Assembly: GCA_014905635.1 (NCBI GenBank)
Contig: JABVCE010000017.1
Span: forward strand, 248,001 to 312,000
Direction of reading: 5' to 3'
Length of the DNA: 64,000 bases
Origin: Scenedesmus sp. PABB004
Lineage: Eukaryota
Shown here: positions 1 to 64,000 of the stretch, in pieces
How the letters are laid out: each line of letters starts with the position of its first letter
Position numbering within the stretch: the stretch's first letter is position 1
Program-made: the position numbers and the translations under genes
The notes under the pieces: model-generated
What the model was told of the DNA's origin: nothing
The model's database searches: none
What the model saw: only the letters and a program-made list of their open reading frames with translations

Positions 1-657
1 CGCCACGGCCGAGCCCCGGAACGCGCGCGGCTGTGAGCTCCTCGCTGACCTACCTGCAGCCCAGGCCAGCCCGCGCGGCCTGCGGCGCCGGCGGCACCAC
101 GCGCGCTCGCCGCCGCTGCCAGCCCGCGCGCAGCCGACCCCGGCCGGTGCTGGGTGCGTGCGTGGTCGCGGAGGGCTGTGGCTGCTCGCTCTCTGTTACC
201 CGGCTAGCTTTCTGATGCCCGCCCGAGTCACGCGCCGCGCCGGGCGCCAAACGGCCGCTGCGCGCGCGCGGATGCACCTGCCGCTCGCTCGCTCGCGAGC
301 GGCGGGGTGTGACCGCCGCTGCGCACCGCCCCGCGCCGGCGATCGGCGCCCGTGTGTGTGCAAAAAGCGAATGCTTGCCCCCGCGCGCCGCGTGCGCCTG
401 TGCACGGAAACACACACACAGCACGCGCAGCCGCCGCGCGACGGGTGCCGCGCGCGTCGCGACGCAGCGTCGCAAGGAGACGCACGCCACCCGGCGCGCG
501 GCGGCGCGCGTGCGGGCGGCGCCGCCGCGCGTCAAATCAATGAAGCGCCGGCGCCCGCCGCCCGCGCCGCGCGCGGCCCCCCGGCCCGCCCCGCCCCGCC
601 CCCGCCGCCGCGCGCGCGCGCGCGCGCCGTTGCGCCTCCTCGCGTGCGCGTCGCCGC

Positions 658-3600
658 TCACAGCTCGTCCTTGGTCTCCTCCTCCTCCTCCTTGTCCTCC
701 TTCTTCTCCTCCTCCTCCTCGCCCTTCTTGGCCTTCTTGGGCAGCTCAAACTTGGACTTGGCGTTCTTCTTGATGAACTTGGTCAGCGCCTGCGCGCGGT
801 TCAAGCGTTGGCCAAACGGGGCGGGGCGGGCGGTTTGAAAACAACCCCGCGCACGCGCGACTCGGCCGCGCCGCGGCGCGCCGCCCAGCCGCCGCCGCGC
901 CGCGGGCGCACCTTGAGGCTGCGGTCGCCGCCGTCAAAGGTGACGGGGGCGGACTCGCCCGCGGGGAAGAAGAGGATCGTGGGGAAGCCCTTGACCTCGA
1001 CGTCGCTGTGCTCGTTCTCGGTGCCGTCCATCTTGGCGATCGTCACCGTGTCGACCTGCGCGCCAGGGTTCAGTGCGCGGGCGGCAACAGGGTTTAGGGA
1101 GGCGGGCTCCAAGGGAGAGGGGACGGAAGCTGGGCCACTGCTGCACGCTGCCGCCGCTGCCCGCCGGCGCCGCCCCGCCGCCGACCCCGCCGGCGCCGCC
1201 CCCGCCGCGCCCCCGCCCCCGCCGGCGGCGGCGCGCGCCTTGGCGAAGCGCTTGGCCAGCTTCTTGTAGATCGGCTCCAGCGACTTGCAGTGCCCGCACC
1301 ACGGCGCGTACACCTGGCGCGCGACGCGAGAGGGGGGCGGCGGCGCGGCGCGGCGCGGCGCGGCGGGGTGAGGGGCGAGGCAGGCGCGCGGGGCGGCGGG
1401 CGCGCGCGTGCGGGCGGCCCGGCCCGCAGCCCTCTGGCCGTCGTCTCGCTCCCCCGACCGACCCGGCTGCTGGCGCCCGCGCGACCCGCTGCCGCCGCCA
1501 GGCCCCGCCCGCGGGCAGGCCCCGCGCAGCCCTCTCGCAGGCCCCGTCCGCACGGCCCCCGCGCCGCGCGCAGCCCCAGCCCCCTCTCACACACAGCCTC
1601 CCTTCTCACACACAGCCTCCCTCTCGCAACCCCAGCTCTCACCTCGAGCAGCACGTCCTTGCCGCTCTTCTTCACGACCTCGTCAAAGTTCTTGCCCACC
1701 ACGACCGTCACGCCGCCGTCGGTCGGCTCGTCGGGGATGGGCGCGCTCTTGTACTCCGGCTCGGCGCTGCCGTCGATGACCTTGGCGGCAAAGGCCTTGA
1801 TCTCCTTCTCGCTGTGGATGCGCCGCACGGGGGAGAGAGGGACGGAGGGGGAGAGGGACGCAGGAGGGGGAGAGGGGCGGGTGCGGCGCGCTCAGCAACG
1901 CGGCGGCGGCGCGCGGAGCGGCGCAGGGGCGCCCAACGACGTCGGGGCGCCCCCGGCGCGGGGGCCCGCAGCAGCGGCCGCGGCGCGACCGGCGGTGCAA
2001 CAGGCACTCACGTGGCCTTGCCCTTGTGCTTGAACTTCTTGTTCTTGGCCATCTCAAAGCCGACGATGATCGGTGCGTCCTCGGCCTTGAGCCCGAAGAA
2101 GTTGACGACCGGGTCCTGGGGTTTAGGAGGGAGGGCGGGGGGTGGCGGTTTAGGGGGGAGCGGCACGGGGAGGGTTTAGGGGGAGCGGCGCGGGAGCGGG
2201 GCGGTGGCCGCGGCGGGGCGGGACGCCATGGCGGCGCATGCAGGTGCTGGCGCCCCGCCGCGTGGGCACACACGCAGCGCCGCGCTCGCGCGGCGGCCAT
2301 AGCCCGTGCCGCACCTTGGAGGGGCCGTCGAGGTTGACGGTCACGTGGACCAGCTTGCCCTTGTTCGCGAGCGCGGTCGCCTTGAACGCCTTCATCACCG
2401 CAGCGTCGGCGGCGAGGTCCTTGGCCGACGCGATGAGCAGCAGCTGCGGGGCGCGCGGGCGCGCGTGTTGGTGGGTGAGCGTGCGTGTGTGTGCGGTGGG
2501 GTGTGGGGAAGGAGCGTGCGTGTGTGTGTGTGTGTGTGCGGTGGGGTGTGAGGAAGGGTCGCCTGAAGCTCCTGCTCAACCAAGCGAGCCCCGCAGAGCC
2601 CTGCCTTCAAACACCCGCTCCCCCCCTCCCGCCCGCCCGCGGGCCAGCCGCACCTGCTTCTCGATGCCCGCGCCGAAGATCTTCTGGCTGTTCTTGTCGT
2701 TGAACTCGATCGTCGGCGGGAGCTTCTCCGCGTTGAGCAGCTCCGTGACGCTGTCGGACGTGACCTTGCCCTTGAGCGGGATCGACGCGCGCTTCTCGCC
2801 TGCGCCGCGGTCGTGGGCGGGGCGTCCGCGGCGCGTCGGGCGCGGGCGGGGGTGAGGGTCGAGGCGGGGCGAGGCGGGGCAGGGGCCGGGGCACGTGGGC
2901 CGGGCGGGGCGGGGCGAGGCGCGGGGCGGGGGCCCCGAGCCCGGCGCGCCCTGCCGGCTGCGCCGTCGCGGCGCGGCGGGGCCTGCCGCGGCTGGTCCGC
3001 CGCGCGCCCTGCCGGCTGCGCTGTCACTGCGCGGCGCGGCCTGCCGGCTGCGCGGTCGCGGCGCGGCGCGCACCCTCAAAGTTGGTGATGACCGCCACGC
3101 CGTGGCTGGAGAGGCCGCCCTCCTTGGCGACGGCCTTGTCGCTCGTCTGCGGGCGCGCGCGGCGCGGTCGGGGCGGTCGGGGCGGTCGGGGCGCCGCGGC
3201 GGCGCGCGCGGGCCGACGCCGCCTGAGCCGCCGCCCCCGCCGAAGCCCAGCACGCCCCTCCCACGCGCCGCCGCCGCACCTGCACAAAGGTGGCGTCCTC
3301 GTTCTTCTGCGCGACCTTGATGAACGCGTCATACTCGGCGCCCTGCGGCGGCGCGGCGGCAGCAGCAGCGGCGCGGCGGCGTTCGAAAAAAAGTGACGAC
3401 GGCACCGCGCGCGCTTTGCAGGACGGCCCCCGCGCGCGCGCGCTTTGCAGGACGGCCCGCACGCGCGTTGCTTTGCAGGACACGCGGCGCACCTTAAAGT
3501 CCTTGAAGTAGCCGAGCACGAGCACCTCGCTGCCCTTCTCGGCCTCGGCGAGCGCGTCCTTCTTGTCGAGCGTCGCGGCGGCGGGGCCGGTCTTCTTCTT

Positions 3601-4679
3601 GACCCAGCGGATGATGCCGTCGCTGCGGCGCGGCGGGCGCGTCGGGGCGGCGGTGAGAGCGGGCGCGGGGGCGCTGAAGGCGGGCCCCGCGTGGCGGCGC
3701 GGGCGGCGGCGGCGCTCACGCGTCGCGGGGGCCGCTGTAGTCGGACGCGAGCTCGCCGTCGACAAACCACTTCAGCGTCGGGTAGCCCTGCACGCCGAAC
3801 TTCTGGGCCAGGTCGGCCTCCTGCGTGGCGTCGACCTGCGCGCGGCGCGGCGCGGGGCGGGCGCGTGGGCGGCCAGTTGCGGCGGCAGCGGTGCGGCGCA
3901 GCAGCGGCGGCGCCGCGCCGCGCGCGCCCCGGGCGGCATGGGCCCGCCGCCGCCGCGCCCCGGGCGCGCCCGCTGCACCGTCCGGCCGACGCGCTCGCGG
4001 CGCGGGCGATCGGGCGGCGCGGCGCGGCGGGGGAGGGGCGCGAGGGAGGCCGTTGGCCGGGGCGCGCCCCCCCGCGGCGCGCGGCGTGCCCGCACCTTGC
4101 CGATGACGATGGTGGCGTCGTGCGCCTTGAGGGCGGTGGCCGCCTTGGCGTACTCGGGGGCCAGTTTCTGCGGGGGCGGGGCAACCACCTCGTGATGATC
4201 GGCGGCCGGGCCCCGATCCCGCGCGCCGCGCGCGCCGGACGGCCCGCACCTGGCAGTGGCCGCACCAGGGAGCGTAAAACTCCACCTGCGCGGCAGCGCG
4301 GGGCCGCGCGTGAGCGGGGGGCGCGGGGCGGGCGCCGTCGAGCAGGGGCAGCTGCGGGCGCGCGGCCATGCGCGCGCGGCGCGCGGCCCATCGCGCCCGC
4401 GGCGCCGGCCGGGCGTGGACGGCGCGGGCCTGCATGCAATGAGCCCCGCCCGGCGCCGGCGCGGCGGCGCACCAGCGCGAAGGGCGCCTTCTTCACGACA
4501 TCGTCCCAGCTCTTGGCGCCCAGCACCGCCACGTCCTTCTCCTCGCCGTCCCCGGACGCGGCGGGCGCGTCCTTGTCGTCGTCCTCATCGGCGTCGTACT
4601 CGTCGTCCTCCGCGCGCAGCAGCGGCGCGCTGACGAGCAGCAGGCCCAGCAGCGCGGCGAGGAGCGCCTTTTTGCTCAT
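658..4679 (-). CDS. PDI: Protein disulfide-isomerase (ER, a-b-b'-a' type with acidic N-terminal segment; RB60/PDIL-like), 14 exons
   Basis: Signal peptide MSKKALLAALLGLLLVSAPLLRA and acidic EDDEYDADEDDDKD. Two thioredoxin sites, VEFYAPWCGHCQ (~4250-4285) and VYAPWCGHCK (~1285-1313), plus GYPTLKWF and GFPTILFF. C-terminal TKDEL followed by the stop (TGA at 660-658). Exons join through GT/GC-AG introns. Confidence 0.96.
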
Positions 4680-5242
4680 GGCTGCGGCTTGGTCGGACGG
4701 AGAACGACACGGGAGGAGGGACTGGCGCCGGGCGGCGGGCTGCGGGACCGCAGGAGCGCGGGGCGAGGGGGGCTCGAGATGGTTGAGACCGACGGCTTCA
4801 GTACGCGGTCGCCGCGTGAGCTCAGCCCGGGCGCGTGAGGCGGGCGACAGCGGGTGCGACGGACGAGTGGGCGCGGGGACTCGCGGGGCGCCAGGGAGTG
4901 CGCTGGGGCCCGGGCGAGACACTCTGTCTCCGCCTGTCGGAAGGCCGGCCGAAGCTGGCACAAAACACCGCGCGGCCGCGGCGTCAGTTCGCCCTCGCTG
5001 GAGCAGCTCGCGAGCGGTGGCGGTCGAGCGGCGGCGAGCGCGGCGGCGCGGGCGCTGGCTGCTGCCGCCGACGCCGGCGCGCGAGGCGCGGGCCGGCGGC
5101 GCCGGCGGCGCCCAGCTGCTGCCGGCGGGCCCCCCGGCACCTGCTGGAGCTGCTGCGCCTCGCGCGCCTGCTTCTGCAGGCGCCGGCCAGGCGCAGCCGC
5201 GCGCCGCGGGTCGCGGTTGCCGGGCGCCCGCCCCGGCGCTGC

Positions 5243-6439
5243 TCACGTGGCCGCAGCGGCGGGCGCGGGCAGCTGCTCGACGCCGAGCACCAGCCACGCG
5301 CCATCGGCGTCCCGCACGACCGTCGCGCGCTCTGCCAGCACCTCCTCCACCGGCTGCTTGACCCGCGCGCCCGTGGAGTCGACGCGGCGCCGAATCGTCA
5401 CTGCGGGGGACACGGGCCGCGGCGGCGGCGGCGGCCGTGCAGCGGCGGCGGTGCGCCGCTCGGGCGCTGACGGTGGCGGCGGCCGGCGAGCGCACACCCG
5501 CATAGTCGACAGTCGCCGCGCCGTCGCCCGACGCGGCGCTGCCCAGCAGCCGCAGGCGCACAAACTCGACGGCCACAAACGTCACCTGCGGGCGCGGCAG
5601 CGGGGGGTCGCGGGGGCGGCCGCGGCGGGCGACTGGCCGCGCCGCGCCGCGCCGCGCGCCCCGGCCCCTGGCGGCAGGCAGCTGGGCACACACCGCCAGG
5701 TCCTCCTCGTAGCTGCAGCTGCGCTGCACCTCGGCGTCAGGCGCCGTCGTGCTGCCGCGCAGCGCCGGGTTGTCTGTGCGGTGCGGCGCGGCGCGGCGCG
5801 GCGCGGCTCGCGCAGGTTCCGGGGCGCGCGCGCGCCGCTCCTCCCTTGCGGCGGCGTCCTGGCGGGCGCGGCGGCGGGCGCGGCGGCCGCCGCGGCGCCG
5901 TCGCCGCGCACCGGGGTGGCTCGTGCGCCGGAGGAACTTGGCGTCCTTCTTGACAAACGCGGCGTAGCGCGCCGCGACCAGCTTCTCTGTTTTTGTTGTG
6001 GGCGGCGGCGGCGCGGCAGCGATTTGAGGGCGCGGCGGCGGCGGCGGCGCGGCGGCGGCGGCACGCGGCCCGCACCCGCGCTGTCGGGCCGCAGGCTGCT
6101 GGACTTGTGGAAGCGCTGGCAGCAGTCCGAGTACAACTGGCCCGAGCCGCACGGGCAGTCCTTGCCGCCGGGCTTGCCGGCGCCGCCCTTGCCGAAGCCA
6201 AAGCCGGCGGCGAGCGGCGCGAGCAGCTGCTGCTGCCGCCGCTGCGAGTTATGCCGCTGCGGGTTCTGAGAAAAGCCGGCGGCGAGCGGCGCGAGCAGCT
6301 GCTGCTGCCGCCGCTGCCCGTGACGCAGCGAGTTATGCCGCTGCGGGTGCTGACGCAGCGCGGCGGGATGCGCTGTGGCTGTGCTGCTGCGGGCCGCTGC
6401 CCGCGAGCCCGCGGCGGCGCGGGCGGCGGCCGCGAGCAT
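5243..6439 (-). CDS. YchJ/UPF0225-like protein with SEC-C metal-binding motif; probable organellar transit peptide
   Basis: Ala/Arg/Ser-rich N-terminus, then CPCGSGQLYSDCCQRFH (SEC-C), EKLVAARYAAFVKKDAKFLRRTSHP, FVRLRLL and EVLAERATVVRDADGAWLVL, which follow the YchJ NTF2-like pattern. Multi-exon. Confidence 0.8.
6201..6347. repeat. Tandem duplication (~60-75 bp unit) inside the YchJ-like transit peptide
   Basis: Two near-identical copies encoding PQRHNS(LRHG)QRRQQQLLAPLAAGF. Confidence 0.9.
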
Positions 6440-6792
6440 GCCGCTGCTGCCGGCGCGCCCCGTGCGTCTTCCCTCTCGCGAGCAAGGCGACGCTCCGCTC
6501 ACTGCGCTGCGGCGCCTGCCTGCTGCTGTCACGCGGGCAGCCGGCGGCAGCGAACGCGCGTTCTTGTTGCATGGTGCAGCCGTCACGTCGTGCGCGAATG
6601 CCAGTCATGGTGACGCAGTCAGTCGTTGTGACTGCAATCACAAGCGAATCAAAGTCAACCAGCGCCCCCTGGCGATCAAACCAACGCAGGCATGCTCCCC
6701 CTGGTGTTGAAGTGCAGTCAACCAGACCAGAACCGCTTGATCGCGAGGCATCGCAGGAAAAAGAAGTCGGCACCCAGCTCTGCTCAGGAGGC

Positions 6793-8881
6793 TCACCCCG
6801 GAAACTGGTGTGGGAGGCCCCCGTCGTTCCACTCCTGCCACCAGCGGCACACCTGCTCCGCGAGCGCGCTGCGCCGCGCATGCAGCGCCGCCGCCTGCCG
6901 CGCCGCAAACGGCTCGCGCTCCGCGTCGTCGCCGCCGTCCCAGCAGGCGGCAGCCGCCGCCGCCGGGGCGCCGGCGGCGCGCAGGGCTCCTCCGCCAGCA
7001 GCGCGCGCCCCGGCGCGCCCGGCTGGTGCAGCAGCGCCGCCGCCGCGCTGGCGATGGCGCCCGACATCGGCAGGAAGGGGTACGAGGCCACCAGGCTGTG
7101 CCCGCCCACGCGCGAGCGGCGAGCGGCGGTGAGCGGCGAGCGGCAAGCCGCGCCCGCCGTGCGCCGCGCACAGCACACAGCGCGCTGCCGCATCCGCTCA
7201 CCACGTGGCGAGCTGCAGCTTGGTGAGCGTGCAGCAGTTGAACGCCGTGAGGAGCTGCGCGTGCAGCGGCAGCCGGCCGACCACGACGCGCTGCAGCACC
7301 TCCTCCGCCGGCGCCGAGAGCTGGCTGCCGTCGTCGGCGCACGCGCCCGCGCCGCCGGGGCTGCCCCCGGAGGCGCGCTCCGACTGCGCGGCGCTGCCCG
7401 GGCTGCTCGCGGCGGACGGCGCCGGCGCCGGCGCGGCGGCGGCGGCCGCGGCCGCGGCCGCGGCCGCGGCCCTGCCGCCGCGCCTGCGCGCCGGCGCCGG
7501 CTGCGGCGCAGGGCTCGGGCTCGGCCGCGCGGCCCCGGCCTCGGCCTGGGCCTCGGCTGCCGCGGCGGCGGCTGCCGCGGCGGCGGGCGCCGCGCGGTCG
7601 CCGCCGTCTGAGCCGCTGCCCAGCCGCCCCGCGCGCTCCGCCTCGGCGGCCAGCACGACGACGCTGTGGCTGCCCGCGTGGGCGGCGAGCTGCCCGCCCG
7701 CCGCGCGCACGCCGTCGTCCAGCCGCGCCACCTCCTGCAGCCCGGCCTGCAAGTGCTGCGCCTGCTGCCGCGTGATGCGCATGCGATGCACCACCCTGCG
7801 CGCAGCAGCAGCGGCGGCGGTGGCGTGGGCGGGCCGGCGGCCGGCGCGGCGGCGAGGCGCGCCGGCCCGGGCGCCGGGGCGCGCCACACGCGCGCGCGCG
7901 CCTGTGCCAGTGCCCCGGCGGCGGCGTCGCCGGCGCCTGGCGCGCGTGGTCGACGGTCGTGGCCAGATACAAGGGCATTGGGTTGAGCAGCAGCGACAGC
8001 GCGGTGAGCGACACCCACTCATCAATCAGCGCCTCCAGCTGCGCGAGCGCGCCCGCGCCGGGGCGCGGCTCCGCGCCGCCCGCGGCCGGCTCGGCGCCCG
8101 CGACGCCGCCGCGGCCGGCGCACGACGACGCGGCGGTGCCCGCGTCGGCGGGCGCGCACGCAGCGCCGGGCGCGGGCTGCGCGGGCGCGGGCGGCGCCGG
8201 CGCGGGCGACGCGGGCGGCGCGGCGTCCTCGCCGCGGTTGGCGAGCTCGAGCAGCAGCAGCAGCCGCGTGAAGCTCGAGGTGAAAAAGGCGGACCAGTCC
8301 GCGCTCGACATGCTCGCCACGCGACGGCACAGCGCCGGCTGGCCCGCCGCGGCGCGCAGGAGCCCCGCGACGTAGCTGGTCGCCGGCGCGCCCAGGCCAG
8401 GCGGCTGCGCCGCGCCGCCGCCCGGCTGCCGCGCCGCCAGCAGCGCGATGACCTGGTCCTGGTGCCTGATGAAATCCAGCAGCACCTGGCGGACGCGGCG
8501 GCGGCTCCGCGCGGCAGTGAGTGGAGCAGCAGACGGCGCGCCGCGGTGCCGCCGTGGCCGGGCGGCCCCCACGCGGCGCAGCCGGGCGCCCACGCGAAGC
8601 GCAGCCGCGAGGCAGCCGCGAGGCGCGCCCCGGCGGGCGCGCGGCGCGGCGCTGCGCCGCGCACGGCAGCCTGCCGGCCCGCGGGCACTCGCCTGCTCGC
8701 GAAGGCGCGCCGCCTCCACCGCAGCGCCCAGGCGCTCCACCACGAGCTGCTGGGCTTCAACGTCGCGCGCCAGGCCCGCTTGCTGACGCGCGTAGGCGCA
8801 GGCCGGCTGGCCAGCAGCGGGCGCCGGCTTCTTGGCCACGCCGCCGCGCGCGCCGGCGCCCTTGCGGCGCCCCGGTGCCAT
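6793..8881 (-). CDS. Uncharacterised protein with N-terminal basic/coiled-coil (bZIP-like) segment and C-terminal LTKLQLA..LVASYP motif
   Basis: The spliced reading MAPGRRKG...LARDVEAQQLVVERL...REQ|VLLDFIRHQ...PPPGHWHR|VVHRMRITRQQ...LTKLQLAT|LVASYPFLP is coherent. A one-base shift near 6965 is needed to reach the ...WWQEWNDGGLPHQFPG stop at 6793. Confidence 0.6.
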
Positions 8882-9180
8882 GTGCTCGGGCGATCAGCGC
8901 CACACGTGGACCGCCGGCATGGCGAGAGCACCTGGCCGCGGCGCGCTGCCCGCGCGCCGCCGCCGCCGCCGCCGCCGTCGGTCGCGCGTGGTGCCGACTG
9001 AGGCTGCCAGGGCAGACGGCCCGCGGCGGTGGCGTCACCCGCGACCCGCCGCGGGCGCGAGCGTCGCGGCTCGAGGTTTCAGGCGGCGCGCGTCGCAGCC
9101 GCGCGTGGCACCCCGGGTCGGGTGCCGCCACTTCCGGGCTCGCGCGCGCACCCCGCGCGCCACCGCCGCCCAAACGCGCC

Positions 9181-10396
9181 TCACGTCCGCTGCCGCTTCG
9201 CCCGGCTCGCGCGGCCCAGCGCCGCCTCGAGCGCCGCGGGGTCGGCCCAGCGCGCGAGGTCGCCGTACAGCTCGGCCGCGCCGCCGCCGCCGCCGCCGCC
9301 GCCGCGCGCGCCGCCGCCCGCGGCCGCGAGCCGGCCGCTGCGCGGGTCCTTGGTCAGCATCACACCCACGCCCGGCACCTCGTGCGCGAGCCCCGACCCG
9401 CCCGGCGGCGGCGCCGGCGGCGGCGCGGGGCGCGAGGCGAGCACCTCGTGCAGGCTGCGCCCGTGCGCGGCCGCGAGCGCCGCGAGCTTCACCGCCTCGT
9501 CGTCCGCGGGCAGGCCGCGCAGCGCGGCGGCCGCCCACTTGTCAAACGTGCCGCCGCGCGACGCCGCCGCCGCACTGGGCGGCGCGCCGGGCTGCTGCGG
9601 CTGCTGCTGCGGCTGCTGCGGGTGCTGCTGCGCCGGCCAGGCGCCGTGCTGGTGCGGCGGCGGCGCCGGCCAGCCGCCGAGCGGCGGCGCCGCCGCCTGG
9701 TGCCACGCCGCGCACCAGCCCTCCCACACCGCCGCGGGCGGCGCGCGCGCGCGCCGCGGGCCGCGCCTCGCACGGCTGCTCCGGCTGCTGCTCCTGCGCC
9801 GCCGACCACTGCCGCCACGCCGCCAGCAGGTGCGCGTCGCCGAGCAGATCGGCCAGCAGCAGCCCACCGTCGCCGCCGGCGTCGTCGGCGCCCTCGCTCG
9901 CGCCAGCGGCGTCGCCATCGCTCGCACCGCCGCTGCCGGCGTCGCTGGCGCCGCCGGCGGCAGGGTGGCCGTCCGCCCGCCCGGCGGGCTGCTGGTCCGC
10001 CCCTGCTCGCGCTGCCTCGGCGGGCGGCGGCTCTGCCGCTGGCGCCCCGTCCGCGCCCGCCGCCTCGCCTGCAGCTGCCTCGCCAGCTGCCTCGCCAGCC
10101 TCGTCCGCCGCCCGCTCGCCGGCGGCCGCGCCGTCGCGGCGCGGCAGCAGCGCGAGGTCCATGGGCAGGGATGCGCGCCAGCCGCGCAGCTGCTCCGCCG
10201 TGAAGGGCCCCAGCAGCTCGCCCGTGGGGTCACGGTAGCAGTACGCGCCGCCGCGCGCCGGCGCGCCGCCGCCCGGCGGCGGCGGCTCCCACTGCACCGT
10301 CCCGCTCGCAGCATGCGCGTAGTACCAGCGCGCCCACCGCTCGTCCCAGGCCGCCACCCAGCCCGGCGGGAGCTGCCCCGGCGGCGCCTGCTGCAT
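9181..10396 (-). CDS. WW-domain + GYF-like domain protein
   Basis: LPPGWVAAWDERWARWYYAHAASGTVQWEPP (WW) is followed directly by YCYRDPTGELLGPFTAEQLRGW (GYF-like). The C-terminal part lies in another frame (apparent shift near 9750) and ends ...RASRAKRQRT*. Confidence 0.72.
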
Positions 10397-11014
10397 GGGC
10401 GCGCGCCGCTGCTGCTCCCTCCCCGCCCCGCCGCCGCCCGCCGCTCCCCGCCGCGCGCCGCCGGCCCGCCGATCTGCTGCCGTGCCGCCCAGAGACGGCT
10501 GGCGGCGGCGGGGGGAGGGGGCGGCTGCGGCGCGCGCGTACAGGCCCGCTCCTGCTCGGCGCGCTGCTCGTGGCGGCGGCGGCGGGCGTGCGGCGCGTGC
10601 GCCTGCGGCGAGCGGCGGCGTTGCGCTCCAGCCGTGGATCGCGGTGCGCCCTGGGGCCGCGCTGGGGGGGGGGGAGGCACCAGGGTTGGGCCGGTGTGCC
10701 CCAAGAGCTGTCCGGGCGACCGCCGCGCCCGCGCGCCGCGGCGCTCACAGCGGGTGCGGCGCAGCGCGCACCCAGGCGCGCCAGTACGACTAGCAGGCGC
10801 CGCTCGAGCGCAGCTGACGCCTTTCCCGTTTGGACCAGCGCCCGCGCGCGCCCCGGCCGCCGCAGCGTGAACAGCGCGCCTGCTCGGCCGGCCCGCGGGC
10901 GCGACCAGCCTTGGGAGCGCGCGCGCCGCTCGCACGAGCGTCGCGCACGGCACGGGGACCGCGCCGGGCAGAGTGTACGGGCAGCGCGCGCCTGGGCGCC
11001 CCGCCGCGCCCAGC

Positions 11015-13121
11015 ATGGCGGAGGGGGTGGGCGCGTCGGACGCCGGCGCCGGCGACGCGGGGGCGAGCCCGCCAGCGCCGGAGGCGGGCGCGGACGGGGG
11101 CATGGTGGCCACAGGCCGGCCGGCCGCGCCGAGCAGCGGCCCGCACGCCGACCAGGCGGGCCCAACCGGTGCAGAGAGCGCCCCTGACGCCGGGGAGGGC
11201 GCCACAGACACCGGGAAGGCGGCCAAGCCCAAGAAAATCCCCAAGTGCCAGGCGAGGCGGCGCGCGGCGCGGCGCCGGGGCGGCGGCGGAGCGCGCTGCA
11301 CGGCCGTGGAGCGTGGCCGCGATGCGGGGCCCCCGGGGGTGCCGGCGCGGCGCCCGGCGCGCCGCCGACGTGGCGCGACGCCCCACCGGCCCGCCCCGCC
11401 GCCGCAGGTGCCCGGCTGCGACGCGGACCTGATGCTGCAGCGCACGTACAACCAGCGCCACAAGATCTGCCAGATACACGTGGCCGCCGACGAGATCACT
11501 GTGCCCGACCCCAAGGCCCAGCAGCGGCTGGCCAAGGAGCGGGACGCCGCCGAGGCGGCCGCGGCGGCCGGCGAGGGCGAGGCGCCGGGCGGCGCCGCCG
11601 CGGACGGTGGCGCCGCCGGGGAGGAGGACGCCGCGGGCGAGGGTGAGGCCGCCCGCAGCGGCGCCGACGGCGAGGGCAGCGTCGGCGCCAGCAGCAGCAG
11701 CAGCGGCGGCGGCAGCGGCGACGAGGACGGCGAGGCGCGCGAGGGCAGCCCGGGCCGCAGCAAGTCCGCGGGCGGCGCAGACAGCCAGGCGGGCGAGGGC
11801 AGCCGGGGCGCCAGCCAGCGCGCGGCCGCGGCCGACCAGGGCAGCGACGCGCCGGCTGCGGACGGCGCCGAGGCCGAGCCGGGCGCGTCGGGCGGCGAGG
11901 CGGCGCGCGGCGAGGCAGCGAGCGACGAGGCGGCGCGCGGCGACGATGCCGGCGCCAGCGGCGGCGCGGTCGCGGCGCCCAGCGCCAACAAGCGCAAGCG
12001 CAAGCGCCCGCCGCCGCCGCGCGAGGACGGGCAGGCGCCGCCGCCGCCGCCGCCGCGCGCGCCGGACGGCGGCGCCGACGCGCCGCGCGGCGCCGGCGAC
12101 ACGCCGGACGCGGGCGGCGCGGAGGACGCTGACGTACCGACGATCCAAGTGCGCTGGTGCCAGCAGTGCGGCCGGCTGGAGCGCGTTCAGCTCTTCGACG
12201 GCACCAAGCGGTGAGCGCGCGGCGCGGCGCGCAAGCCGGGGCTGCCGCCACGCGCGCGCCGGGGGGCGCTGCGGCACGCTCACCATCTTCCGCGTGTGTG
12301 CGCGCGGCCCGCCGCCGCCGCAGGAGCTGCCGCAGCCAGCTGCAGAAGCATAACAGCCGGCGCCGCGCGGGGCTCAAGTCCGCCCGGCGCCCGGCCTCCA
12401 AGGCCAAGGCCAAGGACGGGGGCAAGCCCGGCGGGCCGGCAAAGCCCAAGCCGGCGAAGCGCGCGCCGGACTTTGCGGCGCCGCCGCCCAAGCGCGGCCG
12501 TGTGGTGGACGCCGCGGCGGTGTACGTGCCGCAGCACGGTGGCGGCGACGGGTTCTTGGCCCACGGCGACCCCGCCGCCGTCGCCGCGCACGCGGCGGCG
12601 TGGGACGCCGCGTTTGCCGCTGCGGGCGGCGCCGGGGGCGCCGCGCCGCGCGCCAAGCGGCGCCGCGGCCCCGGCGACCCCACCACCGCCGACCTCCACC
12701 TCCTGAGCTACGTGGCGGAGCACGCCAACGGCGAGCCGCCCCGCGGCGCCGGCCGCGGGCGCGGCTGGGGCGCGGACGGCGCCGGCGGCTGGCCGGGCGG
12801 CGTGGTCGACGCCGCGGCGGCGGCCGCCGCGCCCCGCTTTGATGACTTTGGGCTCGGCGGCGGCGGCGGCGCCGGAGGCGTGGCGGGCTGGGGCGCCGCC
12901 GGGCTGGGCCCCGGCGGCGGCGCGGCCGGCGGCGGCGGACTTGACCAGATCGCCGCCTCGCTGTCAAACATCCTGCAGGGCCGCGCCGGCAGCGGCCAGG
13001 CGGGCGGCCTCGGCGGCCTCGGCGGCCTCGGCGGCCTCGGCGGCCTCGGCGGCCTCGGCGGCCTCGGCGGCCTGGGCAGCTTGGGCGGCCTGGGCGGCCT
13101 GGGCGCGCTGGGCCAGGCGCT

Positions 13122-13195
<74 letters not shown>

Positions 13196-13919
13196 GTTGG
13201 CAGACGGCCCCCTTCAGCAGCTGCTGCTGGGTGCTGTGGCGCCGCAGGCGGGCGCGCGGCTGACCAGCGCCGACCACTCTGGCAGCGGCGCGCTGGGCTC
13301 GGACGTCTCGCTCGCCGGGGGCAGCCAGGGCGGCGGCGGCCTGCTGTCGCGGCTGCGGGAGCTGCGTTCGCTGCAGACGCAGCAGCAAAACCTGCTGCAG
13401 GCGACCGCGGCGGCGGCGGCGGCGGTGTCCTCGGGCGCCCTGCCCGCCGCCGCGCAGCAGCTGAGTGGCCTGGGGGCCATGCTGCCGCCGCTCGCGGCGG
13501 CGGGCGGCGCAGCAGCGCGCGGCGGCGCCGGCGCCGCGCCGCGCGGCGCCGCGCCCTCGGCGGGCGCTGCGCCCGCGCCGGCACCGACGACGACGACCAA
13601 CACCAGCGGCTCCGGCGGCACCGAGGCGATCGCCACGAAGCAGCAGCTGCTGGGCGAGCTCATCCAGCTCATGTATGAAGAGCAGCTCCTGGAGCAGCAG
13701 CTCAGCGAGCAGCAGCTGCAGAAGAAGCGGCAGCAGGAGCAGCTGCAGGCGCAGCTGGACGAGCTGCAGGCGCAGCTCGTCGCGCAGCAGGCGCAGCTGC
13801 AGCAGGAGATGGCCTACGAGGCTGCCGCGCAGGCGGCGGCCGCGGGCGACGGCGCGCAGCCGCGCGGGGCGGCGCAGCCGGCGCTGCAACAGCAGCAGCA
13901 GCAGCAGCAGCACCAGCAC

Positions 13920-13957
<38 letters not shown>

Positions 13958-14589
13958 CTCGCTGCTCGCGCAGCTGCAGCAGGCGCAGCAGGCGCAGCGC
14001 CCGGCGGCGGGCGCCGGCGGCCGCACGCCGCCGGCGGCCGCCACGCCGCCGGCGTCGGCCGGCGAGGACGCGGCGCTCGCTGCGGCGGCGGCGGCCACGG
14101 CGCTCATCTGCGGCGAGCCGCTGCCGGGCGCCGGGCGCGCGCTGGGCGCGCTGCCCCCCGGCCGCGCGCCGCGCCCGGCGCCGGCGCGCAGGGCGGCGGC
14201 ACCGGCGGCGGCGGCGGCGGCGCAGGGCTGTTCACGGAGGATGAGAACGATCTGGAGCTCATCATGCTGCTGGAGCTGCAGAAGGCTGAGCAGGAGGCGC
14301 AGGAGGCGGCGGCGGGCGCGGCGCCCGCGCCCGGGGCCGCGGCGCCCGGCGGGCCCCGCGGCGGCGCGCGCGCGGGGGCGCCGCGGCGGCCGCGCAGGAG
14401 CGGCCGGCGCAGCTGCTGCAGCTGCTTCAGCAGCTCATGCAGGAGCAGGGCGGCGGCGCCGGCGGCGGCGGCGGCGGCCCGGCGGCGGCGGGCGCTGAGT
14501 ATGATCTGGCCTCGCTGGCCCAGACGTTCATCCCCCCCGCCGCGGGGGGCCTGTCGGCGCTGGCGCTGCCGCGCGGCGCGGGGCTGTGA
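11015..14589 (+). CDS. SBP (SQUAMOSA promoter-binding) domain transcription factor with long Gly/Gln-rich C-terminus
   Basis: KCQ|VPGCDADL...YNQRHKICQIH ... RWCQQCGRLERVQLFDGTKR|SCRSQLQKHNSRRR. Introns 11252-11407 (GC-AG) and 12211-12323. The tail carries apparent frameshifts at ~13195 and ~14150-14400. Confidence 0.88.
13003..13196 (+). repeat. Coding (GGCGGCCTC)n Gly-Gly-Leu repeat followed by a (GGC/GCG)n run
   Basis: Directly visible tandem 9-mer and trinucleotide runs. Confidence 0.9.
13887..13957 (+). repeat. CAG/CAC poly-Gln/His tract in the SBP gene
   Basis: Encodes a run of Gln interrupted by HQHQH. Confidence 0.9.
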
Positions 14590-15178
14590 CGGTCGGGGGC
14601 GGGCGGGACGGAGGGGGCACGCGCTCGGCGCGCTGGGGCGGCGTGCGCAGCGCTCCCTGCTTGGGCTGCTCGCGGCGCGCGGGTCTCTCTCTCTGCGCGC
14701 GTCGCCCGTTTGGGCGACTTGAACTCAATGCGCTGCCTTCCTTGTTGCAGGCCTGCCATGACCCGCGGGGGGCGGCACTTGGCGGCGGGCACGCGCAGGT
14801 CCGTATGCTATGCTGCTGACGCACTGAAGCCGAGCACCGCACTGGTGGGTGGGGCGAGCGATGAATGCTTCACGGCGGGTAAGGACGAGCAACCGGCGCC
14901 GCCGACCGCTGACCGCAGCAGCTCACCCGGCAGCGTGCCGGCAGCAGCTCCGCCGCTGCCCTGCGTTGGCAGATGTTCTCCGAGTGCTCGCTGTCGGGGG
15001 CGCCGCGGCCCACGGGGCGGCCGATTGAAGGGGCGTCATCTGCGTTGGTTGGGGGCCGCTGCACCGCCGCGGCTGCCTCCTGCGCAGCCCGCCGTGCCGC
15101 CACTCGCCCGCCGCGCGCGCATGCCGCGCTGACACGAGCCCTAGAAGCCATGCACCACTAGCCGCGGCGTTGCAATCG

Positions 15179-15648
15179 ATGGCGGGGCGCGCGTTGTTGA
15201 GTTGGCCAGCGCCTGCGCCGGCGGCCCGCCCACTCTTCGGCCCGGCAGATCGCGACGCCACGAGCGCGTGGCTGGACGCGATGGAGAAGCAGGTGCGGTG
15301 GCGGCAGCGCCCCGTGGCTCGCCAGCGGCTCGCCGCGCGCCGCGGCCGCCGCGCCAGACTCGGCGCGTGCCGCGGCCCCGCGCAGATGAAGCAGCGAGTG
15401 GAGGCGGCTGCCCAACGGCCGCAGCCGGCCGCGCTGGCAGCGGCGGGCAAGCTGCAGCCGTGCACCGGCGGCGCGGAGCTCGGCGGTTGCCCCGGCGTCG
15501 TGCGGCGGCCGAGCGCGGAGCAGCACCAGGTGCGCCGGCGCCGCGCGCTGCGGTGCGCCACGGACCTCGGTGCCGCGCAGGGGGGGTGCTGACGCCTGCT
15601 CCTCCCGCGCAGGCGCCGCACACCCCGCCGCTGCTGTCGACGCGGTGA
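15179..15648 (+). CDS. Small (~97 aa) three-exon hypothetical protein with RPLFGP motif
   Basis: Exons 15179-15292, 15386-15529 and 15613-15648 with CAG|GTGCG donors and CGCAG acceptors like those of neighbouring genes. Reads MAGRALLSWPAPAPAARPLFGPADRDATSAWLDAMEKQ|MKQRVEAAAQR... Confidence 0.45.
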
Positions 15649-17157
15649 CGCGGTGCGGTTTGTGGGCGCTTGGACGCGCGAGGACGCGCCCCCCTCCAAC
15701 AGCACTGGCGGCAGCAGCAGCAGCGCTGCGGCAGGCGCGCCGCGCCGTGCGCCTGCGGCCTGGCGGCTGCTGCCGCGCCGCCGCGCGCCACGCTCTGCTT
15801 GCGCGGTCACGCGAGCGGCGGCGCACGCTTGGCTCGCATCCGACCCGGGCTGGGAGAGAAGTGGGATTCTGGGTGGGCCTGCGTGTCGCATGATCGCCCA
15901 CCATCATGCCCCGGGCGCCGCCCCGGCGCGCGCCAGCCGCGCCCGCCGGCGCGCCCGGCGCGGCCCCCCGCCGCCCCCGCCGCCGCCGCCGGCCGAGAGG
16001 GCCTGGGCCCCCCCGCGCGGCGCGCGGGGCTGCGGGGGCCACAATAAAGCTTGACTGCGCCGGCTTGGTGCGCGCCCGCCCCCGAGGCCTGACCCCGCCG
16101 TTTGTGCGCGCTGATGCGCCGGCTGCCTTTTTTTCGCTTATATATGACCCCCCCGTCGGTCTGCCCACCGCTCAGGCGCGATGGTGGCCCGGCGCCAGCC
16201 AATGCCGCCGGCGCGGCAGGCCACCGCAGGACCGCCGCACCGCTCACACTGACGCAGGTGGGATGCGACGGACGGCGCGCCGCGCGGCCGGCACGACCGC
16301 CGGCCGCGCGGCCGCCCTGACGCTGCGTGACCAGCTAGTGACGCCCCCGCGTGGGCGCAGGGCTGACTCGTCCCTGCTGTGTTTTTTTTCGCGCCCGCGC
16401 GGCGCACTAAGGGAATGGCGCGGCTTGCACGACTGTCTGCTTCCTAGTCTGTCCCGCGACGCCTGAGGCTGCTGGCGCATCCCAGACCATCCCTTGCTGC
16501 ATTGGGCCGGCGCCGTGTGCGCAGCGCGCGCGCGCGGCCCTCTCCTGTGCGCGGCCGTGTGGGGCTCCCCCTCGGCCGGCGCCTTATCATCAGCACGCGC
16601 GGCTCCCCGCGGCGTCGCCTGCGAGCGTGGGTGGGGGACGGCGTGCGCCGCCGCGACCGCGGCCGCGCTGCGTGTCGGCTCTGCCCGTGACCCCTGACAT
16701 CTCCTGCGTGGGCCGTGCTGGCTTTTTTCCGATAGGCTGCGGCTGCTGCTGGCGGCGACCGCCGCTGGCTTGGCCCGACTGCCTCGCCCTTGGCGGCACT
16801 GACAGACAGACAGACAGACCGGCTCCCCGCGACGCGATTGATTGGTGCTGGTGCCATAGCGGTGGTGACAGTGCTTGGCCAGGCGGCACATGCCGCCGGC
16901 GCTAGGAAACCCTCACACACTGCACGCACGCACGCGGGCGAGATTCGGCCCCACCCCGGCCAGATTCGGCCCCACCCCCGCCCTCCCTCTGCTTCTGGAG
17001 GACAGGGCCTCGCATCGACACTGCTCTGCGCGGCGCCGTGTGGGTCCGTGGGGCTCGGACTGCCTGGACTGTCTTGGGTGTGTGTTGTCCCAACGGGCTC
17101 GGACCGCCTTGCGTCATCTGTGTGTCACGCGCCGTGGGCTTGGCGGCGGTGTGTTCG

Positions 17158-17571
17158 CGTCTGGGCGCCGGCCGGCCGGCCCGCAGCGCGCGCTGCGTGC
17201 AAGAGTGTGCGCGCGCGTCGGCGCCGGCGGCCGCGGCGGCGGCGCGCGTTTGATGGGGGCGCGCCCGGCGGCTGATCGCGGCCCCGCGGCCTCAACCAAC
17301 CGGGGGCCTGTCTCGAGTGCTGCACACAACCACCAACAGACACGCGCGTGCGTGTCGGCGCCGGCGGCGGGCGGCCTCGCGTTTGTCGTCTGTGTCTGGG
17401 CGCCGGCCGACCCGCCCGCCGCGCGTGCTGGCGTGTGCATGTCTGCGCGTCGGCGGCGCGTTTGATGCGGGTGCGCCTGCCAGCGGCTGATCGCGGCCCG
17501 GCAGCACCCGCCCGCCTGCCTGCGCCTCGTTCGTCTGGGGCCCCGCGTCTCGAGTGCTGCACAACAACCAT
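17158..17571. repeat. Degenerate direct repeat, two copies of ~175 bp (period ~235 bp), in a gene-free interval
   Basis: The ordered blocks TCTGGGCGCCGGCCG, GCGCGTCGGCG, GCGCGTTTGATG, GCGGCTGATCGCGGCCC and GTCTCGAGTGCTGCACA are shared between ~17160-17335 and ~17395-17570. Confidence 0.8.
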
Positions 17572-18565
17572 GGAGCGCCTGCACGTGTGCGAGCGGACGC
17601 TGGTGGCGGACGGACGGCGGCGCTCGCCGCCGCTGCGGGAGGCCGCTGCTGACCGGCGGCGGCGCGGGGCGCCGGTGGCGGCGGGCGGGGCCTGCCTGCG
17701 TGCCGGTGGGCTGGGGCTGGGGCGGCGGCGCGCTGGGTAACTCTGAGCGGGCGCCGGCGTGGCGTTATCGACGGCGCGTTACGCACACGTATCACCGCGC
17801 CCCTCCCTCCCCGCTCGCGCAGCCGGCGCGGCAGTCAATGAAACGCGTGCGCGCGCGCGCGCGGCCCGTTGGCGCTCGCGCGTGCGTGCGTGAGGGCTGA
17901 GAATGGTAGGGAGGTTAAAAAGGGTTTGTTTGTTGGTGGCCGGTCGCGCCCCCGCCGGTCGATGATGAAACGTGACATGTTCCCATGTATGTCCAGCCAG
18001 CCGTGCACAAGCGAGTTCACAGCCTCCATCCATCGGTCGGCCCAGTTGCTGCTGCTTGAAACGAAAACACACGCACGCGCGGGCGCGCGCGCGGTGCAAG
18101 CCGCTGTGCCTTGCCGCCGCCGGCGGTGCGGCGCGCCGCGCCGTGGGCGGCCCGCGCGCGCGCGGCGCGGGCGGCGCGCCCGCCCGCGGTGTATGCGCGC
18201 GCGGGCTGGCGCGGCGCGCCGCACGCGCGCGCCCGCTCTGTGGGGATGTACGCAGAGGACGCACACCGCAGCACGCACCCCCCGCGAGGCGGGCCGCCGC
18301 GGCCCCCCTCACACACAACACACAGCACGCGGGCGTGGCCCCGCCGCGCCGCGCCGGCCAGGCAGCCAGCGGCGGCGCGGGCGCGGGCGCCGCGCGGCGG
18401 CGGCGGCGCGCGCGCGCGCGCTACGCCTGCAGCGCGCGCGCGCGCGCGCGCCGCGCCGCGCCCGCGCGCCGCGGGGCCCGTCCCCCCGTCCTCCTCGTCC
18501 TCCCCCGCGCCACCACGCGCCCCGCCAAACCGCCGCGTCGCCGCGGGGTTTACCGGCGGGCGGGT

Positions 18566-21500
18566 TTACTGGTCGTCGGGGTTGCCGTCAGCGCCCAGGT
18601 AGGCGTTACGGATAGAGTCGGAGTACACGGTGTTGGTGGGGTAGTAGATGAGAGCGTTGGAGCCGGCCAGGTTGGCCGCGGCGGCGTTGGAGGTGGTGCC
18701 GAGCGACGCGCCGCTGTTGACGGCCTGCAGGATCGCCGCGGACGACGCCTGCGGCGGGCGGCGGGCGGGAGGGAGGGAGGGCGGGGGAGAGGGGCGCGCG
18801 CGCGTGAGCGATGCGCGGGCGAGCAGGCGCGGCGCGGCGGCGCGCGCGCGGCTGAGAGAGCCGTGCCCCGGCCCCGCCCCGCGCTCGTCACTACCTACTC
18901 ACCCCGAGGTTGATGGTGTCGCCGTAGTTGGCGGCGCCGCGCTGCAGCAGCTTGCGGCCGCCCGCCGACGCCAGGGGGTGGCTCACGGTCGGCTTGGAGA
19001 CCGACACGGTCACCTTGGACGTGCTCACGGTCGGCTTGGCGGGGATCGACGGGAGCTTGATCGTGGGGATGGTCACGGTGGGCTTGGTGATGGTGGGGAG
19101 CTTGATGTCCGGCACCTTGAAGTCGGGGATCTTGATGGCGGGCTTGGCCACCGCGGGCGCGGGCGCGGCCACGGCCTTGGCGGGGAGCTTCACCGTCAGC
19201 TTGACGCCGAACTTGCCGCCGCCGATCGACAGGGTCTTGCCCTCGGCGGGCGCGGCGGCCTCGGCGGGCTTGGCGGCGGCGGGCGCGGCGACGCCCTCGG
19301 CGGCGGCGTGCTCGGCGTCGGTCTCCATCGCGGTCGCGGCGCCGGCCTTGGGCAGCAGCACGCGGTCGATGATCTGGAAGGTGGACTGCGGGCGCGGCAC
19401 GTAAGGGGAGGCAGGGCGGGAGAGGGAGAGGGAGGCAGAGCGGGCGGGGAGGGGGCATGTCAGGCGGCGGCGCGCGAGTCTGGCGCGGCGCGACGCGGCG
19501 CGCGAGCCTGGCGCAGCAGGCGGGGCGGGGCAGGCGGGGCAAGGCGGCGGCGGTGCAGCAGGCGTGCCTTGGAGACGAACACGTTGGGCTGCACGATGGT
19601 GGCCTTGTTGCCGTTGGCGTCGACCACGGTCGCCACGCCGACGGTCATGCCGCTGCGCGCGTTCTTCTCGCCGCTGCGCGGGAGGAGAGGGAGGAGGAGG
19701 CGGCACGGGGCAGGGCGGGGGCGGGGGCGGGGGGGGGGGGGGGTGAGCGCGGGCGCGGGGCGGCGCGCCAGGGGCGTGCGCGGGCTGGGCGCGGCGGCGC
19801 GGGTGCGGGCGTGGGCGCGTGCCAGCGCGGCGGCGGGCGCGCGGACCTGGTGGAGAGCTCGATGGTGATGTCCTGGCCCTGCAGGGTCTTGAGCTTCTCG
19901 CCGGAGGTCACGCCGCCGGGGATGATGCGCGCGCCGTGGACGACGTGGTACTTGAGCACCGCTGCGGGAGGCGACGGGAGGGAGGAAGAGGGGAGAGGGG
20001 CAGGGCGGGGCGGGGCAGGGCGGCGGCGTGTGTTTAGTCGAAAGGGAGAGACGCTCTCGCGCAGAGGGGGCGGGCGGCGCGGCGAGAGAGGAGGGGCGGC
20101 GCGCGACGCAAAAGCGGCGGCGGCGGCGGCGGCGGCGGCGCACCCTCGATGTCGGCGGCGGGCACGTCGAGGGAGATGCCGCTCTCCTTGAACGCGGCGT
20201 TGGTGGGCAGGAACACGGTGTCGGAGAAGCCCTCGGCGGTGATGGTGCCGGCCATGCCGGCCTTCTCGGTCGCCTTGAGCGCGGTGGAGAAGTAGCCGGG
20301 CAGGATCTTGGCCATGGTCTTGAAGCTCGCCCAGTACGCGCCTGAGAGGTTTGGGTGTGGTTTGGGAGTCGAGAGAGGGAGGGGGCGGCGGGGCGGGCGG
20401 TGAGGAGATGCGGGGAGGGAGGCGAGGCGCGGCGGCTGCGCGCGCGGCGCAGCCCAGCGCGGCGCGGCACGCGCGCGGCCGAGCACACACGCGGCACGCG
20501 AGCACACACAGCGCACACGCAGCACGCGAGAGCACAGCACACGCGCGGCGCACGGGCGGCGGCGCGCACCGGACATGAGCACGCGGTCGATGACGTGAAC
20601 GTTGTGGGAGCCGACCTTGGCGAGGTTGGCCTTGATCACGGTCGCGGTGTTCTTCTGGAAGTCCTCGACCGTCACCATGCCGTCGGGGCCCTCAGACATG
20701 ATGAGGTCCCAGGGAGCAACCGCGGTCTTGACGATCACGCGCTTGCTCTGCGCGTGCGGGTGTGTGTGTGTGTGCGGGTGCGGGTGCGTGTGGGCCGCGT
20801 GAGGGAGGAGCGCGGGCGCGGCGCGCGGGGCGCGGCGGCGCGGCGGCGCGCCGCTGGCCGCCGGCCCGCGAGGGCGCCGCGCGGGCGGGGGGCGAAAACG
20901 CAGGGAGCAGCAGAGCCGCCCACCTTGGCGAAGAGCGCCTCCTTGGTGAGGGCCTCGCCGACGATGAGGTGATAGCCGAGGATGGCGTCGCAGAGCGCCT
21001 CGTTGGCCTTGAGGTCCTCGATGGTGATGCCCATCTCGGTCAGGAACGACTCCAGGGCCTGGGCGGTTGAGCGCGGGGCGCGGCGGGGCGGCGGGCGTGA
21101 GGCGGCCGGGGCGTGCGAGGCGGCCGCGGCGGCGGCGGCGCGGAGAGAATAGGGCGGCGGCGGGCGCGCGGGGCTCACCGCGTTGGTGGGCGCCAGCACG
21201 GTCACGACGGCGTCGTTGGCGGCGAGGGCCTTGTCGGCGCCGGCCATCTCGGCGAGCTGCTTGAACAGCGACAGGTCGGCCTTGGTGATGTCGTCCATGG
21301 CGCTGATGCCGCCCTGGGCCCTGGCCTGCGGAGAGCGGGAAGGAGGGGCGGCGGTGCGCGGCGTGGGCGCGTCGCGCGGGCGCGCGGGGCGGCCGCGGCG
21401 CGGGCCGACGCCGGCGCGGCGTGGGCGCGGGCTGGCGCCCGGCTCGGGCGCGCCCGGCTCGCGGCGCGCGTCGCGATGGGCGGCAATATAAGCGCCTGAG

Positions 21501-21700
21501 CCTCCGCGCGGGCGCGCCGGCACCGGGGGGCCCGGGCGAGCCCGGCAGCTGGCGCGCATGGAGGCGCCATGCGCGGCGGGGGATCCCGGCCCGCGCGGCG
21601 TCGGGAGCTCCCGGCGCGCGGCGCATCGGTCTTGCTGAACTCTGGGGCTTACCGTGGCGGCCAGGCCGAGGAGCACGAGCAGCCCGATGGTGCGCAGCAT
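18566..21700 (-). CDS. Secreted fasciclin (two FAS1 domains) protein with Ala/Pro/Lys-rich linker
   Basis: Signal peptide MLRTIGLLVLLGLAAT. FAS1 motifs TVLAPTNA...ILGYHLI...VHVIDRVL and TVFLPTNAAF...VLKYHVV...FQIIDRVLLP. C-terminus ...GADGNPDDQ* (TAA at 18568-18566). Confidence 0.9.
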
Positions 21701-21877
21701 GGTTGTGTGCTTTCGCGGGGCGCGCGGGGATGATCGGGCGGCGGACGGCGTGTGGTGAGCGTGGCGGAGGCTTGTCGACGGCGGGGGGTGCTTGTGGGGC
21801 GGGCGAGCGGGGGCGGGCCCTTTTCTGCGCGCCCGGGTTGTTGGTCGGCTGAGCAGCCGAGCGGGCACGCGCCCCCG

Positions 21878-21882
21878 TTACA
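21878..21882 (-). promoter_or_regulatory. TGTAA candidate polyadenylation signal for the HD-domain gene
   Basis: TTACA on the + strand, ~640 nt downstream of the stop at 22520. TGTAA is the established chlorophyte poly(A) signal. Confidence 0.4.
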
Positions 21883-22519
21883 CGCGGTAGAGGGCCGCTG
21901 CGGCGCATTTAGGTGGCGGAAAATGCTCGGGTATTAATGAGCAAGCTCTGGCCGGGTCGGCGGGGCGGTCCGGGCCGCGGGCGCGGAGAGCGCGCGCGAT
22001 GGCGCGCGTTCTCCGCGCCCCCGCCCGCCGTCCGGCCGCGAGCGCCCCGCGCGCGCGCCACAAAAAGCCGTGATCTTACTCTGAGCTCTCCCGACGACCC
22101 GGCGGCCGCTGCCCTTCGCGCGGCGGCGGTCATCTGGGCGGGTAACCTGCCAGGGCTGGCTGCGCGCCGCGCGGCCGCGTGCCGCGCCCCCAGCTCGCGC
22201 GCCGCGGCTCCCGAGTCTGAGAACGGCGTCACGGAGCTCTGACAGCAGGCAGGGGCGCCTCCGGGGGGCGAGGAGGCGGCGGGGTCGGCGTTTATCGACG
22301 GCCGCCTTCCATGCGCGCCAGCCGCGCGCCGCCTCCCCAATCACACCCACAGCTGCCCGCTGCGGCACCCGACACACCCGGCCGCGCCCGGCCGCACGCA
22401 CATCGCACGGAGGCTGCGGCACGCACGGCGTGCGTGCCACTGACCCCCGCACGCGCGCCGGCGCGTCAGCGGCGGGCAGCGGCCGGTGCCGGAAGCAGCA
22501 GCGGGTGACACCTGCGCCG

Positions 22520-23981
22520 CTACGAGGCGCCGGTCGCCTCGCCCTCCTCCTCCGCCACGGGCTCCAGCGCCTCCAGCGCGGTGCTGCTCGCGGCGGCCGC
22601 CGACTGCTCCTCGTCCGTCGCCTCGACGTCAGAGTCGGCTGCGGCGGCGGCGGCGGCGGCGCGGCGACGGTCAACGGCGGCGGCGTGGCGATGGCCGCGG
22701 CGGGGCGGCGGGGCGGGTATGGCAGCGCGCCTCACCCAGCGCGTTGGCCTGCAGCAGCTGCCCGCCGTACACCAGCCGCCACTCGTGGGCCTGCGCGCGG
22801 CGGCGCACGCAGCGGTCGGGCCCGCGCATCTGCGCGCCCTCGTTCGGGCCCGCGCGCCGCCGCGGGAGGGCCGGCCGCCCGGTGGTGGTGGCGCGCGCGC
22901 ACCATGTTGGCGCGCGCCGCGGCCTCGCACGTGGCCTTGCCAATGTCAGTGAGGAAGAGCTGCTCCCGGTCAAGCAGACCCTTCAGCAGCTTGGCCCTGC
23001 GCCGGCGGCGCCCGCGCCGGCGGCGCGCGTCGGCGGCCGCACACGCCCCCCGAGGGCCACCGCGCTGCGCGCGCCGCCGGCGCGCGCGCGCGCGCGCAGC
23101 CCCGCGCGCCTCTCTGCCGTGAAGTCAGCGTCGCAGAGGTGGCCCGCCTCGCGCCGCAGCGCGGCCGCGGCGTCGACGTAGCGGTGCAGCGGCGCGGCGA
23201 GGACCGCCAGGTCAGCGTCCATCAGCAGGTCGGCGTCAGGCTCGCCTGGCAGGTGGTGGTGGTCCGACGTCGCGGCGATGTATCGCTGCACCTGGCGGGC
23301 ACAGATGGGGGAGGGGCATGGCGCGGCGCGGGCGGGCGCGGTCGGCCGGCCTGCGCTGCCGCTGCTGCGGCGCGAGCGCGCGGCGTGCGGCGCGCCCGCG
23401 CGCCGCGCCTTGGCCACGCGCGCCGGCGGCACGCCCGCGGGCAGCAGCAGCTCGCCCGCGAGCGCCGCGCTGTCGGCCTCGTTCGTGGCGCTGCCGGGGA
23501 CGAGCACCGCGTCGTGCAGCCACACCTGCGGCCGGCCGCCCCCGCGCGGCGCGGGGCGGCGTCAGCACTCGCTCGCACGGGCCTGGCCCCCGGGGCCTGC
23601 CCCTCGTGCGCGCGGCGGCCGCGGCGGGCGCGGCGCCGGCGATCAAACAGCCGCCGCCGCCGCCGCACCGCCCAGTCGACCGCGGTCGGGTCTTCAAGCA
23701 CGCAGCCGGCCTTGACGGCGCGGCGGATGAAGTCGAAGCAGCAGGCCAGGTGCGCGAGCGTGTGGTAGTGCCGGTCAGCTGCGCGGCGCGGCGCGGCGCG
23801 CGCGTCGGCGGCGCTGCGTTGGCGGGGCCGAGCGGCGCACCCGCTGCCGCGCCGGGCGCGCGCCCGCCGGCGCACCCGCGCTGTGCCGGGACTCGATCTG
23901 CTGCCAGAGGGAGGCCCGGCGCTCCTCTGGGATGCCCTCGGCGTCGCAGGTCTGCTGGAAGCGGTCGAGGAGGCCCGCCAT
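22520..23981 (-). CDS. HD-superfamily metal-dependent phosphohydrolase (COG4339-like)
   Basis: Motifs DRHYHTLAHL, WLHDAV...NEADSA, IAATSDH, LMDADLAVL, LRREAGHL and LLDREQLFLT appear in the expected order across spliced exons, followed by an acidic C-terminal tail. Confidence 0.85.
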
Positions 23982-24653
23982 CGCGCCGGCGGGGCCGCCC
24001 GCCGCTGCCGCCGCCCGCGCGGGCGCGGGCGCGCGGCGCTGCCGCTGCCTGCCGCTCGAAGGGCGCGGCGAGGCCGTCCTCCGCCCGCCTGGGCGGTCCT
24101 CGCAGCCTGCTGTGCGGCCGCTGGGGCGTGGGGCGCCGGGGATGCGGTGCTGCTGCGCCGACCTGCCGCTGCGCAGCGCCTCCCGATCCGCGCGAAGACG
24201 TGTTCGGCGATCGACGTACCGCGCGAAGGAGCGCCTCGCTAGGCGCTGAAGGCAAGCCCGCACGCGAGAGCGCGGAGGCGGAGGGCTTGCGCGGACAGCG
24301 CCGTGCGGCGAGGGGACGAGCGGAGCTTCACGCGCTGGAGGTCGCCGGCTCTCTGGAGCGCCGGCGCCGGCGCGGGCGGCGCCTTGCGCCGCACCGCGCC
24401 GCCGGACCGCCGCTGCCGCGCGCCCGTCCGCCGCGGACGGGCGCCTGGCGCGGACGGTCCGCGCCAGGCCGCGTGTCGAGCTGTTGCCGCAGACCCCCCC
24501 CCGCCGCCCCTCCCTGCGCAGCCCCCAAGTTGTCAGCCGGCAGACCCACCCCTGCGCCCACCACCCCTCGCGCCAGCCCAGCCACACTGCCGGCCCCCTC
24601 GTGTCGTGCCGCCCGCCGCGCGCGCCGCGCCGCCGCGCCGCCGCCAGCGCGCG

Positions 24654-27394
24654 CTAGCGCCCGCCGTAGCGGCTGCTGCCGTAGCGGCTGTCGCGCCCCC
24701 GGCTGCGGCTGCGGCTGCGGCTCCGGCTCCGGCTGCGCCGGTCGCGGTAGCGGTCGCTGTAGCGCCCGCGGTCGCGGCTGCGGCTCCGGCTGCGGCTGCG
24801 GCTCCGGCTGCGCGAGCGGCCGCGCCGGTCGCGGTCGTCGTAGCCTGCGGCGCGGGCCGGCGCGGCGGCGGCGGTCGGCGCGCGCGCGCGCCGCGCCGCA
24901 CGCAGGCGCGACCGCCCTCGCCCGCCACGCCCCCTCGCCCGCCACGCCCCCTCCCGCGGCCGCGCCCCCGCCGCGCGCCCCTCACCGCCGCGCCGGTCAT
25001 AGCGGTCGTCGCGCCGGCGGTCGCGGTCGTCGTAGCCTGGCGGCGGCGGCAATGGCAGCGGCGGCGGCCGGCGGCGGTCAACGCGGGGGCCGGCCGGGCG
25101 GGCGGCGGGGGCGCGGGCACGCGGAGAGTGCAGCGCTGCGCGCTTGGGGGCCCCGCGCCGCCGCGCCACCGCACCGCCGCGCCGGTCATAGCGCCCGCGG
25201 TCGTCGTCGTAGCGGCGGCGATCGCGGTCGTCGTAGCCTGTGCACGCGGCGGCGGCGGCGCGCGGCGTGAGCGCGCGGCGCGGGCCAGCGACCGCGCGGG
25301 CCGCTGCCCCGCCCGCGCGCGTGCCCGCGCCGCACCGCCGCGCCCGACGCGCTCGTCGCCGCCGTCGGTGCGGCGGCCCGACTTGGGGTCGTAGTTCTGC
25401 GCCGGGGCGGGGCGGGGCGGCGCGGGCACGCGGGCGTCGGCGGCCGCGCGCCGCTTCAGCCCTCGCCCACTCGCCCCCCACGCCGCACGCAGACAACAAT
25501 CAAATGCAACACGCGCGCCCATGAGCCCAGGGCCTCCCACCCAGGCCTGCCACCCACCAGGGGCGAGAGCTTGACGATGTGCCCGTCCAGCGCCGCGCCG
25601 GTGAGCTTGTCGCACGCGTCCTCGCACTGGGAGAGGCTCGAATACTCGCCGATGCTGCGGCGCGCGGCGCGGCGGCGGCGCGGCGGCACAGCGGCAGCGG
25701 CACAGCGGCGGCGACAACTCTCAGTTGGTTTGAGAAGCACGACGGCGACAGGCGCGCGCGTACAGACGCGGGCGCGGGCGCGGGGCACGGGCGCAGGGCA
25801 CGGGGCGCGGCGGGCGGCGGCGCGGGCGGCGGCGCGGGCGGCGGCGCGGGCGGTGGCAGGCGCGGGCGGCGGCGCGGGCGACGGGCGCGGGCGCGCACCC
25901 GACGCCGTCGCGGTCGACGTTGGCGTACGTCACCGTCCCCGCCTGGCGCAGGAAGTCCTTCAGCGTCCTGCAAGGCGGCGGGCGCGCCGCGGGGCGGGGT
26001 GGGGGCGGGCGCGGGCGCCGCGCGCGGCGGCTCGGGAGCGCGCGAGAGCAGGGGCGCGGCGCGGCGCGCGGCGCGCGCGGCGCGGCGCGGCGCGCACGGC
26101 CATCCGACGCCGGGGCCGAGGCCGGTGATGCGCACGCGGAAGCCAATGACGGGCGGCCCGCGGCCGTAGCCCGGCCCAGGCGGCCGCCGGTCTGCGCGCC
26201 GGACGACGCGGACGCGCGTCGGTGCGCGCGCGCCGGGCGCCGCCGCGCGCCCCGCCGCCGCGCCCCGCCGCCGGGCACCCGCGCGCCCGCGCCGCTGCGC
26301 CGCCGCACCGTCGTAGCGGTCGCGGTCGTAACGGTCGCGGTCGTAGCCGCCGCCGCCGCCGTAGCCGCCGCCGCCGTAGCCGCCGCCGCCGCCGCCGCGG
26401 TTGTGGGTGTACTTCTTCTCGTTGGCGCGGTCGACCTTGACAGCGTTGCCGAGCAGCAGCGAGCCGTCCATCTGTCGCGGCGGCGCGTTTGAATGCGCGT
26501 CAGCGTCGCGGCGCGCGGCGGCGCAGCGCGGCGCGGCCCGACGCGGCGCCGCGCGCCGCCGGCCGCGGCGGCGGCAGCGGCGGGCCGTGCGCACGAGGGG
26601 AGCGAGTCCCGGGCGAGCCCAGGGCGGGCCCAGCTTGCGCGACCAGGGGGACGGCCAAAACAGCGGCCACGCGCGCGCGCGAGGGAGGGAGGGGCCAGTG
26701 CCAGGACGGGCGCGGGAGGCGGACCACCAGACCACCCCGTTGAGCGCGCGCGGGCGGAGGGCGGGCTGCCGCCACGGACGCAGGCGCGACCAGCGAGCCA
26801 GGGGGGGAGCCACGGGACCAATGCGAGCCAGGCGAGCCAGGCGGGACCAGGGCCGAGGCGCCGCCGCCCAGCGCCAGGGACGCGATCGCGCGCGCTGAAC
26901 GCTCGGCCGGCGGCGGTCGCTGACCGGCGCAGCCCACCTTGCTCATCGCGTGGTCCACGGCGTCCCAGCTCTCAAACTCGACGAAGCCGTAGCCCTTGAT
27001 GCGCCCGCCGCCCGGCTCGCGCGGCATCTGCGGCGCGCGCGCGCGCGCGCGTGAGCAGCGCCGCCGCTGCTGCTGTCGCGCCGCGCGCCGCCGCGCGGCC
27101 CGTAAACGCCGCCGCGGCGCCCGGCCGGCTCACCATGACGTCCACGACCTTGCCGCAGGCCTCGAAGTGGTCCCTGACGTCGCCGTCGCGCGTGTCAAAG
27201 TGCAGGTTGCCGACAAAGATCTTGGGCCGCGCGTCCAGGCTGTCCGGCCGCGCCCGCTTGGGCGGCGGCCCTCCATCACGACCGCTGCGGCTGCGGCTGC
27301 GGCTGCGGCTCGCGCTGCGGCTGGCGCTGCGCCCGCGCGGGCTGGGGCGGGGGCTCGGGCGCGGGCTGCGGCTGGGCTCCCGCTCCTGCGACAT
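24654..27394 (-). CDS. SR-family splicing factor (RRM + pseudo-RRM, RS domains)
   Basis: N-terminal RS stretch. RRM1 KIFVGNL...KGYGFVEF. RRM2 FRVRITGLGPGVGWPTLKDFLRQAG (variant of the SWQDLKD motif). C-terminal RSRSRSRS. Confidence 0.9.
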
Positions 27395-28374
27395 GTCGCG
27401 CCACTGGGCGGTCGCCCGCGGTCGGCCGGCGAGCTGCGGCGCCGGACTGCCCGGGCGCGGCGGGCGGCGGCGCGCTGTGTGCGCGGCAGCGGCGGTGCAG
27501 CGGCGGCGCGGGCCCGCGCCTGCGCCCCGGCGCCCGCGCGCGCGGCGCTGCTCAGACCGGGCCACGGCACCGGCCTGGAGGAGGGCCTGAGACGTGGTGG
27601 CGCTCGAGTCGGAGCGGCGGCGGCCAGGGCGGGGCGGCCAGGGCGGGCGCGGCGGGCGGTGCCGCACTCGGTCGGTGGGCCTGCGCCGCCGGCCTCGAGC
27701 TCGCCGCCGAGCTGCAGGCCGCACCCAGCCGCCCACAGGTGCACCTGCTGCAGCTGCCAGCGCTCCGCAAACGTCGCTCGGCCCCACTGCTCGGCGCGCG
27801 CCGCCACCTGGTCCGCGCACCGCCGCGTCCCAGGACAGGGGGTCTCACAGCTGCTGCGGATGGACGCCAGGGCTTGCCAGCTTTCTGGCAGGCCAGACGG
27901 CGGCGGCGGCGGCGTGCGCGAGCCGCGCGCCAACCCCTGAAACTCCGACCGCCACCCGCGTAGGAAACAGTTCGAGCGCGCATTTTTCGCTGCTCCACGC
28001 GTGCGTGCGAGCCGCGTGGCGCTGCGGCGCCCGCGCCCCCGCGCGCCAACTGCCGCCGCGACGCCGCGCCGCCCGATCGGCCGCGGCGCGGGCGCCCAGG
28101 AGCAAGCTACGGCGGTCGCAGGGCGCTGCGAAGCGCGCGGGCGAGTCCTGTCACAGGGCCGGGTTCTCGGCCAGCCACGGCCCGCCCGCCTGCCGGCCCG
28201 CGCCGGCCCCCCGCCCGCCCCCGCCCTGGCCGCCCCACACGCCGCGCCCCCGACTCGAGCGCCACCTCCCGGGCCCACCAGGCCGGCGGCATGGCCCCCA
28301 GCGTGTGAGCGGCAGCGCGTCTGGCAGCCCAGCTGGGCAGCAGGGCTGGCTGCGGCGCCATGCGCGGCGGACAC

Positions 28375-31300
28375 ATGTCCTACGACGGCGACGAGCTCAC
28401 CAAGGGCAGCTGGACCCCGGAGGTGCGCCGGCGGCGGCGGGCGGCGCGCCGGCAGCAGCGGCCCGCGCCGCCCGGCCCCGCGCCGCGGCCGCGCCGCGCC
28501 GGCGCAGCTCGCGGCGCCGGGTGGGGGCTGGCACGCTCACTCCCCGCGCGCCCCGCAGGAGGATGAGGCGCTCAAGCGCCAGGTGGCGCGCCTGGGCGCG
28601 CGCAACTGGAGCCTGGTGGCCCGGGCCATCCCGGGGCGATCGGGCAAGAGCTGCCGGCTCAGGTGCGGCAGGAAGCGTGCTGGCAGCTTCACCCGGGCGG
28701 GCAGGGCGTGCGGGGGCCCGAGGCGGCAGAAATTGGCGCCCGGGGCGCTCGACATGCGCGACGGCCGCCCGCGGGCGCCCGGGGGCGACAGTACTCCCGG
28801 GCGGGCGGGGGCAGGTCGGCCGGCTTTGGTGCCAGCCCCCCGCCCCGCGCCCGAGCTGCGCCGCGGCCTGTGGCGGTGATGGTTGGGGCCGCTGGCCAAC
28901 CACCCGCCACCGGCCGCAGCGGCGCCGCGGCGCCGCGGCGACGGGTCATCCGGGCGCGGGGCAGCCCACCGCGCCTCACGGGCGCCTGGCGGGGCGCGCG
29001 CAGGCGCCTGGCGGGCCGGGCCAGGCCTGCCATGGCGCCGCGCGCCCGCCCGGCGCGGCGTGGCGGCGCTGCAGGCGCCGCGGCGCCCACCAGGCGCGGG
29101 ACGCATTATGCCCAGCACGATGGCGCAGTACCCGCGCCCCTGCGAGCCGGGGGGCGGGGCGGGTGGTCCGTTTGCGGGGCCTGCCGCCCGAGGCGCGCGC
29201 CCCGAGCTGCCCGGCAGCTTCCAGGCGCTGCCAGGCGCCCCTCCCGGCCGGCCGGTGGCGGCGGCGGCGCGGCGGCGCCGCCGGGCGCCGCGGCGGGCGG
29301 CCGACCAGCGGCGACCAGCGCCACCCGCCGCGCACCCGCCGCAGCAGCAGGCCCCCATGGCCTGCTGCCTGCTCCTCCCCCTGCCCCGCCGCCGCAGCAC
29401 CGCGCCGACGGCCCCGCCCGCCCCGCCCCCGCCCCCGCCGCACCGCGCGCGACGCGCCGCCAGGTGGCTGAACCAGCTCAACCCCAACGTCCGCAAGGGC
29501 CCCTTCTCGGCTGAGGAGGACGCCGCCATCATGGCGGCGCACGCCATCTTCGGCAACAAGTGGGCCAGCATCGCAAAGCTGCTGCCGGGCAGGTGCGCGG
29601 CGGCGGCGCTCTCTGCGAGCGAGCGCTCGCAGGACGGCGGCCGCGCCGCAGCTCGCGCTCGCGCTCGCGCGCCGTCCTGCAAGCAAACCCTGCAAGTTAA
29701 ACCCTGCGCCGCTCGCTTGCAGGACGGACAACGCCGTCAAGAACCACTGGAACAGCACGCTGAAGCGCCGCCGCGCCGACTACGCGCCCGGCGGGCCGCT
29801 CGACGTCTCGGCCGTCACCGCGGCGCTGCAGCGCCGCCTCGCGGCGCCCGGCGGCGACGACGGTGCGCCGCCGGCGCCGGCGCCGCCGCCGCCGCCGCCG
29901 CGCGCGCCGGGGCCCGCCGCCGCCGCCCCGCGCGCCGCGCCCGACCTGCCCGCGCGCGACCGCGTCCGCGTCCGCCGCGCAGACGAGGGCGACGACGAGC
30001 TGCAGCAGCTGCTGCAGCAGTTCAACGGCCTCGAGTCGACGGAGACGTTTGAGACCGACCCGACGGCGCCCAGCAATGGCCGCCTCACGGCGGCCGCGGC
30101 CGCGGCGGCGGCGCAGCACCACAACGTGACGCTGCACCACCTCGCCGGCGCGGGCGGCGGCACGAAGCGCGGCCGGCCCGGCGACGGCGGCGGCGGGCCG
30201 AGCCCCGGCCCGCTGAGCCGCGAGGGCCTGGCCGCGGCGGCGGCGGGCTTCCGCGAGGGGCCCAGCCCAAGCGGCCGCGGCCGCGGCGCGCGCCGCGGCG
30301 GCGGCGGCGGCGGCCCGCCCGCCGGCTGGGGCGCCGCCCGCGGCGGCGCCGGGGGTGGCCGCAGCGGCCGCAGCGGCGGCTACACGGACGACCCAGACTG
30401 GGACGAGGCGGAGGAGGAGCTGGAGCACGAGGGCGCGTGGGGCCAGCACGCGGGCTGGGGCGGCGGCGGCAGCGGGCTGCAGGAGCAGCAGCTCGGCGGC
30501 CACCACGGCGCGCTCGCGCGGCGGCACTCCTTCCCCGCGCAGCGCTCGCCGCACCACTCGCTCGGGCTGCTGCTGAGCGCGAGCAGCGCCGGCCTGATCA
30601 GCCCGGGGCGAGGGCTCACGGGCGCGCTCGACGCGGTCGCGGCGGTCGCGGCGGCGGAGCTGCAGGCGAGCAGCAGCAGCGGGAGCCACGCCGACGCGGC
30701 GGACGCCGCCGCCGCGGCCACGACCACGACGTGCGGCCCCCGCGGCGACGGCGGCGGCCCCGGCCTGCTGGCGCTGAGCGGGCTCGACTCGCTGCACGCG
30801 GCGGCCGCGCTGGCCAGCCCGGCGGCGGCCAAGGCCGCGGCGGCGGCCGCCGCCGCGCTCGGCGCCGATCCCGCGGCCGCGGCGGCGGGCTACGGCCCCG
30901 CCGCGGCGGCGGCCGCGGCCGCGGCGGCTGCAGCGGCCGCGGCCGCCGCGGCCGCGGGCGGCGAGTGCCCCGGCAGCGGCGGGCGCTCCACGCCCAGCCG
31001 CGCGGCGCAGCGGCGGCTCATGCAGCAGCAGCTGGAGCAGCTCGGGCTGCAGGCGGGGCTGGAGCCCGCGGCGGCGGCCGCCGCCGCGGCGGCGGCCGCC
31101 GCCGCGGCGGCGGCGGCCGCTGCCGCCGCCGCCGGCATCGACGAGAGTGACGAGGACGGCGAGGACGACGACGGCGGCGGCGGCGACGACGGCGACGGCG
31201 ACGGCGCGGCGGGCGGCGGCGTGCGCCGCAGCGCGCGGCCCAAGAAGCGCCGCTGCTGGAGCGGCGAGCTCGGCAGCTCGAGCGGCGACGAGCGCGGGCC

Positions 31301-33226
31301 GAGCGGCGGCGACGGCGAGGGCGGCAGCGGCAACGAGGCGACGCCGCTCAGCCTCGCCGCCACGGCGCGGCTGGCGGGACTCGACCCCCGCGGCACCCCC
31401 GGCTTTGGCGGCGGCGGCGAGCTCGCAGGGCCGATAGGCGGCGTGACGTTCAACGCGCGCGGCCTGCCCGTGCCGCTGCCCTCGGGCGCGCGGCAGCCGT
31501 CGCCGCGCAGCGCGCGCGGCGGGCGCGGCGGCGGGCGCGGCGGCGGCGGCGGCGGCGCGCCGGGGCGCAGCCCGCGCGACTGCGCGGCGGTGTACCGCGG
31601 CGCGGCCGCGACGGTCGGCCTGGACCTGTCGGGCGCGCTGGGCGGCGGCGGGGCGCCGTACCTGCCGCTCGCGCCGGCGGGCGGCTCGGAGCCGCTGCCC
31701 GAGGGCCACCGCGGCGGCGCGTCGCCCGGCGGCGGCCGCGGCGGCGCGCTGCTGCCGGGCCTCGCGCGCTGGCAGGCCGCCGGCGCCGGCTCTGGCGCCG
31801 GCGCGGCGCAGCGCCTCGGCGGGGGCCTGCTGGTGATCGAGCCGCTGGACCTGCACGACGCGGGGGCGCCGCAGCTGAGCGGCGGCCGCGGCGGCGGCGG
31901 CGGCGCGCCGCACGCGCAGTATCGCTCCGTCATCGGCGCGCTGCAGCCCTGGGGCTCGGCGCCGGAGCCGGGCGGCGCGGCGCGGCGCGCGGCGGCGGCC
32001 GCCGCGCGGCGCGGCGTCGACGGCGCGGCGTCGGACCACGCGGCCGAGGAGTGGGCGGCCGACGCGCTCACGCAGCTCGGGCAGGGCCCCGAGGCGCCGC
32101 GCGGCGGCGCGCCGCGCGCCGGCGGCGCCGGCGCGAGCCGCCTCGCGCGCGTCAGCGAGCACGCGCCGCCCGCGCCCGCGCCCGGGCCGGCGGCGTCGGG
32201 CAGCAGCAGCCAGCAGCTCGCGGCGGCCGCGTCAGGCATCGCGTGCATCCTGGAGAGCACGGTCGCCCACACCGTCACCGAGGCGCTGCCCCAGGTGCTC
32301 GCGGGCTTCTCCGCGGTCCTGCGCACATCGCTCGGCGCCGCCGTCGCGGCCGCGGCGGCGGCGGCGGCGGCCCCGCAGCCGGCGCGGCGGGCGCGCACGG
32401 CGCGGAGGACCTGCTCGCGGCGGCGGCGGACCGCCTCGTCGCCGCGGTGGTCGCGAGCGCCGAGCGGCTCATCTCCGGCCGCGCCGTCGCCGGCCTGCTG
32501 AGCCGCGGCACCGCCGCGGGCGCGGCGGGCGGCGGCGCCAGCGGCAGCGCGGCCGCGGCGCTCGCGGCGGCGGCGGGCGCGGCTGGCGGCCTCGACGCGG
32601 CGGCGCTGGCCGAGCCCGGCGCGGTCGGCGCGGCGCTCGTGAATGAGGAGGAGGCCGCGGCGGCGGCCGACGCCGCGGGCGCGGCGGTGCGGCTCGCGCA
32701 GCTGGACGTGCAGGGCTCGGGGCCCGAGGCTGCGCCGTCGGGCGGCGCCACCGCCGGCGGCGCGCACAGCGCGAGCCGGCGCGGCGAGGGCGCCGTGGCG
32801 GCGGGCGGCGAGGCCATGGACGTCGACTGCGGCGCCACGCCGCCCGCGGCGGCGCCGGCGGTCAAGGCCGAGCCGGCGCGCGGCGGCGGCGCGCACGCGG
32901 GCCAGCCAGGCGCGGCGTGCCGCGCGGCGGCCGAGCAGCCGCCGTCGGCGCCGGGGCTCGGGGCGCTGCTGGAGCTTAAGGCCCAGGCCAAGCTGGCAGC
33001 CGCGCAGCTCCACCAGGGCGCCGGCGGCGAGCCGGGCGTCATAACCGCCAGCTCGGGCGGCGCCGGCGCCGACGCGGGCGCCGGCGCCGCGGGCGAGGGC
33101 CCCGCGACGACGGACAGCAGCGACGAGAGCGGCGGCTCGCGCACCGCTGTGGCCGTCGCGGCCGCGGCGGCGGCGACGGGCCCGCCCGCGCCCGCGGCCC
33201 ACCTGCTCGACGCCACGGCCGCCTGA
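28375..33226 (+). CDS. R2R3-MYB transcription factor with very long low-complexity C-terminus
   Basis: KGSWTPE|EDEALK...NWSLVARAIPGRSGKSCRLR|WLNQLNPNVRKGPFSAEED...GNKWASIAKLLPGR|TDNAVKNHWNSTLKRR. The last exon has apparent frameshifts near 29890 and 32390, so the 3' end is less certain. Confidence 0.9.
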
Positions 33227-34111
33227 GCGCGCGGGCGCTCAGCTCCCGCGCGCTGCGCCGGCGCGCCCGCTGCGCCGCTCCCGGGGCGCGTGCACGCGCG
33301 CCACGCATCGCCGCGCATCGCCGCCGCGCGGCCCGAATGATCTGCACTGCCTGTGGCATGACTGAGCCTTCTGAGCCTCTCTGACCCATTCCAACGCGCC
33401 ACCCTCGCGCACTTGCGCGCTCCCGAGCAGGGAGGGCCCGCCCTGACCCGCAGCAGCACCAGCGCGCGCGCCGCCGCCGGCGGGCCCTGCGCCGCCGGCG
33501 GCGGCCGCCGGGCGCGACGCACGCACAACAAAACATGGGGCCGCCGCGCATTTCCGCGGCGCCCGCGTTGCTTCGCTTAGACCCCCCACCTAGACCCACC
33601 GAAGACTCGCAGGACCAGCGCTGGGCGAGCGCCCCCCCCTGACCCGACTCTAGCGACAGCAGCAGCAGCACCCTGCATGCGGCGAGGCATGGTTTGGCGT
33701 GGGAGTCGCGCACCCTGACGCTGGTGGCGCGCGCGTGTGTCGTGTCCGTGTGCCCATCTCCTTAGCCTCACTCATTGCGCGCGCCACACCCTGTGGTTGG
33801 CGCGGCGCATCGCCCGGGCTCGGCGCTGTACCCGTAGCGACCTGACCTGGGCGCCGTTGGCTCACCGATTGCTTCTGACCCGCCGGAGCTCCAACAAGCG
33901 CGGCGCCGCCCTGCGCGAGGCAGCGACGCCCCGCGCGCCGGCGGCCGGCGGCCTCCTGTCGGCGCTGCTGCAGGTTTTTAGATTTCATTTGACGCGTTTC
34001 ACCCCTTTTGACCACCGCAGGATGGTGACGACTGACCGGAAGAATAAGCTGTAACGGCGACGCAGGCCCGTGCGGCAGGCCACTCCCGCCACCGGCCGTC
34101 GGTTGCGCGCC

Positions 34112-35847
34112 ATGGAGGCGGCGCCGCCGCCCCGCAAGCGCGCCAAGATGGCCAGCGGCGCTGCCGCTGCCGCCGCTGCTGCCGCCGCCGACGCGCCGCC
34201 CGTGTCGGCGGTGGCCTACCGCTGGTCGCCGGGGAACGTCTTCGCTGCCATCGACGCGGGGAAGGCGCCGGCGGAGAAGATTTTCGACCGGCCGCACTGG
34301 TTCGCGCTGCTGGACAAGATGCCGGTGGCGCGCGGCCACGCGCTGCTCATCGCCAAGCACCCCGTCGCGACGCTGCTGGAGAGCGGCATGCCGCCCGAAG
34401 CGCTGGCCGACGCGCTGCCGGACCTGCAGGCGCGCCGTGCGCGGGGCGGCGAGCAGCGGCGGCGGCCGCGGCGGCTGGCGCGGCGCGGGGCCGCCGGCGC
34501 GCCCGCCGGCAGCGCACTGCGCAGTGCGGGCGCCACCAACCCTCCTTGCCCGCCCGCCGCCGCAGGCGCTCACGCGCGCGGTGCAGCGCGCCACGGGGGT
34601 GCGCGGCGTGCGGCTGCGGCAGAACAACGGCCCGGCAGCGGGCCAGGTCGTGCCGCAGCTGCACTGGCACGTGCTGCCCGTGGAGGCGCCCGAGGACGAG
34701 GTGCGTGTGTGCCTGTGCGCGCGCCGCGGGCAACGGGCGCGCGGCGGCCGCAGAGACGGCGCACCGGCCGACGCGGCCGACGCGCCGCGCGCCCGCGTTT
34801 GCAGGACGCCGCGCGCCGCGCGCCGCTGCGCGACGAGGACGCGGGGCCGCTGCTCGCGGCGCTGCGGAACGCGCTGCCGCCGGGCTACAGCGGCCCGGGC
34901 GCGCACGTGTGGGTGCCGTCGGCGGGCGCCATGGAGCGCCTCGGCTGCCTGCTGCGCGAGCTCTGCGTCCCCGGCACCGTCGTGCTGCTGCGGGGCCACC
35001 TCGGCAGCGGCAAGACCGCGATCGCCCGCGGCATCGTGCGCGCGTTCTGCAGGCGCGGCGCGGCGGCTTGCGCGCTCGCGCGTCCTGCGCGTCCCGCCGC
35101 GCGCGTGACGTGGCGTGTGACGTGTTTCTGACGACTAACGCCGCCCGTGTGTGACACGGCACGCAGGGACCCTGCCATGTTTGTGCCGAGCCCCACCTTC
35201 CTGCTCAATCTGAGCTACGAGGAGGACGTGGCGGCCGAGGAGGAGGACGGCGCCGGCGGCGCGGACGCCGCCGGCGGGGACGCGGACGCCGCCGGCGGGG
35301 GCGCGGACGGCGCGGCCGGCGCGCCACGCCGCCGCCGCCGCGCCGGCGCGGCGGTGCACCACATGGACCCCTACCGCCTCGGCATCACCGACAAGATGGC
35401 GGGGCTCATCGATTTTGAATCCGCGTTTGAACGCGACGTCTGCGTCATCGAGTGGCCCAGCAAGATGCCGGCGGGCGTCATGGCGCTGCCGCGGCGGTGC
35501 GGCGGGGCCGCGGCGCGCCGGGCGGCGGCGGGGGGAGGGGAGTGGGGTCCGGCGTGCACGCCCGGCCCCGCGCGCCGCGCGCCGACACGCCGACGCCGCC
35601 GGCCGGCCGTGCGGCGTCGCAGGCGGACGCTGGAGGTGACGATCGCAGGCACCGGCGCGCAGGCGGCGGGGCGGCTGGTGCACATCGCCTGCAGCCAGGA
35701 GGAGGCGGCGCAGCTGGCGCCGGAGCGGGATGCGCAGGGGCAGGCAGCGCAGCCGGCGCCGGAGCAGGCGCAGGAGCAGCAGGAGCAGCAGGAGCAGCAG
35801 GAGCAGCAGCCGGAGCAGCAGCAGGCGCAGGAGCAGCAGCAGCAGGC

Positions 35848-35879
<32 letters not shown>

Positions 35880-38737
35880 GGCAGCAGCAGGGGCAGCAGC
35901 GACGGCGGAAGCAGAAGGCCGCGCGGCAGGCGGCCGCTGGCGAGATCAACGGCGCCGCTGCCGGCGGCAGCGCCGCCGCCGCCGCCGCCGGCGGCGGCCC
36001 CATCGCGCAGCTGCTGCTCAAGTGGCGAGAGGAGGGGCTGCCTGAGCCGCAGGTGAGCCGGCGCGCCAGCCCGAGCCGGGCGCTGGGCCGGGGGCAGGGC
36101 GGGGGCCGCGGCGGCGGTCGCGGCCGCAGCAGCCCACGCCCCACCGCGCGCCCCCGCGCCCGCCGCGCCGCCCGCGCGCAGGTGCGGTGGCGTGAGCCCT
36201 CCGCCGGCGACGCCGCGCCGCCAGGCCCGACCGGCGCGGGCGGCAGCGGTGGCGGGCTCGCGCCGGCCGGCCCGCCCGAGGGCTGGCTCGTGCTGGGCAT
36301 TGAGAGCAGCTGCGACGACACCGCCGCCGCGGTCGTGCGCGGCGACGGCACCGTGCTCTCGCACCGCATCGCCTCGCAGGCGCGCGCTGCGCGCGCTGCG
36401 CGCTGTGCTTGCACCGCGCCGCGCCGCGCTCGCCGCCGCGCCGGCCAACCGCCGCACCAACCGCCGCGCCAACCGCTGCCCGCGGCAGGCGGGGCTGCAC
36501 GAGCAGTACGGGGGCGTGAAGCCCGACGTCGCGCGCGACGCGCACGCGGCCGCGATCGACGCGACTGTTGCCGGCGCGATTGCGGCCGCGGGGCTCACGC
36601 CAGCGCAGCTCTCCGCCGTCGCCGTCACGGTCGGGCCGGGGCTGTCGGTCTGCCTGCAGGCGCGCGCGCGCTGCACGCGCCGCGGATTTGCACCGCGCCC
36701 GTGCCCGCCCCGCGCTGAACCCCCGCCGCCCGCCGCTCGGCCAGGTCGGCGTGCGGCACGCGCTGCGCATCGCGGCGGCGCACGGCCTGCCGTGGGTGCC
36801 GGTGCACCACATGGAGGCGCACGCGATGGTCGCCGCGATGCCCGGCGTGCTCGGCGCGGCGGCGGCGCTCGACGCGGCCGACGCGCGCGGCGGCGGCGCG
36901 GCGGGCGCGCGCGCGCAGGAGGGACCGCTCGCGGAGCAGGGCGCGCAGGCGGCGGCGCAGGACGGGCAGGTGGCGGCGGCGGCGCAGGCGGCGGAGCACG
37001 AGGAGGGCGGCGAGCAGCAGCGCATGACCTTCCCGGCCCTCCTGCTGCTCGTGTCCGGCGGCCATAACATGCTGGTGCGCCGCGGCCCCCGCTCGCGCCG
37101 CCGCGCCGCCCGTGACGCGGGCGGGGCCCGCCGCCGCCGCCGCCAGCGTGGCGCCGCGCCGCCGCCGCCGACGTCGCCGTGCCACGCTGCGCGCGCCAGG
37201 TGCGCTGCGAGGGCGTGGGCCGGCACACCATTCTGGGCACGACCATCGACGACAGCATGGGCGAGGCCTTTGACAAGGTGGCGCGCCTGCTGGGCATCGC
37301 CGCGGTGCCAGGTGCGGCGCGGCGCGGCGGGGGCTTAGTGCCCGGGGCTGCCGCAGCCCAGCGCGCCCGCGGCGCCGGGCGCCGCGGCCGTGCGGAGCCG
37401 CCGCTGCCGCTCCGACGCCCGCGCGCGCGCCGCCCCCCGCACTGGCCGGCGCAGGCGGGCCGCACCTGGAGCGCCTCGCGTCGACCGCGGGCCCGGCCGA
37501 CGTCGCGGCGCTGAAGGGCCGCGTCGCGCTGCCGATGCGGCGCGACACGACGAGCTGCAACTTCAGCTTCAGGTGCGTTCAGGGTCTAGGTTTCAGGGTT
37601 GAAGGATTATGGGTTGAGGGTTACAGATAAACCAGCCGCTAGCTGCAGCCTCACGCGCTCACGCGCGTGCCGACGCATCGCCTCACCCCCCACCACCACC
37701 GCCGCCGCCGCAGCGGCATGAAGACGGCCGTGGCCAAGCTGGTCGAGTCCGAGCGCGCCGCGCTGCGCGACGCCGGCGCCGACGACGATGCCGCGCTCGG
37801 CAGGTCCGCCCCGCGCGGCGCGCGGCGCGCCCCCGGCCCTGCTCTCCCTTCCTTTCAAGCCCCAGCCCAGCGCTCGCATCACCCGCGCGCCCCCTCGCCG
37901 CCTCACCCCCTCTGCCGCCGCCGCCGCCGCCTCGGCCGCCTCGGCCGCCTCGGCCGCAGGTTCAACGCCGCGGTCGCGGCGGCGTTCCAGGAGACGAGCG
38001 TTCGCTTCCTCGCGGAGCGCACGGCGCGCGCGCTGGCGCGCTGCGCCAGCGACGCGGCGGGTGCGACGCGTGCGGCGCCGGCGGGCGGCGGCGTGCCGCT
38101 CTCGCGCCGCTCTCGCCGCCGCTGGCTCCCTCCCCTCACGAGCTCACGAGCGCACTGAGTTGAGCGCACGCCGCCCGCCCGCGCGGCGCAGAGGCGGGGC
38201 AGCCCATGGTCACCTGCCTCGTCGTCGCCGGCGGCGTCGCGGCCAACGCCAAGGTGCGCCGCCGCCGCCGCCGCCACCCTCCCGCCCTCCGCCCCCCGCC
38301 CCCCTCCCTCGCCCCTTCCCGCGCCCCTCTTCCGCGCCCGCCCGCCCGCACCACCACAAACAGCACGCCACACCGCACACCGACCCCCCGCGCAGGTGCG
38401 CGCCGCACTGCGCGGCGTGGCAGACTCGTTCGGCCTGCCCTGCCTCGCGCCGCCGCCGCGCTTCTGCTCTGACAATGGCATCATGGTCGCCTGGACCGGC
38501 GTGGAGCGCGCGCGGCTCGGGCTCTGCCGCCCGCCGCCGCCATCGGTCGACCAGGCGCGGCGCGGCGCGCCGCGCGTGGCGCGGTGCATTGCCGCGCCCG
38601 ACCGCCCCCGCACCGCGGCGTCCCGCGCCCCTGCCGACCCGGCCCGCCCGCGCCGCCGGCGCCCCCGCCCGCAGGTCGACGCGGCGGTGGAGGTGCTGCC
38701 GCGCTGGCCGCTCGGCCCGTGGACGCGCGAGGAATGA
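34112..38737 (+). CDS. tsaD: Fusion protein: HIT-family hydrolase + TsaE (YjeE) ATPase + TsaD/Qri7-type tRNA t6A threonylcarbamoyltransferase, 15 exons
   Basis: Exons 34112-34429, 34566-34700, 34805-35052, 35167-35496, 35623-36052, 36182-36379, 36489-36659, 36745-37074, 37200-37311, 37455-37572, 37714-37803, 37960-38060, 38192-38253, 38396-38554 and 38675-38737 splice in frame. HIT: LLDKMPVARGHALLIAK...NNGPAAGQVVPQLHWHVLP. TsaE: GHLGSGKT, VPSPTF, HMDPYRL, IEWP. TsaD: VLGIESSCDDT, GGVKPDVA, VTVGPGL, HHMEAH, LVSGGH, DDSMGEAFDK, FSFSGMKT, VAGGVAAN, CSDNGIMVAW. Confidence 0.9.
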
Positions 38738-39500
38738 GCCCGCAGAACGCCAAGCACTGCAAGCTGCTGCACTGAGGCCGGGCGCGGTCAGCCACGGGGA
38801 GAGAGGCCCCCATGACGCGGCGGTGCCGGGGCGCGGGCTGGGGCGAACCCCGGCCCCGCAGCGCTCGGCGGCCTGCGGCGCGGCCGCGGCATGTGTGGCC
38901 GGCGCGTCGGTCGAGCGGCGCGGCTTTCACACCAGTCACAGCAGCAACCCGCGCCGTCCCCGCTGACCCCCGCCGCCGGTTGACCAGGCAACCAATCGAC
39001 AATGCATCGGGCCGCCAGCCCGCCCGGCGCAGTCCTGAGCCAGAGCGTCAACAGATCTGTTCGAACCACGCCCTGCGTGGCGCCATGCGGAATGTGCAGG
39101 CCGCCCCGGCTCACCGCCCAGCTCGCCGCCCGCCCCACCTCGCTGCCCGCCCCAGTTCGCCGCCCACCCGACCGCCAGCCGCGTGTGCGTCCGCCGCACG
39201 CGCGCACACGCACGCGCGCACACGCACGCGCGTTTGACCACGCCTGCAGCTGCTGGGCGACGTAACCAACGCCGCCGAGCATAGGAGTAGAGTGAGGAGG
39301 GGCGTTTGAATGCAAGGTTGGGGTGATTTCTCAAGTGACCCCACCTCTCAAAAGTGCGCGCCGGCCGCACCGCGCTGCCGCTCAACCGCGGCGCCCGCCG
39401 CGCGGCGGCAGCGCGGGCGCCGTGCTGCTGCACGTGTGCGCGCGTCCACGCGCAGGTGCAGCTCCCAGCCAACAGCCAGCAGGTGCCGCGCGTGCGCGCG

Positions 39501-39566
39501 CAAACCAACCCCCGTGCGTGCGTGAGAACCCAAACCAACCCCCGTGTGTGTGTGAGAACCCAAACC
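39501..39566. repeat. Short tandem repeat (~30 bp unit, just over 2 copies) between convergent 3' ends
   Basis: CAAACCAACCCCCGTG(C/T)GTG(C/T)GTGAGAACC repeated. Confidence 0.85.
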
Positions 39567-39711
39567 GAGCCGCGTGCTCGGGCGGCGGCGCAGGCAAGAG
39601 CGGCGCACACCCAAGCAAGCCCGACGGCCCCCCCGACCGCGAAAGAGCGGGCGCGCCGTGCTCCTGCACGTGGGCGCGACAGCGCGTGGCGCAGCAAAGC
39701 GCGTGCCCTTG

Positions 39712-41041
39712 TCACAGCTGCCGCAGCGGGCAGCCGCGCAGCGCGGCGGCCGTCACGAGGACGACCCACGCCGCGCTGTGCGCGAGCAGCACGCCGGCGA
39801 CTTCGACCGCCCACGGCCACGGCAGCGCCGCGGGCGGCGGCCGGCGCGCGGCGGCCGCCGCCGCGGCGGCGAAGCGGCGCCGGCTGAAGTGCGCGTGCGC
39901 GTGCGCGCCGGCGAGGGGGACCGCGACGCCAAGGAGCAGCGAGGTGCAGAGCACGACGCACCCGCACGCGCACGCCGCGCTCGGCGCGGCGTGCCCTGGC
40001 GGCGCCCCCGCCACGCCGAGCGCCCACGGCTGCAGCAGCGCAAAGGCGCGCTGGAGCAGCGGGGCGTAAAACGGCGCCGCGCCGAACTTGGCGCACAGCG
40101 GCGGCGTGAGCGCGGCCGCGAGCGCCGCCCAGGCGCCGGCCTGCGCCGCCGCGAGCTGCCCGAGCGGCAGCGGCTTGAGCGCGGCAGACATGGCGAGATA
40201 GAGGGCGCCCGAGTCCCTGCGCGCGAACGCGTGGCGGCGGCGGCGGCGGCAGGGACCGCGCGGGCACCCCGGTCAGCCTGCCAGCGCCGCGCTGCGTGCA
40301 TCTGGGGGCTCCCGGCGGCGCCGCACAGGTCTGTGCGCCGCCTTGTGCCGCGCGCCGCACCAGAAGAGCGACTGCGTGAAGCGGCGCCAGTCGAGGTCCC
40401 AAAACGTGACGCAGCTGCTGTTCAGGGCCGCCACAATCACGGTGTCGAGCAGCTTCCATGCCAGCACGAGGCGGTTGCGCCACCGCCAGTCCCAACGCCG
40501 CGCGCCCGCGCGCGGCGCGGGCGCGCGCGCCGCGCGGCGCGCCGCCGCCGCGGAGGCCAGCTGCAGCAGCGCCGACGCGAGGCTCGCGCCGCTGATGCCC
40601 CTGCGACAGGCGGCGGCGCAGTTCGGCGGTGGTGCCCGGGTCCGCGCGCGCCGCAGAGGCGAGAAAAACTCCGCGCGCCGCGTCGCACCAGAGGCAGTCA
40701 CGCATGCCCTGCGCCCAGACGTAGAAGCAGCCGCAGAGGGACATCGCCACCAGCGCCGCCGCCGCCGGGAGGTCGTGCACGGCGGCGCGCCGCTCCGCGA
40801 GCTGTGCCTGATACGCCGCCTCGACCTCAGGCGCGACAAAATTGAGCCGCCAGGGGTTCTGCACGAAGGCGCCGTCCGCGGGCAGCTCGTGCGGCAGGCG
40901 CAGCGCGGCGGGCGAGGCACCAGCGTGCGGCGCCGGTGCCGCCGCCGCGCTGCTGCCGTCGCCGGCGCCGCCCGCCAGCGCCGCCGCCGCCAGCGCCCCG
41001 GGCCGGGCGCGCGTTCGTGAGCCTGAGCTGCTGCTGGCCAT
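39712..41041 (-). CDS. Hypothetical multi-pass membrane protein
   Basis: Three exons: ...PWRLNFVAPEVEAAYQ...AALVAMSLCGCFYVW...|GISGASLASALLQL...WRNRLVLAWKLL...|...CVVLCTSLLLGVAVPL...AWVVLVTAAALRGCPLRQL*. Several hydrophobic segments; no family recognised. Confidence 0.65.
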
Positions 41042-41300
41042 GCCGGCGCCGCGTACGGCTTGCGGGGCGTCCTTGGTGGGCCGGCCGCCGCCGGCGCAGC
41101 AGCAGTGATGGCCCGGCCCGGCGCCCCCAGCCCCGCAGCGCCGTGCGCGCCACCCGATCAGGCCGGTCTGTGAGCGGCGGCGGCCCTCGGGGCAGCGGCC
41201 CGTTGGTTGAGTTGCCTAAGACCCGCGGCGGTGGCGCGTCGCGGTGACGTGCCGGCGGCCGGCCGGGTGGCGCGCGCCGCCGAGGCCCCACGCTCCACGG

Positions 41301-41305
41301 TTACA
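41301..41305 (-). promoter_or_regulatory. TGTAA candidate polyadenylation signal for the reticulon gene
   Basis: TTACA on the + strand, ~360 nt downstream of the reticulon stop. Confidence 0.5.
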
Positions 41306-41665
41306 CGGACCGATTGCGGCAGCAGTGTGTCGCCGGGTCAGCGCGGCCCGCGGGGACGGGAGACCGCGTGCTGGGCGTGCGTTGTACATGCGCGGCGGTG
41401 CGAGGGCCGCCGCACCGCCCGGGGCGACGCGGGAGGTACGGCCGCCCGCTCGCCCGCCGGCGGTGACGCGCGGCGCTGGACCGCGCCGCCCCTCCCCGCT
41501 CTCCGGCCAGGCGGCGGCGCGGATGCGCGTGATGCGATGCCCACTCCCCCTCCCCACCCACGCCCCGCCCACCCCACACCCCGCCCCCGCAACCCTTCCC
41601 CGCAGCGCCGCGCGCTGGCACCGCCCGCTGGCGCCGCCGCGCGGGCAGCGCGGCGCCCCGCCGGC

Positions 41666-43205
41666 TCACTCGGTCTTGCTCGCGGCCGGGCGGGCGCCCT
41701 TCTGGGGCGTGAGGCGGTTGATCAGGTCGGTCGCCTGCGGCAGCGGCGGCGGCGGCGGCGCGGACGCGGACCGCGTCGGCAGCGGGCGCCGCGGCCAAAA
41801 GCTCGCAGCCCCGCGCGCGGCTGCCCGCCGGCCCCGCGCCGCGCGCACGCAACCCGCGCGACCCCGCCCGCGCCCAGAACCGTTCAGCCCTCAAGTCCCC
41901 GAGCCCCGCGCCAGCCCCCCGCAAAGCCGCGCCGCGCGCCTGCTTGCGCGTGTTGGCGTAGTGCACCGCCGCCGCGTCGCGCGCCGCGCGCGCCGCGCCG
42001 TCGATCTCGTCCTTCCGCATCTCATACACCTTCGGCAGGCTGAACGCGCCGAGCACGACTGCGGGTTTGGGTGCGACCGATGGCCGCGTTTGACATGGTC
42101 GGCGGCCGCGTTGGGGGAAGAGGGCGGGCGGGGCGTGGGCTTGGCGGCAAGCGGCGCCGTCCGCCCCGCTGCCCGCCCGGCGCAGAGCGCGCGCGGCGCA
42201 GCACGCGCAGCACGCGCACGCACCGGCGTAGAGCAGCCCCACGGGCGTGATGATGCGCCCGACCCAGCCGGCCACCCAGAGCGCGGCAAAGGCCTTGCCC
42301 GCGAGCGGGAGGTCGGACCCGGAGAGCACGCGGCCGAGCAGGGAGAGCGCGACGTTGGCGCCGCGGGCCGCCTTGTCGGCGAGTGCGCGCGCGGTCGCCT
42401 CGTCGACGCCCGTGCGCAGCACGGCGGGCAGGTGGTCGGCGGGGCCGGTCCTGCGGAGGGTCAGCGGCGCGGGCCGCGGCGGCGCGGGGCGCGCGTCGGC
42501 GAGCGCGTGCGCTGGTCGGCACGCGCCGTCGGGAGGGGGCCGCCGCCCGCCGCCCGGCGCGCGCGGGGCAGGGACGGGGAGGGGCGCCGCGCGGGACTCA
42601 CGAGCCGGTGAAGCGCGCGGCGACGGCCCAGAGCACGCAGCCGAGCACCGCGATCAGGCCCAGGTTGCTCAGCCAGGTGAGCAGCGGCACGCCGCTCCAC
42701 TCCAGAAGCAGGTACAGCGCCGTCGCGCCGCCCAGCACGGCGCCCGACTTGGGCACGCTGTGCCAGAGCAGCAGGTCCTCCACTGCGCGGCGCGGCGAGT
42801 CGGTTGCGGCGCGGCGCGCGCCGGCGGGCGCGCGATGCGCGGCAGCCCGCGCCGTGCCGCCGCCCGCAAGCCAGCGCGCCGGGGCGGCGCGGGGGTGCGG
42901 CGCGCGGGCGCCGCGCCACGCCACGGCGCCGGAGAGGGGCGGGAGGGGCGCAACCAACTGTCGCGGCGCCCTCGCGCGCCAGAGCCGTTGCGGGCCCGCA
43001 CGCGAGCTCTGGCGAGAGATCAGACGACGGCCTGGGTCTACGCGCCGATCGGGCGCCGGGCGCGCCCGCACGGCGCCGGGAGCGGGCGCGTGCGCCGCAT
43101 GCAACCCCCGCGCCGGCGCCTACGGCGCGCGGCGCGGCCCCGCGGCCCGCCAGGGCGCGCACCTGCTTGCAACTGCGCGGGAAGCTGCACCTTGCGGACC
43201 GCCAT
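41666..43205 (-). CDS. Reticulon-like ER-shaping protein
   Basis: VEDLLLWHSVPKSGAVLGGATALYLLLEW, two long hydrophobic hairpins, and AFSLPKVYEMRKDEID, which matches the reticulon homology domain. Five exons. Confidence 0.9.
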
Positions 43206-43904
43206 GATGGCCTGCTGCTGCTGTGCGCGCAGGTGAGCGAGGAGGGTGCTGGGACGGCGCCGAGGGCGGGAGGCTGCTGGGAGGCGCTGGCGAGGGGAGT
43301 GCGAGTCGCGGGCGCGCGGCTGGCGAGCGTCCCAGGGCGCGCAGCTGCACCGCGACCGCGGAGCTGCTGCGCTGGGCAAGCCCCAGGCGCGCCCCGCCCG
43401 CTCCCAGCTGCCCTCCGCAACCGGCGCTCCGCGATCAGACCGCTCCCACACCGCCTGCGTCGCCCCCCGCTGCCGGGCCCGGACAGCCCGGACAGCCGGC
43501 AGCAGCAGACCACTCCGGCAGCAGCGCGCGCACCAGCCCGCCAAGGCCCCGCCCCCGCCCGGCAGCTGCCGCCCGGGCGGAGCCGAGCCGCTGGGCGCGC
43601 GCCAGCGGCCCGTGCGCGCGCCGGCAGCGCCGGCAGCAGCGGCGCGCGCCGCCGCGCCGGCGCGACGCCCGATCGGCGCCGGCGGCCGCCCCTCCGCGCA
43701 CCGGCGCCCGCGCCGCGCCGTCCCCGGCGCCGGAGCGATGCGCTGAGCAGCGCCGCCGCGCCGCCAGCCCGCGAGCAGCCCCCGGCGCCGCCGCCGCCGG
43801 CGCCTCAGCGCCCGGCGCGCCGCCGCGCGGCGGCCGCAGCAGCCCCCGCGCGTCGTCGCCGTCGCCGCCGCTGCCGCTGCCGCCGGCCCGCCGCCGCCGC
43901 CGGC

Positions 43905-46900
43905 ATGGGCTGCGGCGGCAGCAAGGAGGGCCCGGGCGGCGCGCGCAGCGCCGCGAGCCGCAAGTACCTGGCCGCTCACGCGGCGGGCCACGGCGGCGAC
44001 CCCGGCGCGCCGGGCTTCACTGGCATCGATCTGTACAACTCGGCGCCCGCGGGGCCGCTGACCGCGCGCGAATACAAGGCGCGGCTCGTGACGAGCGAGG
44101 GCACGCAGTGCGTGACGCTGCCGCGCAGCGGCTACACGATCCGCTACGCTTATGTGAGCCAGCGCGGCTACTACCCTGACTCGCCCGACAAGCCCAACCA
44201 GGCGCGGCGCGCGGCGCTTGCTCGTTGTGCTGCGTGCGGCGCTTGCTGCGCGCGCCGCGCATTCGGGGCCGGCCGGCGCGCATTGGGTCGCCGCCGCGCG
44301 GCCGCGCGGCGGCGGCCGCCGCCGCCCACGCCCGCCTGAACCCGGGCTCGCCCCGCACCCCGCCCGGCCGCGCGCGCGCGCAGGACTCGTTCTGCGTGCA
44401 CACGAGCTTCAACGGCGACCCCGAGCAGCACCTGTTTGGCGTGTTTGACGGCCACGGCGACGCGGGGACGCTCAGCAGCCAGTTTGCGCGAGACAAGGCG
44501 CGGCGCCGGCGGCCGCGGCCGCAGTGGCGTGCGCGCGGCGGCGGGCAGCGGGCAGCGGCGCCCGCGCCGCGCGCCCGCGCCGCGCACCTGCCCCGCCGCG
44601 CCGCCCCGGTCGCCGCCCCGCCTAAACCCTGCCCCGTGCTGCGCCGCGCGGCGCACGCGCAGGTCCCGCTCAACCTGCTCGCGAGCGCGCACTTCAACAC
44701 CAACCCCGCCCTCGCCTTCCACCAGGCCATGGTCGCGACCAACCTGCAGTGCCACAGGCGCGGCGGCGGCGGCGGCGGCGGCGGCGGGAGCGCTGCAGCA
44801 GCGGCGCTGCAGCGGCGCCGGGCGCGGCCGCCCCGCAACCCCGCGTCCGCCCCAGCGCCCGCCGGCGCGCCCGCCGCCGGCGCCCCTGCAACCTCCCCTC
44901 AAAAGTCCCCTCTCTAACGCCCTGAACCCCGACACCCGCCCCCTGAACCCTGACAACCCCTAAACCCCAGGTCTGACTTTGACGACAGCATGTCCGGCAC
45001 GACCGCGATCGCCGTGCTCATACGCGGCCGCTCGCTGCTTGTGGCCAACGTCGGCGACTCGCGCGCGGTGCTCGGCGAGCGCGTGCCGCCGGGGCACGGC
45101 GGCGGCGGCGGCGCCGGCGGGTTCATCGCGCGGGACCTGTCGATCGACCAGACGCCGTACCGGTGCGTTGTTTGAATGGTTGAATGTGTTGTTTCAATGT
45201 TTGAATGTGTTGGGGCGGGCAGCGGGCGCGCGGGCGGCGGGCGCGCGCCGGGTGGCGGGCCGGGCCGCCGCCGGCGCGCCCACGCCTGCCCGCCCGCCCG
45301 GCGCGCAGGCGGGACGAGTGCGAGCGCGTGAAGGCCGCCGGCGCGCGCGTGCTCACGCTCGATCAGGTGCGCAGCGGGGTTTAGCGCGTGACCCCCAACA
45401 GGGGTTTTGCGGGTCGAGTGGTCGCAGCGCGCGCGGTCTCGGCCGCCGCCGCCGCGAGGCGCCGGCGGCGCTCGGCGCTCGCCCCGCGCCCGCCCGCCCC
45501 TGGCGGCGCGCCGCGCCGCCTCACCCCCGCCGCGCTCCGCCGCCTGAACCCCGCCGTGCCGCCGGCCGGCCTAAACCCCGCCGCCGCCAGATCGAGGGCC
45601 TCAAGGACCCCAGCCTCGAGGCGTGGACGACGGAGGAGGAGGACGACGGCGACCCGCCGCGCCTCTGGTTTCCCAACGGCATGTACCCGGGCACCGCCTT
45701 CACGCGCTCCATCGGCGACGCGGGTGCGCGCTGCTGCGTGACCGCTGCTTCGGGCGTGCGCGCCTGGGCGGGTTGGCCCCGCGCGCCGCGACCCCGCCGC
45801 TCACACCCCGCCTCTCCTTAACCCCTCCACCCGCGTTCGCAAACCGCGCCCCGAAACACCCCGCAACACCCCGCAACCCCCCGCAAAACCCCGCGCCCGC
45901 CCCAGCCGCGGAGCGCATCGGCGTCTTTGCCGAGCCCGAGCTCGAGTTCCGGCACCTCGGCCCCGCCGACACCTTCCTGGTCATTGCAAGCGACGGCGTG
46001 TTTGAGTTCATCTCGAGCCAGCGCGTCGTCGACATGGTGCGCCGCGCGAGGGTTTAGGGTTCAGCACAGGGTTACGCAGGGTTGAGGGCGCGCGCTGCGG
46101 CGTCGCTGCTGCCCGGGCGCCTGCCTGCTAAACCCCGGAACCGCCCCGCCGCCGCCCCAAAACCCTGCCGGGCCGCCAGGTCTCCAAGTTTGACGACCCG
46201 CACGAGGCGTGCCTCTCGGTGGTGGCCGAGTCGTACCGCCTCTGGCTGCAGGTGGGTCACGCAGAACCCCGGCTGCCGGGGTTTGGAGGAGGGCTCTGAG
46301 CTGGGCGTTGGGCGGCGCTGCCTCCGCGCGCGGCGCTCGCCCGCGCGCGGGGCGCCCGCCCGCCCGTCCCGCCGCCCGCCCGCCTGCGCGCCTCCCGACT
46401 CGGACCGTCACACTCACACTCGAATCGTCGATTCAAATTCAAATTCAACCCCCTCCGCAGTACGAGACGCGCACGGATGACATCACCATGATAATGCTGC
46501 AGCTCAGCGGCCTCGAGACGCCCCCGCCCGGCGCGGTCTCGTCCCTCGCGCGCACCAGGTGGGCCCGCCGCCCGCCCGCCCGCCTGCGCGCCGCCGCCGC
46601 CGCCGCCGCCGCCGCCTGGGTGCGGGCGCCCGGCCCTCAACACCCCGCCGCCGCCGCCCGCCGGGCCAAAAACCTGAAACCTAAAACCCGCCTCGCCCCT
46701 AAACCCAGCCTCGGATACCAGCAGTATGCCCAGACGTCATACCAGCAGGGCCAGGCGGCCGCGGCGCAGCAGGCCGCAGCGGCGGCGCAGGAGGCCGCGG
46801 CCGCGGCGGCGGCGGCGCCGCGGCCGCGGCCGCGGCGGCGCAGCAGGAGGAGGCGGCCGCCGCGGCGGCGGCGGCGGGCCAGCAACCGCCGGCGCCCGCG

Positions 46901-49900
46901 CCCGCAGCGCCGGCGGCGCCGGCGCCGGCGACGGCGGCTGCGGCGGCAGCGGTGCCGCAGGTGCTGGGCCTCGCGTGCCTGCGCGACGCCGCCGAGGTGC
47001 GGCGCTGCGCCGCGCGCGGGGGCCGCCGCCCGCCCGCCCGCGCGCGCGTCGCGCCGCTGCCCGCGCGCCGCGCGGCGCCGCGGCGGCCCACGGCGCGCGC
47101 CGCGTCCGCGTCCGCGTCCGCGCGCAGGCGGCGCACCTGCAGCCCCCCACGGGGTCATGCTGCCGCTGCGGGGCCACCTGGTCGCCGACATCGAGGCGTA
47201 CGCGCCCGCTGGCGCGCCGCCAGCAGCAGCGGCGCCGGCGGCGCCGGCGCGCGCGGCGGCAGCAGCGGCGCGCTCGGCGCCGCTGACCGGGGCGACAGCG
47301 GCGCGCTCACCACGGTGCGCCGGCGCACGCGGCTGGCATGCGACGAGCGCAGCGCGCGGGGCTTCGTGCCTCCCCTCGCTCCCTCGCTCGCCCGCTCGCT
47401 CGCTTGCCCCAAACCCTGAATCCTGAACCGCCGCCGTGCCCGACTCCATCAAAATCCCCAACCCCAAAACCCCAGATAACCAAGTGGTTCCAGTCCCACA
47501 ACTTCCGGGCGCCCGAGGACGAGCCGCCGGCCGACGGCGACGACGCGGGCGCGGGCGCGCGCGGCGCGGCGGCCGCCGCGGCCGCTGCCGCCGCGGGCGC
47601 GGGCGTGTGGGCGCGGCAGCAGGCGCCCGCGGCGCTCGACCTCGGGCACATCACCCCCGCGCAGCACCGCATGCTGGAGGAGAGCGTCAAGCAGTGAGCG
47701 CCGCTAAACCCTGCCGCTGCCCTGCCGCGCGGCGCTAAACCCTGCCCTGCCGCGCCGCGGCCGCGCCCGCCGCCGCGCTGCGCGCCTGCCCAAAACCCTG
47801 ACCCGCCCAAAACCCTCCCGCCCCGCCCCTCGACCTAAACCCTCCCAGCAACTTCCTGTTCTCCCACCTCAGCGCCGCGGACCGCCTCGCCGCGTACAAG
47901 GCGATGCGCCGCGTGGAGGTCGAGGTGCGGCGGGGTTTAGGCGCCGGGGCTCAGGGTTGGTTCCGGGGGCCTGAGCCGCCGCCGCGCCGGGCTGGCGGCA
48001 CGCGGGCGGCGGGGCGCGTCGCCGGCCGGCCCGCGCTCGAGGGTGGGATCCGTCACGGTCCCCCCGCACGGCCGTGCGGGCGGCCGTGCGCATCCCACCC
48101 TCCGGCGCGGGGCGGCCGGCGGCGCGCCGCGCCGGGGCGCGGCGTGGCGCGGCGCGGCGGCCGCGCCGGCGGCGCCGCCCGCGCTGCCTCGACCAGCCCC
48201 TGCCTGCCGCAGCCCGCGACCTTGACGCGCGCCCGCCGCCCGCCGCACGCGCGCACGCGCACGCAACACGACTGTGCCGTGCACAATGCACAACGCGACT
48301 GCACAATGCGCGCGCGCAGCCCGGGCAGGTGATCATTGCTCAGGGCGAGCGTGGGGACGATTTCTATGTGGTCGAGGCGGGAGAGTTTGACGTCATGGTC
48401 GGGGAGCAGGTGGGCGGCGCGTTTGATTTTGAATCTGAACTTGACGGTTTGACCTGCGGGCGCGGCGGAGGGCAGGGAGCCGGCGGCGGCGCGCGGCGCG
48501 CGGCGCCGCCCACCCGCCGCGCCGCGCCGCGCCGCGCCGCGCCGCAGGCGGAGCTCGACGCCGCGGCCGACGCGCAGGAGCAGCTGTACGAGCAGCAGCT
48601 GCAGCAGCGCGGCAGCAGCAGCGGCAGCAGCAGCAGCAGCAGCAGGCGGCGGGCGCGCCGGCGGCGCCGCCGGCGCAGCAGCCGGCGCCCGCGGCGGCGC
48701 AGCCGCCGCCCGACCCCGTGTCGCGGCGGAGCATGAGCAGCGGCGGGTCGATGCTGCTGGACAACGACCTCATGGCAGGTGAGCGGGCGGGCGGGCGGGT
48801 GTTACATAACACATGACGCGATGATCCAAAAAAACGCTTTTGACAGCGGGGGACGCGGCGGCCCCGGGGCGCGCGGCGCGAGAAAACCACGCACACATGT
48901 ATGATGCCCTGACAAAACGCCGCGAACACACGACACAACGCCGCCGCCGCCCGCGGCCGCCGCCGCCAGACATCGCCGCGGTCGCGGTGGACGAGCGGCT
49001 GACGGCGCTGCAGGAGGAGGAGGAGCTCGCGGCCGGCGGGCGCAGCCCGAGCGGCAGCGTGATGAGCGGGACCACCGGCGGCGCGCCGACCCTGGGTGCG
49101 CGGGGTTTAGGGTCTAGAGGACCTGCGCACGGGGTTTAGGGTTTGAGGTCTAGGCCCTGCCCGCGCGCGCCCCTGCCGCCTCGCACGCGCGCGAGCATGC
49201 ACGGCCAAAGAGCACGGGCGCGCGCCCGCGCCCCCCTGCCCGCCCCGCCCGCGCGCAGGCGGCGGCGGCTCCGAGCTCGGCCTGCTGGGCGGCCAGCAGA
49301 CGCCGTGGGGCGAGCTGGTGCACACGTATGTTGCGCCGCCGCCGACCGGCCCCGACGCCGGCGGGCCGCACCCGACGTTTGGGGAGCTGGCGCTGCTCTA
49401 CGGTGGGTGTGGCGGCGCCACAAAACCCTAGCCAGCAGCGGGGGTTTAAGGAGCCAGCGGGGGGGGGGGGGGGGGGTTTAAGGAGCCAGCGGGGGCAGTG
49501 GGGTTGAGGTCGAGTGGGGCGCGTCGCGGAGGGCGGCCGCCGCCGCGGCGGGCCCACGCCGCCGCGCCGCGCCGCGCGCCGCCGCGCCCGCAGGCAAGCC
49601 CCGCGCGGCGACGGTCGTCGCGCAGACGCCGGGCGTGCTGTGGCAGCTGGCGCGGCACGACTTCCGCGCCGCGCTGCAGGTGGGTGGGTGTGGGTGTGGG
49701 TGTGACGGGGGGGGGGGGGGTCGGGCTGCGGCTCCCGCCCGCGGCCCTGCCCTGCCGCGGCCGCCGGCGCCGGGCGACGCCCCTGAGGCTGCGCGACGCC
49801 TCTGAGGCCGCGCCCCCGCCCCTGCCCCTTTTCCTGCCCACCCGACCCTCACCCCAGGCTGCGCGCGGCGACCCGGACGACCAGGTGCGGCGGCCGCTGC

Positions 49901-52900
49901 TGCCGCCGCTGCCGCTGCCGCCCCTGCCGCTGCTGCCGCTCTGCCCCCCCCCCCTCCCACACACCACACACAACGCACACCACACACACCGCGCCCTAAA
50001 CCCCAGGTGCTGCGCACGCTGCGCAACTGCGAGCTGCTGGAGTGCATGACCAACGCCCAGCTGCTCATGCTGTCAGACCTGCTGCAGCCGGTGCGCGGGG
50101 CCGGGGGCGGGCCAAGGGTTTAGGGCTTTAGGCGCGCGCGCGCGCGGTGGGGGCTCGCTCGCTTGCGGCTGGCAGTGCGTCGCGGCCGGGGGAGGCGGTC
50201 GGGCGGGCCCGCAGCGTCGGCGCGCCGCCGCCGCGCGCGGCCCCTCTCTTTCTCTCTCTCCGCCGCGCGCGGCCCCCTCTTTCGCTCTCTCTCTCTCTCT
50301 CTTCTCTCCCTCTTCCACACGCACTCACTCGCCGCCTCGCCCCCCCCCCTGAAACGCTAACACCCCCACCCACCCACCCACCCACAGCGCATCTACCAGG
50401 ACGGCGCCTTCATCATACAGCAGGGCGAGACGAGCGACGAGTTTTTCATCGTCGCGCAGGTGCGTTACTTTTGATGTTACTTTTGTGTCACTTTGCTGTC
50501 ATGTGTTTTTTTTTTGTATTTTGTCCTCGCCGCCCGCCCCTTGCGGCGCGCCGCCGCCGCGCAACGCGCCGCCGCCGCCGCGGCCGCCGCCGCCGTGCCG
50601 CGCGCGCAGGGCAACGTCGTCGCCGTCGTGCGCCCGTCCGGCGGCGCGGCGCCCGACGGCGCCGCCGGCGCCGGCGCCGCCGGCGCGGGGCGTGAAGTCC
50701 TGAAGATGGGCCCGGGGGCTTTCTTTGGCGAGAAGGTCCTGCTTGGCGAGCACGCGCGGCCGGCGAGCATGGTCGCGCGCGGCCGGGTGCGCGGCGCGGC
50801 GCGGCGCGGCGCGGCGCGGCGCGGGAGAAGCGAGCGGGGAGCGAGGGAGGGAGTGCGCAGCGGCGGCGTTCTCCCTCGCCTGTGCTGCTGACGCGCCCCG
50901 CGCGCCCGCGCGCCCCGCGCGCCCCCCGCGCGCCCCGCGCGCCCCGCGCAGGTGCTGCTGCTCGCCGGGTCGCGGGGCACCTTTGAGGCGGCGTTCGGCC
51001 CGCTCAGCGCGCTGCAGGCCGACCACGCCGCGTGGGCCGCCTGGCTCGGCAGGCAGCGCGACCTGCTCGCGCGCGGCAAGCTGCTCGGGCCAAAGCACAC
51101 TCAGCTGCTCGAGGTGCGGCGGCGGCGCGGCGGCGGGCCGCGGCGGCGGGCCGCGGCGGCGCAGCCCGGCCCCGGCCGCCTGGATCCCGGGGGCGCGCCG
51201 CGCGCGCGCGCGGGATCGCGCGCGCCCCCCTTTGCCGCGCGCAGCCCTCTGCACGCGCGTCGCCGAGCCCGCGCGCCGCTCAAAACCTCCCTCGCCCTAA
51301 ACCCCAAACCTTGCCGCCGCCCTGAACCCCGCCAGGCCGAGTTTGACCCGCAGTCGCTGCAGCTCCGCGGCTGCCTGTGGATGCTGAACGAGGCCGCCGC
51401 GCTCGCCGCGCTCGGCACGCCCGGCGGCGGCGGCGACCTCGCGCTCACGGGGCGGCTCTACAGCGTCGAGGGTGCGGCTTAAGGGTTTGGGGCGGGCGTT
51501 TAGACCCTAGGGTCTAGCCGTGCGGCTGTTTGGGGGCTGAACCCTGGGCGGGGGCGGCGAGGCCGCGCCCGCGCTCGCGCTCACTCGCCGCCGCCGCCGC
51601 CGCCGCCCGGCGCCGCAGTCGTGGAGCGGCGAGGGCTCGGCGCGTCGGTCGCGCGCGCGCGCCGCGTCGCGGCGTCGCTGCCGCCCTGCCTGTTCGTGCC
51701 CCACACCGTCGCGGCGTGGGCCGCGCCGCGGCCGCGCGGCGGCCCCGCCGTCGTCGCGGGCGAGGCGCTCGCGACGGTCGGCGTCTGCACGCTCGCCGCG
51801 CTGCTGCAGGGGGTGCGTGCGCCGCGCCGCCGCCGCGCCGCCGCCGCCGCCGGCGTGCCGCGCCGCCGCCCGCCTCCTCCCTCCACCCCCTTTGCACGCA
51901 TCAATTCGAACACAGTCTAGTCTAACACCGCAACTTGTTACAACTCAAATCATAACACGCCCGCCCGCCCGCCCGCCGCGCGCAGGGCCCGCTCGACGAG
52001 CGCTCCGCCGCGTACGTGAGCGCGATGGCGCTGCTCGGCTTGAGCCACCTGCACCGCCTAGGACTGATGTACCGCGGGCTGTCGGCGATCACGCTGCTCG
52101 TTACCGAGGGCGGCCTGGTGCAGCTCGTGGACTTCAGGTGCGGCGCGGCCAGGGCTTGGCGGCAGGGCCTCAGGCGGGGGCGTGCACGCGCATGCAGGCG
52201 ACACATTCCATAGCACACATGCATGTGCGCGGCCGAGCTGCCCGGCTGGGCGTAGTGTACGGGTGTCAAGGCGCGATAACACTCGTACACTACGCCCAGC
52301 CGGGCAGCTCGGCCGCCTGCATGCATGTGTGCGTGTGATTGGACGCGGGCGTGGTTCAGGCAGGGTCTCGACGGACGGGGCCGAGCGCGGCGCGGGGCGT
52401 CAAAACGCGCGGCGTCCCCGCCCGGCCGCCGCGGCGCCTCACCCGCGCCGCGCCGCCCACGCGCCGCGCGGCGCCGCGCGGCGCAGGTTTGCGCGGCGCG
52501 CGGTCGGCCGCGCGTTCACGCTGTGCGGCGTGCCGGAGTATCTGGCGCCCGAGGTGGTCGGCGGCACGGGGCACGACGAGAGCGCCGACCTCTGGGCGCT
52601 CGGGGTGCTCATATATCACCTCATCACCGGTCAGGGGCAGGCACTCCGGGGGTTTAGGGGTCGCGCCGAGGGTTTAGGAGTTCAGGGGACGGCGCAGGGC
52701 TCAAGCGCAGGGAGGCCGCCGAGGGCGTTTGTTTGTTTTGCTTGGCGCGTGCCGCGCGCCGCGCGCCGCCGCCGCGCCGTGCGCCGCCGCCGACTCGTCC
52801 GCGCCGCACCGCGCCGCGCCAGGTGGCACGCCGTTTGCGCAGCTGGGCGACGACGAGCTGCGCATCTATCGGCGCATCCTGCGCGCCGCGCCGCGCTGGC

Positions 52901-53525
52901 CCGACACGCCCGCGGGGCACGAGGTCTCGGCCGACGCGCGCGACGTCGTCGCGCAGCTGCTCCGCCGCGACCCGGCGACGCGGCTCGGCGTGGTGCGCGC
53001 GCGGGCGCCGCGCCGCGCCGCGCGCCGCGCCGCGCCCGCCGCCGCCGCAGCGCCGCCAACCCCGCGGCGGCGCCAAAACACGTGCCGCCGCCGGCTCGCG
53101 CCGCCGCCGCCGCAGGGCAAGGGCGGCATCGCGCGGCTGCGCGCGCACCCCTGGTTCCGCTCGATCCACTGGGACGACCTCGAGGAGGGGCGCACCATGG
53201 TGCGGAGGGTTTAGCGGAGGTCAAAACGGGGTTTAGGCGAGCGCAGCGGGGCTCGGCAGCGGAGGGGCTGGGCCGCCGTCGGTGGGCCGCCGCTGGCCGC
53301 CAAAGTCAGCGGCGCGGCGCGCCCCGGGCCCCCGCTGCGCCGCTGCGCTCCCTCCTGCGTGCGCGGCCCGCCCGCTAAACCCCGGCCGCCCGCAAAACCC
53401 CGCAGGTCCCGCTGGGCCTCCGCGAGCGGCTCTTCCACTCGGCCGGCGGCGGCGAGCTCGGGCCGTGGGCGCCCGCGGCGCGCGCGCCGGGCGCGACGGA
53501 CCCGGCCTGGCTGGAGGAGTTTTGA
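43905..53525 (+). CDS. Protein phosphatase 2C + two cyclic-nucleotide-binding domains + AGC-like (pseudo)kinase domain protein
   Basis: N-terminal MGCGGSK (acylation motif). PP2[58 protein letters not shown]...[16 protein letters not shown] and [14 protein letters not shown]...FFGEKVLL. Kinase: YRGL...LVDFRFAR...[29 protein letters not shown]. Ends PAWLEEF*. Confidence 0.92.
52213..52332. repeat. Near-perfect inverted repeat (hairpin) inside an intron; candidate miRNA precursor or MITE remnant
   Basis: 52229-52261 is the exact reverse complement of 52284-52316 (33 bp). The outer arms GCACACATGCATG / CATGCATGTGTGC also pair. Confidence 0.9.
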
Positions 53526-54142
53526 GGGGCCGGGAGCCCCGCGCGCGCCGCGAGCGGGCGGCGGCGGCGCGGGCGCCGCGGACGGCGCACGCGGCGCGGG
53601 GGCGCAGCCGTCGCTGCGCGTCGGACGGGCGGGCGGCTGCGCGTCCGCTCGTGGCCATTTGCTGGGCGGCCATCGGGGCGGCGTCAGCGAAGCACTGGCG
53701 CTGAAAGGGGGGGGACGGTAGGATCGGCCGGGGGCTTTAAAGCTTGCGCCCCGTGCCCGCGGCGGCGACGGGGCAGGGGCAGGGCCGGCGCCAGCCCCGG
53801 GCGCCGACCCGGCGGCGGGGCTGAAACGCGCCGGGTTGGCTCGGACGGCGGGCCCCCGCGGGCCGGCCGGAGCGTGGGAGCGGGGCGCTGCCGGCCCGCG
53901 AGCGGCGGCGGCAGCGGCGTCGCGCGCACACACAGATATGTGGCCGATCGGTTCACGCAACGGGGGCGCTGCGCTGCACAACCCAACCCGGCACGGCGCC
54001 CTGCGCACACGTGTGACACGGCCCCCTCGCGCCCCGGCGCCGCCGCCGCCGCGTTTATGCGTTGCGCCGGCGCCGCCGCTGCGCGCCGTCCCCAGCCGCC
54101 GCTGGCCAGTCAGTCAGCGTCCTCCTCGTGCAGTCAGCCCGC

Positions 54143-54827
54143 CTACTTCTCGTCCTCCTCCTCCTCCTCCTCCAGATGCACCACGCCGCCCTCCTCCTCC
54201 TTGAACCGCGCCCACGCGGCGGGGCTGAGCGCCGCGGCGCGCTCGGCCGTCGCCCTGGCCGTGTCTGGGCCATCTGCCAGCCAGTCTTTGTACCTGTTGA
54301 TCAGGTGGTCGAGGTACTGTTGCACCTCCCAGAGCTCCGGCACGGTGAAGTCGACGCCTTGCGGCGCGCAGGGTGCAGCGGCGCGCACGGCACGCGCGCG
54401 CGGCGGCGGCGGGGTGGGCGCCAGGTGCGCGGCCGGGCGGCGGCCCGCGCGCGCGCGGCGCGCGGCGCTCGCCGGCCCGCGCGGCGGCAAAGCCGCTCAG
54501 CCCCCACCCACCGTCGGTGCGCGCGAGCAGAACCTCGCCGAGCCCGTCGAGCTGCACCCAGGGCGGCGCAAAGCCCGACTTTGGGTCAATCAGCAGAAAG
54601 ACCGCCGGCTGCTCAAACTTGACCCGCGTGTTGAAGTTTGTCGGCGCGAGCTGCTGCAGCGCGAGCGGCAGGCCCAGCAGCACCGGCACGGGGCAGGTGA
54701 TCCAGGACCGCGCGCCGGCGCAGCGGCCCGGGTTGAGCGGCGCCGCGGCGGGCAGCCCCGCCGCCTGCTCGGCCGTGAGCTCGACGGCGGTCGCGTCCAC
54801 GCCGTACAGGCGCACGCCCATGACCAT
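54143..54827 (-). CDS. Hypothetical protein, two exons
   Basis: Non-repetitive, protein-like sequence CPVPVLLGLPL...AVFLLIDPKSGFAPPWVQLDGLGEVLLARTDG|VDFTVPELWEVQQYLDHL, with an acidic tail. Confidence 0.7.
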
Positions 54828-55996
54828 CGCTGCCCGCTTCTGGCGCAGGGGCGCGTTGCCGGGCTGCTGGCGGGCACCGTGCGGCGGCGGGCACCGTGCG
54901 GCGGTCGGGCAGCAGCGGCAGCGGCGCCGTGCTGGGGTGTGCGCGTGCTGCTGGCCCCCCGCGCGCTCGGGAGGTGCAGGGCCGAGTGTTTCGGGTGCGA
55001 AAAGCGCGCGAAAGAGAGAGGCGCGGGGCTTTTGATACCGCCCGCGGCCCTGACGAGCATACCGTTGGGAGGGGCGAAACCCTGAGCCGAGAAGGCGACC
55101 GCGCCAGGTCGGTGCCCGGCGTGCGCGGACAGTGCAGCCTCGTCGATGGACGCTGCGACGCCGCGGCAGCGCTCGCCGTCACCCGTCGCGCCCTCGACCG
55201 CCGCTGCTGCCAGCTGCTGGCGCCGGCCGCCAGCGCACGCGCAGGGGCTGATGCGACCGCTGAAGAGCCCCCTTCACGTGTGCTGGGAGGGCCCTGCTGC
55301 GCCCCTGTGCGATGCGTGCGCAAGCCATGCCGTGGCACGCGCGCGCACGGCGCGCAGGCTGACGGGCCCGCAGCCTGCCGCCCGGCCTGCCCCAGCCAGC
55401 TCCTGGCTGCCCCGAAGCTCTGGCAGGCGCTGAGCCAGGTCCCTGATGCTTGTGGTGGCACGGCGCAGATCAGCCGCCTGGACGGACGGGCAGGTCGCGA
55501 CCAGTGCCGCGGCAGCGGCGGCAACGCCGCGCGCCGCGCGCCGGCCGCGGCGGCACGCTGTTCAGCTCGCATGCAGAACACCAGCTCCTTGCAAGCTCGC
55601 CGAGTGCCTGAGCGCCAGGCCGCGCGGGCCTGTGCATGGAGGCGCCGGCTCGACTCGCCATCTCAGGCCGGAATGCCCTCGCGTGCGCGCGCCGCACGCC
55701 GTCCCGCACTGTTGCGGACCGATCGACCATCTCTTCCATGACCCGTCAAGCGCGCCTGGTGCAGCCGCGTCAGCGCCTGCGGCCGCGCGGCTGGCGCGCG
55801 CGCCCGGCCGGCTGCCCGGCTGGACCGCGCACGCCATAGGCCCCCGCCTCGCCGCGGCGCCCGCCACACGCCCCTCCCACCCCTCCCTCCACACGCCCAG
55901 ACACCTGCGCCTGCTCGCCGGCGCGCCCCAGGCCACGCGCTCGAGCGTGCGCCGAGCTCCCCCCGCAGTTGCGCCTCGCCAGCCCGTCGCGTCGCG

Positions 55997-58900
55997 ATGG
56001 CTCCCCAGACCAAGAAGCGCAGCATCTTCTCGAGCTTCATGAAGGGTGCGGCGCGGCCTCGCAGCCCGCCGGCTGGCCGGGGCGGGCGCGGTCAAGGCGG
56101 GCGGTCGCCCCGCCCGCCCCCCCGCGGCGCGCTCTGGCGCTGGTTCCCATCTCAGAGGCCTTTGAACGGGCCCCATAGCCGATCAGCGGGCCAGCGCGGC
56201 GCATCGGCGCGCCCCGGCGCGGGGGCGGGTCCAGCCGGGATGCCCCGGCTGGCCGATAGCGCCCGGCCTGGCCAGGCCGCCTGGCGCGCCCGCACCGGCC
56301 GCGGTGCGCTGATCGCGTTGCCACCGCCCCGCCGCCGCGACGACGCGCGCAGGCAAGGAGGCGGTGGCGGGCACGCAGGTCACCAAGGCCGGCGCGCCCG
56401 CGCCCGCGCGGCGCGCGGAGGGCCCGGTCAAGCCCGCCGCCGGCAAGGCCGGCGCGCCCGTGGTGGCGCCCGTGCGCGTGCCGGCCGGCCCGGGCGCGGC
56501 CGCGCCCGCGGCGGAGGCCAAGCCCGCGCCCAAGGCGGAGCACCCCGCGGTGGCCCGCATGCGCGCCGAGGACGCGCGCGCGGCCTGGCAGGCGCGCCCC
56601 AGCATCCCCGTGCGCCTGCTGGACAACTACATCAACTTCATGGTCATGGGTGAGCGAGCCGCCCGCGCGCCGCAGCGGCGCTGGCCGTGCGGCGCTGGCA
56701 GCCTCGCCGGCGCCGGCGCCGGGCCCGCGCCGCCGCCAGCCAGTCCGGCAGCTCGGGCCCGGGCCCGGCGCACGGCTGGGGCAGCCACGCGGGCTGCCGC
56801 GCGCCGCCGCCGCCGCGCGGGCCAGCCCTGGCTGGTGTCGCCCCCTCGCCGCCTCGCGCCCACCCCGCGGCGCCGCCCGCGCGCCGCGACCCAGGCGAGA
56901 GCGGCCTGGGCAAGACGACGTTCATCCAGAACCTGACCAGCAGCTACAAGAACCGCCGCCCCGCGGCGCACGACGGCAGCAGCACCAGCCTCTCCGCCTT
57001 CCAGGCGCGCGCAGGCTGCTGCCGCGACGCGCGCCGCTCCCTCGCGCTCCCGCTGCGCTCTCTCTGCCCCTGCGCCGCCGCCGTCCCCGCTGAGCCCTGC
57101 CCCCCTGCGCTCAACCCCAAACCGCCAGGCCAACCCCGACGCGCTCAAGACGGTGCTGGAGCCGATGGAGGTCAAGGAGGCCGGCCGCCGCCTGCACGTG
57201 TCCGTGCAGGTGCGCGCCCCGGCCGCCAGCCCCGGCGCCGCGGCCGCGGCTGCTGCTGCCCGGCGCGCCGCCGGCGGCGCGCCGCCCCGCCCCGGCCCCG
57301 CGCGCGCTCCCTCCCTCCCTCCCCGCGGCGCTGCGACCCTGCAAAGCACCCCCGCGGCCCGATCCTCCAACCCGATTCAAACGCCCAATTCGAATTCAAA
57401 CCCTCAACCCTGAACCCTGCCCGCCCGCAGGACATGCCCGGCTGGGGCGACGACATCAACCTCGTGCGCTACCTCCGCATTGTGGTCGACTTCATCCTCT
57501 CTGCGCGCGCCAAGGTGCGGCCCGGCGGCAGGGTTTAGGGTTGTTTTGCAGGTTTTTTGTACCGCGGCGCGGCGCGGTCAATGTTCGGCGGAGCGCGCGG
57601 CGGGCGGCGCGGCGGCCCCGACCGCCCACACTCGCACACTCACACACACTCTCACACACTCGCACACACACGCGCCGCCCCCGCCCGCCTCGCAGGACTA
57701 CGAGCTGCTCGCGGGCGCGCGCGGGCTCAACGAGGCCGCGATGTGCGGCCAGCTCGCACACAGCGTGACGGCGGTCGTCTACTTCCTCAGCCCCCACCGC
57801 GTGAAGAAGGTCGACCTCATCATCATGGCCGCCCTCAGCCAGCTGGTGAGTGAGGGGCGTGGCGTGGCTTGACGCGGCGCCGGGGGCTTGGTTGTTTGAC
57901 GCGAACGGGCTGGCTTTGGCGTGAGAGGCTTTGCCCAAGGCTTGACCCGGCGCGTCGTGTGCAGGCGTCAGCTCAGCCGTGGCGCACGCGAGCGCCGCGC
58001 CGCGAGCGCCGCGGGCCGCTGAGCCCCGCCCCGCCCCGCCCTTGCCCGCCCTGAACCCTGACCACCCCTGAACCCCTAAACCCCAGGTCACCGTCATCCC
58101 CGTGATTGCCAAGGCCGACACCATGACCGACCGCGAGCTGGTCGCGTTCCGCAAGGAGGTGCGGTGCAAACGGGAGGGAGGGAGGGAGGGAGGGAGGGAG
58201 GGAGGGAGGGAGGGAGGGGGAGGGAAGGAGGGAGGGAGGGAGGGAGGGAAGGAGGGAGGGAGGGAGGGAGGGAGGGACGGCCGCAGCGGGCGCGCCGGCG
58301 CGCGCTGGCGCCGCTTTCCGCCCGTGCGCGCCCACGCCCACCACGCCCCGTCGCGCCGCGCCCGCGCAGGTGCGCGCGATGCTCGCGGCGCCGTCCAAGT
58401 TTGCGCCGTCGGCGGCGCGCGGCCTCGCGCCGCTCGAGTTTGCGGGCTTTGGCTTCGCCCCGGACGTGCTCGCCGACCTCGGCATCGGCGCGGAGGGCCT
58501 GCCCCTCGCGCTCATCACCTCGAACGAGCACGAGCCGGTGGGTGTTTCTTTGTGCTGCGCTTGTGCGTTGATCTGTGGATCCACAGATTTGGACTCAAAA
58601 CGCTGGAGGGGCAGACCGTTGCGGCCCGCGCGCGGCCAAAACAAAACGAAACTCACCACCTGCGCCGCCACTCGCTCACTCCGCCCTCAACCCTGAACCC
58701 CAGCTGGCCGACAAGGGCATCGCGGCCGAGCTCGGCCTGGACTCGGCCGAGGTGCAGCAGCCCGTGCGCAACTACCGGTGCGCTGCCGGGGGGGCCTCTG
58801 CCGCCGCGGCCGCGCCGCGCCCGCGCGCCGCTTGCCGCTCCCTCAACCCCGGACCACCACTAAACCCCGCCCGCCCGCCGCGCAGGTGGGGCGCGGCGTA

Positions 58901-60080
58901 CGCGCTGAACCGCGAGCACAGCGACCTGCTGACGCTCAAGCGCCTCCTGCTCGGCGACAAGGTGCGGGCGGTGTTTGACTCCCTTTGACTCTTTGGCCTT
59001 TTGAGTCGTTGACTCTTTAAGGCTTTGAGTCTTCACTCTTGACTCTTGATCCTCTGACTCGCGCCCGCGCACTCGCGCTCGTCCAACTCGCGCCCAACTT
59101 GCGCTGCCTCTCGCCCAACTTGCGCTGCCCGCCTGCCACCCCGCAGGTCGACTCGCTGTACGCGATGCTCGACACCTCCTACGCCCGCTACGTGACCTTC
59201 TGCGAGCAGGTGCGGGGCTCACATCAGGGCTCAACAGGGCTCATACCAGGGCTCAACAGGGCTCACATCAGGGCTCAACAGGGCTTAACGGCTTGACAGC
59301 TCCGGGCCGAACATGGCTCTGGGCTCGACAGCTCGGGGCTCCACGGCCCAGGCCCAGGCCCGAGGGCTCGGAGGATGCAGGGCGCCCGCTCACGCGCGAC
59401 CGCGCCCGCCGCGCGCCGCAGTTTGAGGCGAGCGGCAAGCAGCTGCCCCTCATCGTGCAGGCGGCGGCCGCGGCGTGCACGCCCTTCCTGGAGTGTGAGC
59501 GCCGCGCGCGCGCGCCGCGCGCCGCCGCCGCCGCGCCCCCCGCCGCGGCCTCGGCGTGCGTGCGTGCGCGCGTTGTCTGCGTGCGTGCGTGCCTGTCCCC
59601 TCCCCTCCCCGCTGACGCACATTTCATTGAACACTCACAAACGCACCACGTCACCGCTGCCGCGCCCGCAGACGACGACTACTCCAACGCCAAGAGCGCG
59701 CTCGACGCCGCCCAGCAGGCGCGGCCCCATGCGCGCCGCGCCGCGCCGCGCCGCGCCGCGCGCGCTGCACTTGCCCGCGGCTCCGCTCGCTGCGCCCCGC
59801 CGCGCCTCGCGCGCGCGGCGACAATTTGAAATCAAAAGCCTCACACCGTTTGAATTCAAACTCAAACGCAGGCCATGTCCACGCTGGTGAGCGAGAACAA
59901 GGCCCTCATGGAGCGCATCAACGCCCTCGAGCGCACCGGGGTGAGTCACCGTTTGATCACCGTTTGAAAAGCTGTCACAGAGGGGCCCGCGCGGCGGGCG
60001 AGCGCGCGCGCGCCGCCGCCGACCTGCGCCGACCCGCGCCGCCCGCCCGACCCCGCGCCGCGCCGCAGCTGCGCGCGTGA
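55997..60080 (+). CDS. Septin GTPase
   Basis: NFMVMG|ESGLGKTTFIQNL (G1), DMPGWGD (G3), VYFLSPHR...D, IPVIAKADTMT (G4), and RNYR|WG...NREHSDL (septin unique element), followed by a C-terminal coiled coil. Confidence 0.93.
58172..58277. repeat. (GGGA)n microsatellite in a septin intron
   Basis: About 100 bp of GGGA units with minor variants; G-quadruplex-capable. Confidence 0.95.
59214..59290. repeat. CAGGGCTCA(A/CAT/TAC) tandem repeat in a septin intron
   Basis: About 7 degenerate 10-12 bp units are visible. Confidence 0.85.
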
Positions 60081-61750
60081 GCGCGCCGCGGCGCCGGCGG
60101 CGCCGAGCTTGTTCTGGCCGAGCGGTGGCGTCCCCCGGGCCCGCTGCACACACAAGAAACCCTCCTCACTAGTGCTACGTACGCAGCGCCCCAACGACCG
60201 AGCCTATCCAAGTCACGTGAACGAATGACTGCAGCATGGTGGTTGCGTCCGTTAGGCTGTAGCGCATCTGATTCATAGGACCGTGGCCCGGCGCCACCGC
60301 GCGCCCGCGCGGCCGCACGAGGGCGATTGAATGACCACCCCCCCCCCCAACCACCGCGCGCCGCACACGAGAGGAGGGCACCGCCGCGGCGCGGCGCGGC
60401 GCGGCGGGCGCGCGCGCGCGCGCCGCTCGCGAATTAACTTCCCCCGCACTTGCAGTCCTCCTTGATTGGTTTGGCGCACCGACACTTGCGACCCGCTGCG
60501 ACGACTCGCGGGCCCGATTGACGACGCCGCCGAACATGGCGGCGGGGCACGGACGGGGCGCCGCACGGCGGGCGCGCCCATACATGGTGTGCGGTGCGTC
60601 TGAGACACGGCGGCTGGCCCTGCGGGCGCCGAGCACGCCGGAGCTTCTGGACAGCGACCGGGCCGCGCGCCGCGCGCCCGGACCGGGCGCGCCGCGCGGC
60701 GCAGCCCTCCCATTGATCCCTCCCTCTTGACGCGCGCCGCGGGCGCCCGGGCCGCGGCGCCGCCTCGGCGCGCCCGGCGGCGGTGATCTGCGTGTGCGTG
60801 TGTCTTGGGCGCGCGCGCGCATGGCCGCGCTGCGCCGGTGGTCAGCTGCTCAATCAACCATCCGCATGTGACCCCAGTGTGTATGCAAACGATGGTCAAC
60901 GCATGTCCCGGGAGCACCCCCCTGTGTCATCCACCCCCCGGCCGCCGCACCGCCGCACCGCCGCACCGCCGGCGGGCGGCGTCGCGGCCGGAGCTCGAGA
61001 ACGTGGCGGCGCGCTGACTGCGCACGCGGGCGGGCTGACAGCAACGGCGGCAGCCCCGGTGATGCGTGTGTGTGTGTGTGCGAGGGGTGGGCGGGCGCGC
61101 AATGACCGGCTCGCGCGCGGGCGCGCGCGTGCACGCGCGCCGCGCGGGCGTGCTGCCGCCCGGCCGCGCTGCGAAGCGCTGCCGGCGGGCGCCCGCGCGG
61201 CCGCGGCGCCGCCGTCCAGCCGATGCCATGCGCTGTAACACAGGCCTGGCAGGCATTCACTGGCGGTTGGTGCCGCGCCGCCGGCTCTGCGCCCGCGGGC
61301 GGCGCTCGGGCGGCGCCGCGGTCGCGCGACGGCGGAACGCCAGCGCCAGCCCGCCGGCGTAGAGGCTTGGCGGTGAGGCTCGAACAACGCCAGACCGGGC
61401 CTGCGCGGACGGCCAGGCGCCGCGCGGTCGCGGCGCAGTCACCCAAGACAACTGCCGCGCCCCCTGGCGTCGCCGCCTGCCGCCCCCTCCCCGCTCCGCC
61501 GCCTGAGTCAGCGCCCACATAACCAAACGAGCTCATCCAAGCCGCGCGCCGGCCGAATCCTCGCCAAACTTGCCGGTGACATTGCTGCTTCGCGGGCCCG
61601 CGCCGGCCAAACGCCGCCCTGCCGGGCGCGTGAAGCGTCCCACGCATTGCTGACGCATTTGCGCCGCCCGCGCGCAGGCGTTTTCCGGCGGCGCGAGGAG
61701 CAGCGCCCGCCAGCAGCAGCGCCCACCAGCAGCAGCGCCCGCGCGCCCGC

Positions 61751-62295
61751 ATGGCGCCGCGCGGCCGTCGCGACGCCAAGGGCGTGGTGCCCGCGCGACG
61801 GGGCGCCGCGCTCCTGGCCGCGCTGCTGCTCTGCTGCAGTGCCGCCGCTGCTGCGGCGGGGCCGGCCGTGGAAGTGCGGCTCGTGTTCGACGGTGAGGCG
61901 CGCGCCTGCCGTGGGCGGCGCGCGCCTGCCGTGGGCGGCGCGCGCTGTGGCGGGCCCGCGGCAGCGGCCGGGCGGCGGCAGCAGCGGCGGTCAGCGCAGC
62001 CGCGCGCCGGCCGGCGCCCCGCACAACGCGCGCCGCCCGCCTGGTCCCCGCCCGCCGCGCTCGCTCGCAGGCCTCGGCCAGGGCGTGTTCGACCGCAAAT
62101 ACGATGCCGCCACGCGCGCCGCGCTCGCGGCGTCGGCGGGCGTGCCAGAGAGCGCCATCTCGCGCGTCGGCGCGCCGGTGACGCCCGGGCCGGCGCCGAC
62201 AGCTCCCCCGGCCGCCAAGCCGGCGACGCCCAGCGCGAGCGCCACGCCGGCGCCGGCGCCGGCGGCGGACAAGGCCACGCCCGCGCCCGCGCCAA

Positions 62296-62341
<46 letters not shown>

Positions 62342-64000
62342 AACGCCCGCGCCCGCGCCAACGCCCGCGCCCGCACCGGCCAAGACCGCGGCGGCGCCCG
62401 AGGCGGCGGCCAAGCCGCCCGCGGCCGCGCCGGCAGAGGAGAATGCCCCGGCAGCGACGGCCGCCGCCGCGCCGGCACCGGCCCCGGAGACGGCGACGCC
62501 CGCGCCGGCCAAGGGGGCCCGGCGGCGGCGCCGCCCGCGGAGGAGGCGGCGCCGGCGGCGCCCGCAGAGGAGCCCGCGGCGGCGCCCGCGGAGGAGCCGG
62601 CGGCGCCCGCAGCCGCCCCCACCGCGGCGGCCGGCGACGCCGCGCCCGCGCCGGCCCCGGCCCCGGCCCCGGCGCCCGCCACGGCGGCGGTCGCCGCCGC
62701 GCCGCGCGCGCCGGTGCCGTCTGCGCTCATCGACGGCCGCGGCGCGCGCCGGCTGCTGCTGCAGCAGGGCGCCGGCGCCGCCGCGAGCGGCGGCGGCATC
62801 GCGGCGGAGGCGACGTACGCGATCGCCACGAGCGCGGCCGAGGAGGCGACGAGCCCCGCGGCGATCAACGACAAGCTCCGCGCCGCGGCGTCGCCGCCGG
62901 ACTATGCCTTCCTCGCCGCCCTGCGCGCCAAGGGCGTGCCGTACGAGCCATCGCTCTACTTCAACGGCGAGCTGCTGCTCGACGGCCGGCCCGCGCTGTC
63001 GGGCGCGTCGCGCGGCGGCGGCGCCGGCGGCCTCGGCGGCCTGCCCGGCGCCGGCGCCGACGCGGCGCGCGGCGTCGGCGGGCTGCCGCTCTGGGTGTTT
63101 GTGCCCGTCGTCGTGCTCGCGGCGCTGCTCGCCGTGCTGCTGCTGACGGGGACGGTGGTGCTCTGCATGCGCTGCTGCGGCGGCCTGCGCGGCGCCGGCG
63201 CCGGCGCGCGCGGGCGCAAGGAGTCGCTCCTCGGCGGCGACGCGGCGGGCAGCCAGTTCCTCGCCGGCGACGTCGGCGGAAAGGGCGCGGGCGCCGGCGC
63301 CAGCATCGCGCTCGTCGCGCAGCCGGGCGGCGGCTTTGCGCCGACGCAGGGGTGAGTGAGCGAAGCCTCTCCCCTCCCCCCTCTAGCGCGCGCCGCCGCG
63401 GGCCTCACCGACATCTGCTCGCCGCTGACCTGCCGCCTCTCTCTCCTCTCCTCTGCCGCCGCACCGCGCCGCAGCGCGCTGGACCAGCTCAACGCCTCGT
63501 TCCCCACCAAGGGCAGCAGCGTGCGCGGGCCCGAGAGCGTCACGTCGGCGGTCACCGCCGCGACGAGCTCCGCCTTCACCGCCGCCACGACCGCGCGCTC
63601 CACGGCGGGCCTCGTGGCCACGCAGGTGCGCCGCACGCGCGGCGCGGAGGGCTCAGCGCGTCCCTGCGGCTGGCCCCGCCGCGCACGCGCGCGCGCGGCT
63701 CGCGCGCGCACCGCCTCACCGCCTCACCGCCGCCCGCCGCCCGCCGCCGCCGCGGCCGCGCCCGCCAGGACGGCAAGCAGCACCGCAAGCACCGCGCCGG
63801 CAGCGCCGGCGGCGACCCCGACGCGGCGGCTCTCGCCTACTACAAGACCCTCGCCGCGAGCGGCCAGCCGGTGCCGATCGGGCACGCGCGCGCGTCGCGG
63901 CCGCGCCCCGGCCCCGCCACGATCAAGGTGCCGTCCGTCACGGGGCCGCCGAGCGTGGGCGGCGGCGCCGACGGCGGCGCCGACGCGCCGCCGCGCGGCG
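61751..64000 (+). CDS. Type I membrane / cell-surface protein with Pro-Ala repeat region; continues beyond the window
   Basis: Signal-like AALLAALLLCCSAAAAAA, a (PA/PT)n tract at ~62180-62700, GARRLLLQ, a TM helix LPLWVFVPVVVLAALLAVLLLTGTVVL followed by CMRCC, and further spliced cytoplasmic exons. Apparent frameshift near 62520. Confidence 0.75.

Follow-up and report, generated by a model that had tools for sequence, protein, structure and literature searches.

Reviews of the t6A modification of tRNA distinguish three systems: TsaBDE in bacteria, KEOPS in archaea and eukaryotes, and a minimal one, Qri7, in mitochondria. Qri7, OSGEPL1 and plant GCP1 are mitochondrial-type TsaD enzymes that work without TsaB and TsaE. 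A locus in a 64-kb window of Scenedesmus sp. PABB004 DNA (the whole stretch analysed) raises the question of whether a HIT domain, a TsaE domain and a TsaD domain are encoded by a single eukaryotic gene, as an initial annotation had claimed, and what such a protein would do.

Gene structure and conservation of the fusion

The gene lies on the forward strand from 34112 to about 38775, has 15 exons and encodes about 965 residues in the order HIT-TsaE-linker-TsaD, the linker being conserved (Table 1). The splice model was placed by homology, using seven homologues and, for the 3' end, tblastn. All 14 splice junctions are gapless in the alignment with these seven homologues and the spliced model has zero internal stops; five of the 14 introns begin with GC instead of GT. 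The predicted protein is 67.5% identical (566/838 aligned positions) to that of Tetradesmus obliquus (P0002), its nearest named relative in the sample.

Table 1. Features of the HIT-TsaE-TsaD locus, in window coordinates.
Feature	Position	Strand	Remarks
Exon 1	34112-34429	+	Leader and HIT N-terminal half; GC donor 34430 (CAG/GCGCGC)
Basic motif PRKRAK (K-K/R-x-K/R)	34130-34147	+	NLS-like or nucleic-acid-binding tail; window and 10/17 relatives
Exon 2	34566-34700	+	HIT C-terminal half, with the PF01230 match
HIT motif Q-L-H-W-H	34656-34670	+	First triad His is Gln; second (nucleophile position) and third His retained
Exon 3	34805-35052	+	Conserved HIT-to-TsaE connector DAGPLLAALRNALP and TsaE N-terminal part; GC donor 35053
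TsaE Walker A GHLGSGKT	34994-35017	+	Read in the sequence
Exon 4	35167-35496	+	TsaE middle: SPTF, acidic insert, HHMDPYRL, IEWP
In-frame intron, 126 nt, GT-AG	35497-35622	+	Within the open genomic frame; removed according to homology
Exon 5	35623-36052	+	TsaE end (to about 35692), Gln/Ala-rich low-complexity linker, conserved linker element LLLKWREEGLPEPQ
In-frame intron, 129 nt, GTGAGC...CAG	36053-36181	+	Removal gives LPEPQ/VRWR, matching homologues
Exon 6	36182-36379	+	Linker end and TsaD start WLVLGIESSCDDT from 36284; GC donor 36380
Exons 7-10	36489-36659, 36745-37074, 37200-37311, 37455-37572	+	TsaD catalytic; GC donor 36660
TsaD metal-binding motif HHMEAH	36805-36822	+	Invariant in relatives
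Exons 11-14	37714-37803, 37960-38060, 38192-38253, 38396-38554	+	TsaD catalytic; GC donor 38555
Asp of C(S/T)DNG motif	38471-38473	+	Invariant in relatives
Exon 15	38675-38718, then +1 shift, 38719-38775	+	Frame change in tblastn

The GC content of the locus is 71-85% (about 80% overall) and long ORFs run through all six frames over kilobases, including an antisense ORF of 816 residues at 35135-37585. Openness of a frame is therefore weak evidence here, and the proof of fusion comes from homology. A HIT-TsaE-TsaD protein was found in 10 named chlorophycean species (Tetradesmus obliquus, Pleodorina starrii, Volvox africanus, V. reticuliferus, Astrephomene gubernaculifera, Gonium pectorale, Chlamydomonas eustigma, C. 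incerta, Chlamydomonas sp. UWO241 and Haematococcus lacustris) and in one transcriptome ORF marked complete (P0015). The three Pfam domains occur together in all 12 matches longer than 708 aa, and in 15 of the 27 matches of the profile search. Two relatives (P0020 and P0022) read directly from TsaE through to the first TsaD exon, with an intron at the same place as that following exon 6 in the window.

The six open frames, together with at least one apparent indel in the assembly, could suggest that two or three neighbouring genes have been joined artificially, either by chance open frames in DNA of 80% GC or by mis-assembly. This is highly improbable: the junctions are gapless, the independent read-through models pass from TsaE into TsaD, and domain order, connector and linker elements recur in the 10 species and the transcriptome ORF, which neither a mis-assembly nor a chance frame would produce. 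The claim of one gene fusing the three domains is thus borne out, and the fusion is conserved across the Chlorophyceae, where the initial annotation had allowed for separate genes in close relatives and a mis-assembled junction.

Several details of that annotation can be refined. Exon 3 was correctly delimited as the link from HIT to TsaE. The frame from 35147 to 36379 is open as claimed, within a longer open genomic frame (35132-36718), but it is not uninterrupted coding sequence, as it contains the two in-frame introns. The gene end given as 38737 does not hold, since the stop there follows a frameshift. As assembled, the last exon reads RWPLGPWTREE followed by a stop at 38735-38737; an apparent 1-nt deletion or frameshift at 38718/38719, 18 codons ahead of the conserved end, masks the conserved C-terminal tail VDARGMSPQNAKHCKLLH, which is read in the +1 frame. 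Judged from this tail, the real stop codon is probably 38773-38775.

Domains of the predicted protein

Pfam families were assigned by scanning 14 translated ORF pieces from 34029-37514, seven of which matched no family, so that the window protein was scored piecewise. For HIT (PF01230, cut-off 21.5 bits), exon 2 scored 30.7 bits and exon 1 fell below the cut-off at 20.1; relatives scored 52-74 bits. The HIT part of the predicted fold matches the Hit-like structure 3lb5 (Foldseek E 5.7e-10; TM 0.80 on the target). It shares this fold with hydrolases of the Hint/Fhit branch (Bartonella 3lb5, FHIT 1fhi, HINT1) and, like them, retains the last two histidines of the triad and the N-x-G-x-x-A-G-Q-x-V stretch. 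However, it differs from them in being joined upstream of TsaE, in having Pro for the preceding aromatic residue and in its incomplete triad (H-x-H-x-H), whose first position is occupied by Gln in the window and in 11 of the 12 relatives aligned with it. Only C. eustigma among these 12 has His there, as do the aligned solved HIT proteins 3lb5, 2eo4, 3imi and 3l7x.

The Pfam cut-off for TsaE (PF02367), 26.6 bits, was exceeded by two window pieces (27.0 and 28.5 bits), and several relatives scored 64-85 bits. The relatives missed the equivalog cut-off of TIGR00150 (20-47 bits against 60.1); the domain is interrupted by an insert. The ATPase motifs, namely Walker A, SPTF, HHMDPYRL (HxDxYR) and IEWP (EW), are intact in the window and conserved in relatives; we take Walker A (GxxGxGK[TS]), SPT/SF, HxDxYR and EW to be the signature motifs of TsaE. 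The TsaE part of the predicted fold matches 1htw, 5np9 and 6n9a_E (Foldseek). To our knowledge, TsaE has no established partner process other than t6A synthesis.

The TsaD family model PF00814 (cut-off 24.8 bits) matched two window pieces with 51.6 and 29.3 bits, a third remaining below the cut-off at 23.3; relatives scored 197-223 bits. Relatives also passed the subfamily cut-off of TIGR00329 (NCBIfam; 238.5 and 220 bits against 207.8) and missed that of the bacterial TsaD equivalog TIGR03723 (cut-off 296.1), with 287.2 bits for P0015 and 265.6 bits for P0002; the TsaD-only paralogues P0024 and P0026 passed it with 312.4 bits. The motifs HHMEAH, SGGH, DDxxGExFDK, GGVAAN and CxDNG are intact, and the metal-binding motifs are invariant in 12/12 sequences. 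By family homology, the histidines of HHMEAH and the aspartate of CxDNG are presumably the metal ligands. Compared with PDB chains, the TsaD part matched E. coli TsaD at 2e-43 and Kae1 at 1e-23 or weaker; the arch_KAE1 model gave 141 bits against a cut-off of 375. These comparisons place the TsaD part with the bacterial/Qri7 type and no closer to Kae1 than to TsaD.

A tryptophan of the linker (window 36023-36025) is invariant in 12/12 sequences. It falls in a helix (residues 367-376) of the P0015 model, where two blocks of 10 residues have mean pLDDT values of 83 and 90. With its pTM of 0.51, the full-length model does not give a confident prediction of domain packing.

The initial annotation was right that no TsaB domain is present. 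The Pfam scan found none in the fusion protein, three bacterial TsaB queries gave 0 matches at E <= 0.01 in the 64-kb window, and between 22 and 50 kb of the window PF00814 gave no further region beside that of the fusion.

Origin of the fusion and its compartment

A TsaD tree was built from 64 rows and 364 columns, with GCP1 rows from Viridiplantae only. The sampled bacteria stand apart from all eukaryotic rows (100/99). The 32 rows that contain TsaE all group in a single clade (97/96) adjoining the plant GCP1/Qri7-type enzymes, and the rows with HIT, together with P0149, form another (100/99) nested among HIT-less TsaE-TsaD rows. This nesting suggests that HIT was joined to TsaE-TsaD later, in the chlorophycean line. 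The bacteria in the tree being non-cyanobacterial, the TsaE-TsaD clade may be of plastid origin. The named rows among the best 120 short relatives are all GCP1-type proteins from green algae or land plants, at 39-57% identity.

The HIT-less members of the clade are metagenome proteins (P0016-P0019, P0148-P0157 and others) that share the linker Trp and the SPSY/SPTF, HxDPYRL and EWP motifs with the HIT fusion. Unlike the fusion, many are short, at 550-620 aa, and lack introns. HIT was found neither in these proteins nor in their flanking DNA, searched over a maximum of 6 kb (0 matches, 80 loci).

The fusion lies outside the Qri7/OSGEPL1/GCP1 orthogroup, in the TsaE-bearing clade, and lacks a presequence-like N-terminus. 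By residue composition, no transit peptide or long presequence was recognized at the N-terminus of the window protein or of 17 relatives. Acidic residues in the first 45 number 2 in the window protein and 1-7 in these relatives, compared with 0-1 in the GCP1-type proteins P0023, P0024, P0026, P0057, P0078 and P0141. A second in-frame ATG (34148) directly follows the basic PRKRAK motif, and residues 1-40 of P0170 are predicted to be disordered. The HIT-less relatives begin directly with TsaE, and 8 of 16 TsaE-TsaD proteins have K/R-rich C-terminal tails. A separate TsaD-only paralogue, whose N-terminus resembles a presequence, also exists in the Chlorophyceae (P0023, P0024, P0026); Astrephomene carries both the fusion (P0008) and such a paralogue (P0026).

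These features bear on the earlier proposal of an organellar (chloroplast or mitochondrial) t6A enzyme whose HIT domain proofreads TC-AMP. The bacterial/Qri7 type of the TsaD part agrees with it, as does the statement, in the part of a review devoted to the protein, that TsaE is otherwise a bacterial component (PMC4615747). In addition, t6A occurs on chloroplast tRNAs, and the relevant section of a 2022 overview gives the responsible enzyme as unknown in Chlamydomonas reinhardtii (PMC8877259). Yet the absence of a transit peptide and the conserved K-K/R-x-K/R motif leave 'organellar' unsupported; the more acidic leader, its absence ahead of TsaE in the HIT-less relatives and the coexistence in Astrephomene of the fusion with P0026, whose relatives P0023 and P0024 look imported, also argue against it. 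An organellar site is thus rather unlikely, without being negligible. Non-canonical import of the fusion into an organelle is possible.

Alternatively, the protein may be a cytosolic or nuclear enzyme for t6A or a related product, beside or replacing KEOPS, with basic motifs and tails serving nuclear import or tRNA binding. The K-K/R-x-K/R motif is common to Sphaeropleales-like and Chlamydomonadales sequences, and the basic C-terminal tails, the disordered leader and the lack of a transit peptide fit as well. Since short basic motifs are commonplace, however, and this one is missing in 7 of 17 relatives (in some of them the protein begins only at the second Met, or the first exon is doubtful), such a location is put forward only tentatively.

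Proposed function and its significance

Taken as a whole, the reading proposed here, with a probability of roughly 70%, is that of a real nuclear gene for a HIT-TsaE-linker-TsaD t6A transferase that acts without TsaB, is reset by its tethered TsaE and acquired HIT later. The fusion protein would be a tRNA A37 N6-threonylcarbamoyl (t6A) transferase using TC-AMP from a Sua5/TsaC enzyme. It would act without TsaB through self-pairing of TsaD, as in Qri7, and/or pairing via a HIT dimer, while the tethered TsaE ATPase would perform the reset step, as free TsaE does in bacteria. That the protein serves t6A synthesis in this way, its reset ATPase tethered and TsaB absent, is likely. The HIT domain, with its nucleophile His, would most likely bind or hydrolyse a pathway adenylate (TC-AMP or AMP-linked by-products), or simply dimerize the enzyme; a role directed at TC-AMP is conjecture.

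The module might instead have left t6A synthesis, its Kae1/TsaD-type carbamoyl-transfer fold and HIT serving a different adenylate-dependent reaction whose substrate is a nucleotide or a small molecule. It is a paralogue with a long stem in the tree, accompanied by an intact GCP1-type copy, the equivalog cut-offs of TsaD and TsaE are missed, and Pandoravirus TsaN, a modular TsaD enzyme, is described in the portion of the report concerned as making t6ADP rather than modifying tRNA (PMC10484737). Nevertheless, the whole clade keeps the TsaD and TsaE motifs without variation, and TsaE is described only within t6A synthesis in the passages of two papers that treat it (PMC4615747, PMC10484737); departure from t6A synthesis is accordingly improbable.

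With the bacterial TsaB-TsaD-TsaE system (E. coli; T. maritima TsaB2D2E2, PDB 6n9a), the fusion shares the TsaD catalytic domain and the TsaE P-loop ATPase. In contrast to that system, it is a single polypeptide with a conserved linker and an extra HIT domain, no TsaB was found, and it is encoded by a eukaryotic nuclear gene with 14 introns. Qri7, OSGEPL1 and plant GCP1, its nearest short relatives, are likewise eukaryotic and nuclear-encoded and act without TsaB, as the fusion probably does; unlike it, GCP1-type enzymes carry neither TsaE nor HIT, and presequence-like N-termini occur in six of the nine examined. The archaeal Kae1-Bud32 (PRPK) fusion follows the same principle, a transferase joined to an ATPase/regulator, and has no TsaE or HIT. 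In Pandoravirus TsaN (TsaD-TsaC-SUA5-TcdA), as outlined in the relevant part of its report, a transferase is fused to pathway partners, again with no TsaE or HIT (PMC10484737).

As to novelty, a full-text literature search found no publication on the HIT-TsaE-TsaD architecture, in agreement with the initial annotation; the proteins of the 10 species are nevertheless present in public databases, under automatic names such as 'Glycoprotease 1'. According to the section concerned of a review, Eukarya lack homologues of TsaE and TsaB (PMC4615747). That absence of a eukaryotic TsaE homologue would be contradicted if, as we hold doubtful, the clade represents a second eukaryotic t6A route, in which a TsaB-independent, self-resetting TsaE-TsaD operates in many microbial eukaryotes beside KEOPS and the chlorophycean HIT handles labile TC-AMP. 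A non-organellar site is included in this wider proposal because the basic import or tRNA-binding motifs and the lack of a transit peptide suggest it. The fusion can also be counted as a candidate enzyme for t6A formation on algal chloroplast tRNAs, an activity that is unassigned in the section consulted (PMC8877259), although the sequence does not favour the chloroplast.

Together with the TsaE-TsaD clade, the fusion would form a fourth arrangement, in which a eukaryotic TsaD carries a covalently tethered, predicted reset ATPase and no TsaB. It may provide a natural single-chain system for studying the purpose of ATP hydrolysis by TsaE, and, with its HIT domain, it would offer the first hint that the unstable TC-AMP is handled by an enzyme. 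As orthologues occur in laboratory-tractable algae (close relatives of Chlamydomonas, Tetradesmus and Volvox), these questions can be tested.

Architecture of the fusion and its conservation

Pfam scanning of translated pieces of 34029-37514 identified HIT (30.7 bits), TsaE (27.0 and 28.5 bits, against a cut-off of 26.6) and TsaD (51.6 and 29.3 bits); 7 of the 14 pieces scanned gave no Pfam match. A search with the TsaE half-exon only as query, restricted to targets of 708-2020 residues, yielded 12 proteins, all of which carry PF01230, PF02367 and PF00814 together, and a profile search found all three domains in 15 of 27 proteins. Where the source is named, it is one of 10 species of Chlorophyceae: Tetradesmus obliquus, Pleodorina starrii, Volvox africanus, V. 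reticuliferus, Astrephomene gubernaculifera, Gonium pectorale, Chlamydomonas eustigma, C. incerta, Chlamydomonas sp. UWO241 and Haematococcus lacustris. P0015, which belongs to this set, is a transcriptome open reading frame (ORF) flagged as complete. The single three-domain gene proposed in the initial annotation is thereby borne out. Two other models, P0020 and P0022, take in HIT, TsaE, the linker and the first TsaD exon before reading on into the intron.

Both the HIT-TsaE connector (DAGPLLA-IRN-LP) and an element of the TsaE-TsaD linker (LL--WR---LP---V-W) are conserved among relatives. The linker Trp is present in 12 of 12 sequences, including forms that lack HIT, and in the AlphaFold model of P0015 it lies in helix 367-376, for which the covering 10-residue blocks have mean pLDDT values of 83 and 90. 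A mis-assembly or chance join is ruled out for practical purposes by the conserved order, connector and linker and by the read-through models; the architecture search suggested earlier as a check leaves the fusion standing. Judged from these sequences, the HIT-TsaE-TsaD fusion is real and conserved. A CAG/GAG-rich tract at 35700-35900, within the TsaE-TsaD linker, encodes a Gln/Glu/Ala run. This run is not conserved, and relatives carry their own low-complexity inserts there and within TsaE.

The GC content of the window is 71-85% in 2-kb steps and approximately 78-80% near the fusion gene. Each of the six frames contains stop-free stretches hundreds of codons long, the longest cited being 816 codons on the minus strand (35135-37585). 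With every frame open to this extent, the lack of a stop between the domains is not in itself an argument for the fusion. Of the continuous frame originally described, the joining of the three domains is upheld by homology; its openness is no proof, and two in-frame introns lie inside the stretch. The antisense and off-frame ORFs of up to 816 codons that overlap the fusion gene result from the GC content of approximately 80% and do not point to genes.

Gene model, splice sites and the 3' end

A gene model was built from the sequence, tblastn with four relatives and a scripted splice check. It begins with the ATG at 34112 and has 15 exons and no internal stops, and all 14 splice junctions fall in gapless columns of an alignment with seven homologues. 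The spliced product is 67.5% identical to the T. obliquus protein (566 of 838 aligned positions). Exon 3, placed at 34805-35052 in the initial annotation, agrees with the model and the homologues.

Features of the fusion gene and its surroundings (positions in the window)
Feature	Position	Strand	Remark
In-frame intron	35497-35622	+	Removal yields LPRRRTLEV, same as relatives
In-frame intron	36053-36181	+	Removal yields LPEPQ|VRWR, same as relatives
TsaE Walker A, GHLGSGKT	34994-35017	+	Kept
TsaE SPTF, HHMDPYRL, IEWP		+	Kept
TsaD HHMEAH	36805-36822	+	Kept
TsaD SGGH, DDSMGEAFDK, GGVAAN, CSDNG		+	Kept
Myb DNA-binding domain pieces	27941-30049	+	Pfam
Reticulon gene, at least two GT-AG introns	41304-43119	-	Pfam
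PP2C phosphatase piece	45575-46054	+	Pfam

Five of the 14 introns have GC donors (34430, 35053, 36380, 36660 and 38555; CAG|GCGCGC or CAG|GCGCGG), which agree with the local GT consensus, GTGCGC, at all positions but +2. At the intron after IASQ, a Val codon opens the read-through stretch in the gene models of two relatives; these relatives therefore have a GT donor, and the window carries a T to C change at the orthologous intron. A by-eye scan of introns 1 and 3 found no alternative GT donor that preserves both frame and homology. The GT at 38546 would serve as an in-frame donor for intron 14 but was rejected, as it leaves the protein three residues shorter than its homologues. Two introns of the nearby reticulon gene have GT donors. 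GC-AG introns usually make up about 1% of introns; if five such donors per gene were typical of this genome, their share would be far above that figure.

The gene end previously given as 38737 probably has to be revised. The stop at 38735-38737 lies behind an apparent loss of one nucleotide from a C run (GGCCC-GTGGAC) at 38718/38719, and tblastn and the splice check place the conserved tail, VDARGMSPQNAKHCKLLH plus stop, in the +1 frame, ending at 38775, so that the last 18 conserved codons are out of frame as assembled. The missing base is either an assembly or sequencing error or a very recent real mutation.

Relatives without HIT and the origin of the TsaD part

When 1.84 billion representatives were searched with a HMMER profile, the HIT part was present in only five of the best 150 matches (P0007, P0001, P0022, P0170 and P0025). 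Among 23 proteins re-scanned, 17 had TsaE and TsaD without HIT, at 461-738 aa. Metagenome contigs of 57-71% GC carry such HIT-less genes as unbroken ORFs (for example L087, 979-3111, and L088, 4196-6349), and tblastn with three fusion proteins (E <= 1e-4) gave no HIT match in the flanks of the HIT-less genes at 80 metagenome loci. One neighbour of the L088 gene encodes a Glyco_transf_90 protein, which hints at a eukaryote; poly(A) ends, sought as a sign of eukaryotic mRNA, gave nothing usable on the short metagenome contigs. The HIT-less family is broad (P0016-P0019, P0148-P0157, P0171, P0190, P0201, P0208, P0210, P0243 and P0248), with some members compact and AT-rich and many ending in K/R-rich tails. 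Other TsaD combinations were also seen: P0220 (1017 aa) joins an aminotransferase class I/II domain to TsaD, and P0027 (825 aa) joins a GNAT acetyltransferase to TsaD, probably the bacterial RimI-type arrangement.

Among the best 120 relatives shorter than 464 aa, all named entries are green algal or land plant 'Glycoprotease 1 / mitochondrial TsaD' (GCP1/Qri7 type), at 39-57% identity. The top bacterial matches in one genome scan were from Alphaproteobacteria (3e-64 and 3e-58), followed by many from Bacteroidota; the sample, picked by the patterns GIESSCDD and SGGHNMLV, comprised Alphaproteobacteria, Bacteroidota and a few others, with cyanobacteria absent. A TsaD tree was built on 364 columns with 64 rows, leaving out four loci (L017, L056, L031 and L019). 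The sampled bacteria stand apart from all eukaryotic rows (100/99), and all 32 TsaE-bearing rows form one clade (97/96), adjoined by an unresolved set of GCP1-type rows. The HIT-bearing rows group with P0149 (100/99) and are nested among HIT-less rows. P0149 retains the connector motif IRNSVP and has no HIT domain in its model, owing either to loss or to a first exon missing from the model. This pattern suggests that TsaE joined a GCP1/Qri7-like TsaD first, HIT being gained afterwards in the chlorophycean line.

Three chlorophycean TsaD-only proteins (P0023, P0024 and P0026) cluster as a separate group with the GCP1 type (99/95); one Astrephomene species has both P0026 and the fusion P0008. 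The fusion's TsaD is therefore not a plain chlorophycean GCP1 orthologue, a distinct GCP1-type paralogue being present, and Chlorophyceae thus have two bacterial-type TsaD genes.

Predicted function, compartment and novelty

TsaE and TsaD motifs are invariant or nearly so family-wide, and structure comparison matches the predicted TsaE domain to HI0065, YdiB and Thermotoga maritima TsaE. The predicted HIT fold is closest to the Hit-like structure 3lb5 (TM 0.80), ahead of further Hit-like proteins, Fhit and HINT. Whereas solved HIT proteins have H-x-H-x-H, the fusion has Q-L-H-W-H, with the nucleophile position retained; since Gln occupies the first triad position in 11 of 12 relatives, it is a selected state rather than decay.

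Three bacterial TsaB queries found no match in the entire 64 kb, in agreement with the absence of TsaB noted originally, and Pfam found no t6A-related neighbours at 22-50 kb of the window, only Myb, reticulon and PP2C. Qri7 is active as a homodimer without TsaB. The fusion is probably a t6A transferase that works without TsaB and has its reset ATPase tethered to it, and in which HIT may hydrolyse TC-AMP (threonylcarbamoyl-AMP), bind it or serve enzyme dimerization only. The full-length model has a pTM of 0.51 and hence gives no confident prediction of domain packing. In the available text of the sources, TsaD moves the threonylcarbamoyl group from TC-AMP, and ATP hydrolysis by TsaE controls the TsaBD cycle (PMC4615747; PMC10484737).

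The proposal of an organellar enzyme finds no support in the sequence. The short leader is predicted to be disordered and contains acidic residues and a K-K/R-x-K/R motif (PRKRAK, 34130-34147) followed by a second Met, whereas presequence-like N-termini with 0-1 acidic residues were found in six of nine GCP1-type proteins examined, chlorophycean paralogues included. The basic motif, present in 10 of 17 relatives, and the K/R-rich C-terminal tails of 8 of 16 HIT-less proteins are consistent with nuclear import or tRNA binding. The fusion may still act in the chloroplast, because t6A does occur there and the accessible text of PMC8877259 describes the enzyme that makes it in C. reinhardtii as unknown.

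A 2015 review states, in its accessible part, that Eukarya have no TsaE or TsaB homologues (PMC4615747). The literature available as open full text mentions neither TsaE in eukaryotes nor a fusion of TsaE with TsaD nor a link to HIT, and none of these was found in the available portions of PMC4615747, PMC9654439, PMC10484737, PMC8877259 and the preprint 10.1101/2024.06.14.598963; no paper was found on the HIT-less two-domain proteins. The fusion proteins are already in public databases under automatic names and with Pfam domains, and the earlier suggestion that the architecture is undescribed holds within that open literature. The fusion is a real, conserved and undescribed variant of the t6A machinery.
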